NCBI GenBank assembly: GCA_030264375.1
Contig: JASCQW010000098.1
Span: forward strand, 53,820,289 to 53,884,288
DNA length: 64,000 nt
Direction: 5' to 3'
Source: Carcharhinus longimanus
Lineage: Eukaryota
The notes under the pieces were generated by a model that worked only from the letters and a program-made list of their open reading frames with translations, searched no databases and was not told the origin of the DNA. Shown in pieces: positions 1 through 64,000 of this stretch; position 1 is the stretch's first letter; each line of letters begins with the position of its first letter. The translations under genes were made by a program, and so were the position numbers.

Positions 1-298
1 CAAAAGTAGGGGAGTCTAAAACTAGAGGGCATAGGTTTAAGGTGAGAGGGGAGAGATATAAAAGTGACCAGAGGGGCACTTTTTTCACACAGAGAGTGGT
101 GAGTGTCTGGAACAAGCTACCAGAGGTAATAGTATCTTTTAAAAAGCATTTAGATAGTTACATGAGTACGATGGGTATAGAGGGATAAGGGTCAAATGCG
201 GGAAATTGGGATTAGCTTAGGGGTTTTACAAAAAAGGGCAGCATGGACAAGTTGGGCCAAAGGGCCTGTTTCCATGCTGTAAACCTCTATGACTCTAT
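1..298 (+). mobile_element. CR1-type LINE 3' end (RT C-terminus plus 3' UTR)
   Basis: Encodes SKTRGHRFKVRGE...FFTQRVVSVWNKLP, typical of the CR1 ORF2 C-terminus. Ends in the tail CTCTATGACTCTATG. A related copy lies at 36385-36832. Confidence 0.9.
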
Positions 299-959
299 GT
301 TTTCCAAGTTATTTCTGACCATGTTTCTAGTTTTATGTCCACATGTAAGAGCACAGAAAAGTTTGGATATATTGTTAAGGGTGTTATGTGTAAAGTATTG
401 CGCAATAAAAATATGTAGATTGCTGCCATCCAAGTTACAGATAACAGTATTCAAAAGAGCTTGCAAAATGTCCAGCAGTCTGAACCTCCAATACATTTCT
501 AGGATTGCTCAGTTCATCCTGTAAGGTCACCTGGGGCCTCCTCACTTTTTAACCAGCCATGCTATAACCACTGGGATAACACTGCATAGGAAAAGTAGGA
601 TAGGCAAGATATGCACAAATGACAGGCACTGAGGGAATGCATAAGGAAGATTCATTGACTTTTGTGTGCAGTTCCGGAATGATTGCTTAATAAATTTGGT
701 TCAGAATGTTTGTTTTGTTGTGGCATTAATTTTAGCTTTGTGGCCAATTGGATGTCCTGAAGGTCAGTTGCAGAGGGAAGGTTAGGTGTGGGACTGTTGG
801 TGAATGGGGAAACATGGTTGCATTCACTGGTACTGCCACCACTTCAGGGTGTAAAGGGTGTAAAGGAGACAACGCAGATTCATGCATAGCTCCAACATGG
901 GATCCATTCTGTTTTGGCTCTGAACACAGGCAAATGGTCTACTCGCAAAAAAGAAAAAG

Positions 960-2170
960 TATTAGCAAAAATAGTTGGTTTGATCTGCTCAATAGGTAAA
1001 GGTAAGTGTGATAATGCTTCAGCATTTGTGTGGCACTCTGATTGATGGTACTTTATATGATACCTTATATTGTATAAGTATGCAAATAGGATCAGTAACC
1101 ATCTTTGTAATTGACTATCAGCTAAAAACGGTATGCCTTTATACAACCTAGAAATAGTGATTAAGTCTCAATAATCAGTCAATAGTGTGAAATGATGACC
1201 AGATAAATAATGATGAAACCTTTGTACACCAAAAATTATATTCAATATTTATTTTTCTAGCCAAGTATCGTTAGAATCAGCACTAGTCAGAGAATGTGAA
1301 GCAAAAGATATTGGTCGTTCTCCTGCCAACAGCATAATATGTGAAATTACTGCCCATACTCTGTAAGGTGAAGTATCGCAAGCAAGTAGTCATGGTAGCA
1401 TCAGATTAAAATGAACCAATACTTCAGACTTCTGCAAAGCATCTTTGAAATCCTTGTATGCTTTCTCACATTCTGTTGTGCAATCCCATGACTGTTTCAC
1501 ACATAGTAAACTATGCAATGACTTCAATAATGTAACTAAGTTGAGAACAAATTTACCATAACTTACTGATCCTAGAAAAGACTTCAGTCGCATCACATTC
1601 ATTGGCTGTGGTGTTTCTAAAATAGCATCTGTCTTTTTATGAGCTTTAAGTAGGCCTTTACTATCAGTTATATGACCCAAATACTGGACTGATGTCTGGA
1701 AAAAGTCACATTTTTCTTCCTTGATATGCAGACCATCTGCTTGAAGATGTTCCAGTGTTGCTTCTAAATTATTCAAGTACTCTTGTTCACTGAGCCCTGT
1801 AACTAGAATATCATCCAGATAACATCGTACACCAGAGAGACCATTTAAAATCTGATCCATCAATCTTTGGAATAGGGGTAGTGTGATTGTTATTCCAAAA
1901 GGCAATCTTTTATAACAAAAAGACCTTTATGAGTAACGATGGTAAGTAATGGTTGCAATTCAACAGCTACATTCATCTGTAAATACATTTGTGAAAGATC
2001 AATCTTGCTGAATTTCGGCCTAACTGATAACCCAGCAAGCAAATCTTCAATTAAAGGAAGTAGGTATTGATCAGCGCACAACACAGGATTGATTACCATT
2101 TTAAAATCACCACAAATACAAATCATCTGGTTTCATGATAGATACGATGGGAGTAGCCCAATCACTCAAG
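960..2170 (-). mobile_element. Decayed Gypsy (Ty3/Gypsy, Mag-like) pol fragment: RT plus RNase H
   Basis: Frameshifted ORFs: 1890-2126 (ICGDFK...QYLLPLIEDLL...FSKIDLSQMYLQ), 1390-1905 (MPFGI...FQRLMDQIL...YLDDILVTG) and 880-1146 (LQRWLLIL...NAEALSHLP). Confidence 0.9.
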
Positions 2171-2212
2171 GGCAGGCACTGAAATTGACAATCCACCTGA
2201 CCTATTGAAATA

Positions 2213-2330
2213 AAAAAAGTTTATTTATTAGTGTTACAAATAGGCTTACATTAACAATGCAATGAAATTACTGTGAAAATCCCCTAGTTGCTACACTGCA
2301 GCACCTGTTTAGGTACACTGAGGGAAAATT
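2213..2330 (-). mobile_element. 3' half of a SINE of the 'TAATAAATAAACTTT' tail subtype
   Basis: Reverse complement of the tails of the full copies at 54446-54722 and 55132-55438. Similar tail-only pieces at ~9286-9358 and ~54745-54818. Confidence 0.75.
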
Positions 2331-2864
2331 ACAACCATACCCAGGAAGACAACTGAACAACATGGAATCACTGCATCAAGACCAGCCAAAGAACAGTTAA
2401 CCATATACTGTTTGTATTATCTGCTTATTAACTGTAAAAAAAACCCGTTAAGTTATCCTCTTATCCTACTATCTACACCATAGCATGTATGTGGGCCCAG
2501 GGAATGTTTGTGACAAATGAATGGTGATTTGTCTAGCTTTTTTTAATTCAATAGGTAGTTTCAACGAACTCTTTAATTGAATTCAGAAAACCTGTCTGCC
2601 TTGTTCTTTATAATGTAAAAGCAAACATAGTTGGACCCCTGCAGTATTATCAAAGCATATCCTCCCTAAACTCTCAAAAAATCCTGACAGACCTGGAGAG
2701 GTAGAATGGGGGAATCATATCCTCTCCTCATGTTGTAGTAACATAGCACTAAAATGTTCCACTAAATATAAATCCGAGAACATGGACAATAAGAGTTAGA
2801 CAAAAAACATTTGAATGAACTTAACCTTTAAATTGACACCACCATATGGAAAGTAACTGCCTGG

Positions 2865-3596
2865 TGTAATGATACTGTGCTATTTTGATATGTTTTATGT
2901 TAAAAATGGGGCTACTTTAAGAAGCAGTGTTTTGCTACAAGAGTTGATTTTTCTGGTAAACATGCAGCAGATGCTAAGAAGGCAAGCTAATAATTGTTTT
3001 TAGCTAGGAATGTGCGTTACTTTGTAGAGCTAAAGGAGCTTTTGTTTATTTAGGTTCTCCTGAAATTTCAGGCAAGATATACAGAGTTATGTAGTTAATG
3101 GGAGGAGCTAAAATTGCAGAGAATGAATACTGTTTCAGTTTCATTTTAAAATACAATCGGTTGCTGCCTGGACTGCCAAAAGCAAGCAGTTTCCCTCCCT
3201 CTCTCTTGCTGAAAAATCCTGTCTGAGAACTCCAGGGCTGGTAACCTAAGTCACAGTAAGCATAGCTGTGCTTTACTAACCAATTTTAAAGAGGGGATTT
3301 AAGTCTATAAGAGGAATATTTCTTGAATTGGAATTTATAACTATAGGTTATCAGTTAAAACTTGTATCCTGTCATGTTTAAGTATTGTCCAATCATTAAA
3401 AATAAAGCGAATTCATTTGTTGTAGTTAAACTGTGTTGTTAAATATAGTTTGCTTTGATAAAAGCTTCCCAGTTTGTCAGTTAATTTGCAGCTGGATTGA
3501 AACATTTTATCTTCATACTAAACCAAAATAGAAAATTGTTAGGGCATAGCCTGATTTCATAACATACCTTGAGGTTTCTGATTTAGTAAACTAACA
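2865..3596. mobile_element. Solo LTR (same family as 13357-14075)
   Basis: Ends are TGTAAT...TAACA, flanked by CTGG/TTGG (4-bp TSD with one mismatch). Shares blocks such as TTTAAGTCTAT.AGAGGAATATT, TTGATAAAAGCTTCC and CATACCT with 13357-14075. Confidence 0.75.
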
Positions 3597-3699
3597 TTGG
3601 TGAGTGTTTATTTAAGTCTAAAGTTGATTTCTCTTAATTTTGCATCTTCTTTAGTGGTATTCCATCTTGAGATGATGATTTGTAGCATTGTAGTATATA

Positions 3700-4010
3700 T
3701 CACCTGGTGTGGCTCATACACTGTACTCTAGCATGGCAGTCTCTGCCACATTCGCTGCGGAGGAAAAAGGTAGGCTTGGGAGGTACATGATTTGCTGGCC
3801 TCCATTACCTCTGGGCCTTCCTTTTCTGCTTGCTACTCCTACTGCTCCTCCAGTCAATCTCCAGAGGTCATGGGTATCAATGACTGTTGCCCAGTTATTT
3901 ATGCCAATGCCCACCATCTTCATGTCTCGCTAGCAGGTATTCATGTAATGGAGATATGGCTATACAGGAGGCTGTGACCCAGTAAGCAGTTCAGTGCATG
4001 GCATCATCCA
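3700..4010 (-). mobile_element. RTE-like LINE C-terminal remnant
   Basis: Minus-strand translation PYLHYMNTC*RDMKMVGIGINNWATVIDTHDLWRL resembles the RTE C-terminal motif (RYKDxCKRDMK...W...DR..WR). Confidence 0.55.
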
Positions 4011-4864
4011 TCCTACTGTGTTTTTTGCCTCAGTGATATGCAGAGATGACTTTCATCAGCCTCTATGTGTGGACAGTGCTTTATTACATGCTTTCAAAAA
4101 TGTTTGCTTTCTCATGCCGACTGATTGGTTTCTGTTTCTCTGTAGCCACACCCACAGGCTTGATTCACAGCACACAGTACAGTGAGCAGTCAAACACCAA
4201 GCAACTGAACACAATGTTTTCATTAAACTATCCTTTACAACAAATATATGTACATCAAGTAATTTTTTAGAATTCAAAGTGTCTGTTTTTCCAAGTATGG
4301 AAATAGTCAATGTATGAAAGCCGCTGATGACAGCACTGAGGTCTACAAACTTTAAATTGCGGTTCTGCCTGGTCACATCAATGAGGCAAATAATCACCAT
4401 CATGGTCGCTCATTGGAAAAGGAAATGTATCCTCATTCCAACTCGCTTTGAAATATCCTGTTCTACTTGCTATCAAACATTTCTACTTCCATTTTCGTCA
4501 TTATTCAACAACTTTGGTACCCAGCAACCACTTGATCTGCTTTGATCCAGATAGAGGCGATACGAGCTTGTGGTCAGAATTTAAGCATTTGATGCAAACC
4601 AAATTCCAATTTCAAATCAGGGTTTCTTGCGTGTGTTCATTTGTTGAAGTATGCTTTTACTTCACCTAATTGCTTTGCTGTTTCTTCCGCTTTTACTCTG
4701 ACATTCATGTTGGATAGCGATGACAGCTTAAGAATGGTCGACAATATGCGAATGTTAAGACCATCATAAGTTTGGCCTTTCTGGTCAGAGTGTGTTGGCT
4801 CGATTGATATGTTCAGAGTAGGACTATTAACAGATTGTTCAAGCATTTTCCTCTCTAACATACT

Positions 4865-6186
4865 GGGTGGAATTTTACTGTCACTTTATGCCCATTTTGT
4901 GGTGGGACAATGCCATAAAATCAGGCATAAAGCCGCTAGCATATGACCAGTGTGATCACACCCGAAATTCTGGCATGGTCAACCTTTCACCAGAAATGGG
5001 CGAGAGGCTGATTAATTTATTTCAATTTATTGAAATCATGTTTTGAATGTGTTTAGCGAGCCCAGTGCTCAATCGGCTGGGCTCGCGTGCCTTAATGGTC
5101 TTGCCAGGAGACCTTCTGTCCTGCGAGGAAAACTCCTGCTGCCCATGAATATGAACAGTCATGTTAACCTCACCAGTAAAACTAGAGGCCATTGAAGCCC
5201 ACTGGGGAGGTTGAGTGAAGATGAGGATGCCCCTTGGGCAGTGCCAGGCTGGCGCCTGGGCAATGCCAGCCTGGCACCTGGGCATTGACCACAGGGCAGT
5301 GTCAGGGAGTGGGGCCAATGGGGGTTGGGCCTGTGGGGCAGTATTAGCGGACGGGGTCAATGGTGGCAGGGCCTTGGGGGGACAGTGCCAGGGATGGGGC
5401 CAGTGGGGGTGGGGGAGGAGGGGCCTGTGGGAGCAAGGGCTGCGGGAGAGGGGGGCTTGCTGCCCCACCATGCGATCAGTCGGGGAGGGCAGCACGTTAC
5501 GATCGTTGGGGGACTGAGGGGTTCCACNNNNNNNNNNNNNNNNNNNNNNNNNNNNNNNNNNNNNNNNNNNNNNNNNNNNNNNNNNNNNNNNNNNNNNNNN
5601 NNNNNNNNNNNNNNNNNNNNNNNNNNNGGCCGGGGGTGGGGCCGGGGGGGGGGGGGGGGGGGGGGGCGGGGGGGAGCAGGGGCGGGGGGAGTGGGGGGCT
5701 TGCTGCCACACCATGCGATCAGTAGGGGAGGGCAGCAAGTTACGATCGTTGGGGGAATGAGGGGTTCCACAATCAGTGGAGGATGGAGGGAGCCTGTGAT
5801 TGGTGAGGGAGGGAGGAAGTCCACGATCTGTCTAGGTGGTGAGGCCTGAATCTCGGGCTGCAAGCTGTCATGATTGTGGGGGTGGGAATTGCTCTTTGAG
5901 ACTGCCTGCAGTAGCAGGGGCCTGACAGCTCTCTCTGTGTCTGTCAGATCCCTGCTACTGTTATTGTACACGTGCAGCATCAGAGATCTGCAGATGCGCA
6001 ATGCTTCCATCTACAGGCTATCTGGCAAGTTAAGCCCCATCCACACCCTCTCTGGCTGGAAACTCACTAGTCCATCTTTTTAGAGACAGAGTGCGTAAGA
6101 TTCAGTGTGAAAACTCGCTCAAAAAATGGATCTGAAACTTTTCAAATCAGCTGTACACTTAGAAAAAATCTCGTAAAATTCTGCCC
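4865..6186. mobile_element. Non-autonomous TIR DNA transposon (PIF/Harbinger-like)
   Basis: 14-bp TIRs GGGTGGAATTTTAC (4865) and GTAAAATTCTGCCC (ends 6186), with a 3-bp TSD ACT on both sides. G-rich non-coding interior spans an N gap. Confidence 0.75.
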
Positions 6187-6189
6187 ACT

Positions 6190-9170
6190 AGATCTCAAGC
6201 TGCCCTTGATCACTCTATTGAATCATTTGAAGCTACCATTTGATTAAGTGTTGTACCGCAATGTCAGATGGTGGAGAACTTGTAGCTTGCTCCGAACTCT
6301 GGGAACTGACTAGAAACAAATAACAGTCCATTGTCTGTAGTGATAGTCTTCAATAAACACCGTTTTGTAAATAACTTGTCTAGAATGTCAATGACTGAAA
6401 TGATGGTTGTGGAATTTGTTGTNNNNNNNNNNNNNNNNNNNNNNNNNNNNNNNNNNNNNNNNNNNNNNNNNNNNNNNNNNNNNNNNNNNNNNNNNNNNNN
6501 NNNNNNNNNNNNNNNNNNNNNNNNNTGGCCATATCATCAGTTATAGAGATGTGGGACACAGTTCAATAAATTTTTCACGGTGTGAATACTGTACGCAGTT
6601 TATAATGAATTCCTCTGTACAGTGATTTATTGCTGGCCACCAGACTGCTTCACAGGATTGTTGTTTCATCTCAACAACACCCACATATCCTGCATGGCTA
6701 AAATGCAATACACGTTGTTGTTGCACTTTTGGGATAAGTTGTCACCAAATGATGTGAACTCATTGTGTATTCTGTCGTGTGTGAGGTATTGGTGTACTTT
6801 CTGCAATATATTGTCATCGATTCTGCTTTCAACTCCACTTGCATGGCAAGATTCATGGTTACATGTGAAATCACTGCAATCACATTGCCTTCAACGTTGT
6901 AAGTCACTTTGTTATCATTAACCTGGCTGTGATAGTAATACTGCTAAATATGTCAGCTACTTGATTATGTGGACTTGCAAGATACTCAACCTTGATGTAA
7001 TATTGATAAAGATGATCTGAGCATCTGTAGATGCATAGAGGTCGATGATCAGACCCTGAGGTGCCTAACAGCGCTTGGCGATCTGCGCAGAGAGTGAACT
7101 TTCTATTGCAGAGATACATATGCCAATGTTCACAAACATTGATGAAGACTAGTGCTTCCCACTCTCCAGAAAAGTATTTACATTCAGTTTCCAACAACAG
7201 GCATGATGTGTACACAATTGACCATTCATTTCCTTCAATGTACTGTGAGAGTTCTATCACAAATCTTGATGCACCAGTTGTGATATATGTTTTCCGCAAG
7301 GACCGGCAGAGAAGCTAAATTCATCTTTAACATATCAAATACTGTTTGCTGTGCACTTGTCCATTCCCATTGTGCATCTTTGCAAATAATTTTTGAAGAG
7401 GCTCAGCAGTCTCTGTATACTTAAGAACAAACTTATGATACAAATTGGCAACACTGAGGAATGATACCAACTCTCATTCATGCTAGAGGACCACAAGTGC
7501 ATGAATAACTTTGATGGTATTGTGTGTAGACTTTACTCCAGCTTCAGTCACTCAGTGCCCTAGAAAATTGATCTCAAATGATGTGAATGTGCATTTGTCT
7601 TTTCCAAGCATCAAATTGTGTTGTGTGAGCACCTTTGATAACCTTTTGTCATAGTTGGTTTTGCCCCTTGCGTGGACAACAATATCATTAAGTAGGTTGG
7701 CATCCCCTCAATATCTGACAAGACTGAAGAAATGATCCTCTGAAATGCACTAAGTGCTGAACTTAGCCCATAGAACATTCTGTGGTACTGAAGCACACCT
7801 ATTGAGTTAAAAAAAAGTGGTAAGATATCAGCCTTGCCCTACCAGTAGTATCTGAAGATAGCTCCATCACATGTCAACACATTTCGGCACATAAAATGAC
7901 ACCGACAGTTCTTTGATCAAAAGAAATGGTTACAAGTCTGAAATTGTTGCTATGTTGACTGCCTTATTGTTGTATGGTCTAACCTGGCTATTTTTGCATT
8001 GTACAATGATTAAGTTCAGTATGTATGGGAATGAGTTGATTCCCTCTGCTTCAAGTCGTTTCAGCTCCTGGGACACTTAGGCAGAGATCACAAATGGAAA
8101 CTATCTCAGATTTTATGAAACTAATGGAATTAGTGCATCAATGCAAGCAACATGGCAGTATCCCTTAATCTCATCAAACAAGCAAATAAGAAAGAATTTT
8201 CTTGTATATAGTCAGTGTCTTTGATCACATTCGTGTGTGTTCAAGTGGTGTGTCAAGTTTATCAAAGAGGTTTACCCCTACAAGATTTCTGCCTTTGGCA
8301 GTGAAGAACATGAACTTGTCTAGGTTAATACTTTTGTAGCACACTGGAACTGTGGTCATTCCCAAAGCTGGAATAATTAGTCATCGTAAGCTTGAAGAGT
8401 GAGAGAAAGTTGTAAAAGATAATGATGGTAATATTTGTCACTCAACGTCAATACTTTTAATGAAGAGTGACACTGCACTCTCTTGGTCTCTACTGTGCAA
8501 TTGTCAAAATGCTCTGGGGTTTTACAGTTTGTGTTGATATACATGTGCTGTATTTCACTCTCAAAATGGGTTTCTTCACTGTCGAACTGATGAAGTCGTT
8601 GTTTCCGAAGACCTGAGCACCTTTACAAAGTGATTCATTTTTAAGCATGAATTACACTTTTTCTCTCAAGCTGGCCATGGTTTGGGACTCAATTGGTGTT
8701 AGAACATTTCCACAATTTGGGCAAATTTCTTTGGCTGAACCTATTAAGGTCTCTTTGTCTGTAACCACTGCACTTGAGCTAGTTGGACAAGTTAATAACG
8801 CCATAAGAATGAGGCTGCATTTTTGTGTAACCTCTTCAAATTAAATGTGGAGGATTTGATTTGGACTGTCAAGAGGAAACTTAATTCTTGGAATTAAAGT
8901 TATTTTCATTAATTAATTAGTATGCCAAATTTAAATGTAGAAGGCAACTGCCGGAACATTGCCACTTATTGTTTTATGGGCTCACCATTTTCCCAGCATG
9001 TCTGGTAGAATGTATATCTTTCAATCACCACACTTTCCTTTGGCCTGAAATATTTTTCAAGAGCACTTACCATTGGATCAACATAAACATGCCTTCTCTG
9101 AGATGCTGAAATACTTGCAGTCTTCAGTTCTGAATTTCCCATTTTGATATAAATCAAGTTTGACAATTAA
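6190..9170 (-). mobile_element. Decayed Gypsy gag-pol (gag, protease region, RT, RNase H, integrase)
   Basis: Gag-like ALEKYFRPKESVVIERYTFYQ (8966-9166). RT HRMFYGLSSALSAFQRII (7611-7796). RNase H ETECKYFSGEWEALVF...CEHWHMYLCNRKFTL (6904-7299). Integrase zinc region HAGYVGVVEMKQQSCEAVWWPAI (6541-6726). Domain order is Gypsy-type. Confidence 0.85.
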
Positions 9171-10849
9171 GTAATAAACTCACAATGACAAACAATCTAA
9201 CAAACACTCTGGCCCCAATATTTTCACGAAGAATACAGGGAAGTATAGCATTATGGAGGAAATCCACAAGATATGGAGGTCATTAAGTTTAAGTTTGTTT
9301 ATTATTCACAAGTAAGGCTTACATTAACACTGCAATGAAGTTATTGTGAAATTCACCTGATCAATTATCATTGATCACAGAGTTGGCTGGAGATCATGGG
9401 TAGTGCAGAGGAACTTTGAGGGTGGGGAGCTGTTGATTTTCCAATGAGGGGAGACCATGATTGACAGATCATATCTGTCAAGGATGAAGATTTTCTTGAA
9501 GTGCTGGATGACGCTTTCTTGCTCATCCTGGGAGACAACTGCTTCCTCGCCATTTTGCTGTCAGGTTTCTGGAGGCCTGGGAAATTCAGTTGGCAACTAT
9601 TTTGTTTAAATCAGACTCCATATTTCACTTTGGGAACCTGATTTAAATATTACAATGAAGTGTCCTGTTTCTTCATGATGGGAAACACAAATACAAACCA
9701 CACAATCCATCACTGTGAAAATGATGGGAACAAATTCCCCAACTTCAAATTTTCAGCAACACACACCAACCCCTATAAAATTGAAATGCAGTCCTCAGTG
9801 CAATGTGTTCTAGAGCCAATCATGGGTGCTAAGACCCAACGGCCTGTGCAAAATACCTAACAAATTGGTCAGAAAGGCCTGATCACGTTAAGAACTTGCT
9901 GGGCTCAATCTGACCCTGAATTTTGAATTCCAAGCAAGTTTTGGGTGGGTGGATAATGAGCTCAGTTAAAAGCTCACCTGCTACTCCAGTAATGAGGCCC
10001 AGGCTACTTTAACTTCTGTACCTCATTTAAATCCCATTAGCCAATTGTTCATCCGAAACAGGCAGGAAGTCATCAGCTTGGAAAAAATATATGGCCTACC
10101 AGCATCAGGAAGGTGTCAAAATCTTCTAGTCCATCTCACTCAGCCCTCTGCATGTGATATAGATAAATCAATTGCCTAAGCTTTCTTATGGGGCCCAGAA
10201 GAGCACTAATCTGACCTCAGTTCCTGGTCCTGTCGTTTTCTGATGGAAAAGACAACAGCTTCCCAGTTTGGACCAGCAGTTACAATTGCATTCAGTTTCT
10301 AATGATGTAATCAGGCCCCAACATGCAAAAAAGGCCCTGCCAGCTTTGACAGGAACTCAGTGTAGATGGTTAAAGCTAGGAACAATGGGTTCTTGGCACC
10401 TTTTGATAACACCTGGTGAGTTACTTTTGATGGATGTTTTGTTTGCAGCTATTTCTGTATTTTTTTGTGTATTGTCTTTTGAAGTGTTAATATATTTAAC
10501 TAGTCATATGTTTTGCAAACTTTTAAGACAGTGTCCTAGAAATGTTTTTGTGTGAATTGCTACACTGATGCACATCACAATTTCAATGGATTGTTCTGAT
10601 GACAAATCTATCATCTTGCTTTTATCCATTCTGTTAGGCAATTAATGAAGGAGGAGATGTCTCGTCTGTCTCTCTCTGACGCTCTTTTTCCCTCCCAATA
10701 AGTCAGGCCATAGATATGGGGATGTCATCAGTTATCCAGAATTTAGGTATATCTGGCTAAGCATGAATAATTTTTCCATATCCTTTCCAACGGTTCCTCT
10801 CATATTTTAAAGCAAATTTGGATTACCCTACTTCAGTCTATTTTCTGTC

Positions 10850-10984
10850 ATAGAATCATAGAATATCTTCAGTGTAAAAGGAGGCCATACTGCCCATCAA
10901 GTCTGCATCAACAACAAAAGAAATGGCAAAGGTGATAGCGGATGCCTTAGTAATTATTTATCAAAATTCGCTGGACTCTGGGGA
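10850..10984. mobile_element. SINE/CR1 tail (minus) abutting a CR1 ORF2 fragment (plus) next to a gap
   Basis: ATAGAATCATAGAA tail on the minus strand, then MAKVIADALVIIYQNSLDSG, a CR1 pre-RT motif. Confidence 0.6.
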
Positions 10985-11769
10985 NNNNNNNNNNNNNNNN
11001 NNNNNNNNNNNNNNNNNNNNNNNNNNNNNNNNNNNNNNNNNNNNNNNNNNNNNNNNNNNNNNNNNNNNNNNNNNNNNNNNNNNNTTTTCTCTACTTCACA
11101 AATTTGCAATAAGGTTGAGCTTGGAACCCCAGTGTTTTGCCTCTTGTACACTCCCCTCTCTCAAGTGGGAAATAACACGCAGCACACCACACCCCCATCT
11201 GTCAGCCTTTAAATCAATAATATTTAATTTAATCAAATACTCAATATTTACAAAATAATGTTATCTTGCTACAACAACACATGAGACTATAAATACAAAC
11301 GCTAATGCCAATTTTGTCATCAGTTAATGTATTTTCTCCACAATTGCCACTGTTTTACTCAGCATTAATATTATTATTGAACGTCTTTGTTGTTTTAACT
11401 TTCCAACAGAAGAGCTCAGGACTGTCAAGTGGAAATCTGCTTCCAGTCAGCATCCTTGCGCCTCATATCTGTTTACAACTAATTACTAATAGCTCAATCC
11501 GAACTGTCCTGAGAGAAGTACAAATCGTTGCTGAGTGATTTGAAAGGCTCTCCGTTACATAACCTCCCTAGTGCATTAGGTAATATATACCCTGAGTCAC
11601 TTTATTCCTACTTACGTGGTAGCCACTTGACAAATATCAGCTTGTGTTCACGGTTATTTGTATTGAATATCTCAAATAAGTTTCCAATTAAATCTAGTTT
11701 ATCTTGTAATGAAATATTCATTTTGTAAAGTGTACAAGGTGCAGTAATAAAAAGCAAAAAAAAACCCTT

Positions 11770-11935
11770 AAATTTATATAGCACCTTTCATGACCTCCAA
11801 GTGCCCCTCGTGTATTTTTGCAGCCAAGAGTATTTTGAAGTGAAGTCACTATTGTAACGCAGGAAATATGCCAGCCAATTTGGACACAGGTTGATTCCAC
11901 AATTAGGAATGTGATAAATGACTAGATAACCTATT
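11770..11935 (-). mobile_element. DeuSINE/SacSINE-like relic
   Basis: TATATAGCACCTTTCATGACC...GAAGTCACTATTGTAA...GCCAGCCAATTTG matches the recalled reverse 3' part of the AmnSINE/SacSINE family. Homologous to 12945-13100 and 37385-37680. Confidence 0.6.
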
Positions 11936-12361
11936 CATAGAATTCCTACAGTGCAGAAGGCAGCCATTCAGCCCATCAAGTCTGCACTGACAACAATCCC
12001 ACCCAGGCCCTATCCCCATACCCCTTATATCTCTATGATTGACTCTATGATACTGTGATAATTGGCATTGTTGTATTTACGGCAGACTCTAAATCCACAT
12101 TTTTAAAATTACAGTCGCAACTGTTGACTTGATCAAAGAGACTTTACTGCAAAATAAGGATCTTTATAATTTGAACCTTGTTGTCTTGCTTACAATGGCT
12201 GGAATTTCCTTGGTTTTGCATGCTTCGCTACCGCTGGGAACGGAAAATATGGCACTCTTCCAAATCTCCATTCACAGCAACAGGATGAATTTTTATGGAT
12301 AAAGTACATTTTTACAAAAAAAAAATTTGAACTGTTGGGTACCGTGTTAAAACTTAGATTC

Positions 12362-12868
12362 AGCTATGACTCTCACCAACTTTCACAGCTGCACCATAGA
12401 AAGTATTCTTTCTGGTTGTATCACAACTTGGTATGGTTCCTGCTCTGCCCAAGACTGCAAGAAACTGCAAAGGGTTGTGAATGAAGACCAGTTCATCATG
12501 CGAAACAGCTTATCATCCATTGACTCTGTCTACAATTCCTGCTGCCTCAAAAGCAGGCAACATAATTAAGGATCTCATGCACCCTGGATTTTCTGTCTTC
12601 CACCTTCATCCGTCAGAAAAAAAGATACAAAAGTCTGAGATCACATAGCTACCGACTCCAGAATAGCTTCTTCCCTGCTGCCATCAGACTTTTGAACAGG
12701 TCTACCTTGCATTAAGCTGACCTTTCTCTACATCTTAGCTATGACTGTAGCACTACATTCTGCACACTCTCTTTTCATTCTTTATGGTATGCTTTGTCTG
12801 TATCGTGCACAAGTAGTATTCTTTTCACTGCATACTAATGCATGTGACAATAATAAATCAAATCAAAT
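12362..12868 (+). mobile_element. Rex1/Babar-like LINE 3' end
   Basis: MTLTNFHSCTIESILSGCITTWYGSCSAQDCKKLQRVV and tail AATAAATCAAATCAAAT. Related minus-strand pieces at ~43770-43885 and 63078-63405. Confidence 0.8.
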
Positions 12869-12944
12869 TCTTTGGCAAACCAAAGCACGAGGTTTAAACT
12901 TTAAGACTGACGGGAATCTTATTTTGTTAGTGGCCAAAGGAAAG

Positions 12945-14112
12945 ACTTGTAGTTATAAAGTACGTTTCACAACCTCAAGGCATCCCAGTCTCCTTCACAG
13001 CCAATTAAATCCTGTTTGAAATCGTCACAGTTGTAATATAGGAAAAATATGTGCACACCAAACACCTACAAACAGCAGTATGATAATGACCAGATAATCT
13101 GTTTTGGTGATGTTGATTGAGGGACAGCTTTAGCCTGGAAACCAGGGAAAACTCAACTCCACTGCACTACTTCAAGACATCCACAGTGACAGGGCAGGGA
13201 CACAATTAAATGTCTGGCCATTCGTCCATCCATCCACCCATCCCTACACCCACACCTCCAGTTCAGTACTCCCTCAGAACTGCACTGGAGTGTCAGACTA
13301 GACTTCTGTGCTCGGTCCCCTGAGAGTGACAAAGACTCACATCTCTGACCCGGAGGTGTGATGATCATATTGTGCCTTTAAGAAATGTATTAATTATCAT
13401 GTTTCTTGTCGGAGGTATATTTAAAATTCAGCTTCGTTTAACATGGTGCCAATTTGTCTAGGCACTAGACAGCTGAGAATGCCGGTTAATTTTAGCTAGG
13501 GATGTGTTTGTTTTAATCTGAATTAATGCATTTTTGTTTATTTGGTTTTTCACTTAGGGCTTCGGAGTAGGGTTTGATTGAAAAAGTCATGTGCTTAAAG
13601 GGAGGAGCTTGCTTGCTGGGAAAAGTAGGCAGTTACTGCCAGGTTCTGAAAGGAGCAAGGGGTGTCTCTGATTCTCTCTGGAGGCTGCTGTTTGGGACCT
13701 GCTAGGAGAATTCTCTCTTCGGAGGTATACTGGAGGCTCGAGGACTGGCAGCTCAAATGCAAGCACGTAACCTTGTGTGATGCTAAGTGATTTTGAAGAG
13801 GGGTTTAAGTCTATCAGAGGAATATTGTTTCAGTTGGAACTAAGAGAGATAGGTAAGCAGTTAAGAATTGTATCTGGATGTGTTTAAGTATTTCAATGGT
13901 AAAATTTAAGCTAATTAATTTACTATATTAAACAAACTTTATTTTGATAAAAGCTTCCTGTTGTGTCAATAGAATCACACCTGGAGTGAAACACCTTATC
14001 CTCACATTAATGCTAAAATAGCAAAACTGTTGGGCTTCATTACATACCTGGGGGTTTCTCATCCGTATCTTAACAGAGGAGAGAGTGCTACACGCAGAGC
14101 CACAGCTGACAC
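12945..14112 (-). mobile_element. DeuSINE/SacSINE-like element split by a solo LTR
   Basis: CCCTCAGAACTGCACTGGAGTGTCAGACTAGA...CTGACCCGGAGG continues as AGAGAGTGCTAC...GAGCCAC after the LTR, matching the reverse tRNA head and Deu domain. Confidence 0.65.
13357..14075. mobile_element. Solo LTR
   Basis: Ends are TGTGATG...TAACA with a perfect 4-bp TSD GAGG (13353-13356 and 14076-14079). Removing it restores the host SINE. Confidence 0.85.
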
Positions 14113-14789
14113 AATGGGAAAAGAGAATCTCCCAAATGCAGTTATAGAGTGGATTTTGTGCATGTTTTCAGAGTGCCGCAGCACATTATTTGAAATGGAA
14201 AAACTGGGAGCTCCTCCACTGACTTGGCATTTAATCTCAGAAGATGACAGGATAACGAGTTTTATACATGGCTGCAAGGATGTTTGGCCACCACAAAAAC
14301 TAGCTGATGACACCTGGGGTGGGAATAGGTAATTGTCTCATTGCGCTCCCCCAGTGTAGAGAGAGTGGGATTCAGCCCTGGCTGTTGCTTTCGATAATTA
14401 TCTTCTGGTTTATGATTATTATTGAGTTAGTAGAAGAGAAAGGTTTCTAAAGGTGGGTATATATTTTCACAGGAGCTAAAGTCAAGCTTGATTGTGATGT
14501 TTTCCTCTATCTTGTCATTTGTGGTGATATTCCTCTGTCCTGATCTTCTGACTCCGCTGCGCCTCCCTCCCCCACCACTGTAGCTGAAAAGACCTTCACT
14601 GGGCAAGCTCGCGCAGGAAATATTGCTGATTCAGTGACACTGGTGACTGTCGGTGGCCCAGCGAACTAATACCCCTGCATGAATTTGAGCTGAGGAGACC
14701 TTTTGGGTTTAAAGTAGCATTTGGCTTGCTTTCTTGCGGTTTTAGTTTAACACCTTAGTGACTTTGCATCAAAAGTGAAATAGTCGCTG

Positions 14790-15330
14790 CTTAAGAGGGT
14801 GGTGGATGCAGAGGTGATGAATGATTTCAAAGGGATATTGGGTGAGCATTTGAGGGAAAAAAAGACTTGAGGATGATTGGGATAGGACAAGGGAATGAAA
14901 CAGACTGGATTGCTTTACAGAGAAAGAAGGCATGTTGGACACTTGCATTTATCAGTTAGGGCATAGAGTGTAAGAGCAAGGAGGGAATGTTGGAGTAGTA
15001 CAGAATGTTGGTTAAGCCACAGCTAGTGGAGTGTGTGCAATTCTGGTCACTTCACTATATGAAGGATTTAATTGCATGAAAGGGGATACAGAGGAGGTTC
15101 TCCAGGATGTTGCCTGGGATGGAGCATTTGAGCCATAAGGAGAGACTGGCTAGGCTTGGATTATCACGGGTAGATAGATTTCTGATAGACAAGGGAATTA
15201 AGGGTTATGGGGAGAAAGCGGGAAAGTGGAACTGATCCACTTCAGATCAGCCATGATCTTGTTGAATGGCAGGGCAGGCTCGAAGGGCTAGATGGCCTAC
15301 TCCTGCTTCTATTTCTTATGTTCTTATGTT
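14790..15330 (+). mobile_element. CR1 LINE fragments ending in a 3' tail
   Basis: ORF2 C-terminal remnants (…GTGCAATTCTGGTCAC…, …CCAGGATGTTGCCTGGGATGGAG…) and tail TTCTTATGTTCTTATGTT. Confidence 0.8.
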
Positions 15331-15331
15331 C

Positions 15332-15573
15332 AATCCCACCCAGGCCCTAGCATATTTATCCTACTAATCCACCTGACACTCCCCTAACACTAAGCAATTT
15401 CGCATGACCAATCAACCTAACTTGCATATTTTTGGACTGTGGGAGGAAACCGGAGCACCCGGAAGAAACCCATGCAAATATGGGAAGAATATGCAAACTC
15501 CGCACAGACAGTCACCCAAGCTGGGTCCCTGGCGTTGTGAGGCAGCAGTGCTAACCACTGTGCCACCGTGCCA
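15332..15573 (-). mobile_element. HE1/V-SINE-type tRNA-derived SINE
   Basis: Reverse head GGCACGGTGGCACAGTGGTTAGCACTGCTGCCTCAC and V-domain GGGTGCTCCGGTTTCCTCCCACAGTCCAAA. Confidence 0.9.
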
Positions 15574-17909
15574 CCTGTCAAAAATTATAACTTTGCATTG
15601 TTAAACTGCATTGATTTAGAGCCATTTCCATCACTGTTGCCCTGGGAGTCACTTTAAGTTAATTCATGGACAAAATATTTATTCTTCAGCCAATCTGATT
15701 AAAACTGATTCCTTTGTCATTATTGCTTTACTATTTTTAAACCATATGTGCAACCTGGCTGTAGCATTGCAAAACAACTTTGTTGACTGTAAACCACTTT
15801 GAGATGTCCAAAGGTTGCAGAAGTTGCAAGCCTTTTCTTTATTTTTTAGTTCCTGAATTAGCATTCTTAGCAGCCAATGTTCATTTTGGCTTGTAAGTGC
15901 TGCAGCACTGCCAGTTACCCCAGCACCCATCCAGCTCACAGCCTCTGTCTCTCTGTGCCAGTAATATGTCTTAAAATTTAGGGGAGCAAAGCCACCACAT
16001 TTCCATCAGAAGCATAAAGCTGACAGTACTCTGTGGCATTTTATCAATCCTGGTAAATTTAAAACTGCTTTTTTCATTGAGAGAGGGAAAACGTCTCAGA
16101 AAATTTATAATTCAAGATAAATTAAGCTGTGTTGACTCTGCTAAGGAGATGAAGCAAAAGAGGCAGGGAGAATTAACTATGGAAGTAATTATACCTGGGG
16201 GTTGCATATCCTTCCATTAACTCAAAATCTTATTTTCTCACATGGGTAATTGAATCAAATCAGTTTGATGCTTTTTAGATCCATTTAATTGAGCAGTGAT
16301 AAAATTTCTAACCAGAACAAAGTCTATTATTTATCATACTGTTCAAAACACCTTTGGGAAGCTGACCAGTGCTTTGAAAGTACATAAAATATGCAAATGT
16401 GGAGATGTAGCACATAAATGGCTGCCATTACCCAATCTCTCAACGTCATTGACACTGACAGATTTAGTAACCTGTTTTGAAGCTATAGCAAGCAGAATAA
16501 CGCATTGTACTTGTTTTCCGTTGTACAAATTGTCACTTAAATACATTGCTGTAATTTCCAAAATGTATTTTATAGGCTACAATGATACATTTAAAGATAA
16601 TGTGGATTACTGTGTCATGGATGTACACCTGCAATCCCCAATATGCTGTTAATAAACTTAGATTGCTATTGAGAAGGCAGTTGTTAAGTCTATAACATGG
16701 CAGCAGAAAATGTGAGATTCATTTGAATACAGTTACATTTGTGGAGACAGGCAGTCAGTTTTTTTTCCAATCTTTATCACCCTATTTTTGCAGCTCCGAG
16801 CAAAGGGTCGTTTATTGAATTTGAAGCACTTTGAGATGTTCCTCAGAGATGTAATAAGATGCTATTTAAATGCAGGCCTTGTTTTCAATCTGTCACAATG
16901 ATAATCATATGACTGAGAAAATAAGTACTAGTGGTACAATGTATGCAATTGTATGAGCTGTATTGTATATCGTATGAGCTGAAAAGAGTTATTTAGAGAG
17001 ACTTGTCTTGTTCCTCTTCTACATTTTGTATCTCCCTGCTGCAACCAAATTAGCAACCCTGACAGTCATTGTCCAGAGATATTCTAGTGTGAAAATACAG
17101 AATTAGGCAAACAATCTGAACTAAGGTTACAGTTTCATTCACATGTTTGTAAGGCAGAGCTGCAAAGAGACAATTATAATTCAGCAGATATAATCAATTG
17201 GTGGCCATGACACATTAAGGGTTATGAAGCATGCCGCCAATACATTGCTGTTTTTGTGTCACTAGATTTCAACCCTTTTATTCATCAGACAGCAAGGTTT
17301 TGATCTCAGTCTCACTTGTTGGGAAAGGTGCAAATTGAAGTCTGAGGGAAGAAGACCATCAAGCAGTTTACCTTAACCATTTTTGCACCCATTTGGTCTA
17401 TTGGTTGGAAAATAGTGTATTACTAGAAAATAGTGACAGGATACCTAGAATAGGAAGAAGTAGCTTTAAATAAATGTGATTAGTTAACATGATTGACAAA
17501 ATTACTCATATCTTGCTGTTATATTTGTACAACAGAGCTGGTTTGATAGATCTTACAGCCGCTTATCACTTGCTGCTTTTAGAGAAGGAATGATGGTTTT
17601 AGATCATAAACTTCTGGGGCTCATCTTAGCCAGAACAGTACATATCCTTTAATGGTGATTGTTTCATAGAAGAATCCAGATGAAGGAATCATGTTGCTTA
17701 CCAGGAGGTGTTCCCATTAACAGACTTATATTGTACATAAATACCATTTCATTAAATAGATTAACATATTCTAAGGCATAATTTACTGCTAATCAATGCA
17801 TGCCAGGAAATAACCATTTTTGTATGTGTTAAAAAGCCCACTGTGATGTTGCTTCTTGTATCACTCAGTAATGCCAGCTAAAAAGTTATTTTAAAAGTTT
17901 CAATACAAT

Positions 17910-19912
17910 GGACCCCATTCTTCCATTTTGAAGCTAACTGCTCACACACCAGCGGGAAAGCAAAAGTGTTTCCCATTGACAGCATCTTTTACTTAGGATT
18001 CACCCACCTGAAAGATGCTAATGAGCTCATTTCAAGCAACCAGCCAGCCAACTCTGCAGTTCCAAGATTGGGACAAGATGATTAAAGGGCTCCCTGATCT
18101 CCATGCTTAGACAGGTCCCCCACCCCACCTTCACTGACCAAGGGAGCACCACCAACCCTTCACCAAAGAGGAGCATCCTTCCCACCACCATAAATGATGG
18201 GTAACCCCCTCCTCCCCCACATCACATAGGCATGAGCATGACCTGATCCAATTCCCCAACACCACTCAGGGCCCCCTCAGATCCCTTCCCCACTCAGACC
18301 CTCTAGTCAGCCCCCTTGCCCTCAGATCCTCCCCCTCAGACACCCTACTTCCTGTCATACACCTTGACAGTGTCCACAGTACACTGTCCCCGGCACTCTG
18401 AGCTAACACCCTGGCTTGATGTTTGGGGCTGTGAGGAATGGGTCAGGAAGGTAGGTCTAGTAGCCATTTACCCTACTGCTGCTGCCAGGGTGCAGAGGAA
18501 GGATCCCTCAGATGTCCTGGGGGTTTGGATAGGCTCAGGCTGGAGGCAAGGTGTTGACCTCGCCACTGTCCCCCAGGATGGGGTTGTTGTGATTGGACTG
18601 CCCCTTCTAGCCCTGGCAGACCTGAAGATCACCCCTGATATGGCGATTTCAGGCAGCCCTGTGAGCAATATCTGCATTCTTGTCTGTCAGCTGTGAAAAT
18701 TTTGAAGTGGCCAGGTTACTTTAATTTCCAAAGATTTCTTCAAAATGATTGTGGTTTGTAAAAGAAGAAGTGAAGCCACAGGCTATCAATCAGGCTTTGA
18801 CTTTGTCTAAACCAGAATCAAAGGGGTAATTGAGGTGCATACCACTGCGAAGGGAAATGAAAATGAACACAGGTGGCTGCAGGATGATAGAAATCCATTG
18901 GGCAGTCAATTGAAGTGTTTTTCAAGGCCCTGCACATCGAATTTGTTAGAGATCAAAGGGTTCCATTGTAATGGCAAGGGTTTCAAAGAATTTGACTTGC
19001 TAGGAAACCTCAGAAAATTGAGGCTGAGTGCACAGCTCTGCAAACTGGGACCCCCCCAACCCCAAACCCAATGGAATTGACATCTCTCTCCATCAGAAAC
19101 TTCAAAGGGGTCTGCTCACAGAGAGAAAGGGACATCTTTTCTGCAGAATGGAATGCTGCAATGGTTTAGAATCATGCCAGGTGATTGGGGGGAGGATCAT
19201 GGAGATTAGTCCAGCCACGACATACCCATCCCAGTAGAGAGTATTGAGGTTAACTCCTTGCCCCAGCTTGAGGCAACCCGTGACTCTTATTGGACCCTTC
19301 TTCTACAGCCTGGCAGCAGCAGAGGGACAAATGGCCACTGAAACTACCTCCTCGAGCTCCCTTGGGGCCAAGGCACCAGGCCACAGTGTCAGTGCCAGAG
19401 GGCAATGCACTGTTGACACTGCCAAGACATGTGGCTTAAATGGAGGCTGAATGGGGGCTCTGAGGGGGACGAGGAGCTGGAGGGGTGCCGGGTCATCCTC
19501 ATGCTTGCGTGGAGTAGATGACACATGATTTGAATGGTGCAGGGGAATATGCCTTTTTTTTGAGGCATTGGTGGTAGTCTCCTGAACCCTTGAGATCCAG
19601 CATGTCATGTCCCCACTTGTGGGTAACAGCTGTAAAGCCCAGCCTGTGCCGTTCCCACTGGCATATCGAGTGAATGCAGGGAGGCTGTTGATTGGCTGTC
19701 AAATCTGCTAATGACATTCAAATTAATGGGGTTGCATAATTATTAAGTGGCCGCCCACTCTGGGCAGGAAGCCGATTGGGACCGGAGTGGTGTGTCGGTG
19801 AATCTGGAGAGCCCTCACTCCCGTTGTGAATCCCAATTTTTTTTAGCTGACGCACCATTCACCAGGTATCAGGATTCCTGCCGGCTATCTGAGGAGGTTG
19901 GAGAATCACCCC
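17910..19912. mobile_element. Probable decayed Harbinger-like TIR element (GC-rich interior)
   Basis: Right end GGAGAATCACCCC resembles this TIR class; the left end is only loosely complementary. Interior C-runs and TGCC/GGCA motifs resemble 4865-6186. No convincing transposase ORF. Confidence 0.35.
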
Positions 19913-21012
19913 CTAGTGCAGACCAAAATATAGCTAAGTTTTAGACGTTTTGACCTGGAATTACAGTGCAAAATTAGTGGAAGTGCCCAAAAATTAGAAA
20001 TTCTGCACCTGAACACAGCACTTCCCATTTTCAATTTGGATTGGAGGCAGTTTATATTTTCTGCATGCATGCTTCACTGAGGCAGCTTTGCACTTTAATC
20101 AGCAGCTTTCCCCACTGAAGTTAGAATTTGATAGCCTAAGTATAAAACCTGAAGTGTGTTGAGTAAATCTGAAAGAGCAGGTCTGAACTTGCACATATCT
20201 TTGGATAGCCAAGATATCCCTGTGGAGAGGTAAAGTTATGTCTTTGGATATATCCTTTGAGCTTGGTCAGGTGCTCTTTAGGAGAAGTTGCAATTTGGAT
20301 TTGTTAATTGTAGGCATGAACATGGGTAAAAAGTACNNNNNNNNNNATTGGGAGCATCAATAGACTGCCAAAATCAACAATTAAAAACATCAAAGCAACT
20401 GAGAAGAGAACTTGTCAAAAGTGTGTAGAGGAACTGTCAAAAACTGTGAATGGGAGCTATCAAGTTCTTGCCCTTTAAATCTTTGAAAACATATGGCTCA
20501 AGTTTTAAAAAAAAATTGCTTGCTATTTCATTTTACCTGTTGACATAAGCCTGAGAGTTTTCATTACTGAATTAATGCTGCATGATTGATTTCACAATAA
20601 TCCATTATCACATTAGGGTACCTGCCATTCCACAGTTGAGCCCAGATTTTAACTATACCAGAGAGGCACTCTGTCATGGCAACAGTCGCAGAAATGGATG
20701 AAATATTTAAGCCAGGCATTTTCCTCCCTCACGGGGCAGTATTAAAGTTGGTCTGGAGTTTGTGCATGTACAATTACAGAGGCAGTTGGCTATTTGAATC
20801 ACAGCTGCCTCTGCTGAAGTGGGATCTTGGAAGGTTAGATGTGTGAAAACTGGAGTGGACAGATCAGGTTAGGAAATAGGATCTTGGTGTATTATTTTGG
20901 CTAGCCAGTATACTCCTTCAGATAGGGTCCAGGGACACCTTTCAGAGAGGTAAGTGCCCTTTGGGATTGTTAAAATTGAACATGATTATGCACTTTTAAT
21001 GCATGAGCCCAT

Positions 21013-21177
21013 TAGAACTGTCGAACGGTCAAAGAACTGTCCATCTGTCCAAGAACTGTTAAAAAGCTGCTCAGTTGTCAAGGAACAGTCCAGTTGTCAA
21101 CAAACTGTAAAAGAGCTGTCCAGAAAGTGTCCAAAAGCTGTCCAGGGAGTGTCAAAGTTGTCAAAGAACTGTCTAGG
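21013..21177. repeat. Degenerate minisatellite (AAGAACTGTC-like units)
   Basis: Repeated agaactgtc / aagctgtcc / gttgtcaa units; similar units at ~20405-20450. Confidence 0.55.
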
Positions 21178-22802
21178 GATATTATGTGATTTGGCATGAA
21201 AGGGAAAAGGTGGCATGTAGAGACATGGGTTGGCTTGAGATGGCACTATGTTGCAATACAGGATATAGGAACAATGAGTGGATAAAGGGGTATAGGTTGG
21301 AATTAGGGTTGACATAATTTGGCATTAAGTTGCCATAGGGTAAGGGGTGGGATGGAATCCATGGGTTGGGTGGGCACCATAGCTTGACATGGATGGGGCA
21401 TAGAGAGTATGAGGGTTCATGAGACTTTGGCTGAGAGCTGAAGGGATTTTTAAAAATTAATTACTGTGCCAGGGGCAGAAACAAGTCTTGTGCCCAGCCC
21501 ACCTCTGCACCTGATACCCTGTGCATTCATTCATCCACCTCAGCTTGTTTTTCAGCCCCCACAACTTGATCAAAATTCTAGCCTGCAGGCAGAATGTTTA
21601 AAGATCGGGTTTGCTGAGCTGGAAAATTTCCTGATGCAGTGAACCCGAACCAGGGACGAAATACTGGTTCTTTGATTGACAGCTGCAAGGAGTTTTGGAC
21701 TCTTTGTGGTGGGACTATGAATTCGAATGCCTGTTATTATAAAGCATTACGTAGTTAAAGGATTGTAAATGTAGTAAATGGTTTTTATGAATGGTTGTTT
21801 TATTCAATATAGAGAAGTCTGCACTAGACACTTAGGATTTTAGTTTATCAAAGTTTATTTAATCTCATCTCTGCATGGGATGTCCCCATAGTGGATATTG
21901 GATAAGTTGGCAGGTTGATATAAGTGCAAATAGTGATAGGTGTGTGGTGGGTTATAAACAGTCATGGGCATGGATACAGGGGCATAGGTAAGCACGCATG
22001 ATTTAAGGAGCTCAGGTGTAGTACAAGGGCATAGGTTGCAATGGAGGGAATGATGCATTCTGGGGGTTAGCATTGAGCGTGAGATGGCAGCTGTTGGCAT
22101 GAGGAGTTGTGGGTGAGTGAGGGGGTGAAGGCTGGCGAAATGGTCCAGGTTTTGTTCTTTTATTAAGATTTGGATACAATGCTAGATCCCCAATGCAGGC
22201 CTTCTGCACCCAACAGCTTTCTCACCACTTCCAGGATCACCAGCCCTATCTTCTGATATAGCCTGCCACCACCCCCTACCTCCCCAACCTGGAAATCTGA
22301 GCAGCTATTTTACAAAGTTGGGTTCACAGTGCCAGGAATTCTCTGGATTTTCTGCAGCCAGTCTAGGCTTTTGTTCACACATTTTAAGAGCTAGACAAAA
22401 ATATAGCAGTTGATATTGGTACTAGTATAGCTATAATTTTTAATAATTGATTGTGCACCATTAAATACTAACTTAAGCTTTTTACCCTCTTTTAAAAAGA
22501 TACCACAAGACCAAAACGTGACTATGAAATGGATGGACGGGACTATCACTTCATTACCTGTAGAGATCAGATGGAAAAGGATATCCAGGAGCACAAGTTT
22601 ATTGAAGCAGGACAATATAATGATAATCTATATGGAACCAGTGTCCAGTCTGTAAAATATGTGGCTGAAAGGGTGGGTTGTTTCTTTAATTAGAAAAAAA
22701 TCAAAATTCTAGGGAGGGCAAAAAGAATTTGGCCTTCTCAATGTGAGGGTGTGCATGTTCAGAATGAAAATTAGGGTGGGGGATTTCTCTGGGCCTGCTA
22801 GT

Positions 22803-25800
22803 TTTTTATTCATTCATTCATGGGACACGGGCATCAACATCTTTTGCCCAAACCTAGTTGCTCTTGAGAGGGTGGTGGTGAGTTGCCTTCTTGAATCGCT
22901 ACAGTCCATGTTCTGTGGGTTGACCCCAATGGTAACCCCAAGGATGTTGATAGTGGGGGGTTCAGTGATGGTTACACCATTGAATATTAAGGGGCTGTTG
23001 TTAGAGTGTCTCTTATTGATGATGGTCATTGCCTGGCATTTGTGTGGTGCGAATATTATTTGCCACTTGTCAGCCCAAGCCTGGACATTGTCCAGATCTT
23101 GTTGATTTGAACATGGACTGCTTCAATGTCTGAGGAGTCGCAAATGGTGCTGAACATTGTGCAATCAACAGCCAACAATCCCACTTCTGACCTTATGATT
23201 GGGGGAAGGTCATTGATAAAGCAGCTGAAGATTGTTGGGCCTAGGACCTTGAGGGACTCCTGCAGAGATGTCATGGAGCTGAGATGACTAAATCTCTACA
23301 ACTACGACCATCTCCCTAAATACCAGGTATGACTTCAACCAGTGGAGGGTTTGCCCCCTGATACCCATTGACTGCAGTTTCACGAGGGTTCCTTGATGCC
23401 ACACTCGGTCAAATGTAGCCTTGATGTCAAGGGCTGTCACTCTCACCTCACCTCACCTCTGGAGTTCAGTTCTTTCATCCATGTTTGAACCAAGGCTGTA
23501 ATGAGGTCAGGATTTGAGTGACCTGGGGAAACCCAAACTGGGTGTCACTGAGCAGGTGCTGCTTGATGACCCCTTCCATTACTTTACTGATGATTGAGAG
23601 TGGACTGATTGGGCGGTAATTGGCCAGGTTGGATTTTTCTGCTTTTTGTGTACAGGACATACCTGGGCAATTTTCCACATCTTTGGGTAGATGCCAGTGT
23701 TGTAATTGTACTGGAAGAGCTTGGCTAGGGGAGTGACAAGTCCTGGAGCTCAAGTCTTCAGTACTATTGCCAGAATGTTATCAGGGCCCATTTGCAGTGT
23801 TCACTGCCTCCAACCATTTCTTGACATCACGTGGAGTGAATTGAATTGGCTGGAGACTGGCATCTGAGATGCTGGGGACACTGGAGGAGACCAAGATAGA
23901 TCATCCACTTGGTACTTCTAGCTGAAGATTGCTGTGAATACTTCAGCCTTATATTTTACACTGATGTGCTGGGCTCCTCCATCATTGTGGATGGGGATAC
24001 TTGTGGAGCCTCCTCCTCCAGTGAATTATTTAATTGTCCACCACCACACTCGACTGGATGTGGAAGGATTGCAGAGCTTAGATCTAATTCGTTGGTTGTG
24101 GGATCACTTAGCTCTATCACTCGCTGTTTTTGCCATTTGGTATGCAACCTGTCTGGTAGTTTCACCAGGTTGATACCTCATTTTTAGGTATGCCTAGTGC
24201 TGCTGCTCGCATGCCCCCCTGTACTTTCCATTGAACCAGAGTTGATTCCCTGGATTGATGGTAATGGATGAGTGAGGGAATATGCCAGGCCATGAGGTTG
24301 CAGATTGTGCTGAAGTACAATTCCAGTGCTGTTGATGGCCCACAGTGCCCTAGACTTGAGTTGCTAGATCAGTTCAAAGTCTGTCCCATTTAGCATGGTG
24401 ATAGTCCCACACAACACTATGGAGGTTATTCTCAATGTGAAGGCAGGACTTTGTCTCCATAAGGACTGAGCGATGGTTAGTCTTACTGATACTGTCATGG
24501 ACAGATGCATCTGCAGCTGGCAGATTGGTGAGGGTGAGGTCGTATGTTATTTCCTCTTGTTAGTTCCTTCACCACCTGCTGCAGACCCAGTCTAGCAGTT
24601 TATTCATAGATTCCTACAGTGCAGAAAGAGGCCATTCAGCCCATCGAGTCTGCACCAACTACAATCCCACCCAGGCCCTATCCCCCTATCTCTATATATT
24701 TACCCACTAATCCTTCTAACCTATGCATCTCAGTATACTAAGGGGCAATTTAGCATGGCCAGTAAACCTAGCCTGCACATCTTTGGACTGTGGGAGGAAA
24801 CCGGAGCACCCGGAGGAAACCCGCACAGACACGAGGAGAATGTGCAAACTCCACACAGGCAGTGACCCAAGCCGGGAATCAAACTCAGGTCCCTGGAGCT
24901 GTGAAGCAGCAGTGCTAACCATTGTATGAACGTGCCACCCAATTATATCCTTGAGGACCTGACCAGCTTGATCAGTAGCGCTGCTGCCGAGCTACCCTAG
25001 GGACAGTGAAATCCCCCATCCAGAGTAAATTTTGTGCCCTTGCCACCCTCAGTGCTTCCCCCAAGTGTTGTTCAACATGGAAGAGTACTAATTCATCAGC
25101 CAAAGGAGGATGGTACAGGGTAACTAGTAAGGGGTTAACTTGCCCATGTTTAATGTGAAGCCATGAGACTTCATGGAGTCCAAAGTCAATGTTAAGGACT
25201 TCCAGGGCAACTCCCTCCCGACTGTATACCACTATGCCGCCACCTCTGCTGGGTCTGTCCTACCGGTGGGACAGGACATATCCAGGGATGGTAATGGTGG
25301 TGTCTGGGGTGTTATCTGTAAGGTATGATTCCGTGAGGATGACTATGTTAGGTTGTTGCTTGACTAGTTTGTGAAACAGCTCCCCCAACTTTGGCACTAG
25401 CCCCCAGATATTAGTAAGGGGGACTTTGCAAGGTCAACAGGGCTGCTTGTTTTGCCATTGTCTTTTCCAGTGCCTAGGTCGATGCCAAGTGATCCATTCG
25501 GTTTCATTTCTTTGTTGAGACTTTGTACGATTATTACAACTGATTGGCTGTTTCATTTCTGAGGGCAGTTAAGAGTCAACAACATTGCTGTGGCTCTGGA
25601 GTCACATATAGGCCAGACCAGGTAAGGATGGCAGATTTCCTTCCCTAAAGGACATAGTGAACTAGAGATGGGTTTTTCTGACAATCAACAATGGTTCCAT
25701 GGTCATCAGTAGATTCTTAATTCCAGATATTTTATATCTAATTCAAATTCCTCTATCTGCCGTAGGAGGATTCGAACCCAGGTCTCCAGACCGTTATCTG

Positions 25801-25850
25801 GCTTTTTGAATTAATGGTTGAGCAATAATAACACTAGGCCATCACCTCCC
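22803..25850 (-). mobile_element. Decayed APE-RT LINE (CR1/L2/Jockey group) with tRNA-like 5' head and no ORF1
   Basis: Head GGGAGGTGATGGCCTAGTG...GGGTTCGAATCC at 25850-25775. APE start TNIWGLVPKLGEL...IVILTESYL at ~25420. Further motifs: LYHPP...WMGDF, NYRPISPLSIISKVME, VLGPTIFSCFINDLP. Tail ATGAATGAATGAATAAAAAA at 22803. Confidence 0.8.
24604..24940 (-). mobile_element. HE1/V-SINE, full length, nested in the LINE
   Basis: tRNA head, V-domain and CR1-type tail (CTGCACTGTAGGAATCTATGA). LINE sequence resumes on both sides. Confidence 0.9.
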
Positions 25851-26337
25851 ATCCTTGCTGCCAGCAAGAATTGTGATGGCCCGAGGAATCGGTCATCAGA
25901 CAAAAAACAGGCTTGACACCAAGTGCCAANNNNNNNNNNNNNNNNNNNNNNNNNNNNNNNNNNNNNNNNNNNNNNNNNNNNNNNNNNNNNNNNNNNNNNN
26001 NNNNNNNNNNNNNNNNNNNNNNNNNNNNNCAAAGCTGTTGCAATGTTCCTGGCCCAACCCATTCATAATGGGCAATAACCTGACAATTATGCATATCAGT
26101 TAGCGGGTTTGACAGTCCATTCACCAGTTCCCCCCTCCATTCATGTGCATCTCGAGTGAGAAATGCACTGGGTGGGCTTTAGTTCTGGTAATGATAGTGT
26201 GTGCCTGGCATGTTGGACCCCTAAGATCCAAGGGAACATACCAACCCCTCAGCAAAGATAGGCATCTTTCCCTCCACCATTCAAAGAACAGGGCATGCCC
26301 CTCCTCCCTCCACATTANNNNNNNNNNAACCCTCACA

Positions 26338-26440
26338 GCCCCCTTCCCCTCAGAACCCTCCCAGCCCCCTTCCCCTCAGAGCCCCACTCAACCCGCTTAC
26401 CCCTTCAGAGCCCCCACTTAGCCCACTTCCTCCTCAGAGA
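26338..26440. repeat. Short C-rich tandem repeat (~26-28 bp units)
   Basis: CCCCTTCCCCTCAGA(A/G)CCC-like unit repeated about four times. Confidence 0.5.
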
Positions 26441-29243
26441 ATGTAGATCCTGTGGTCTTTTGCCTCTCTGGCACTTTTAATATCACTGCATCATTCCATT
26501 CTGGAGCAGAGATTTCTCTTTCTCTCTGTCAGAAGGTGCAGGTGTGAGCAGCCCTTTGAAGTTCTCTGACAGCAAGGCAATGTCATTTTTGCTGGTGGAG
26601 AGGGGGTTTTCCTCAGCAGCTGTTCACTCAACCCCAATGTATTCTCATAGCTTTTATCTGAAGCCTCTAAGCTTTCCAGGAAAGCCAAAATTTTTGTAAC
26701 GCTTTCTATTCCATTGAAAACCTTTGATGCCTTTCAATTTCACAGTATAATGCTGTGAAATAGGCTTTCATTCTTAGCTTAATGGATTTATAGTCAGGCT
26801 TCAGTCCATTGTGTTTATTAACCTTTCCCTTCATGCTTGAATGCATTACCCAATATATTCACACAGCATTAAGTCTCTGATCCTTCCTGGTAAGCTGAAA
26901 CCTTTTGTAGCCCTTTCTATCCAATTGTAAACCTTTGGCCTCTCCAGTATCTCCACTGTTCCAAACCAACTCTAAGCATGATTGACAACTGTGGTTTCTT
27001 CAAATAGAATAAGTGATCTACAAAAGTGGAAGTAAAACCATTTAACCGCTTTGAAGAGACTACATTTGTCAATCAGGCTGGAGTCTATATAAACATTGCA
27101 GTTAGGAACAATGAAGGTACTTGAGATGCATTCAGGTATGAAGAGAAAAGTAAATCAACAAGATGNNNNNNNNNNATGACTGGAGACTGAGTAGAAAGCA
27201 CTGCATCATGAAATTGCCAGAGATCAAAGTTTTCAAAGAAATAGAGAGGGTGTCAAAGATTTCTAGGACGTTTCAGAGACTTCAGGTCTAGGCTGTGTGA
27301 ATACAGTGGGCTGAGTGAGCAGCTATGGAGAATAGAACCTCCAATGAAATTGACATCTGCTCTCTATCAGAGGACTTTACAGGGACCTCATCATACTTGC
27401 AGCTTATGACAGCTAAAAAGTGAAATCTCTGCTGTAGAATGGAGTGTTAAAGTGATGTAAAGTCTGCCAGCTGTCCAGGGGAGAATTAGGGCTGAAGATC
27501 AATGGTGGATTCAATGGTGAGCATAAAATGATGTGGCCACTTCAAAGTTTCATAGCCGACAGGCAGGAATAAAGATGTTGATCAGAGGGCTGCCTAAAAT
27601 CACCATGCGAGGGGTGATCTTCAGGTCCGCCAAGATTAGAAGGGGCAGTCCAACCACTAGACCCCGGTCCCAGTATGGGATCGACTTCCAGAATTAACTG
27701 AGCATTTGTAGCTCGCTGGAAGTTGCTGTCCAATTTACAGTTTAATAATGGTGAATGCTGTTAGCCACTCATTATTTCAAAAACAAAATCCAGCCAATTA
27801 TCTTTAAGCTTGTACGGTCAAATTTGGGACTTTGGGCAAAACACTCCCTCACCTCTGCCGGTAGATTCAATGGTGGGCATAAAATTCAATGGGAGGCCCA
27901 AAAATTGGTTTTATGCCAGTGGGAATTTTCCACATGATTTCCCGTTGGTGTATACATAGTGGATCAGGAAACCCGCTGGTGACCAGCATGAAACTGAGTT
28001 GCATCCCACTAATGGGATGCAAATAAAGGCCCAACCAAATCTTCTCCCCCAGCCCTAATTCTCCATGAAGCCAGCAGGAAAACACACCAGTCTAGAACAC
28101 ATCTGGTACAACATGGTGTGTAGAAGTTGGAACCTAACTAAAGAATGCATGGGCCAGAACTTGGGATGGATGCCTTCAGCAACCCTGGACCCCAGAACAC
28201 CACAGCTGTGAGTGGAGGGAACAACTACAGATGGATCTTCCAGCTTCATTGTCATTGCGGAGGGGTACCTTCCAGCCTCAGAATATTCCTGGAGATCCAT
28301 CTTTTTCATGAAGTCCATCTTCTTTCTTCAATGGTGAAAGTGATGTTGGGCACCTTTTAAATATGGCACCCAGATACGACAAGAGGGCATGTGCAATCAA
28401 ACCCTTCCCACCATAGAACGCAGCACTAAACCCCTGGATGCATAATTAATGAGTCTGGGCCAAAAAATATAGTGTGGTGTTCCTCAGACTTTGCAGTCAG
28501 AAAGACTCCCTGTCCCCTAACCCTACCACAGGACTTAGACCCATATGGAGAATTCTAGTTATTCTTTAATTATTATTTTAACAGAACTCTGCACAGGTAG
28601 ATTTATTTAATGGTCTTTGGATTAAAGGGGAAGGAATCAAATAGCTGCTGCAAATTATTCATAAATGATTTTCTGGCCATTTTTAAATACTTGGGTGCAA
28701 ATGATTGTGTGTGTTAATCATTCATACTTGTCACTTCAAAAAATAAATGATGTATTTATTGTAGCTTAAGATTTCTTACCAGTTCTTTGTCAGTAGAAAA
28801 GATGTTGCTGTGCTAAGTATAACAAGCTGGTTCTTATTTCCTTTAGGGCAAACATTGCATACTTGATGTTTCAGGAAATGCTATAAAACGGTTACAAATT
28901 GCACAACTTTATCCCATTGCTATTTTTATCAAACCAGTATCTGTGGAGTCATTACTGTAAGTAGTTTGCTCCTTTCCTGATTATGATATTCAGTGTTTAG
29001 TATCATTGATTAGGTTAACCATACCTCTGTCTTTAATTGTGCCAATCTCTAAATTTGCAATTGTATGGTGCTTAATTTTGTCTCTCAGAAACATCTCCAA
29101 ACACTTCACGTGATGGAACCCTATATCATGATGTATACCTAATTGGATATTTGTGTATTTGCCCATGTGTCTTGCTGAGTTATGGTTTGTTTCCATGTAT
29201 TTATAGCCTGTGAATACTTATAATACAAGATTATAATCTCAAT

Positions 29244-29571
29244 ATAGAATCATAGAATCCTACAGTGCAGAAAGAGGCCCTTCGGCCCATCAAATCTGCA
29301 CCAAACACAATCCCACCCAGGCCCTACTCCCATATCCCTATATATTATGCCCCACTAATCCCTCTAACCTACGCATCCCTAGACACTAAGGGGCAATTTC
29401 TTAGCATGGTGATTCAACCTAACCCGCACACCTTTGGACTGTGGGAGGAAACCAGAATACCCGGAGGAGAATGTGCAAAGTCCACACAGACAGTGACCCG
29501 AGCCAGGAATTGAACCCAGGACCCTGGAGCTGTGAAGCAGCAGTGCTAATCACTATGCTATCGTGCCGCCC
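29244..29571 (-). mobile_element. HE1/V-SINE, full length
   Basis: Head GGGCGGCACGATAGCATAGTGATTAGCACTG, V-domain, tail GATTCTATGATTCTAT. Confidence 0.92.
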
Positions 29572-30761
29572 TTTTTTATTAGGACTCTGGCTCCAATCTG
29601 ATTCAGGTAGACCCTGGGCCAACAGTTTCTTGTTCCAGTAATTTTGCAAATAAATAGAATCACTCTTTGTCAAATCACTCCTTCAGCCCTGCATTATTTT
29701 CCTGTATCCCAAATCATTCCTGCAGTTCTTTAGTCTTTGTTTTACATACCACTGTGTCTGCCTCAATCTTTGCCTCATAAAGCTTTATTGGTTTATGATT
29801 GCTATTGCTAAAGATTCTAGAGAGGTTTACATGTACAACGTTGGACTGATTTCATTATGGTGCTATTTACTAAGTTTAGCTTAGCCAAGTAGGGAGGGGA
29901 ATGAACCAAGGAGAGAGCTTGATTGGCAACTCAACAGAGAACTGAGGAAGAGTCAATGTCAAGTACTTAGTGTACTCGCTGACTTGAATAAAGGCAGGAG
30001 TTTGTTGTAAACTTCAATTTGGAACAGTCATGCAGAAGTATCGACATGGCTAATTGTACTAATTGCGAGGCTCTACAATCACTCAGCAGGGTAAAGTAAT
30101 TTATGTGTGTTTTCAAAGCACACTATGGACAAGGGAGGTCAATGACAACCTGCTGCAATGCGAGCTTCGACTTGTGCTCCTGCAGAACGCAAGTTTGGAC
30201 TTGTGTTCAATCACCACTCTGCGCTCTAGGAGGCACGCTCTATCACTGCTCTCAGCTCACGAACCCGAGGTCAACCAGTGCATATCGTGGTCTGTCATGC
30301 TATCACATTAAACTGTTCTCCAAGTACCATTCAATGAAGCCACAGACTTTCTTCCACAATCCAAAGGTCTGAAGCTTAAGTGAATTGGCTATGGGAAGTG
30401 TGTGGTGTTATGGGAATAGGGTAGGGTCTGAGTAAGATGTTTGTTCACAATTGGTACAGGCTGAATAGCCTCTTTGTGCTCTGTAGGTTTTCTATGGGTT
30501 ATACCCACACAAGGTCTGTTCTTGGCAGACAGAAAGAACATGTTCACGCATCATGCTTTTTCCAACTAAACAAAAGCTTGAGGGATAGCCATTCTCTGGT
30601 TCTGGACTCACCCATAAGAAGAAAGCATCCTTTCAAACTCCACAATGTCAAGACTGTTTTGGATTTTAAATACTTCAATCAAGTCACCCTTCACTCTTCG
30701 AAGCTCCAATGAAAACAAGCACAATTTGTCCAACCTTTGTTATAAGATAACAAGATTATAA

Positions 30762-30962
30762 GATTTCCAGAAGGCGTTTGATAAGGTGCCTCACAAAAGG
30801 TTGCTGCAAAAGGTTAGGGTGCACGGAGTTGGGGGCAAGGTGTTAGCGTGGATAGAGGATTGGCTGTCTAATAGGAAGCAGAGAGTTGGAATCAATGGGT
30901 GCTATTCTGATTGGCAGTTGGTGACTAGTGGAGTGCCGCAGGGATCGGTGCTGGGGCCTCAA
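30762..30962 (+). mobile_element. CR1 RT fragment (runs into a gap)
   Basis: DFQKAFDKVPHKRLLQKVRVHG...WIEDWLSNRKQRVGING...SGVPQGSVLGP. A similar short piece (MDFSKVFYKVPHGRL) is at ~35075-35200. Confidence 0.9.
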
Positions 30963-31062
30963 NNNNNNNNNNNNNNNNNNNNNNNNNNNNNNNNNNNNNN
31001 NNNNNNNNNNNNNNNNNNNNNNNNNNNNNNNNNNNNNNNNNNNNNNNNNNNNNNNNNNNNNN

Positions 31063-31139
31063 CAGTGACCCGAGCCAGGAATTGAACCCAGGACCCTGGA
31101 GCTGTGAAGCAGCAGTGCTAACCACTGTGCTACCGTGCC
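31063..31139 (-). mobile_element. HE1/V-SINE head (cut by gap)
   Basis: GGCACGGTAGCACAGTGGTTAGCACTGCTGCTTCACAGCTCCAGGG on the reverse strand. Confidence 0.85.
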
Positions 31140-34100
31140 AATCCAAACTGGGTTAACTCATTGAATGTCTGAGATTAATCCGAGTCAAATTTAGATATGT
31201 TTGTTGCTGAAACTAATAACAAGGTGTTACAAATGAAGATTGAAAAGTAGGCTTTGCACATGAATGTCACTTTCCACACCCTCCCATTAGGTTTCCATCA
31301 ATGTGATAGCTACTAAGAGCTTGATATTAACATCCTGTCCCACGACTACTATCACTGAAGGATTGAGAGGGAATCGGGCTGTGATTAAATTAGTGATTGC
31401 TCAAAACGTGACCCTAATCTATTGTGCATGCACTAATGGGAACTTCATTGACAAATTTAAATCGGATTTCCATTGTGCAAGTTAAAATTCACTGTGCACA
31501 AGTTTCCAGTGGTTGAAAATTCAGCAGTGACAGGGAGACCCTTCAATGAAGCCTTTAATCTCCCCCACCATGAGCATCTCTGATCTCCTGCCCATCCAAC
31601 CCCAATGTCCTCTGTCTCCCTGGAGCCCCACCCCAGTGTCCTCTCTGTACATCACAATGTTCAGTCATCCACTCCCACCCAATGCAATGTCTCAGCTCAG
31701 TTGCCAATTGGGATCATAAAGAATATAGTGAGGGCCTGCCATTAAGTTTTGCAGGACTTCTAGATCCCTCGCCTTGACAGGTCCTTTAGTTATTTTTGTC
31801 TCTCCTCATACCCTCCCCACCGCTGTAAGTATCAGGCCCAGTGGATGCTTTCTGGTTGGATGCATGATCTATTGAAAGAAATGTTCCAAACTCCATAGCA
31901 TAATGCAAAGGCTTTTTTTCATTATCAAGGTTCCATTTTGATTTCAGTTTTCCAATTTAGAATCTCAGGAGTTCAAAAAAATCAGATCCTGAAAAAGTAC
32001 ATTTCAACCCTGACCTTCACCTGCAAGTAAATTATGTCTTCTGTGACTTGTTCCCCACAGCAGTATTGATAGTAGAACACTTTAGCAATCAGTAATTAAA
32101 TAAACTGCTGGGTGCTTCCATGCCATTACACAGCCCTACAGCAAGTGGTCCTCTCACTGGTTGAAAATTAGGGTCACATAAAGTCTTAAAGTTGAGCAGC
32201 TATTGACTAACATTATTTTACCACAGCTCGACACAGCAAATTAATTCCACGTGTTTATATATAGAAACCTAAGCAATGATGTAATATTTAAAATGTCACT
32301 TCACATCAGAAAGTCTGATTGGCAAATTCTGCTGGATATAAGATGCTCCATTATGTGAATAAAACCACTTCGGGCCAGACTGCACATACTGTGGCAACAG
32401 CTTGCGCCTCCCTGTGTGAATGTAATTGGCTCCAGGCTGCTAATGATGCTTGCAAGCAAAAATCTGTCAGTTTGCAGAAGTTCATTCCAAAGAAGTTTCT
32501 TTGTCTAAAGATTCATGGTGGTAGTGGTGAATGACCAGGCATAACACGGATCATTTATTTTATTGAAAGCGTGATCAGGATTACTGTTAGTACACTTATG
32601 CAGTGTTACTATCCTGCATCTTTAGTTTGGTGAAAGTCTTGATGACAGATGTGTGCATGTATTGTACTTCTTTATATTCTTCTTAATTCACTATTAAGCC
32701 ATTAGCTATACTGCTCAAAATTCAGAAGTTTGTGTGCATCTTTGAAAACAGTCATTATAAAATTTTAGTTTTAGAGCATCTGTGAGTGAGATTTTTGTAT
32801 AATTCTCTTGTGGAGTCTAACAAAGCAGATATGGATGGGATAACAGATGGGCTTGTTTTTGGGTGAGAATGGGACATTGATGTTCCTCCTGATTCTGTAA
32901 AAGTAACTCACCTGATGCCTACGCCTTTCTGCAGCCCCCACCGTCAGAAAGTGCCCACTTGGCCCTCTAGAAGAATTTTTTATTTTGTTTTTTTTCATTT
33001 TCAGTCAGTGAGCTGCTACTCAGTGCCAGAGACACATGGGCAGATTGTGCTAAACATTAACTTGCAACCCGAATATACAAACAATTTGCACCATTGGCTG
33101 ATACTAATGACCAAGCATACCAATCACTCTGTCTATCATCCATGCAATGTCAATATATCTCAAGATTTATACTATATGGAAGGAATTGAATAAATAAAAT
33201 TGTCAGTATTGGCTCAATGAAAGCACTCTTGCTCCCAGTCAAAGGTTTAGTCCTGCATTGTCATATCTTTGNNNNNNNNNNNNNNNNNNNNNNNNNNNNN
33301 NNNNNNNNNNNNNNNNNNNNNNNNNNNNNNNNNNNNNNNNNNNNNNNNNNNNNNNNNNNNNNNNNNNNNNNCCAGGATTCCAGTGTGTGCTAAGATCATA
33401 TTTAGGAGGTGAGAAAGATGTTTTGAAACATACCGTGCTTGTTCCTTTGGGGGGATAATGTAACCTAGAAAGAAAACATTTATTAGTATAACTTTGTTTA
33501 CAGATTCCCCATTGTTGCTGAGATAAAGTGCTTTATGTGTCACTGGAGATAATCTATGTACTCTTTATGTTCAGATGGATTTAAAATAATCAATTCATGT
33601 GAGCATAGAGATTTAATGATCAGGAAAGGGCTAGCTGGACCATTAAGTCTGCGTCCATGATAGCCAAACCATCATGCTGAAACATTTCTTCCAGCATCCC
33701 CACTTTCCTCCCTTCCCCATAGCATGTAATCCTCTGGAGGAGACACAGGTACAGAGAAAACACCATCGGAATATAAGGGAGAAAATACTCTCGAAAATTC
33801 TTCTCTGACCACGTCACATGATCAAAGCTAATCCAGGAGTATATGAACCAAGTGCTATCTGTAGAAAATGCTAGGAAATCTGTCCAAGTCAAATATCAAT
33901 CAGTTGTCATGATCCCCAAGGAGACAAATAACTTTTATAAAGATATTTGAATTCCCAATCAACGACTCAAAAAAATTGTACAGCAAGATTTCAAGTTTTA
34001 AGACTTTATGTAACAAACAATCTGAAAGCAGCGAAGTCTAAACATAAGCTAGTAGGCAACTAGTACTCCAAACTCCAGAAAAGATCATCCTTATTAATGT

Positions 34101-36384
34101 TTTAATGCAATTGATAATCCTACATCACATACATATATATTATAGCATGCTCTTCCATTGGATTACAGTCTTCATTGGAAACAGTCCCCAGTGACTCCCA
34201 GCTTTCAATAGATTTCTGACATCCTTAAATCTAGTCTATTATTATTACAGTTTAAATTCATGTTTCTTCATCCTCCTCAATCTGTTAAGCTGAAATAATC
34301 TAATAATAGGGACACGTTTAGCCCTTTTATGGAATTCCATCAGGCTGCCTCTTTATTGTTCTAGAGTGAATGGATTCAGGCCATTGTGAGTAGCTCAGGC
34401 TTTTGAAGCTATATCTTTCACCCAATGTGGAGTGACCAAAACTGAGCACAACACTCTTTCTGTGGTCTGGCCACTGATCTGTATGTCTAAATGCTGTCCT
34501 TTGACTTATACTGAATAAACCTATTACTATTAATTCCAGTTTTCTACTATTAATTATATTACTAATACTTAATACCACCCAATATCATGTTAGCTTTAGT
34601 TAAAGTATCTTTACATTGATCATGATCTCTACACAATAAGATTTCTTTTAGCTCAAACTCTTTCAGTATTTTTTCCTGCAAATGATAGGTACATTCTACA
34701 TTGGCATCTCATCATCGATGATATTGTTCAAAGCAGAGCAGGCGATATCTTGTGCACAATTTGACTGCTGTATCAGTCCACATAACAGCAGTACTTTGGT
34801 TCATTGGCACCAAGCTAAAGCAGACCCCAAGATCCAGAAGGTTAGACATGAAAGCTAAACCTTAATATTCAAAACAAGTGAGATTTATTCATTCACAGTG
34901 GTCACATCTTTAAGTACAAAGATAAAGAAAACAGTGAAAGGAGCTACCCTTCCAGCAAATTGATCATGGGGTAGGGGGTTGGGAGGTGGTGGATTGGGGG
35001 CAGATGGTCATGGGGGAAAGGGGTTTTTGGCAGCAAGGGAGGTGAGGTGGCTCTCAGTGGGCCCCCCACCTCCCAATGACCTGGTGTGTAGACAAGGGCA
35101 GTGCGGTCAATGTAGTTTATATGGATTTCAGCAAAGTCTTTTACAAGGTCCCACATGGAAGACTTATAAGGAAGGTTAAATCACATGGGATACAGAGTAA
35201 TCATTGTCCAATCATTGTGTCATCTGCAAACTTACTAATCCTACCCCCTCATAGCCATCTGGTACAGTACTCATCAGAATGGGGAAACATACTTCCATCT
35301 GCTGCTGCTCCAATGCTTCAAGGTTATTATGGAATCTGCCGTCTTACTGGTCTTCTTTCAACTTTTTTTTACTACATTTTGATCTCATCTCAAGCTGCCA
35401 CAAACCTAAAAGTGTTCCTTTTAAATTGTTGGTCATGACTAATTCCAGTTCACAGTCTGATCCCTCTCCTGCTAGACATCCTGCCCTAAATTCCTGATTG
35501 GGCGTGCAACCCCTCCACTATTACCTTTTCAGCACTTTTCATCAGGAGCCACTATATAGTAAGCCAAAGCTTTATTCTCAGTGTTGAAACAGCGGAGACA
35601 CAAGTGAGTGGACCACACCTCCTTCCCCCCCGGAAACCATAAAATTCAGCCCCTTGATTTTATCTGTAACAACCCTTTGAGTTAGTATTATTTGGTCAAC
35701 ACTATAAATATAGACTTTCCATTCAACAACTGGGCTAATGAAATCCAATTATTGTCATATTATGATTTGCTATACCTCTCCTACAGGATTTAAATGTGAG
35801 GAAAGCTACCTGATAAATATTGTATAAATTGTGGTACTGGCCTTTTCTGTTACAGGGAAATGAATAAACGCTTGACAGAAGAACAAGGTAAAAAGACATT
35901 TGATAGAGCTCTGAAACTGGAACAGGAATTTGGAGAACATTTTACAGGTATACATGCATTCGCCCAGCTGCAATAAAGCATTGGAAAAAAAAATGAGCAA
36001 GCTTGCACAAAAACCATTCCAAAAATGTTGGAAGTTGCCTTTCCTCAGTTTATAAAGTGTAGTAGTTTTAGAGTTAGTTTTGCTACTCTTTTTGGGTGAA
36101 ACAAACATTAGAGTCTTGCAGTAAAATAATCTTTGAGTTATTTATTCATAGCAATATCCAGTAAAACTATGCCAATGTGCATCCTTCCATTGCATAATAA
36201 AGTCAACAAAAATGTATCGCTGGAAACATAAGAAGCAGAATATTACATGCAAGTAATTTGTTTATGATTGCTTCCACCCCCATGTGCAGTGTTTTTATTT
36301 AATGTAGAATTATCAGATCTAACCGGGCCATGATGCTAGTATTGCCATTGTTGAAAGTATTTGATGATTGAATAGTTAAGAAAA

Positions 36385-36832
36385 GATTTATTAAGATGCT
36401 ACTGGGCCTTGATGGTTTGAGTTATAAGGAGAGGCTGGATAGACTGGGCTGAGGGTTGATCCTGTAGAGGCCTATAAAATAATGAAGGACATAGATCAGC
36501 TAGATAGTCGATATCTTTCCCCAAAGGCAGGGGACTCTAAAACTAGAGGGCATAGGTTTAAAGCGAGAGGGGAGAGATACAAAAGTGTCCAAAGGGGCAA
36601 TTGTTTCACACAGAGGGTGGTTAATGTCTGTAACAAGTTGCCAGAAGTAGTAGTAGAAATGGGTACAATTTTGTCTTTTAAAAAGGATTAAAATAGTTAC
36701 ATGGGTAAGATAGATATTGAGGGATATGGCCAAATGCAGGCAATCAGGACTAGCCTAGGGATTTAAAAAAAGGGCGGCATGGACAAGTTGGGCCGAAGAG
36801 CCAGTTTCATGCTGTAAACCTCTATGACTCTA
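36385..36832 (+). mobile_element. CR1 LINE 3' end
   Basis: MKDIDQLDSRYLSPKAGDSKTRGHRFKARGE...TQRVVNVCNKLP and tail CTCTATGACTCTA. Same subfamily as 1-298. Confidence 0.9.
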
Positions 36833-37384
36833 CTAATCTGTGCTCCATTAGATGCTGTTTGGCAATTGTGCTAGCTTTCCTATGCAAATATTTTGTATCC
36901 TGTATATTCCAACTATATTTTGTCATCATATAATTGGATGAAGATCTAGTCATCTTGAAAGTTAATACTTGAATTTTGTGAACATTTGTGTGACTGATTG
37001 CAGGTGGGTTGCTCAGTACTATTGCAAGTCATTTTGAAAGGGATTCATACTATACAGCCAATAATTCTAACAGTGAAGCAAAATTTTCTCAACTCAGAAA
37101 TCCCAGCTGTAACTACACACAGATGTGCTGTAAAGTAACACATTATAAATAATTAAAATAATTATAATTAAAAGTTAATACATTTAAAAGAGAGTGGGGG
37201 AGAAATGTGTTCAATGCTATATAGACTTGCTTCAATTCACCATGCAGTAGGTTGTTGCCTGTGTGGCCTGCATTGTCGTTACCACTGAAATATTTGAAGA
37301 ACAGGCATGCAGATACAGGCTGCTTTAACTCATTTCTCCCCCAGGATCAATAATCTAAATTAATATCACAATGTAGTAGTGGGG

Positions 37385-37680
37385 TTGTGCCCCACTGTGA
37401 GAGGTACCATCTTTCAGGTAGAAGGTTTATCTACCTTCTGTAGATATAAAAGGTTCCATGACACTATTGAAAGAAGAGCCCTTCCAGTATCTTGGACACT
37501 GTTCGTTCGTCAACCAACAGATTATCTGGCCATGTATCTGATTGTTGTTTATAGATCCTTGCTGTGTGCACATTGCTGCCACATTCCCAACATTATGACA
37601 GTAACTACACTTCAAAATACTTCATTGCTGTGGAACACTTTTGAGATACTCTGAGAGTTTGAAAGGCATCACACAAATAC
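37385..37680 (+). mobile_element. DeuSINE/SacSINE-like relic
   Basis: ACAGATTATCTGG...GATCCTTGCTGTGTGCACATTGCTGCC...CAGTAACTACACTTCAAAATACTTCATTG. Confidence 0.6.
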
Positions 37681-37912
37681 TTCACAATAAAATTTAACAA
37701 ATGGATTGATGTATATATATTTTAAGGTAATCAAAGTTAAGTGGATTTAGCCCTGAAATTCTGTGGTGTTTGGAATTCAATTATGGGATTCCATCCCCCT
37801 AAAAGAATATGGAAGTGGAATCAATTGAACTTTTCAAGATCAAGAGCAATAGACTTCGGTTGAGCAAAGGTACCAAGAATGTGGATCAAGGGATCAAATG
37901 GAGTTGAAAAGG

Positions 37913-38222
37913 GTGGCATAGTGACAAAGTGGTTAGCACTGCTTCCTCATAGCTCCAGGAGCCCAGGTTCAATTCCGGCATCGGGTCACTGTCTGTGTGG
38001 AGTTTGCATGTTCTCCCCGTGTCTGGGTGTTCAGGTTTCATCCCACATGCCAAAGATGTACGGGTTAGGTTGATTGGCCATGATAAATTGTTCCTTAGTG
38101 GCAGGGTGACTGGGAAGGTAATTATCGGTATTACAGGGGTAGGACTTGAGTGGGATTGTTGTCGGTGAAGACCTAATGGGCCAAATGGCCTCCTTCTGCA
38201 CTGTAGATTCTATGATTCTATA
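37913..38222 (+). mobile_element. HE1/V-SINE with CR1-type tail
   Basis: AGTGGTTAGCACTGCTTCCTCATAGCTCCAGG, B-box-like GGTTCAATTCC, V-domain, tail GATTCTATGATTCTAT. Confidence 0.9.
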
Positions 38223-39904
38223 AATTCAATTACAGTAACTGAATGATAGCACAGGTTCAATGGGCTAAATGGTCATCTCCTGTTCCTGTGTTTCTAGATA
38301 GTGTCTCCTGTTTACCAGCATAATAATATAGTAATCAGAGGAAGGATATTTATAAAGAATAAAATTAAGATGATTGAATTTAAATCACAAGCATTAATTC
38401 TTGTTTTTATTTAAACCCACAGCAATAGTACAAGGAGAAACCTTGGAAACGATTTACAACCAATGCAAACTAGCTATTGAAGAACAATCTGGTCCATACA
38501 TTTGGGTTCCCTCAAAGGAGAAATTGTGAATCAGCCATAGATGTGAGACTGATAAGAACACCTGTTTAGATAGTGACATTTAATTTGTTTTTAATTGCAT
38601 TTTCATCTCAATCCATAAATGTAATCATGAATGTACATTGAGTTAGAAGCTCAGCAGGATGTTTCTGCACAAGTCAGAGCTACATTCAGGGGGAGGGGGA
38701 TTCAAAGACTACAAAGCCAAGATATGGCAAAGAAGAAAGGGGCTTCTGGGACATCTTGAAGGATTCTACATCACTTGTGCATCCAGGCCACATGTGTATG
38801 CAAGAGAATTCTTGTGTAAGATATTTTAGCCCTTATGATCAAATGGACAAAGCAGGGACTCCTGTATTTAGCTTCATTCCCTGACAGGGCAGTGCCCAAC
38901 ATTGCAACATCCAGCCAGACTGTGTGAATTAGTGATTCACTAGAAAGCAAAATCCGGCAGATTTTGTAACTATGCAGATAGAATTCATCACATAATTTTT
39001 TAACCGAGTTTTATTGTTGAGAGTGAACATTATATAAAGATGAACTCACATCTATAAAATCCAAATAAGAAGCATTTTCAAGTGTTCAACACATTTTAGG
39101 ATGTGTTCAATTTGACAACTGGTTAAAATCAGGATACGTACTATAAATTTTAATATTTGTATTCAGAGGTTATTGAAATAATTTATAGTAAAGGAAATAT
39201 ATGCTGTAAATTGTGAGGTCTATTGGTCATGTTTTATGACAGACTCAGCATTGACTAGAAATATTATTTTGAAGAAATTTAGAGAACAGGACAATTTGCA
39301 ACTGGTTTTATGTGATTAGAATCTAAATGAATTGATTATCAATTGATTTGTGAATAACAGTAAATTCATTGAATTCTCCAAATGTTGCTTGTGAAGATTC
39401 ACTTACTTTTCTTCCCTTATGAAAATAAGCATGCAGCTTGAAATTTTATCCTCTATCTAATTAGTCAATGTTAATTTGTGTGCTCTGCATTACAGTTTGG
39501 AGATTAATGACTGTGGCTAAGTACAATCAAAAAAATGTCATAGTGATTTCCTACCTAGCCATAGCAATGTTTAATTTTTTTTGTTTAATCCAATTTATTA
39601 TTTAGTATTTAGTTCAGTGCTGCGTGGCTGTTTCTATTCTGAAGCTACTATAGCAATTTTTCAAAATTTATCCATTTTGCTTTTATTTATTTTTGTTTAG
39701 CTGGGATTTTATCTTCTGTGTTCTTGAGTGAATTGTACTGTATGAACTGCTGTATTTAAGGTGCACTGTAAGATTATGCTTGTCCTGTACTGGTTTGATC
39801 ACAGTTAAACTCAATTTTAGTCTATAGTGCAAATTTAAAATACTCCATACCCATTATTAGTCCAGTAAGGAGGGAATTTTAAACTCTGAATAAATGGAAT
39901 TGTC

Positions 39905-40572
39905 AAATTATAAAATGGTTGCAGCACTGAAGGAGATCATTCAGCCCATTATGTCCATGCTGGTTCTCTGCAAGAGCAACTGAGCTAATTCTACTCCCCT
40001 GGCCACGCAGCTGTTTTCTCTTTGAATAATTATCTGTAACCCTTTTGAAAGCCATGATTGATTCTGGCTGTATCACACTCTCAGGTAGTGCATTCCAGAT
40101 CCTAACCACTTGCTGTGCGAAAAGATTCTCCTTATCTCATCTTGGCCATTCACTTTAACTTGGTGTCATCTGGTGTACAACTCTTCTACCAATCAAATCC
40201 CTTCTAAACGTTCTCTTCTTTAAGAAGAAAAGCTCCAGCTTGTCCAATCTAGCCTCATCACTGGAACCATTCTTGTAAATCTTTTCTGCACCCTCGCTAT
40301 TGCTTTCACATCCTTCCTAAAGAGTAGTGCACAGAATTGGACACAATATTCCAACTGAGGCCAAACCAGTGCATTATAAAGTTTCGCCATAAATTCCTTG
40401 CTCTTGTACCCCATGCCTTTATTATAAAACTTGGGCTCCCATATAGTGTACTACCCAATTTCTTTACCTCTGGCCACCTTCAAAGATATGCACCAAGTCC
40501 CTTTGTTCCTGTATCCACTTTAGAACTATACCCCTTCTTTTACACTGTCCCTCCTTGTTCTTCCTGCCAATA
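39905..40572 (-). mobile_element. CR1 LINE 3' fragment
   Basis: GYKSKEFMAKLYNALVWPQLEYCVQF...VQKRFTRMVP and VRIWNALPESV. Confidence 0.85.
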
Positions 40573-41002
40573 GATGGTGCATTTATCTAAGAATATACTT
40601 ACTTAAAAGAAAAATATCACAGATGCTGGAAACTTGTAATACAAACAGAAAATGCTAAAAGAAAATACACTGAGCCAGTAAGGCAGCATCTGTAGAGTGA
40701 GAAACAAGATTAATATTTCAGGGTGTAATTGTGAGAACAATTACATATATTTTTCACAAAACTTACTTTCTGTCTTCTGCACTTATCAATGTGCATTCCA
40801 GGATTGCGATTAGTAAAACATTCATGGGGAGAAAATGGGTATGGAGTAAATAAATTGACCCATCAGTGAAGCTTTCAATTCAATTTGACCAGCTAGTTGC
40901 AGAATATTTATTAACTATTAATCACGATGTTAGAATTCTCAGGAGTTAAACTTAGAGCACTTGGGTATTACAGGACTTGAATCTAAGCTCCCATGGAGTA
41001 CA

Positions 41003-41312
41003 AAAGCAAAATACTGCAGATGCTGGAAATATGAAATAAAAATAGAAAATGTGGAGAAACATAGCAGCTCAGGAAGCATCTATGGAGAAAAAAATTAAAA
41101 TGACAACTTGGTCAAATGGTCATTGATCTTGAATGTTGCTGGAAACCTCCAACCTCATCAGCAACTGGGATTCTCCAGTGCAGCTGCAGTTTTGGCTGAG
41201 CACCAAATTCTCCATTCTCACAGGGCAGGACAAAAGGGATCATAGAATTCTGACTCTTGCTTTCTCCACAGATGCTTCTTGACTTGTGTATTTCCTGCAT
41301 TTTCTACTTTCT
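41003..41312. repeat. Inverted-repeat dispersed element (possibly Penelope-derived) with an internal insert
   Basis: AGAAAATGTGGAGAAAC...AGGAAGCATCTATGGAGAAA is mirrored by TTTCTCCACAGATGCTTCTTG...CTGCATTTTCTA. Half copies at ~40610-40725 and ~59045-59168. Confidence 0.55.
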
Positions 41313-44300
41313 GTCAATTGCTATTGTTTCTTTCCACTTCAGTCAATGCATGTGAAACCAATTATCCTGAAATCTCCAAAGCAAAGTTACATACTTTAGA
41401 GTGTGTGTATACTCTATTTTAATTTATTTGTAAAGCTCTCTAGTATTACATTTCTCTAATTTCTAAACACCTGCAAAGTGATTTGACTTTATTATATTCA
41501 TCATAATTTAGACTTTATATGGAATGACCAATATGCCATTGTCCCTTCACATGATCTTAAGAGATTTTATTTGAAGAGGGTTTGGGGGTGGGGGGAAGTC
41601 TTCTAGATCCTATATATTTTTACAGGGAGTGAAATCATCTGCCTCTACTTTTTTAAAAGCCCTAATGAAAGTACTCCAAATATTCCACTGTGTCAAAATC
41701 TGGGAACTTGAAGGGGCCAGGACCCATTGGTCTTACCATAATTAGATGCAGCAATTAACCTGAGGAATTTAAAGCTTTTGCACATTTTGTAATAAATGCG
41801 GAAGAATAATGTAACCAGAGGAAAAGGCCTTGTTTGAAAACTTGCAGATTACTCCTTGATACTACACTAGCTGCTGTAGTTGGATGAGACTGAAGAAAAA
41901 GCTCCACTGCTGGAACAAGTTCATAGTTACCTGTATAAAGGATTTGACAATATAGATTCGTTACCTATTGATTGTAAATAATCAATTCCTTCCATTCCAT
42001 TTGTGTAAAGAGAAAAAAAGCACACTGAAATAAAGAATTCAGTTGTATATTTAACAATATAAATAAGTACTCATGCTTATTAATGATTTTAAATATTAAA
42101 TTACCCTTTATTCACATAAAGACACTCATATATATATTTACATATATATATATATATATTGCTTTTGATCACGTTCATGTTTTTGTCAGATGTTGGCTGC
42201 ACAATTTCACATTGAACCTGCAAAACCTTAATTCAATAAAGCCACTTCTCTGTACATTATCCTATGCACATTTACTTCTGACGGCTGTAATGTACTGTTT
42301 GTTACTTGCCTGCCTTTCCTGTTCTTAAGTGTTTTGTTACAAAGGAGTTTCATTTAATAATCTACAGCTTGCACGGATGAATTTTATTGAGCAAAATGTT
42401 CAAATTTTATTTGTAAACTATTCGAAAATTAACACATGGTGCTTTCTTTGGACTTGATTCCCAGCAATAATTATTTTCTGATGCAAACACTTGATTGAAG
42501 AATAAAAAATTCTGAATCAATTGAAGAAACCAGGAACCAAAAACTGATGTTCTAAAAAGATCTTCAATTTTGTTTTCTGTTAACAGCAATCAGAGCAGAA
42601 ACATATCTGATAACAATGTAAAACTGGTGCGTTTTAAACAGTGTATTATTAGCTATTATGAATAGTCCAGCAGACTTCATACTGGAATAGAAGACCCATG
42701 CTAATTAAATTATTCTCTCACTTCAAATTTTAATTAGTGTTGTATACTATTCCAACATAAATCATGATGGGTCATTCAGTATAGCTTTAATAAAGTTTGT
42801 CTCAGCAAAATCCTCAGTTATATGGTGCAGTAATTATCCGCATGTTTAAAGCAACATTATCTTTTGTGGTTTGACCACAACCAGACTTTATTTTGAAATT
42901 GTAACAAATGAAAGCTGTAGCTCGGCTGTCTCAAAGGATCTGTGCAATTTGTGTAAAAGCCTTGGGTGTGAATGACACAATGTACTGTTTGTGGTACTGT
43001 AAATAAATATGGCAGCTGAATTCTCTAGTGCCAATCCCTTCATTTCTGACATACATGTCAAGGCAGGAATTTTGTCAACAGCTTGTCAATCCTGTCATAA
43101 CTGGAATTGTGTGCCACTTCCGTTTTCTCAATTTGTGCCCTTTCCCATGTGATTATAATTAAAGTTCTAAGTTCTAGTAGTGTGCATGCAAAACATGTTT
43201 GATTTAGCAGCAAGAAAACTTAGTACGGTGGGCTATAAAAGTGCTTCCTGCTGAAACAGCAAGGCTCGGCAGCACGACCAAAACTTTCCTGCCCATGTAC
43301 AGTGCCATTAAAATAAGACTTATTGAGAACACAAAGATACTTATTAAATTTAAATTTTAGTTGTGAATTTTAGACATTACATTAGATTTGCTTTATTCTT
43401 GTGTGCATCATTGTCATTGTCGAGATTACTAGGTCAGACTAAATGTACTGGCATGCCTCCTAGCACAGGTCAATGGTAAAGGGAAAATAGGGATATTCCC
43501 TTTATTATAGAAGGAACAATGTTGTGCTTTTGAGTTAATTCTTACTGGAGTGTTTATATCCACTATGGTATTCACCACTCTGTGGTACATGGCTGAACTT
43601 GCACATTTAGCTAGCCCTTCCTTCTATGCATTGTAAAGGAGATTACTCTCAGCTGGTCGAAATGTTGTAAATGAACCCAAATCCCTATAAGAACTCTGAG
43701 ATGGACACACAGTTGGACAGTGTTGACACCTGCCTATCGACCCCTCATTTTTTTTCCCACCACTCCCATTGATGTGATTTATTATTGTCACGTGTATTAG
43801 CATACAGTGAAAAGTATTGTTTCTTGCATGCTATATAGATGGAGCATACCATACATAGAGAAGGAAACGAGAGAGTGCAAAATATACTACCAGGCCTTTC
43901 ACATTTCACTCCTCCATCCACTCCTTACCTTCTGTCCTCCCCTGAATCTCTCCCATTCCTACATGTCTCTGGCCCCACTCCAGAAATCCCTCCATCCTCC
44001 AGCACTGAATCACCCTTGCTGGTACCAAGGCTCCGTACAAAAGTCCATTTTCCTACACCCCTTTGTGCCATAGAATTAAGCAAGCAAAGCCCCTGGCCTC
44101 TCTCACAACTGTGCAAAGCCAATAGTGCACACCACCTTTAAATGATCATGAACTGGATGCCATAAGATTCTCATATGCCACTGACATTGTCTTGCAGGTA
44201 AGACACAAATAAAGCAAGTTTTACACCATTCAATATTCAAGACATACAAATATATTCTAAGTCTGAAATTACCACAGGCAGACATCACACTCGACAACCC

Positions 44301-44452
44301 ACTGACTATCTCTGCAACTCAAACTGCCATCGAGCAAACAAAATTTCCAATGTCACCTAGTTAAGTTAGCCACACATTACTTTTCTAGCCTTTAAGTTCC
44401 ATAAAATCGCCCCATAAAAAAATCTTCAATCCTTACACTGTTGAGACTTTTC

Positions 44453-45340
44453 ATAGGAACATAGAAAATAGAAGCAGGAGTAGGCCATTCGACCCTTCGA
44501 GTCTACACTGCCATTCATTTTGATTATGACTGATCATCAAAATCAATATCCTGATCCCACCTTCCGTCCATATCCCTTGATCCCTTTAGCCCCAAGACTA
44601 TATGTAATCTCTTCGTGAAATCACACAATGTTTTGGCCTCAACTACTTTCTGTGGTAGTGAATTCCACAGATTCACCACTTTTTGGCTGAAGAAATGTCT
44701 CCTCACCTCATTCCTGAAAGGTTTACCCCTTATCCTCAAATTATGACTCCTCTTTCTGGATCCCCCCACCATCAAGAATATTCTTTCTGAATCTGCCCTG
44801 TCTAATCATGTTAGAATTTTCTAAGTTTCTTCTAAACTCCAATAAATACAATCCTAAGAGATTTAGTCTCTCCTCGTTTGATAGGAGTGCCATCCCAGAA
44901 ATCAGCCTGGTAATCTTTCATTGTACTCTCTCTATAGCCAGAACATCCTTCTCAGATGAGGACACCAAAACTGTACAGAATACTCCTGGTGTGGCGTCAC
45001 CAATGCCTGTACAGTTGCAGTAAGACATCCCTATTCCTGTACTCAAATCCTCTTGCTATGAAGGCCAACATACCACTTACCTTCTTTACTGCTTGCTGTA
45101 CCTACACACTTATTTTCAACTACTGATGCACGAGGACACCAAGGTCTTGCTGAGTATTCATCTCTTTCAATATACACCCATTCAAATAATAATCTGCCTT
45201 CCTATTTTTGCTACTGAAGCGGATAACCTCACATTTATCCATATTATACTGCATCAGCCATGCAGATGTCCACTCACTCAGCCTGTCCAAATCAAGCTGA
45301 AGCATCTCTGCATCCTCCTCACAGCTCACTCACCCAACTT
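44453..45340 (-). mobile_element. CR1 LINE 3' ~0.9 kb
   Basis: EDAEMLQLDLDRLSEW...MQYNMDKCEVIRF and FFSQKVVNLWNSLPQKVVEA; tail TTCTATGTTCCTATG. Confidence 0.9.
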
Positions 45341-48044
45341 TCAAGAATACTTATTTAGCAATTTAGCTTTGGAAAGGAAAACTTTCCCTCTAAATGAACA
45401 ATAATATGTCTGGACTGATTTTAAACCACCCCAAACCTGCAAGGGTACTTGAAATATGAATGATTTGACTTAATACTCCCTTCGTGCTGTAATTGCTCTG
45501 AGTGTCATTTTCAATACATTCAGGTGGCCAATGCTTCCGCCAGAACCAGACAATCACCTCATTGGGATCCTCTGGTGCAATTAGATGTAATGGATCAGAT
45601 GACCTGGCCAGTGTTTAACCCTCTTAATAAACCTTTGCTTGCTTTCAGGCATTCATTTACTGACTGAAAGCACTGTTTAAGGACAAATAGCTGATTGAGA
45701 TAGCGTGCTATTATACATTTCTAATAGATTTTTCAGCTTGGAATTTACTTGTTTCTTGTCACTCTTTTTGCCTTACTTCTGATTGAACTCTTGCAGTTAA
45801 TTATAGATGTTATTTTGCTTCATTGTTTCGAGGAGAAACAGCAGGAGTTAGAGGATCAGCAAAGAGCTGAGCAACCAAGGCAAGCAGTAGGTAGGCCTGT
45901 TAGAAGATAGCAAGTTAGGAGGCTGATAGCCACTACAGGCCATGAGTTACTTTCCTTGATGTGACTGAGGTGTACTGTGTTAGGAGACCCTTCTTCACCT
46001 TGCAGCCTGTATCTGCTCCATGCAGATTCCTGCAACAGCACCTAATGCCTGCAGGCCAAGATGGCCATGCTTTGCTGCTGGCTGTCAAATGGCTGCTGTT
46101 CTTAATGTTTTTGTGTCCAGCTCCATTCAAGCTGTTACAGCAGGGCATCACCCATCCCACCTGGTTAGAAATGCTAGCAAGAAAGCTATTAAACAGATCA
46201 TTATAAGTTAAAGATTTCATTTTGTAAATAATAAACAGCTTGGCAAAAATCTGTTGGCAATAGCTTTGCAAAATGACCAAAACTTGTAGCCAAGATTTTA
46301 ATGGCTGATACAGTCATAACAATACTTGCCAGTTCTTTGTTGATCCGTATGACCTTCTTAAGGCTGTGGAACATTTAACTACTGATACCACTGAAACAGC
46401 GAGTGCTTGGAATGCTGAGTAATGTACGTTCATGTGAACTGAGTGTAAAATTAATAGAATGTTGGACAAGTTAATAATGCAGCTGAGGGATGAAAGAGAG
46501 AGAAACTGTTAACAAGTCTTGGGGCTATTTATCCTCCAATGATCTCCTCAGTTGTAACATGGGACTGAACTTTATGTAGAGTTGCAGTGAGTCCAATTCG
46601 ATGAGGGGGCCACATTTTGTCAGCAATATCAAATCAAGCGACTGCCACTGGGACTGGCATCCTATCAAAGATGGTGACCCACCCTCAAGACCTATCAATC
46701 CAATCAAAGGAAAAGCAGCACAGCCGCACCACCAGGAGTGCACCTAGGTGATGGAAGATCTTTAATGGCCATGCATCCTCAAAGGCAAGTAAGTGGGGGC
46801 ACGGGTACTAATCAGGTAGATCCTGACAAAGGGATGGGAGTCAATGAGGGATGATAACACGATTGCCTTTAGTCATAGCTGCCCAGAGCCTTCCTGGGCT
46901 GAAGAGTGGTCAAAACATCACTCACCCCCTGGAGTCCACTCGTAGGCTACCAAGTCCGAATTGACAGTCTCCTCACTGTGGTGGAAGGTCTCTCACAACT
47001 GCTAAGAGGCTAGCAGAGGTAAGCAGAGACCCTGAGTCTATTTAAGTGACTCAGTTAGGCTCCAGGCTGGTAAGCAGGCTATCTGCCATCATTCCTGCTG
47101 GTGAAAAAGTGATGTTGTGGCAGGAAGATAACGGAGACAATGCCACTACCTTCCTACGCCATTTTGCCAGCCTTTCCATCTCCCAACTCAGCCCCCAGAG
47201 GATTGGTAGTGTTCAGCCCATGAGGTCTCCCACAGCCTTTGGATCAACATGTGTTGTCTGAAGGTTTCATATTCTCTGATAAATGTATAAGTAAAACATT
47301 CTGTGAGTGAGAAATGGGGCTCATTAGCACCCATATTTTGAATGTTATGAGTATTCTCATCAGATCTCAAATGGTGTCAATGGCACATGTGCATACTTTG
47401 GGTAAAATTGTGAAGGACATCCCATTGGTGTAGGCATTAGTGTTCAAAATTAAGGAAGCATGAAGAACAAGGAGATCAAGATGTCACTATGTCATTTTGG
47501 ACTTCAACAATCTATTCAACTTCCTCTTCTCACACAGTTGTACATGCCTTCAACAGCAGGATGGGCTCACCCCACCCCCATCAGAGTTACTTTTTAACAC
47601 ATTCACAATGAGTGCGAATTTCAAGTCTTTATGTCGCTCATCGCCGTGGTTGCCTACCTCTGGCGAGTCCACAGTCAAGAGACCGCTGATCTAAATTGAG
47701 GCCAGATTTATAAGGTCAAATTAAAGGGCAGCTAAGCTATGCTAATACCCCAAGATCTAATTGGACCTAATAAACCGGGTTGTCGATTACCCAGTGCACG
47801 AAACTCCACTGTCAAGAAAGGGAATAAATGATTGGGAGTGAAGGGGCAAGCCAAATTAGGGAAAGCCGAATTAGAAAAAGTAAATATTTAAATTTTAATG
47901 AAATAATAAAAATAAAATTAAAGATAAAAATCAAATTAAAATATTAAAACTAAAGGATTGTATGGGACCACAACATGCGGTGTGACCAGACAATCCAAAC
48001 TACAAATAGGCCAGCTTGCAGCATGCAATACAAACCAGCGAAAT

Positions 48045-48245
48045 GAATCAGTGTCAATTTAGTGTTGCCAATCAACTTAGGGAGCATGTCTTTGGGTTGT
48101 GGGAGGAAACCGGTATATCCTGAGGAAACCCATGCCAACACGAGGAGAATGTGCAAACTCCCACAGACTGTGATCTGAGCCGAAAGTTGGACCCAGGTCA
48201 CTGGGGTTGTGCAGCTACAGTGCTAATCACTGAGCTGTCCATGAC
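48045..48245 (-). mobile_element. V-SINE head plus V-domain embedded in the R2 3' UTR (no tail seen)
   Basis: Reverse AGCTCAGTGATTAGCACTGTAGCTG...CAGTCTGTGGGAGTTTGCACATTCTCCTCGTG...CCGGTTTCCTCCCAC. Confidence 0.8.
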
Positions 48246-51200
48246 ACAGTCCAATGCGGTACACCCATACGGACAAGGAGCACCAAGTGGCAACAGAAAA
48301 GCACACGCGCGCCGCGCCAAGGATTGGTGCAGATGCCGAAGACATCGCACCAACCGGGGGGGCTAGGCAGAAGCCACATGGGCGGAGGAGTACCGGCAGC
48401 ACCCCAACCCCAAGGGCAAACTGCAAAAACACCCCATAGTGTTATGTGCAACACAATGGTGAAGCCCTTCCAACAGCACAGGCATTGCGTGCATGACGTC
48501 CTGAAGCCACCAACGCACAACTGAATGCATGGGCACTCCTTGGTGGTGGCGTCCCCACACCAACCGAGCCAAGGGGGACCGAGATACCTAGGATGGAAAG
48601 GCATGTTATTTTCATGAGAAACAGACAAACAATTCTAATATAAAAGTAAAAAAATGGAGTCCACCATATAAGTTCATATGGTCTCCTAAGGCTTTAAGAG
48701 CTGAATAGTCAACAAGCGCAGAGGTAGAATGTTGATAGTAGAGATGTCTCTCACCTGTCATTGAAGATACCTAATAACTCCAACATTAATGACAAGGTGA
48801 GTCTTGAGATTTGTTGGGCAAATGATTGAAATTTATTAATCCCCAGGAATATCATAAGGCTGTTGTTCTTTTCGAGCCATTTGCCCCGGCACCCATTATA
48901 AATCCAAAGTATCGTATTTCCAGGCCTCCAGTTAACTTCATGATTTCAGGTCCCAGATGGTTGTACTTTTTGCATTTTTCTTCCCACGCCTTTTCTAACC
49001 TGTCAGTTATCTTCAAACCGATGGTCACGTCTACCACCGCAACATGCTGATCCTTACCTCTCTTGAAGATGATATCTGGCTTCCAGAGAGAGCCATCTTT
49101 GGCATTAAGTCGTGCTCTAGGAAGGATGTCCATCCGTATTTTCCAATAAACTTGTGCAGTTGACCCAAGATCTTATTGTGGTGTTTAATCCTGCAATTCT
49201 TCACGAATGGGCAAAAACTAGAAATGTGTCCCAGTGTTTCGATCCCTGCCTCACAGCGTCGGCGGGTTTTACTTGCAAGGGGTTTACCTCTCGTTAGGGT
49301 CACCCTCGTGGGATACAGATTGCATCTTAAAAGTAGGTTATTAATGAACGGATTGGATTTGAGCTGGAATGCAGCTTTAATCCAGCAATTGGATACCTTA
49401 TCATTGTTGTAATAACGGATTCCAACACCTTGGTATTGTAGCCGTCTTCATTTGTCAAATTCCCACTCCCTCCATCCTGCATACATGTTTGGTGGTTTCC
49501 TGGGACCCACCTCCTCCTCTCCAAGTATTGGCATTACCACCCTGATCATATCCATTGTCTCAGTAGTATCATTGTTACCTTCGCCAGCATTGGGCAGAAA
49601 ATCCTCTATTTCCCTCAGGGTGCTGAGAGACCTCAATTCTTGGACGTTGTCTCCAATGTTCTGCTCACAATACTGGAAGGAAGCACAAATGATTTGATCA
49701 GTGGAGGCAGATAATGATTCCCATTTACGAATAACAGCCGATGGAATCTGTATTTCAAGGTTGGGAATCCCCAAGCCTCCATTCCCCACACGGGAATAGA
49801 GGATGCCATCCGTTCTATTGGGGGGAAGGTGTAGGAAATGTTTGACGGCATTCTGGATGATTTGATCCAGTTTGATGAGTGTGTTCTGCGATGCCTCAGA
49901 GAGGATCAAATGAAAGTAGAGTCTCGGGATGACATGGACAGTTAAAATCTCAATGCATTGTCTTGGCCGGAGAGCTGTGGCTTGTAAGCTGGATATCCAG
50001 GCCTTCAATTTTTGCTCCCAAGCACGTTCCTCTACGCCTGCCCATGGGTCTATACAGGCACCCAAGTACTTTTCAGCTTCACCTGGGGGGATATAGGCGA
50101 TTACCTCCTTCCGGTTCTGCCAGTTTTTACAATGATTGTACAGGAAGTTCTTCCGCTTATCAGTAAAATGGAAGCCTTTTGTCTTGTTGATGTTAATAGA
50201 CAAATCTGGGAGATTGCAGAAGGATTGCAAGATCTTCAAGCTGCGTGCCATCCTGGTGTAAGAGTCACTCAAGAGGACAATGTCATCTGCAAAAGCTGGG
50301 GTCGAACAGTTTATTTTTGCTCCGTCTACAGTCATAAAGACACCAGAGTTGGCCTCTTCGGGACTGCAAATCAGCAAATCCATTGCAATATTGAACAGAA
50401 TGGGTGAGAGTGGGTCTCTTTGCTTTACACCCCTCTCTATACTTATTAGAGTGGTCTTGGACTTATCGCCCTCGATCACCATTGTATTGCCAGTGTAGAG
50501 ATCTTGAATGAGATCCACAAAGGCTTGTGGGAGTTTAATATGCTCTAATGCTTTAATAACAAGCTTATTACCAATTGAGTCGAACATCTTTGCCAAATCA
50601 ATAAAGACAACAGCCAGGTCCTTGTGTTTTTTTCAGTACCCTTTATGATGTTTTGCAACACAGTGATGTTCTCGTTGCAACCGGGTGTTGCTGCCAAAAA
50701 CCCCTTCTGTCTTGGGTTAATGTCAACAGTGTCACTCAACCTCTTGGCCATGATCTTTGTAACGAGGCATAGCAACATAGGATCAACAGTATTTGGGCGC
50801 CAGTTGTCAATGTTCTTGAGGCGCCCTTGATCCTCTCATTTGGGGATCAAAATGGTTCGACTCCATTTCATGCAATCTGGGATCATCTTTGATGTCAACC
50901 AGAGGATGAAGAGGCAAGGTATCCGGTTTTCATCCGCCTCATAAATATCACGGATGTCCTTGATTTTCTGACCATCCGGTCTGGGCGCACTGGCCTCTTT
51001 GATTCCCTTAATTGCCAGGGAAACCTCTTCAGCTCCAATTGGCACAATCAATTCCCCATTATCTGTTTTGCCCTTGTATATAGCGAATTTACTGATGTTG
51101 GATTCGTTATTTTTACTGGAGAGTTTCTCTCAAAAACTTTCCTCCTGCTCCATATTGGCAGTGGACATAATACGGCTGCGGGTGCCCCATGATCTGTTGA

Positions 51201-51657
51201 GCAAGTTGATGCCCATTGTTATTGTAGAGCAGTTGGGTAGCTCTGAAAATGGCTTTTCGTTTTGCCCATTGTTTCTTCGCTCCAGTGTTCACATCATTCT
51301 TGGACCTTCTTTTGTCCTTCTTATGCGCACTTACCTTAATGGGACCTTCCTTCTCCTGCCTGGTTCTTGCACCGTTCATTAGGAAGTTGGTGATGCTCTC
51401 CATTAAACCTTTCCCTGGGCACAACCATCAGGGTCTTTCATCGCGTTCAGGAACCTCTTGGCCCGTGTAACCTGATCCTCTACCTCCCTGTGTTTAGGGA
51501 TTAAGGCCGGGAGTTGGCTGACGAAGGCTGTACGCAGGATTGGGTTCATGATGTCTGCCTCATCCGGATCCTATTCTTGTTCAGAGTCCGGGGTTCTTCT
51601 ACAATAGCTGCCAATGCTGCAGCTTGTGCATTATTCTCCAACAACCTGCATTTATCG

Positions 51658-52097
51658 AAGAACAAAGAACAATACAGCTCAGGAAATAGGCCCTTCGGCC
51701 TTCCAAGCCTGCGCCGCTCCTAGGTCCAACTAGACCATTTGTTTGTGTCCCTCCATTCCCAGTCTGTTCATGTGGCTATCCAGGTAAGTCTTAAACAATC
51801 CCAGCGTGTCAGCCTCCACCACCCTGCTTGGCAGTGCATTCCAGGCCCCCACCACCCTCTGTGTAAAATACATCCCTCTGATATCTGANNNNNNNNTCAC
51901 CTTGAACCTGTGACCCCTCGTGATCGTCACCTCCGACCTGGGAAAAAGCTTCCCACTGTTCACCCTATCTATATCCTTCATAATCTTACACACCTCTATT
52001 AGGTCTCCCCTCATTCTCCGTCTTTCCAGGGAGAACAATCCCAGTTTACCCAATACCTCTTCATAGCTAAGACCCTCCATACCAGTCAACATCCTGG
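51658..52097 (-). mobile_element. 5'-truncated CR1 inserted into the R2 Myb domain
   Basis: TRMLTGMEGLSYEE..LGLFSLERRRMRGDLIEV..TRGHRFKV..FTQRVVGAWNALP; (GTTCTTT)n tail. 5-bp TSD TATCG (51653-57 and 52098-102). Excision restores KQISDKCRLL. Confidence 0.92.
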
Positions 52098-52814
52098 TAT
52101 CGGAGATTTGTTTTAGCCTTTTAGTTTTTAAGACCGTGCTGATCTCCTTATTGATGCTCTGGGACCCAGCAAATCTTACTTCTAGTTCTGCGAGGAGTGC
52201 TTCTTCCTCTTCAGACCAGACCATTGGCAACCTTCCCTGTTTGATCAGGGCCAGCAGTGCCTGCTTCAAATATTTGGTATTGTGAAGGACAGGATATCGA
52301 TGTCTTTCGAGCTGGGAGAGTCCACTTTCCGTTGTGAATGCAAGTTCACATGCGCTGCACTGATGTTGCCCGACAGTCGAAGGTAACCTCTCACCTTTAC
52401 ACTTCGGGTAGTGACAAGCGATAGAGTGGTACTCCCCAGATTTACCACATCGTGAGCATTTAGTTTGTATATTTTTGATGTTATGCACTGTCTTAAGGTG
52501 TTTTCTGAACGCTCCAACCATAGGAAGAACGGTATCGCAGGACTTACAGAATAAAGCATTGATAGGATAATGAATGACCACCTCCTTAACCTCAGTCCAG
52601 TCCTGAGATGGTTCAATGCTAACAGTCTCGATGAAGGTATATGTATTATTGGTACCCACATCGCTCGTAATGGCGATGTTTGCCAGAATTCCCGTTCCCG
52701 TATTCTGGGCTTGATAGGCCTTGTTGTAGAAGGTAAGTGTAGTTATTTCTACATCATCATCTGCTGGCTGTGTCGTCCACCCGCATTACCTTCCACTGTC
52801 GGGCAGGGCTAGGA

Positions 52815-53247
52815 GGCATCTCCTGCAACTACCTCAGCTGGAATGGGATTTGAACCCACACTTTTTGTGTTATTCTGAACCATTCATTAGTCCAGCTTCC
52901 CTTGTTCAGAATTATGGAGCATTATTAACACAATCACCATTTGCTGTGCAGATACATGGATTTGGGCCAGTATCTGTGGGAGTTTGCGCATTCTCCCCGT
53001 GCTTGCGTGGGTTTTTCCGGGTGCTCCGGTTTCCTCCCACCCCAAAGACGTGCTCTTAGGCTGATTGGTGTAACAAATTGTCCCTAAACTAGTCTCCCCT
53101 CAATCTGGATTCCGATGTGGAATGCCATAAGCGCAGACAAAGGTCATGGATGGAAGAGGGAACTCACAAAGTTAAAATGGCAGCGCGGGCTCATTGGGCC
53201 GAAGGGCCTGTTTCCCGTGCTGTGTTGTTCTTTGCTCTTTGTTCTTT
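52815..53247 (+). mobile_element. SINE insertion(s) in the R2 N-terminal region: V-SINE with (GTTCTTT)n CR1 tail, preceded by an antisense tRNA-like head fragment
   Basis: V-domain at ~52970-53090 with intact CpGs. Tail GGGCCGAAGGGCCTGTTTCCCGTGCTGTGTTGTTCTTT is nearly identical to 54195-54264. Minus-strand B-box GGTTCAAATCC at ~52846-52857. Confidence 0.75.
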
Positions 53248-53552
53248 GCCCAGGCAGGCTCTTCTACAATAGGTTCATTGTCATCAACTATTGTGGCGGC
53301 TGACTCTTTTGGTCTGGGGCCAGAGTGCACCACCCAATAGTGCCGGTAGCATGTATCCGGTCTCAAGACCGCCTTTCCGTTTGAGTGGAGACAGATCTTG
53401 TCATAGGCTTTGTGTAGCCTAGCTTTTAAATTGTTCCCAGAGAGCGGCTACATACTCGCCTGAGGGGTTGTCGTTAATTTGGGACACAACCCATCCAGAT
53501 TCCTCCTTTTCATGTGGGCTGTTCATTTATTCGGTGATTGTTGATGCCAAAC

Positions 53553-53754
53553 TTTGCAAATCTCTTAGCAAATCACAGATCTCTGGTCTTCACATGATTT
53601 TTTTACAAAGTCGTTTCAAGGTTACAAGCGGGCCCAGCAAGGAGGCACGACGACACAGTGATCTGCAAAAACACGCCAAAACGGTCGCAGCAGTAACTAC
53701 CCAGAGTTGACTCTCCAGTGAGACCCTTCTAAGAGAGTCATAGTTACTTCCACC
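53553..53754 (-). ncRNA. HDV-like self-cleaving ribozyme of the R2 5' end (decayed)
   Basis: Core GCCTCCTTGCTGGGCCCGCT resembles HDV P3/L3/P1. CCCGCT pairs with 28S GGCGGG. GCTAA is J4/2-like. TTTGCAGATC/GATTTGCAAA is a candidate P2. Confidence 0.65.
53730..53754 (-). other. 25-nt 28S rRNA fragment (R2 upstream target sequence)
   Basis: GGTGGAAGTAACTATGACTCTCTTA versus 28S GGCGGGAGTAACTATGACTCTCTTA(AGG): 23/25 identical. Confidence 0.9.
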
Positions 53755-54032
53755 AGAGAGCATCAACTACTTACAAGTTAATTGCTGGTGGATTTTTACT
53801 GGTTATTGCTATAATTCTACAAATATTTGGTGCATTCTGTAGATGTTTCAAGTTGTAGTCAACTGTTACATGTTTTGATGTTTTTCTCTTTTACTCCACA
53901 GGTGCGTCGGTCCACCTTGTTGTTTAACGAGGGGCATACACGCGGTGGGTCATGCGTGGGCTGCTCTTGAAAGTTCGAGAGTAGCCAAGTACTTTGCATC
54001 GTTTGTGTATGCTTAAAACTGGACCAGCAGAT

Positions 54033-54264
54033 GGGCACCACAACAGCTCAGTGACTATCACTGTTTGCTGTGCAGNNNNNNNNNNNNNNNNNNNNNNNNN
54101 NNNNNNNNNNNNNNNNNNNNNNNNNNNNNNNNNNNNNNNNNNNNNNNNNNNNNNNNNNNNNNNNNNNNNNNNNNNGAAAAACACATTGTTAAGATGGCGG
54201 CGCAGGCTCATTGGGCCGAAGGGCCTGTTTCCCGTGCTGTGTTGTTCTTTGTTCTTTGTTCTTT
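54033..54264 (+). mobile_element. SINE with (GTTCTTT)n CR1 tail, middle lost in a gap
   Basis: Head-like AGCTCAGTGACTATCACTGTTTGCTGTGCAG; tail nearly identical to 53178-53247. Confidence 0.7.
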
Positions 54265-54445
54265 GTAGATATCAAAATGAGTGATGCAGCTGGTATAGAA
54301 GGACTAATTGCTGTCTTCAAGGACTTTGCACGAACATTTGCTCCCAGACTTCTGTGTATTAGTAAGAATTTCCCATGATATTTAGCATGACTTGGAGAAT
54401 GAGAAAGGTCATTCAGAGCAGGGCATGCGAATGGGAGGAGGAGGA

Positions 54446-54722
54446 GATGGCACAATAGTTAGCACTGCTGCCTCACAGTGCCAGGGACCCGGATTCAATT
54501 CCCGGCTTGGATCACTGTCTGTGTGGGGTTTGCACATTCTCCCCATGTCAGCATGGGTTTCCTCCAGTTGCTGTGGTTTCCTCCCACAGTCCGAAAGACA
54601 TGCTGCTTAGGTGTATTGGCCCGTACAGGTGCCGGAGTGTGGCGACTAGGGGAATTTCACAGTAACTTCATTGCAGTTTTAATGTAAGCCTTACTTGTGA
54701 CTAATAAATAAACTTTAAACTT
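54446..54722 (+). mobile_element. V-SINE, 'TAATAAATAAACTTT' tail subtype
   Basis: tRNA head, V-domain, tail CAGTAACTTCATTGCAG...GTGACTAATAAATAAACTTTAAACTT. Confidence 0.9.
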
Positions 54723-55131
54723 ATCAGCCAGAGGTATATTTGTTTTTAAAGTTTATTTATTATTGTCACAAGTAAGCTTATATTAACACTGCAATGAAGT
54801 TCCTGTGAAAATCCCTTATCTGTTCAGTGTATCATTTGCCAATCTGAACTTCAGTGAGAAGCAGTGTGAGAGAAGTCTACCCTTTCATAAGAATGCTCTC
54901 ACTGAAATCTGCCACCTGTTGCAGTCACGCCTTTAACCTTGGAGCAGGGAATGGAACACATTGCAGAGAGTGGAAAGTGTGTCAGTGATTGTCAGACAAT
55001 CTTTTTAACTGTTATTGCTGTCATGATCTAATAGCTGGCAGTGTATGCACACTGTGCAATGTGGGTGTGATGCTTGGAGTAGTGCTAGGTATGTAAAAAG
55101 GTGGTGAAGCATATGAATGTCAGAGTTGACG

Positions 55132-55438
55132 TGGGGCAGCATGTAGCACATTGGTTAACATTGTTGCCTCACAGCGCTAGGGACCCAGGTTTGATTCCTG
55201 GCTTGGGTCACTGTATGGAGTCAGCACATACTCCCCGTGTCTGCGTGGGTTTCTTCTGGGCGCTCCGGTTTCCTCCCACAGTCCAAAAGACGTGCTGGTT
55301 AGGTACATTGGCTATGCTAAATTCTTCCTCAGTATATCTGAACAGGCATCGGAGTGTGGCAACTAGGGGATTTTTATGGTAACTTCATTGCAGTGTTAAT
55401 GTAAGCCGACTTAGGACAATAATAAATAAACTTTAAAC
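55132..55438 (+). mobile_element. V-SINE, 'TAATAAATAAACTTT' tail subtype
   Basis: Same head, V-domain and tail as 54446-54722. Confidence 0.9.
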
Positions 55439-57337
55439 TGATTTCCACAGTGGCTGAAGCTATTAGTAAGTTCATAGGAAAAGGCATTTGAAGATGAAAT
55501 CACTGACCTTGACCAGTCATATGAGGTAATTAATTCACTTGCACTGCATATAGTTCCTCCTGGCATTAACCTTCATGGTTGCTTGTTCCTATCACCTTCT
55601 GACTGTATGGAGGGTTTCCTTCACTACGGTAGACATCTCCCTTCCGCCTCCTCCTCTAAGACCTCCAGTGCAGCAGTCTCCTCTCTCTCTCCTGTTGTTC
55701 CATTCTACACTCTTTTCCCAGGTCAGGTTCTTGTGAATCACAACTCACAGAAACTGTTTCCCCTGTAAGAGGTGCAGGCTGGTTTTAAGTGATGCTAACC
55801 ATTCACTATATTAACCACGTGCTGATGCATCCAGCCAATGAACAACATGGTTAGCACTAGCTGGATGTAGGGATTATTCAGATAAACTGGCAGTACAAAG
55901 CCCATGAGCTGCCTGCATTGCAATCAACAGGTAGAGTTTAACTAAGCATCAGGATCCAGAGCTCTCTCTACTTCAAGAGATTTCCTTGCTGGCATAGAGC
56001 CAACAGCTTCAAGCTTGTCTCTCTCAGTCAGTATATTTAGCATTTTCAGTCTACAGTATATAGCTGCAACAAGTAAGTCACCAATGTCATATTTGCTATG
56101 GTCAATGGATGCCAGCACTCAAAATGGCAGAGCTGTGAGATTTGCAGCAGTGCTTGGTTTTATCCATGTCTAAGAGGTTATAGACTGCAATCATGTAGCA
56201 TCAAGACATCTGAAGATGAATCAGCAGCTTCCATCATCAGAAAGGCCTGTGCCAGTTTTTTTGTCAAGGTGCCTCAAGTGTGCAGCACTTATCCAACTCC
56301 CACATAAAGTCTGTCACATCATTATGGTGCGTTGCATGTTGCACAATATGGAGATATAGAAATACAGTTCGAGAAGCAATAGCAGGAAATGTAATAATTT
56401 GACATTAAGGAGTTAGCTGAAGGTAAGAGAAAAAGAGAAGGAAGGTGAACAACTAGAAAGGCCACAGGTTAATTGATAGCACAGCACATCCAGTGACCCA
56501 TTCAATTCCCTTGACTGAATGGTGACACAAAATCCCTTCTCATTACCAATCCTGGCCACCACCTTAACTAATCCTTTAATCCTTCATTGAAGAACTTTAA
56601 GCAAGAGTGTATTGAATGGCTACTTAAAAGGAAATTCAAATGTGGAGTCACAAAAAGCAAGATACAGGCAGGGTGGGGAGTTGTTGAATAGAAAGCAACT
56701 GGCTGGAATGAAGAAGTCACAAGCGGAGTTCTTCTGCAAAAACATATTAGTGCCAGTGTGAAGGCAACAAGTAAGAAGTCTCTTCATATGTTTAAGCAAA
56801 GAATTGGAGATGGCGTAGTGTACTATAGGAGGCTCTGTGGTGCAATGAGTAACACCCCTGCCACCAAAGCAAAAGCTCTGGGTTCAAATACCACTCCAGG
56901 ACTTAATGGACAAGGAAAATGTATTCATAACATGACCTGACAAATTGAATATCAACTTGTAAATCCTTTCAATGATAGGTGACAAGGGCAGATGAGATTC
57001 CTGATCAACCATGTGATGGAAAGAAATTAGAACCCATAGCTTGATGCCTACAGCACAGGAATGGGGTGGATTTGGGACCTACCTCCTTGCCCCACCTGTG
57101 GTAAAGGGTGTGCTGCTTTGGGTCAAACTTGTCTTTGTACAGAGAACTTCCAAAGTAAAATAGCATGATAAGTTTGTCTCGTTTCCTAAATGCATCAATG
57201 TTCCTAGTCTCAATTATTCATTGTTATGAGATTTGCATTTGAATCACTCTATTGATAAACAAGTTTCTCCTATTGGATTTATTAGGGATTATAGTAATGC
57301 CTTCTCCAAAAGTGGAAACATACTCCCTATAACTGCC

Positions 57338-57625
57338 GGGGAAGCACAATGGCGCAGTGGTTAGCATTGCTGCCTCACAGCTCCAGGGACCTGGGTTTGA
57401 TTCCCAGCTTGAGTGACTGTCTGTGTGAGTTTGCATGTTCTCCCCATCTCTGTGTGGGTTTCCTCCCACAGTCCAAAAATGTGAAGGTTAGGTGAATTGG
57501 TCATGCTAAATCCTCCATCAGTGTACCCGAACAGGTGCTGGAGTGTGGCAAGTAGGGAATTCTCACAGTAACTTTTTGCAGAGTTAATGTAAGCCTACTT
57601 GTAACTAATAAATAAACTTTAAATA
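57338..57625 (+). mobile_element. V-SINE, 'TAATAAATAAACTTT' tail subtype
   Basis: GGCGCAGTGGTTAGCATTGCTGCCTCACAGCTCCAGGGACC...TAATAAATAAACTTTAAA. Confidence 0.9.
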
Positions 57626-57874
57626 ATAAATCAGTTTATTATTTTAAAGACCTTATTAGATCACCCTTATTCTTCTCTTTTCTAGAGAAGAGACCCCACC
57701 CTATTCAATGTTTCCTGATAAGTATAATCTCTCAGTTCTAGTATATTCTTGGATTCTGAACCTTTTCAGAGCCATGTTTGTTTACATAGTTTCATACATT
57801 ATGAAAGTATTTTGGGGCGTTGTTAAGACACATTATGGCATAACAGTATTCTAGTTATCTATTCTAGTTATGGG

Positions 57875-60800
57875 CATCAGATTTTGGGAAGGACATGGAG
57901 ATTTTTGTAAAGGATTAACATTAAAAGCATGCATGATGCTGATGTAATAATGATGTTTGATCATATGACTGACCAATAAGAGAGATCTGGAAAGAGGAGA
58001 AGCTCCGACCTAAATGTGTAAACACGTGCTATAAATAAAAAACTGTGGTTTTGAGAAACTACAGACTTGAGCAACAAACTTTAGAAGAGTAGACAATCCC
58101 TGTAATCCCTGGCTGGATACTGACCACACAACAAAATATTATTTTGCAATGAGTAAAAGATCCAGCAAACCTTAAAAGAAAAATACAGGGCTAGAAAGAA
58201 GAGATCCACAAAGGAAGGACAAAAAAAGACATCAGAACATCATGGGAGCAACAGATAAAACTGGAACGTAGACCCGGAGACCATACAGCTGTGAGTACAG
58301 ACCAGAAACAGCAAGCAGCAGCACAGAACCAGGAACAATTCAAAGGCTCAGAAGTATCATGGAATCCAGACTATGACACCCAGAACCATTTTAGAATGTG
58401 CAAAGCTCACAACAGCCCCAGAACTGGGATAGAGAAAAGGATTCATGAGATACAGAACTGCCTCAGGATTACATATAAAAAAACCAGGCCAGTACACTAT
58501 GATGACATAATAACAAGGCAGTGGGTCGATGAGATTTCAACTCCTTATCAAGAAGTCCTGTGAACTTTCGACACTTATTTCAGCATACCTCAGAATTTAA
58601 TAGTACTGAGTGCTAAATTTAATAGAAGAAAGTAAAGTTCAGGTGAAAGGATAGATTAATTCATCAATAATCTGTATAGGCAGGCAGGAACTGTGATTAT
58701 GGAATCTTAAAAGAATAGCTGATTCATGACAGAATCATGGTCAGGTCATAGACGAAGTTTTATCAAACTCTTCCAGACAAAAGAGGATTTAACTTTAGTA
58801 AAATCAATGCAAATTGTGAGGCAATTAAAATTCGGGAAACAGAATTGAGAATCCACTCCACAAAGTTTCTAAAGAATAGTTTCTCAGACAAGGAAGGAAT
58901 AATATGCCATATGGATGATTCTGATTCTGTGATCATGCTCTTCTTTCATGGAGCCATGTATTAACAGTCCTGAGAGTTGTACAGGCCCAACATTCAATTA
59001 AAAAAAATGAGTTCACCCAACCNNNNNNNNNNTTTCTTCTTCAAAGTCAAACAGATCCAAAATGTTAATTCTGTTTTCTCTCTCTGCAAATGCTGCCAGA
59101 CTTGCTGAGTTTTTCCAGTCTTTACTGTGTCTATTTCAGATTTCCACATTCCACAGTATTTTGCTTTTATTGAAAAGGATTTCAAGGTGGTTGAAGCACG
59201 TATACCATTCATATTCAGTACTGACCAACTACTGCAAAAATAAAGCAGGCCCACCAACCAGAATCATAGAATCTCTACAAGTGCAGAAGGAGGCCATTCA
59301 GCCCATCAAGTCTGTACCGACCACAATCCCACCCAGGCCCTATTCCCGTAACTCCAATATTTACCCTGCTAATCTCCCCTGACACTAGGGTCAATTTAGC
59401 ATGGCCAGTCAACCTAACCCACATATCTTTGAACTGTGGGAGGAAACCGGAACATCTGGAGGAAACCCAGGCAGAGACAGGGAGAACATGCAAACTCCAC
59501 ACAGACAGTGACCCAAGGCCAGAATTGAACCCAGGTCCCTGGTACTGTGAGACAGCAGTGCTAACCACTGTGCCGCCATACCACCAGAAGAAGAATGTCT
59601 CCAAATCAAAAGATATTTTCTGGGAAAGGAAGGGAGCCTAGACTTATACCGACTAATCTGGTGCTATGGTAATACTTTGAACAGCGCAAGCACTTCAGGC
59701 ATTGATGACTCACTAGTGTCTTCAATAAGTGAACAGTGAACTGAGAAAACTTCAGTTTGACGATCTTCAAAGTCTTCACCAAACTCATCTAAGAACAGCA
59801 AAATTCAGTCTGGTGGTCTGGCATTACTCTATAGAATAAATGATTTCGAACTAGCTTGCACTGTAAATAGCCAAGAACAAAAAAGAACCAATATTACCTT
59901 ATATATTTCTATCAAGGCCATGGGAGTGCCTGGGAAAATCTTCCTCATTTTCAATGATTATTACCCACAATGGATTGAAGTAAATAGATTGCATAGTATC
60001 ACAACAGAAGCAGTCATCCATCCAATTCTTCAATAGAATATATGCAATACCTGGCACCCCAGATTTTTTTTATTAGTGTTACATATAGACTTATTTTAAC
60101 ACTGTACTGTGGATATCAATAGTGGGCAATTTGCAAATGAGCTATTCCACACTTTCACAAATGAATATGCATTGTTCATGTAAGCAGTTCACCTGATTAT
60201 CCTAAGTGAATGGAGAAGCTGAGAAGTGTATGAACTGTCTAAGATTTATTGAAGAATAATGATGTCCTTAGTTTAACCTGAGTCATCTAACCTCACCAAT
60301 GACTTCTCACTATCCGAATGACTAATGGATAGGAGGTTGAGAACACAGTATCCATCTCTAGAACAAAAGCAAAAGCCCAACATCGCCATGAAAGATCACG
60401 AGGGGGTAAAATAGAGTGAGAAAGAACAAAGAAGCAACAAGACTCAGAACTTTAATCACAAGCAAAGAGCACAAGTTCCCTGAAGCTCAGGGAGAGAATA
60501 TGGGTCTGAGACCAACTAAGCAAAAGCACAATCATTGAAAATATTCCACAACCAAGATGCCACAGGATTGAGACAAAACAGGATGTCAGAAGAAAAAAAT
60601 CAGAGTGCCTTAATATCCTTGAAGGGAGAGCCAATCAAAATTTGGGCTTACTAATCAGATCCTGATGAAATAGAAAAAGATTTATTATGGACTCCACAAC
60701 CACCCAGGAAATCATTCATCAACAGAAGGGAGAGTACAGAACATCTTCAACTTTAGAAAGAGATTAGAACAAGATGAGAGAGATTGGTCAAGGCATTTGT

Positions 60801-61125
60801 AACTGACCCTGTGAAGTCTGAGACTTTGGTGGGAGATGTCGGATGTGGTAAATATGCTATGGAATAAATAAAGACTTGGGGGACATGTAGAATAATGGGT
60901 CAACATCAGAAACATACATGATGCTAATGTAATAATGATGTCAGATCACATGACTGAAAAGTTAAAGTGATCTGGAAGGTGTAGAAGCTTGAATCTCAGA
61001 AGTCCAAATGTGTAAATACTTGTTCTAAATATAGAATAATGCTTTTGAGAAATTACAAACTCAAGCAGCATGCTTTAGGGGAATAGACAATCCCCAAAAC
61101 TGCCATGTATACTCCAACCACAAAA
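57875..61125 (+). mobile_element. Old, internally deleted Gypsy element with both LTRs
   Basis: Diverged direct repeats at ~57875-58133 and ~60840-61125 (CATGATGCT.ATGTAATAATGATG, TTTTGAGAAA.TACA, TAGACAATCCC). Gag-like remnant at ~58560-58850 (KFNRR..SGERID.FINNLY, IHDRIMV). Integrase remnant at ~59950-60240 (DYYPQWIEV, SSPDYPK.NGEAE). Confidence 0.75.
59260..59585 (-). mobile_element. HE1/V-SINE, full length, nested in the Gypsy element
   Basis: Head GGCGGCACAGTGGTTAGCACTGCTG, V-domain, tail GATTCTATGATTCT. Confidence 0.92.
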
Positions 61126-61129
61126 CTAA

Positions 61130-61612
61130 GCTTTTGAAGAGGTTCAAAAGAAGTTTGTTAGAATGATTCCAGAGATGATGGATTATATTTATGTGAATTA
61201 ATTGGAGAAGCTGTAATGATTCTCTCTGTAGCAGCAAATACTACAATGAGGTTTGATAAAGTTTCTTAAGCCAATGAATTGTTTGGTTACAGTATAGAAA
61301 AACAAAAGAGAAACTGTTCCAGTGGCTGAAGCAGCAATAGCGATGATATAATTTAATGTGATTGGATAAAAAACCAGAGGTAACATGAGAATAAAATGAT
61401 TTAGACAAAAACTGGTTAAGATTTGGAATGTGCCGCCAGGTAGGATGATAGATATGGATTCAATAATAATCTCCAAAAGGGACTTGGATATACGCTGAAA
61501 GGAGAAAAGGGCAGGGATATGGGGAAAGAGATGGGGGTAGGATAATTGGATTGCTCTTTGAAAGAGCTGGTACAGACTCGAAAGGCCAAACAGCCCACTT
61601 CAGTGCTATACT
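61130..61612 (+). mobile_element. Decayed CR1 3' fragment
   Basis: GAGGTTCAAAAGAAGTTTGTTAGAATGATTCCAGAGATG...GGTTAAGATTTGGAATGTGCCGCC...CR1-type 3' UTR. Confidence 0.7.
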
Positions 61613-63077
61613 ATCTTATATATAAAGACAAGTAATGTTCAAAATGGCAGGGAAGTAAGGGAGCCATAGTTCTCAAATGTTTGGAAATCATTAAGTTGGA
61701 TTCTTTGCCATTCTTGGCAGGCCATTGGAATGTTTCCTGCATTCCACCCAGGTATAATGCTGATATTTCTGAACTGATGAGCTCAGCCATCCCTCTCTCC
61801 AGGACTTCTGAGCATCTATTTCTTCCATTGGTGAGAAGGAGAGCCTCCCTCCTCACCCTCAAATTAGACTTCAGAACCTGGGGGATTTCTTCTGATATCT
61901 TGAAGTGTTAACTAATGTAATGCCAATAAAATGAATGCTGTACTCTTTAAGAAGTATATTCTTGCTTCAGCTAGGTTTCTGGAAATCTGTACCCATAAGG
62001 TGGGCTTTCTTGTTCCAGATGTGATTCAGTAGGACACACTCTAGTCAAATTTAAGAGTTAAAATGTCAGGGACCTGAAATTGGATGAGCAAGCACTTTTA
62101 ATGTCTGTCCTATGGCCCTCAATGCCCTGCAATCTCCTCTGAGTTGAATCCTACACCACAGGTTTCTACTTCTATGATCTAGCATATATTACTTACCATG
62201 CAAACCAAATCCTAAAAGGAAACTTGGCCCATGGATCACAACCCCTTTTTTTGTATTCTGATGAGAAGCAAGGTTTACTGATTTCAGATGTCACAAATTC
62301 CAGTAACACTTTTGGGAGTTTAAGCATTGAATTAAAACATTTATTAACAAAAGCACACAATATTATATTTACATGGTTAAAATTTTCTTCACAAAACATT
62401 ACTCAAAAAACCTCAATTGCTTAGATATACACATAAACACGCTCTGGGCAATGCTCCCTTATAGAGATTTAACTACACAATTCCAGTAATATTGCCACCA
62501 GGCAAATCTCCTGTTGCTTTCGGAAAGATATATCTCATGACTTCTCACTCACTTCCACTCTGCTGTGGAAATGCAAAAACAGAACTCTGTTTCCTGAAAA
62601 ACAAGCAGTTCTGACTTGGCTAAAATGGCTTCTTCACCTATTTTCAGCTCCTGAGCTGTACATCAGGAGGTCTGACATAAGTATTAATCCTCTCCACTTT
62701 TCCTTAAATATTATTTTTGCCTTTTACCTTTGATTCCATTGTCTTTAGCCCTTCTTCGAACCTTAACTTCCCAAAATATAAAAATCTTACGTGTTCTTCC
62801 TATTGCCCCCATTTTCAGGTCAAATAAAATTTAATAACCGTGCATAATAAAACATTTGAAATTTAACAGCTGAAAATCCAAACCATTTCTTATCTCCTCA
62901 TGCAAATTTCTACATATTGTTTGTTAACTCATTGAAAATTCACTGGCCTATGCATGTTTTTCACATCTCCACTCCTTTAATTTCCTAAACTTTGCAGACA
63001 ATCAGTTTAATCAAATTTATTTCACACTCACACTGACCCAGAGGCCTGCTTCACAAAATAACACAATTCACCCAAAA

Positions 63078-63405
63078 ATTTGATTTGATTTGTTATTGTC
63101 ACATATATTGATATACAGTGAAAAGTATTGTTTCTTGCGCATTATATACACAAAGCATACTGTGCATAGAGAAGGAAAGGAGAGAGAGTACAGAAATGTA
63201 GTGTTACAGTTATAGCTAGCGTGTAGAGAAAGATCAGCTTAATGCAAGATAAGTCCATTCAAAAGTCTGATGACAGCAGGAAAGAAGATGTTTTTGAGTT
63301 TTTGGTATGTGTCCTCAGACAGAAGAAGGTGGAAGAGAGAATGTCTGGGGTGCGTGGGGTCCTTAATTATGCTGGCTGCTTTGCCACACCAGTGGGAAGT
63401 GTAGT
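63078..63405 (-). mobile_element. Rex1/Babar-like LINE 3' end
   Basis: KAASIIKDPTHPRHSLFHLL...KNIFFPAVIRLLN and tail (AATCA)n; homologous to 12550-12868. Confidence 0.8.
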
Positions 63406-63407
63406 CA

Positions 63408-64000
63408 GAGTCCCCCTGGCACTGCTCAAGGAACAAAGTGTCATGCCCAGGGGGCAGCATTCACTACCCATCAGGCATCGGGCAGTGCCAAGACGATGGC
63501 CTATAGAGAGTGAGGCCTCATGGGGAGAGAGCTTAGGGGCAATGAATGGAGGTGGGGCGGGTCCAGCTGCTATTGTGCATGGGGATCAATGGGGACAGGA
63601 GGGAGGCCAGTGATTGGGGTGGGCAGGGGTGCTCAGGACTGCTGGGGGTGGGGGGGGGGGGTGAATCNNNNNNNNNNGGAGCGGTGGGAAGCTGTCTGTA
63701 CGGGGTGGGTCTGTAGAAGGAGAGGCGTGGGGGGAAATCATCACTGCTGGGGTGATGCTGGAGATCGGGGCCGTCCAGGACGGGGGGAGTGGGGGGGCTG
63801 GTGGTTCAAGGCCAGCCTGGACATGCTCGGGAGGGCTGCGATCAGGCCATGGGGGGGTGGGGGGGAGTTGGGGGGCAGTAGTGTGGGAGTTCTGGCCTGG
63901 TCAGCGATCAAACTAGCCAGCAAATGGGAAAGCTGACAGTTTGGGGCCACTGTGCATACGCAGGGTTCCACTGGTTTCAGCCTCTCCAACAGGAATAGGC
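63408..64000. repeat. G-rich interior of a Harbinger-like non-autonomous element (partial)
   Basis: GGGCAGTGCCA / CTGGCACTG motifs and G-runs with GATC, resembling 5220-5780. Confidence 0.4.

Follow-up and report, generated by a model that had tools for sequence, protein, structure and literature searches.

The minus strand of the window, by which we mean the whole 64-kb stretch of DNA analysed, carries from 53754 to 47592 a full-length R2 retrotransposon of lineage A in non-rDNA surroundings, as supported by the letters of the window and its open reading frames (Table 1). This copy is one of dozens dispersed in the genome, from three or more subfamilies, and we consider it likely that it and the other strays are off-target reverse transcripts of R2 RNA from master copies in 28S rDNA. 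The original prediction had recognized a full-length clade-A R2 here, as borne out by the domains, which lie where it had placed them, and by R2 structures as the top matches. It had also offered two origins: a fossil off-target insertion, which fits better in view of rDNA-derived ends and neutral decay, or a lineage with relaxed specificity, which we regard as unlikely.

Table 1. Features of the R2 copy and its immediate surroundings (positions in the 64-kb window)
Feature	Position	Strand	Remark
First finger Cys	52548	-	Read from window sequence
Myb Trp	52218	-	
AFADD	50296-50282	-	
KPD	49082-49074	-	
ORF stop	48753-48751	-	
Single decayed R2 ORF	48751..53500	-	Clear homology from ~53496; 4 stops, ~10 frameshifts
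Three N-terminal zinc fingers (CCHH, CCHC, third minus both His)	52294..52548	-	
Myb-like domain	52099..52218	-	Alignment to R2Tg
RT + thumb	49451..51130	-	Pfam RVT_1, E 8.5e-20
C-terminal zinc knuckle, first Cys replaced by Arg	49211..49264	-	
Restriction-like endonuclease KPD..D..K, frameshifted	48751..49082	-	
3' UTR	47592..48750	-	Final ~60 nt: 3' end conserved in the family
28S-derived leader, decayed (~-28 to -3 of R2 target site)	53729..53754	-	Element 5' end; 5' strand of ribozyme P1
Candidate HDV-like ribozyme region, damaged	53600..53754	-	Alignment of 9 family 5' ends
Nested insertion, presumably SINE-like with CR1-type tail	52781..53249	+	Opposite orientation; boundaries approximate
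Nested 3' fragment, presumably of a CR1-like LINE	51656..52097	-	Same orientation as R2
Unique non-rDNA 3' flank	47250..47591	.	No target-site duplication

In a PDB search, the best matches of the RT piece are the R2Tg structures 9nl3, 9nl2 and 9dou (E about 3-4e-64), followed by weaker matches to 8gh6 (E 2e-32) and LINE-1 (E 1e-11 to 1e-12); R2Tg is also the top match of the N-terminal piece (E 1e-26). The single ORF with an RT, a CCHC knuckle and a restriction-like endonuclease has the arrangement of lineage A. The other marks of this lineage, CCHH-CCHC-CCHH fingers and a Myb domain, are present with every ligand in an intact relative from the same assembly (L036), which has an uninterrupted R2 ORF of 1,323 codons. 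The finger and knuckle formula put forward previously thus fits the family, but the window copy itself is without the His pair of the third finger and the first Cys of the knuckle. Likewise, the start of the element had been placed correctly, but it had been overlooked that the element opens with ~26 nt of decayed 28S, beginning at about -28. The RT phylogeny called for by the original prediction (120 of 122 sequences, midpoint root, with no identified NeSL/Utopia, R4 or Hero member among them) places the RT inside the lineage-A group: the window copy and L036 are sisters (support 0.995) and join Scyliorhinus torazame (0.96), then Chiloscyllium punctatum (0.998), and the shark group is nested in the vertebrate three-finger R2 group (0.989). 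Catshark, bamboo shark and houndshark provide the closest named homologues, in agreement with the 'shark-like' genome that had been read from the letters.

The window copy is dead and is an old insertion. It is identical to L036 at 859 of 1,316 aligned residues and, relative to it, has suffered four stops, ten frameshift events and two nested insertions. Both His ligands of the third finger are replaced (by Leu and Tyr), the first Cys of the C-terminal knuckle has become Arg, and a deletion of ~21 nt across P4/J4-2 of the ribozyme region includes the presumed catalytic C. The nested insertion at 52781..53249, which we take to be SINE-like with a CR1-type tail, is not in the subfamily mates and has very high depth; a joint skipping roughly this interval was found in three of four runs. 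The second, at 51656..52097, presumably the 3' fragment of a CR1-like LINE, is missing from two other copies (L038 and L039) and also has very high depth. In the 3' UTR, the segment 48237-48055, which we assume to be tRNA/V-SINE-like, is also present in other subfamilies; no tRNA gene was called anywhere in the 64-kb window.

We searched the assembly (2.68 Gb, 68,774 contigs) for further copies. The finger-Myb piece gave 65 matches (93 of 93 candidates scored), the 3' part at least 68 matched pieces (40 of 5,155 candidates scored) and the exact 3'-end pattern 88 matches against none for the control, 82 distinct ones of which were examined. When 96 3' ends were classed, 53 belonged to a chimeric repeat, nine continued into 28S and then unrelated DNA, and 34 were non-28S. 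The rarity implied by the original prediction was therefore overstated, as was the implied value for gene-insertion tools: an intact ORF (L036) is present in the assembly, and elasmobranch lineage-A ORFs and UTRs are published (PMC13188248). A 1.4-kb non-coding unit with R2-type 5' and 3' ends was also found.

The 3' junctions may record where the template RNAs ended. Among the 43 non-chimeric junctions, nine run into 12-39 nt of 28S before unrelated DNA begins, and 34 are exact ends without 28S. Three further 28S-tailed ends (33-85 nt) bring the tailed class to 12, with tails of 12-85 nt. At the assembly level, the count of 3' junctions in rDNA versus other flanks that had been suggested thus gives 12 ends with short 28S tails and 34 non-28S ends, but none with more than 85 nt of 28S. 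Indeed, among the 27 target-motif matches no family 3' end continues in 28S beyond 85 nt, and no copy lies inside a long rDNA contig. The assembly contains the 28S target-site 20-mers 27 and 29 times, and control 28S 20-mers eight times (~120 nt downstream) and ten times (150 nt upstream, with five control matches); the one rDNA contig with long flanks has an uninserted R2 site. For base composition we used a set of 32 junctions (the 34 minus a tandem R2-R2 junction and three rows from one host subfamily, plus two later copies), two registers having been shifted by 2 nt by eye before the count. Just past the junction, 26 of the 32 start with TA and 17 with TAG, compared with backgrounds of 5.5% and 1.2%, respectively; the window copy's own junction starts with AGT and is an exception. 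Off-targets of an engineered avian R2, which arise at a rate of ~0.1-1%, are described as having little in common except primer-complementary bases just past the nick (PMC11371274).

The 5' ends point to the same source. Of 18 distinct full-length 5' ends, 16, that of the window copy included, show 28S homology starting between -24 and -29 with unrelated DNA upstream, as collected by a pattern search blind to starts inside -28 and, for several ends, separately by protein/DNA search. The remaining two stay in 28S: L036 as far as a gap at -86, and L031 up to a contig edge at -79. We assume that the family 5' ends adopt the HDV-like P1/P2/P3/P1.1 topology: 90% of the cells in these pairs are paired, versus 28-50% when the pairs are slid, and the covariation is weak, as 26-30 of 500 shuffles reach equal pairing. 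MFE folding of the window 5' end gave no significant signal (z 0.48). The commonest cleavage site of R2 ribozymes is -28, which is also predicted for avian lineage-A R2 (PMC11331408). On the other hand, five 5'-truncated copies (L053, L064, L082, L088 and L162) carry 28S tails and also upstream 28S, the latter extending to between -48 and -150. Having 28S on both sides, they need templates that were inserted in 28S, and these ribozyme-less copies would match an rDNA co-transcript copied past a truncated insertion.

We therefore propose that the strays leak from rDNA masters in the following way. An R2-inserted rDNA unit would be co-transcribed with rRNA, as is established for R2, and the HDV-like ribozyme would cut at 28S -28, so that the RNA begins with 28 nt of rRNA; the cut is established for other R2s, and the -28 start is what we observe here. 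At the other end, to judge from the 28S tails, the R2 RNA would extend a short way into downstream 28S. From the junction pattern observed, the R2 protein would occasionally prime reverse transcription outside rDNA, for the most part where TA(G) stands just past the junction, like the first bases of the true target. The cDNA 5' end would then be joined without a target-site duplication; indeed, none was observed in seven of seven both-ended copies, in which the longest word common to the two ends, within 30 nt, is 3-5 nt. Lacking an rRNA promoter, the stray would presumably go untranscribed, and it decays neutrally, as we observe; on-target copies would be purged by rDNA turnover and collapsed in the assembly. 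In Table S2 of PMC13188248, zebra shark, dogfish, stingray and other relatives are listed with upstream 28S flanks. Several points count against this reading: we infer the on-target masters, as no family copy was seen inside a long rDNA contig; the window copy's own 3' junction lacks the TAG start; the strays are numerous, and a repeated CR1-like landing site means that off-target choice is non-random; and the 28S leader doubles as ribozyme P1, so that a dispersed master could retain part of it.

Neutral decay was assessed from codons 880-1200 in 22 distinct copies, which fall into at least three groups and have nearest-neighbour identities of 79-92%, with no pair above 92%. Changes private to one copy are spread evenly over codon positions 1, 2 and 3 (160/154/155), whereas those common to at least three copies are concentrated at the third (86/65/268). 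L036 is the sole copy that looks recently selected (2/2/13). As far as this gap-rich assembly shows, the source lineages were under purifying selection, and the dispersed copies decay neutrally and founded no bursts.

The repeated landing site lies in a LINE RT that we take to be CR1. Nine of the 34 non-28S 3' junctions fall at its codons NYRPVSL, a motif with 1,847 exact copies in the genome. Four of the nine are in one host subfamily (89-97% flank identity); all other pairs are 58-75% identical, which implies at least six independent events. The 5' junctions of three full-length copies also lie at this hotspot, just upstream of the motif, as does one truncated copy that has host DNA at either end. 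In 29 empty sites (of 30 fetched), the hotspot ranks at the median in the top 21% for 28S likeness by upstream bases alone and in the top 6% when five downstream bases are added, but is first in few copies. As a mimic of upstream 28S it was rejected, the likeness being strong in only one host subfamily and weak across the 29 empty sites.

These observations bear on a truly relaxed specificity, in which degenerate TA(G) sites, among them a favoured second target in CR1-like LINEs, would be nicked by the protein far more often than by other R2s, and dispersed masters may partly maintain the family. At least 43 junctions outside rDNA in three or more subfamilies, the hotspot with its 5' and 3' junctions and the non-rDNA 3' flank assembled next to the intact ORF of L036 all speak for such a lineage. 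However, the CR1-like hotspot only weakly resembles the upstream 28S site, no two dispersed copies exceed 92% identity, private changes are neutral, and L036 runs upstream into 28S before its gap and may be a collapsed young sequence. Furthermore, a 2026 review (PMC13580325) cautions that present-day locations are a poor guide, since R2 is not lost from rDNA at the same rate as from other parts of the genome. Leakage from rDNA masters is favoured because of the rDNA-derived ends and the neutral decay after insertion, and we regard relaxed specificity as unlikely.

The chimeric repeat joins the R2 3' end to a CR1-type tail at 112 places in the genome (three for the control). Its R2 part is up to ~640 nt long and includes the ORF end, and a deletion of ~140 nt is common to most copies that span its site; 24 copies differ on average by 6.0% from the column majority. 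The 5' ends are staggered from -34 to ~-650, with one copy beginning at the head, and another runs into CR1 coding sequence; on these grounds a SINE with a fixed tRNA-like start was rejected. Most simply, a truncated R2 would have inserted once into the 3' UTR of an active CR1 and been amplified by CR1 afterwards. We may wonder whether the R2 of shark lineage A truly possesses a second target, one conserved codon stretch of CR1-like LINEs at which it inserts repeatedly, with one landing in a CR1 3' UTR having carried the R2 3' end to more than 100 copies and with strays that record the 3' ends of template RNAs (0 or ~30 nt into 28S). We put this forward only tentatively, as a possibility with the odds somewhat against it; if true, the strays would show template 3' ends that on-target insertions cannot reveal. 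A literature search, with most subscription journals outside it, returned no report of dispersed shark R2, of a CR1 hotspot or of an R2/CR1 chimera.

The copies might also be R2-inserted rDNA moved as DNA, by double-strand-break capture or recombination and with no retrotransposition, which we find very improbable as a general origin. Some copies do lie between stretches of 28S, which reach -150 on one side and +85 on the other, and pieces of 28S that cover the target site but hold no R2 are dispersed too. Yet 16 of 18 full-length copies begin sharply at the ribozyme cut site, which marks an RNA end and not a random DNA break, and the exact 28S-free 3' ends in 34 of 43 junctions are likewise RNA ends. 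DNA capture is thus largely refuted for full-length copies, and could hold for a few doubly 28S-flanked fragments.

Finally, it is scarcely credible that the flanks are an assembly mis-join and that the element really lies inside rDNA, even though the assembly is gap-rich, with one gap ~310 nt upstream of the 5' end, and the bridged pieces found concern the 3' end and do not include the 5' junction. No Rfam family reaches its gathering score across the window, so that no rRNA gene is present, and 342 nt of the 3' flank have a single weak second match genome-wide and are essentially unique. The 3' junction is spanned by contigs from three organism codes and three studies: X1 (47303-47710, 0 differences; possibly the very sample that was assembled), X9 (47200-47639, 11 differences in 440) and X18 (47200-47917, 21 differences in 710 plus eight gaps); in a fourth run (X3) it was unbridged under a 31-letter rule. 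The non-rDNA flank without a mis-join, as originally proposed, holds at this end. Bridging in the runs of three organisms means that the insertion is older than their split, and the decay and nested repeats of the copy are unlike an rDNA resident. A joint of 47440 to 53761, seen in three runs with 20 letters on the short side, was considered as an empty site or 3' transduction but found no support, the flank search having given no such paralogue (one weak match).

Extra-rDNA copies of R2 and R1 were reportedly described in Bombyx by Xiong, Burke and Eickbush in 1988. In Drosophila, R2 copies outside rDNA are described as dead and not the source of rDNA copies, and non-28S R1 copies have upstream 28S at the 5' end and at most 14 nt of downstream 28S (PMC2718515). 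The Drosophila stray R2 are 1-2% diverged and often incomplete (PMC2718515), whereas the shark strays comprise dozens of old copies, many full length, in several subfamilies. The account in PMC5035012, which also gives an angel-shark R2 3' junction obtained by PCR, reports non-specific R2 only in flatworms (R2NS-1_SMed and R2NS-1_CSi). These R2NS elements likewise have many copies with non-rDNA flanks, but they belong to lineage C/D with copies more than 98% identical to the consensus (PMC5035012), unlike the old lineage-A shark family with its rDNA-derived ends. R2NS are recognized by young dispersed copies with no rDNA link; here we find neighbours at 79-92% and ends derived from rDNA, and assembly collapse could hide young copies. 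The 1.4-kb non-coding unit and the R2/CR1 chimera are similar in logic to the R2 SIDEs and hybrid SIDEs of Drosophila (PMC3414825), except that the shark units are from a vertebrate, are dispersed outside rDNA and have a CR1-like LINE as the hybrid partner.

Elasmobranch lineage-A R2 are already catalogued as R2-1_STig, R2-1_SCa, R2-1_CCar, R2-1_CMax, R2-1_SAc, R2-1_HSa and R2-1_CPu (PMC13188248, Table S2), with the same three zinc fingers, Myb, RT, knuckle and RLE; in a comparison by eye that covered 11 of the 15 Chondrichthyes rows of that table, the N-terminal motifs and the 5' UTR start are similar. The main text of PMC13188248 ties the definition of R2 to the 28S site and mentions non-rDNA copies for sponges only. 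By eye, the R2-1_SCa row has ~120 nt of upstream 28S after non-rDNA sequence and the R2-1_CCar row has no upstream flank, so that some catalogued shark entries may also be strays. For the avian lineage-A R2Tg/TaGu, source of the best PDB matches (9dou, 9nl3 and 9nl2), a -28 ribozyme cut is predicted (PMC11331408), in line with the -28 starts of the shark family. Avian homologues share ~40% identity over RT-RLE, and the shark family differs by its long 3' UTR with a SINE-like segment.

The window copy is thus an ordinary example of an established type of shark R2, and the interest lies in the genome-wide stray set. This set records, naturally and in the germline, the places where an R2 of vertebrate lineage A has landed away from rDNA, and is therefore relevant to the off-targets that R2-based gene insertion may be expected to produce; it also appears to display the two ends that the native template RNA has in vivo. 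It further calls for caution, as assembly-derived shark R2 entries may be ectopic fossils. The chimera, for its part, suggests that R2 sequence can exit its rDNA niche by hitch-hiking on another LINE.

Besides the CR1-like LINE that hosts a repeated R2 landing site, two more spots were used more than once. A second site, in the RT of that CR1-like LINE, is occupied in two loci (L120 and L134, with a 5′ flank in L131), its 3′ flank beginning with TAGCAG, and R2 landed twice at one spot of a Gypsy-like repeat (L037 and L048); we take these repeats to be CR1-like and Gypsy-like, respectively. The R2 3′ UTR in the window includes a tRNA/V-SINE-like segment that is common to different R2 subfamilies and was therefore captured in an active lineage. 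Elsewhere in the window, a 178-codon frame resembles a fragment of what, from its motifs, is presumably an LTR-retrotransposon RT.

R2 3′ ends also occur in a chimeric repeat with at least 112 copies across the assembly, in which the 3′ end of the shark R2 family (up to about 640 nt, with a deletion of about 140 nt) is joined to a CR1-type tail. The copies are about 6% diverged and 5′-truncated; one (L123) has CR1-like coding sequence upstream. A unit of about 1.4 kb, whose longest sense frame is 67 codons, starts at 28S position −28 with a ribozyme-like end and finishes with an R2-like 3′ end followed by TAGCC. The four full-length units are 65–85% alike, and the unit looks like a vertebrate R2 SIDE.

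Ten dispersed 28S fragments lack R2. Their starts all lie 9–20 nt upstream of the nick made by R2, and seven of them extend as far as +24 to +31, resembling the 28S tails of R2 copies. Three further R2-free fragments (L168, L169 and L171) carry a small deletion at the nick, and in L040 one R2 5′ end has the 28S leader (−28 to −9) in three tandem copies.

Features of the window and of the whole assembly (G000; C, contigs; L, loci) and homologous proteins of other animals (P)
Feature	Location	Strand
LTR-retrotransposon RT-like frame	window 1390-1926	(-)
tRNA/V-SINE-like segment	window 48237-48055	
R2/CR1-tail chimera, examples	L083-L152	
Non-coding unit, ~1.4 kb	L261:1002-2370; also L062, L263, L262	
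Further 5′ ends of this unit	L157, L158, L178	
R2-free 28S fragments	L056, L060, L061, L063, L070, L074, L077-L080	
Tandem 28S leader	L040 (G000:C43:104280357-104280415)	
Intact lineage-A ORF	L036:2794-6762 (G000:C137)	
More distant R2-like family	L264 (G000:C130:31577890-31581060), L265, L066	
R2 ORFs in host gene models or on long shark scaffolds	P0005, P0071, P0001, P0004, P0017	

One lineage-A ORF (L036; 1323 codons) is intact, flanked 5′ by 28S up to a gap and 3′ by non-rDNA sequence; it may represent a collapsed young lineage. A second, more distant R2-like family is also dispersed in this genome, with 30–57% likeness to L036 depending on the piece; L066 has a different end type followed by a 28S tail of 49 nt. 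Finally, going by the names of their records, some R2 ORFs are part of gene models of the host (PDE3B in a turtle, where the record is 156 Mb long, and an enolase-family gene in a cuckoo) or lie on long shark scaffolds, which hints at stray R2 copies in other vertebrates.
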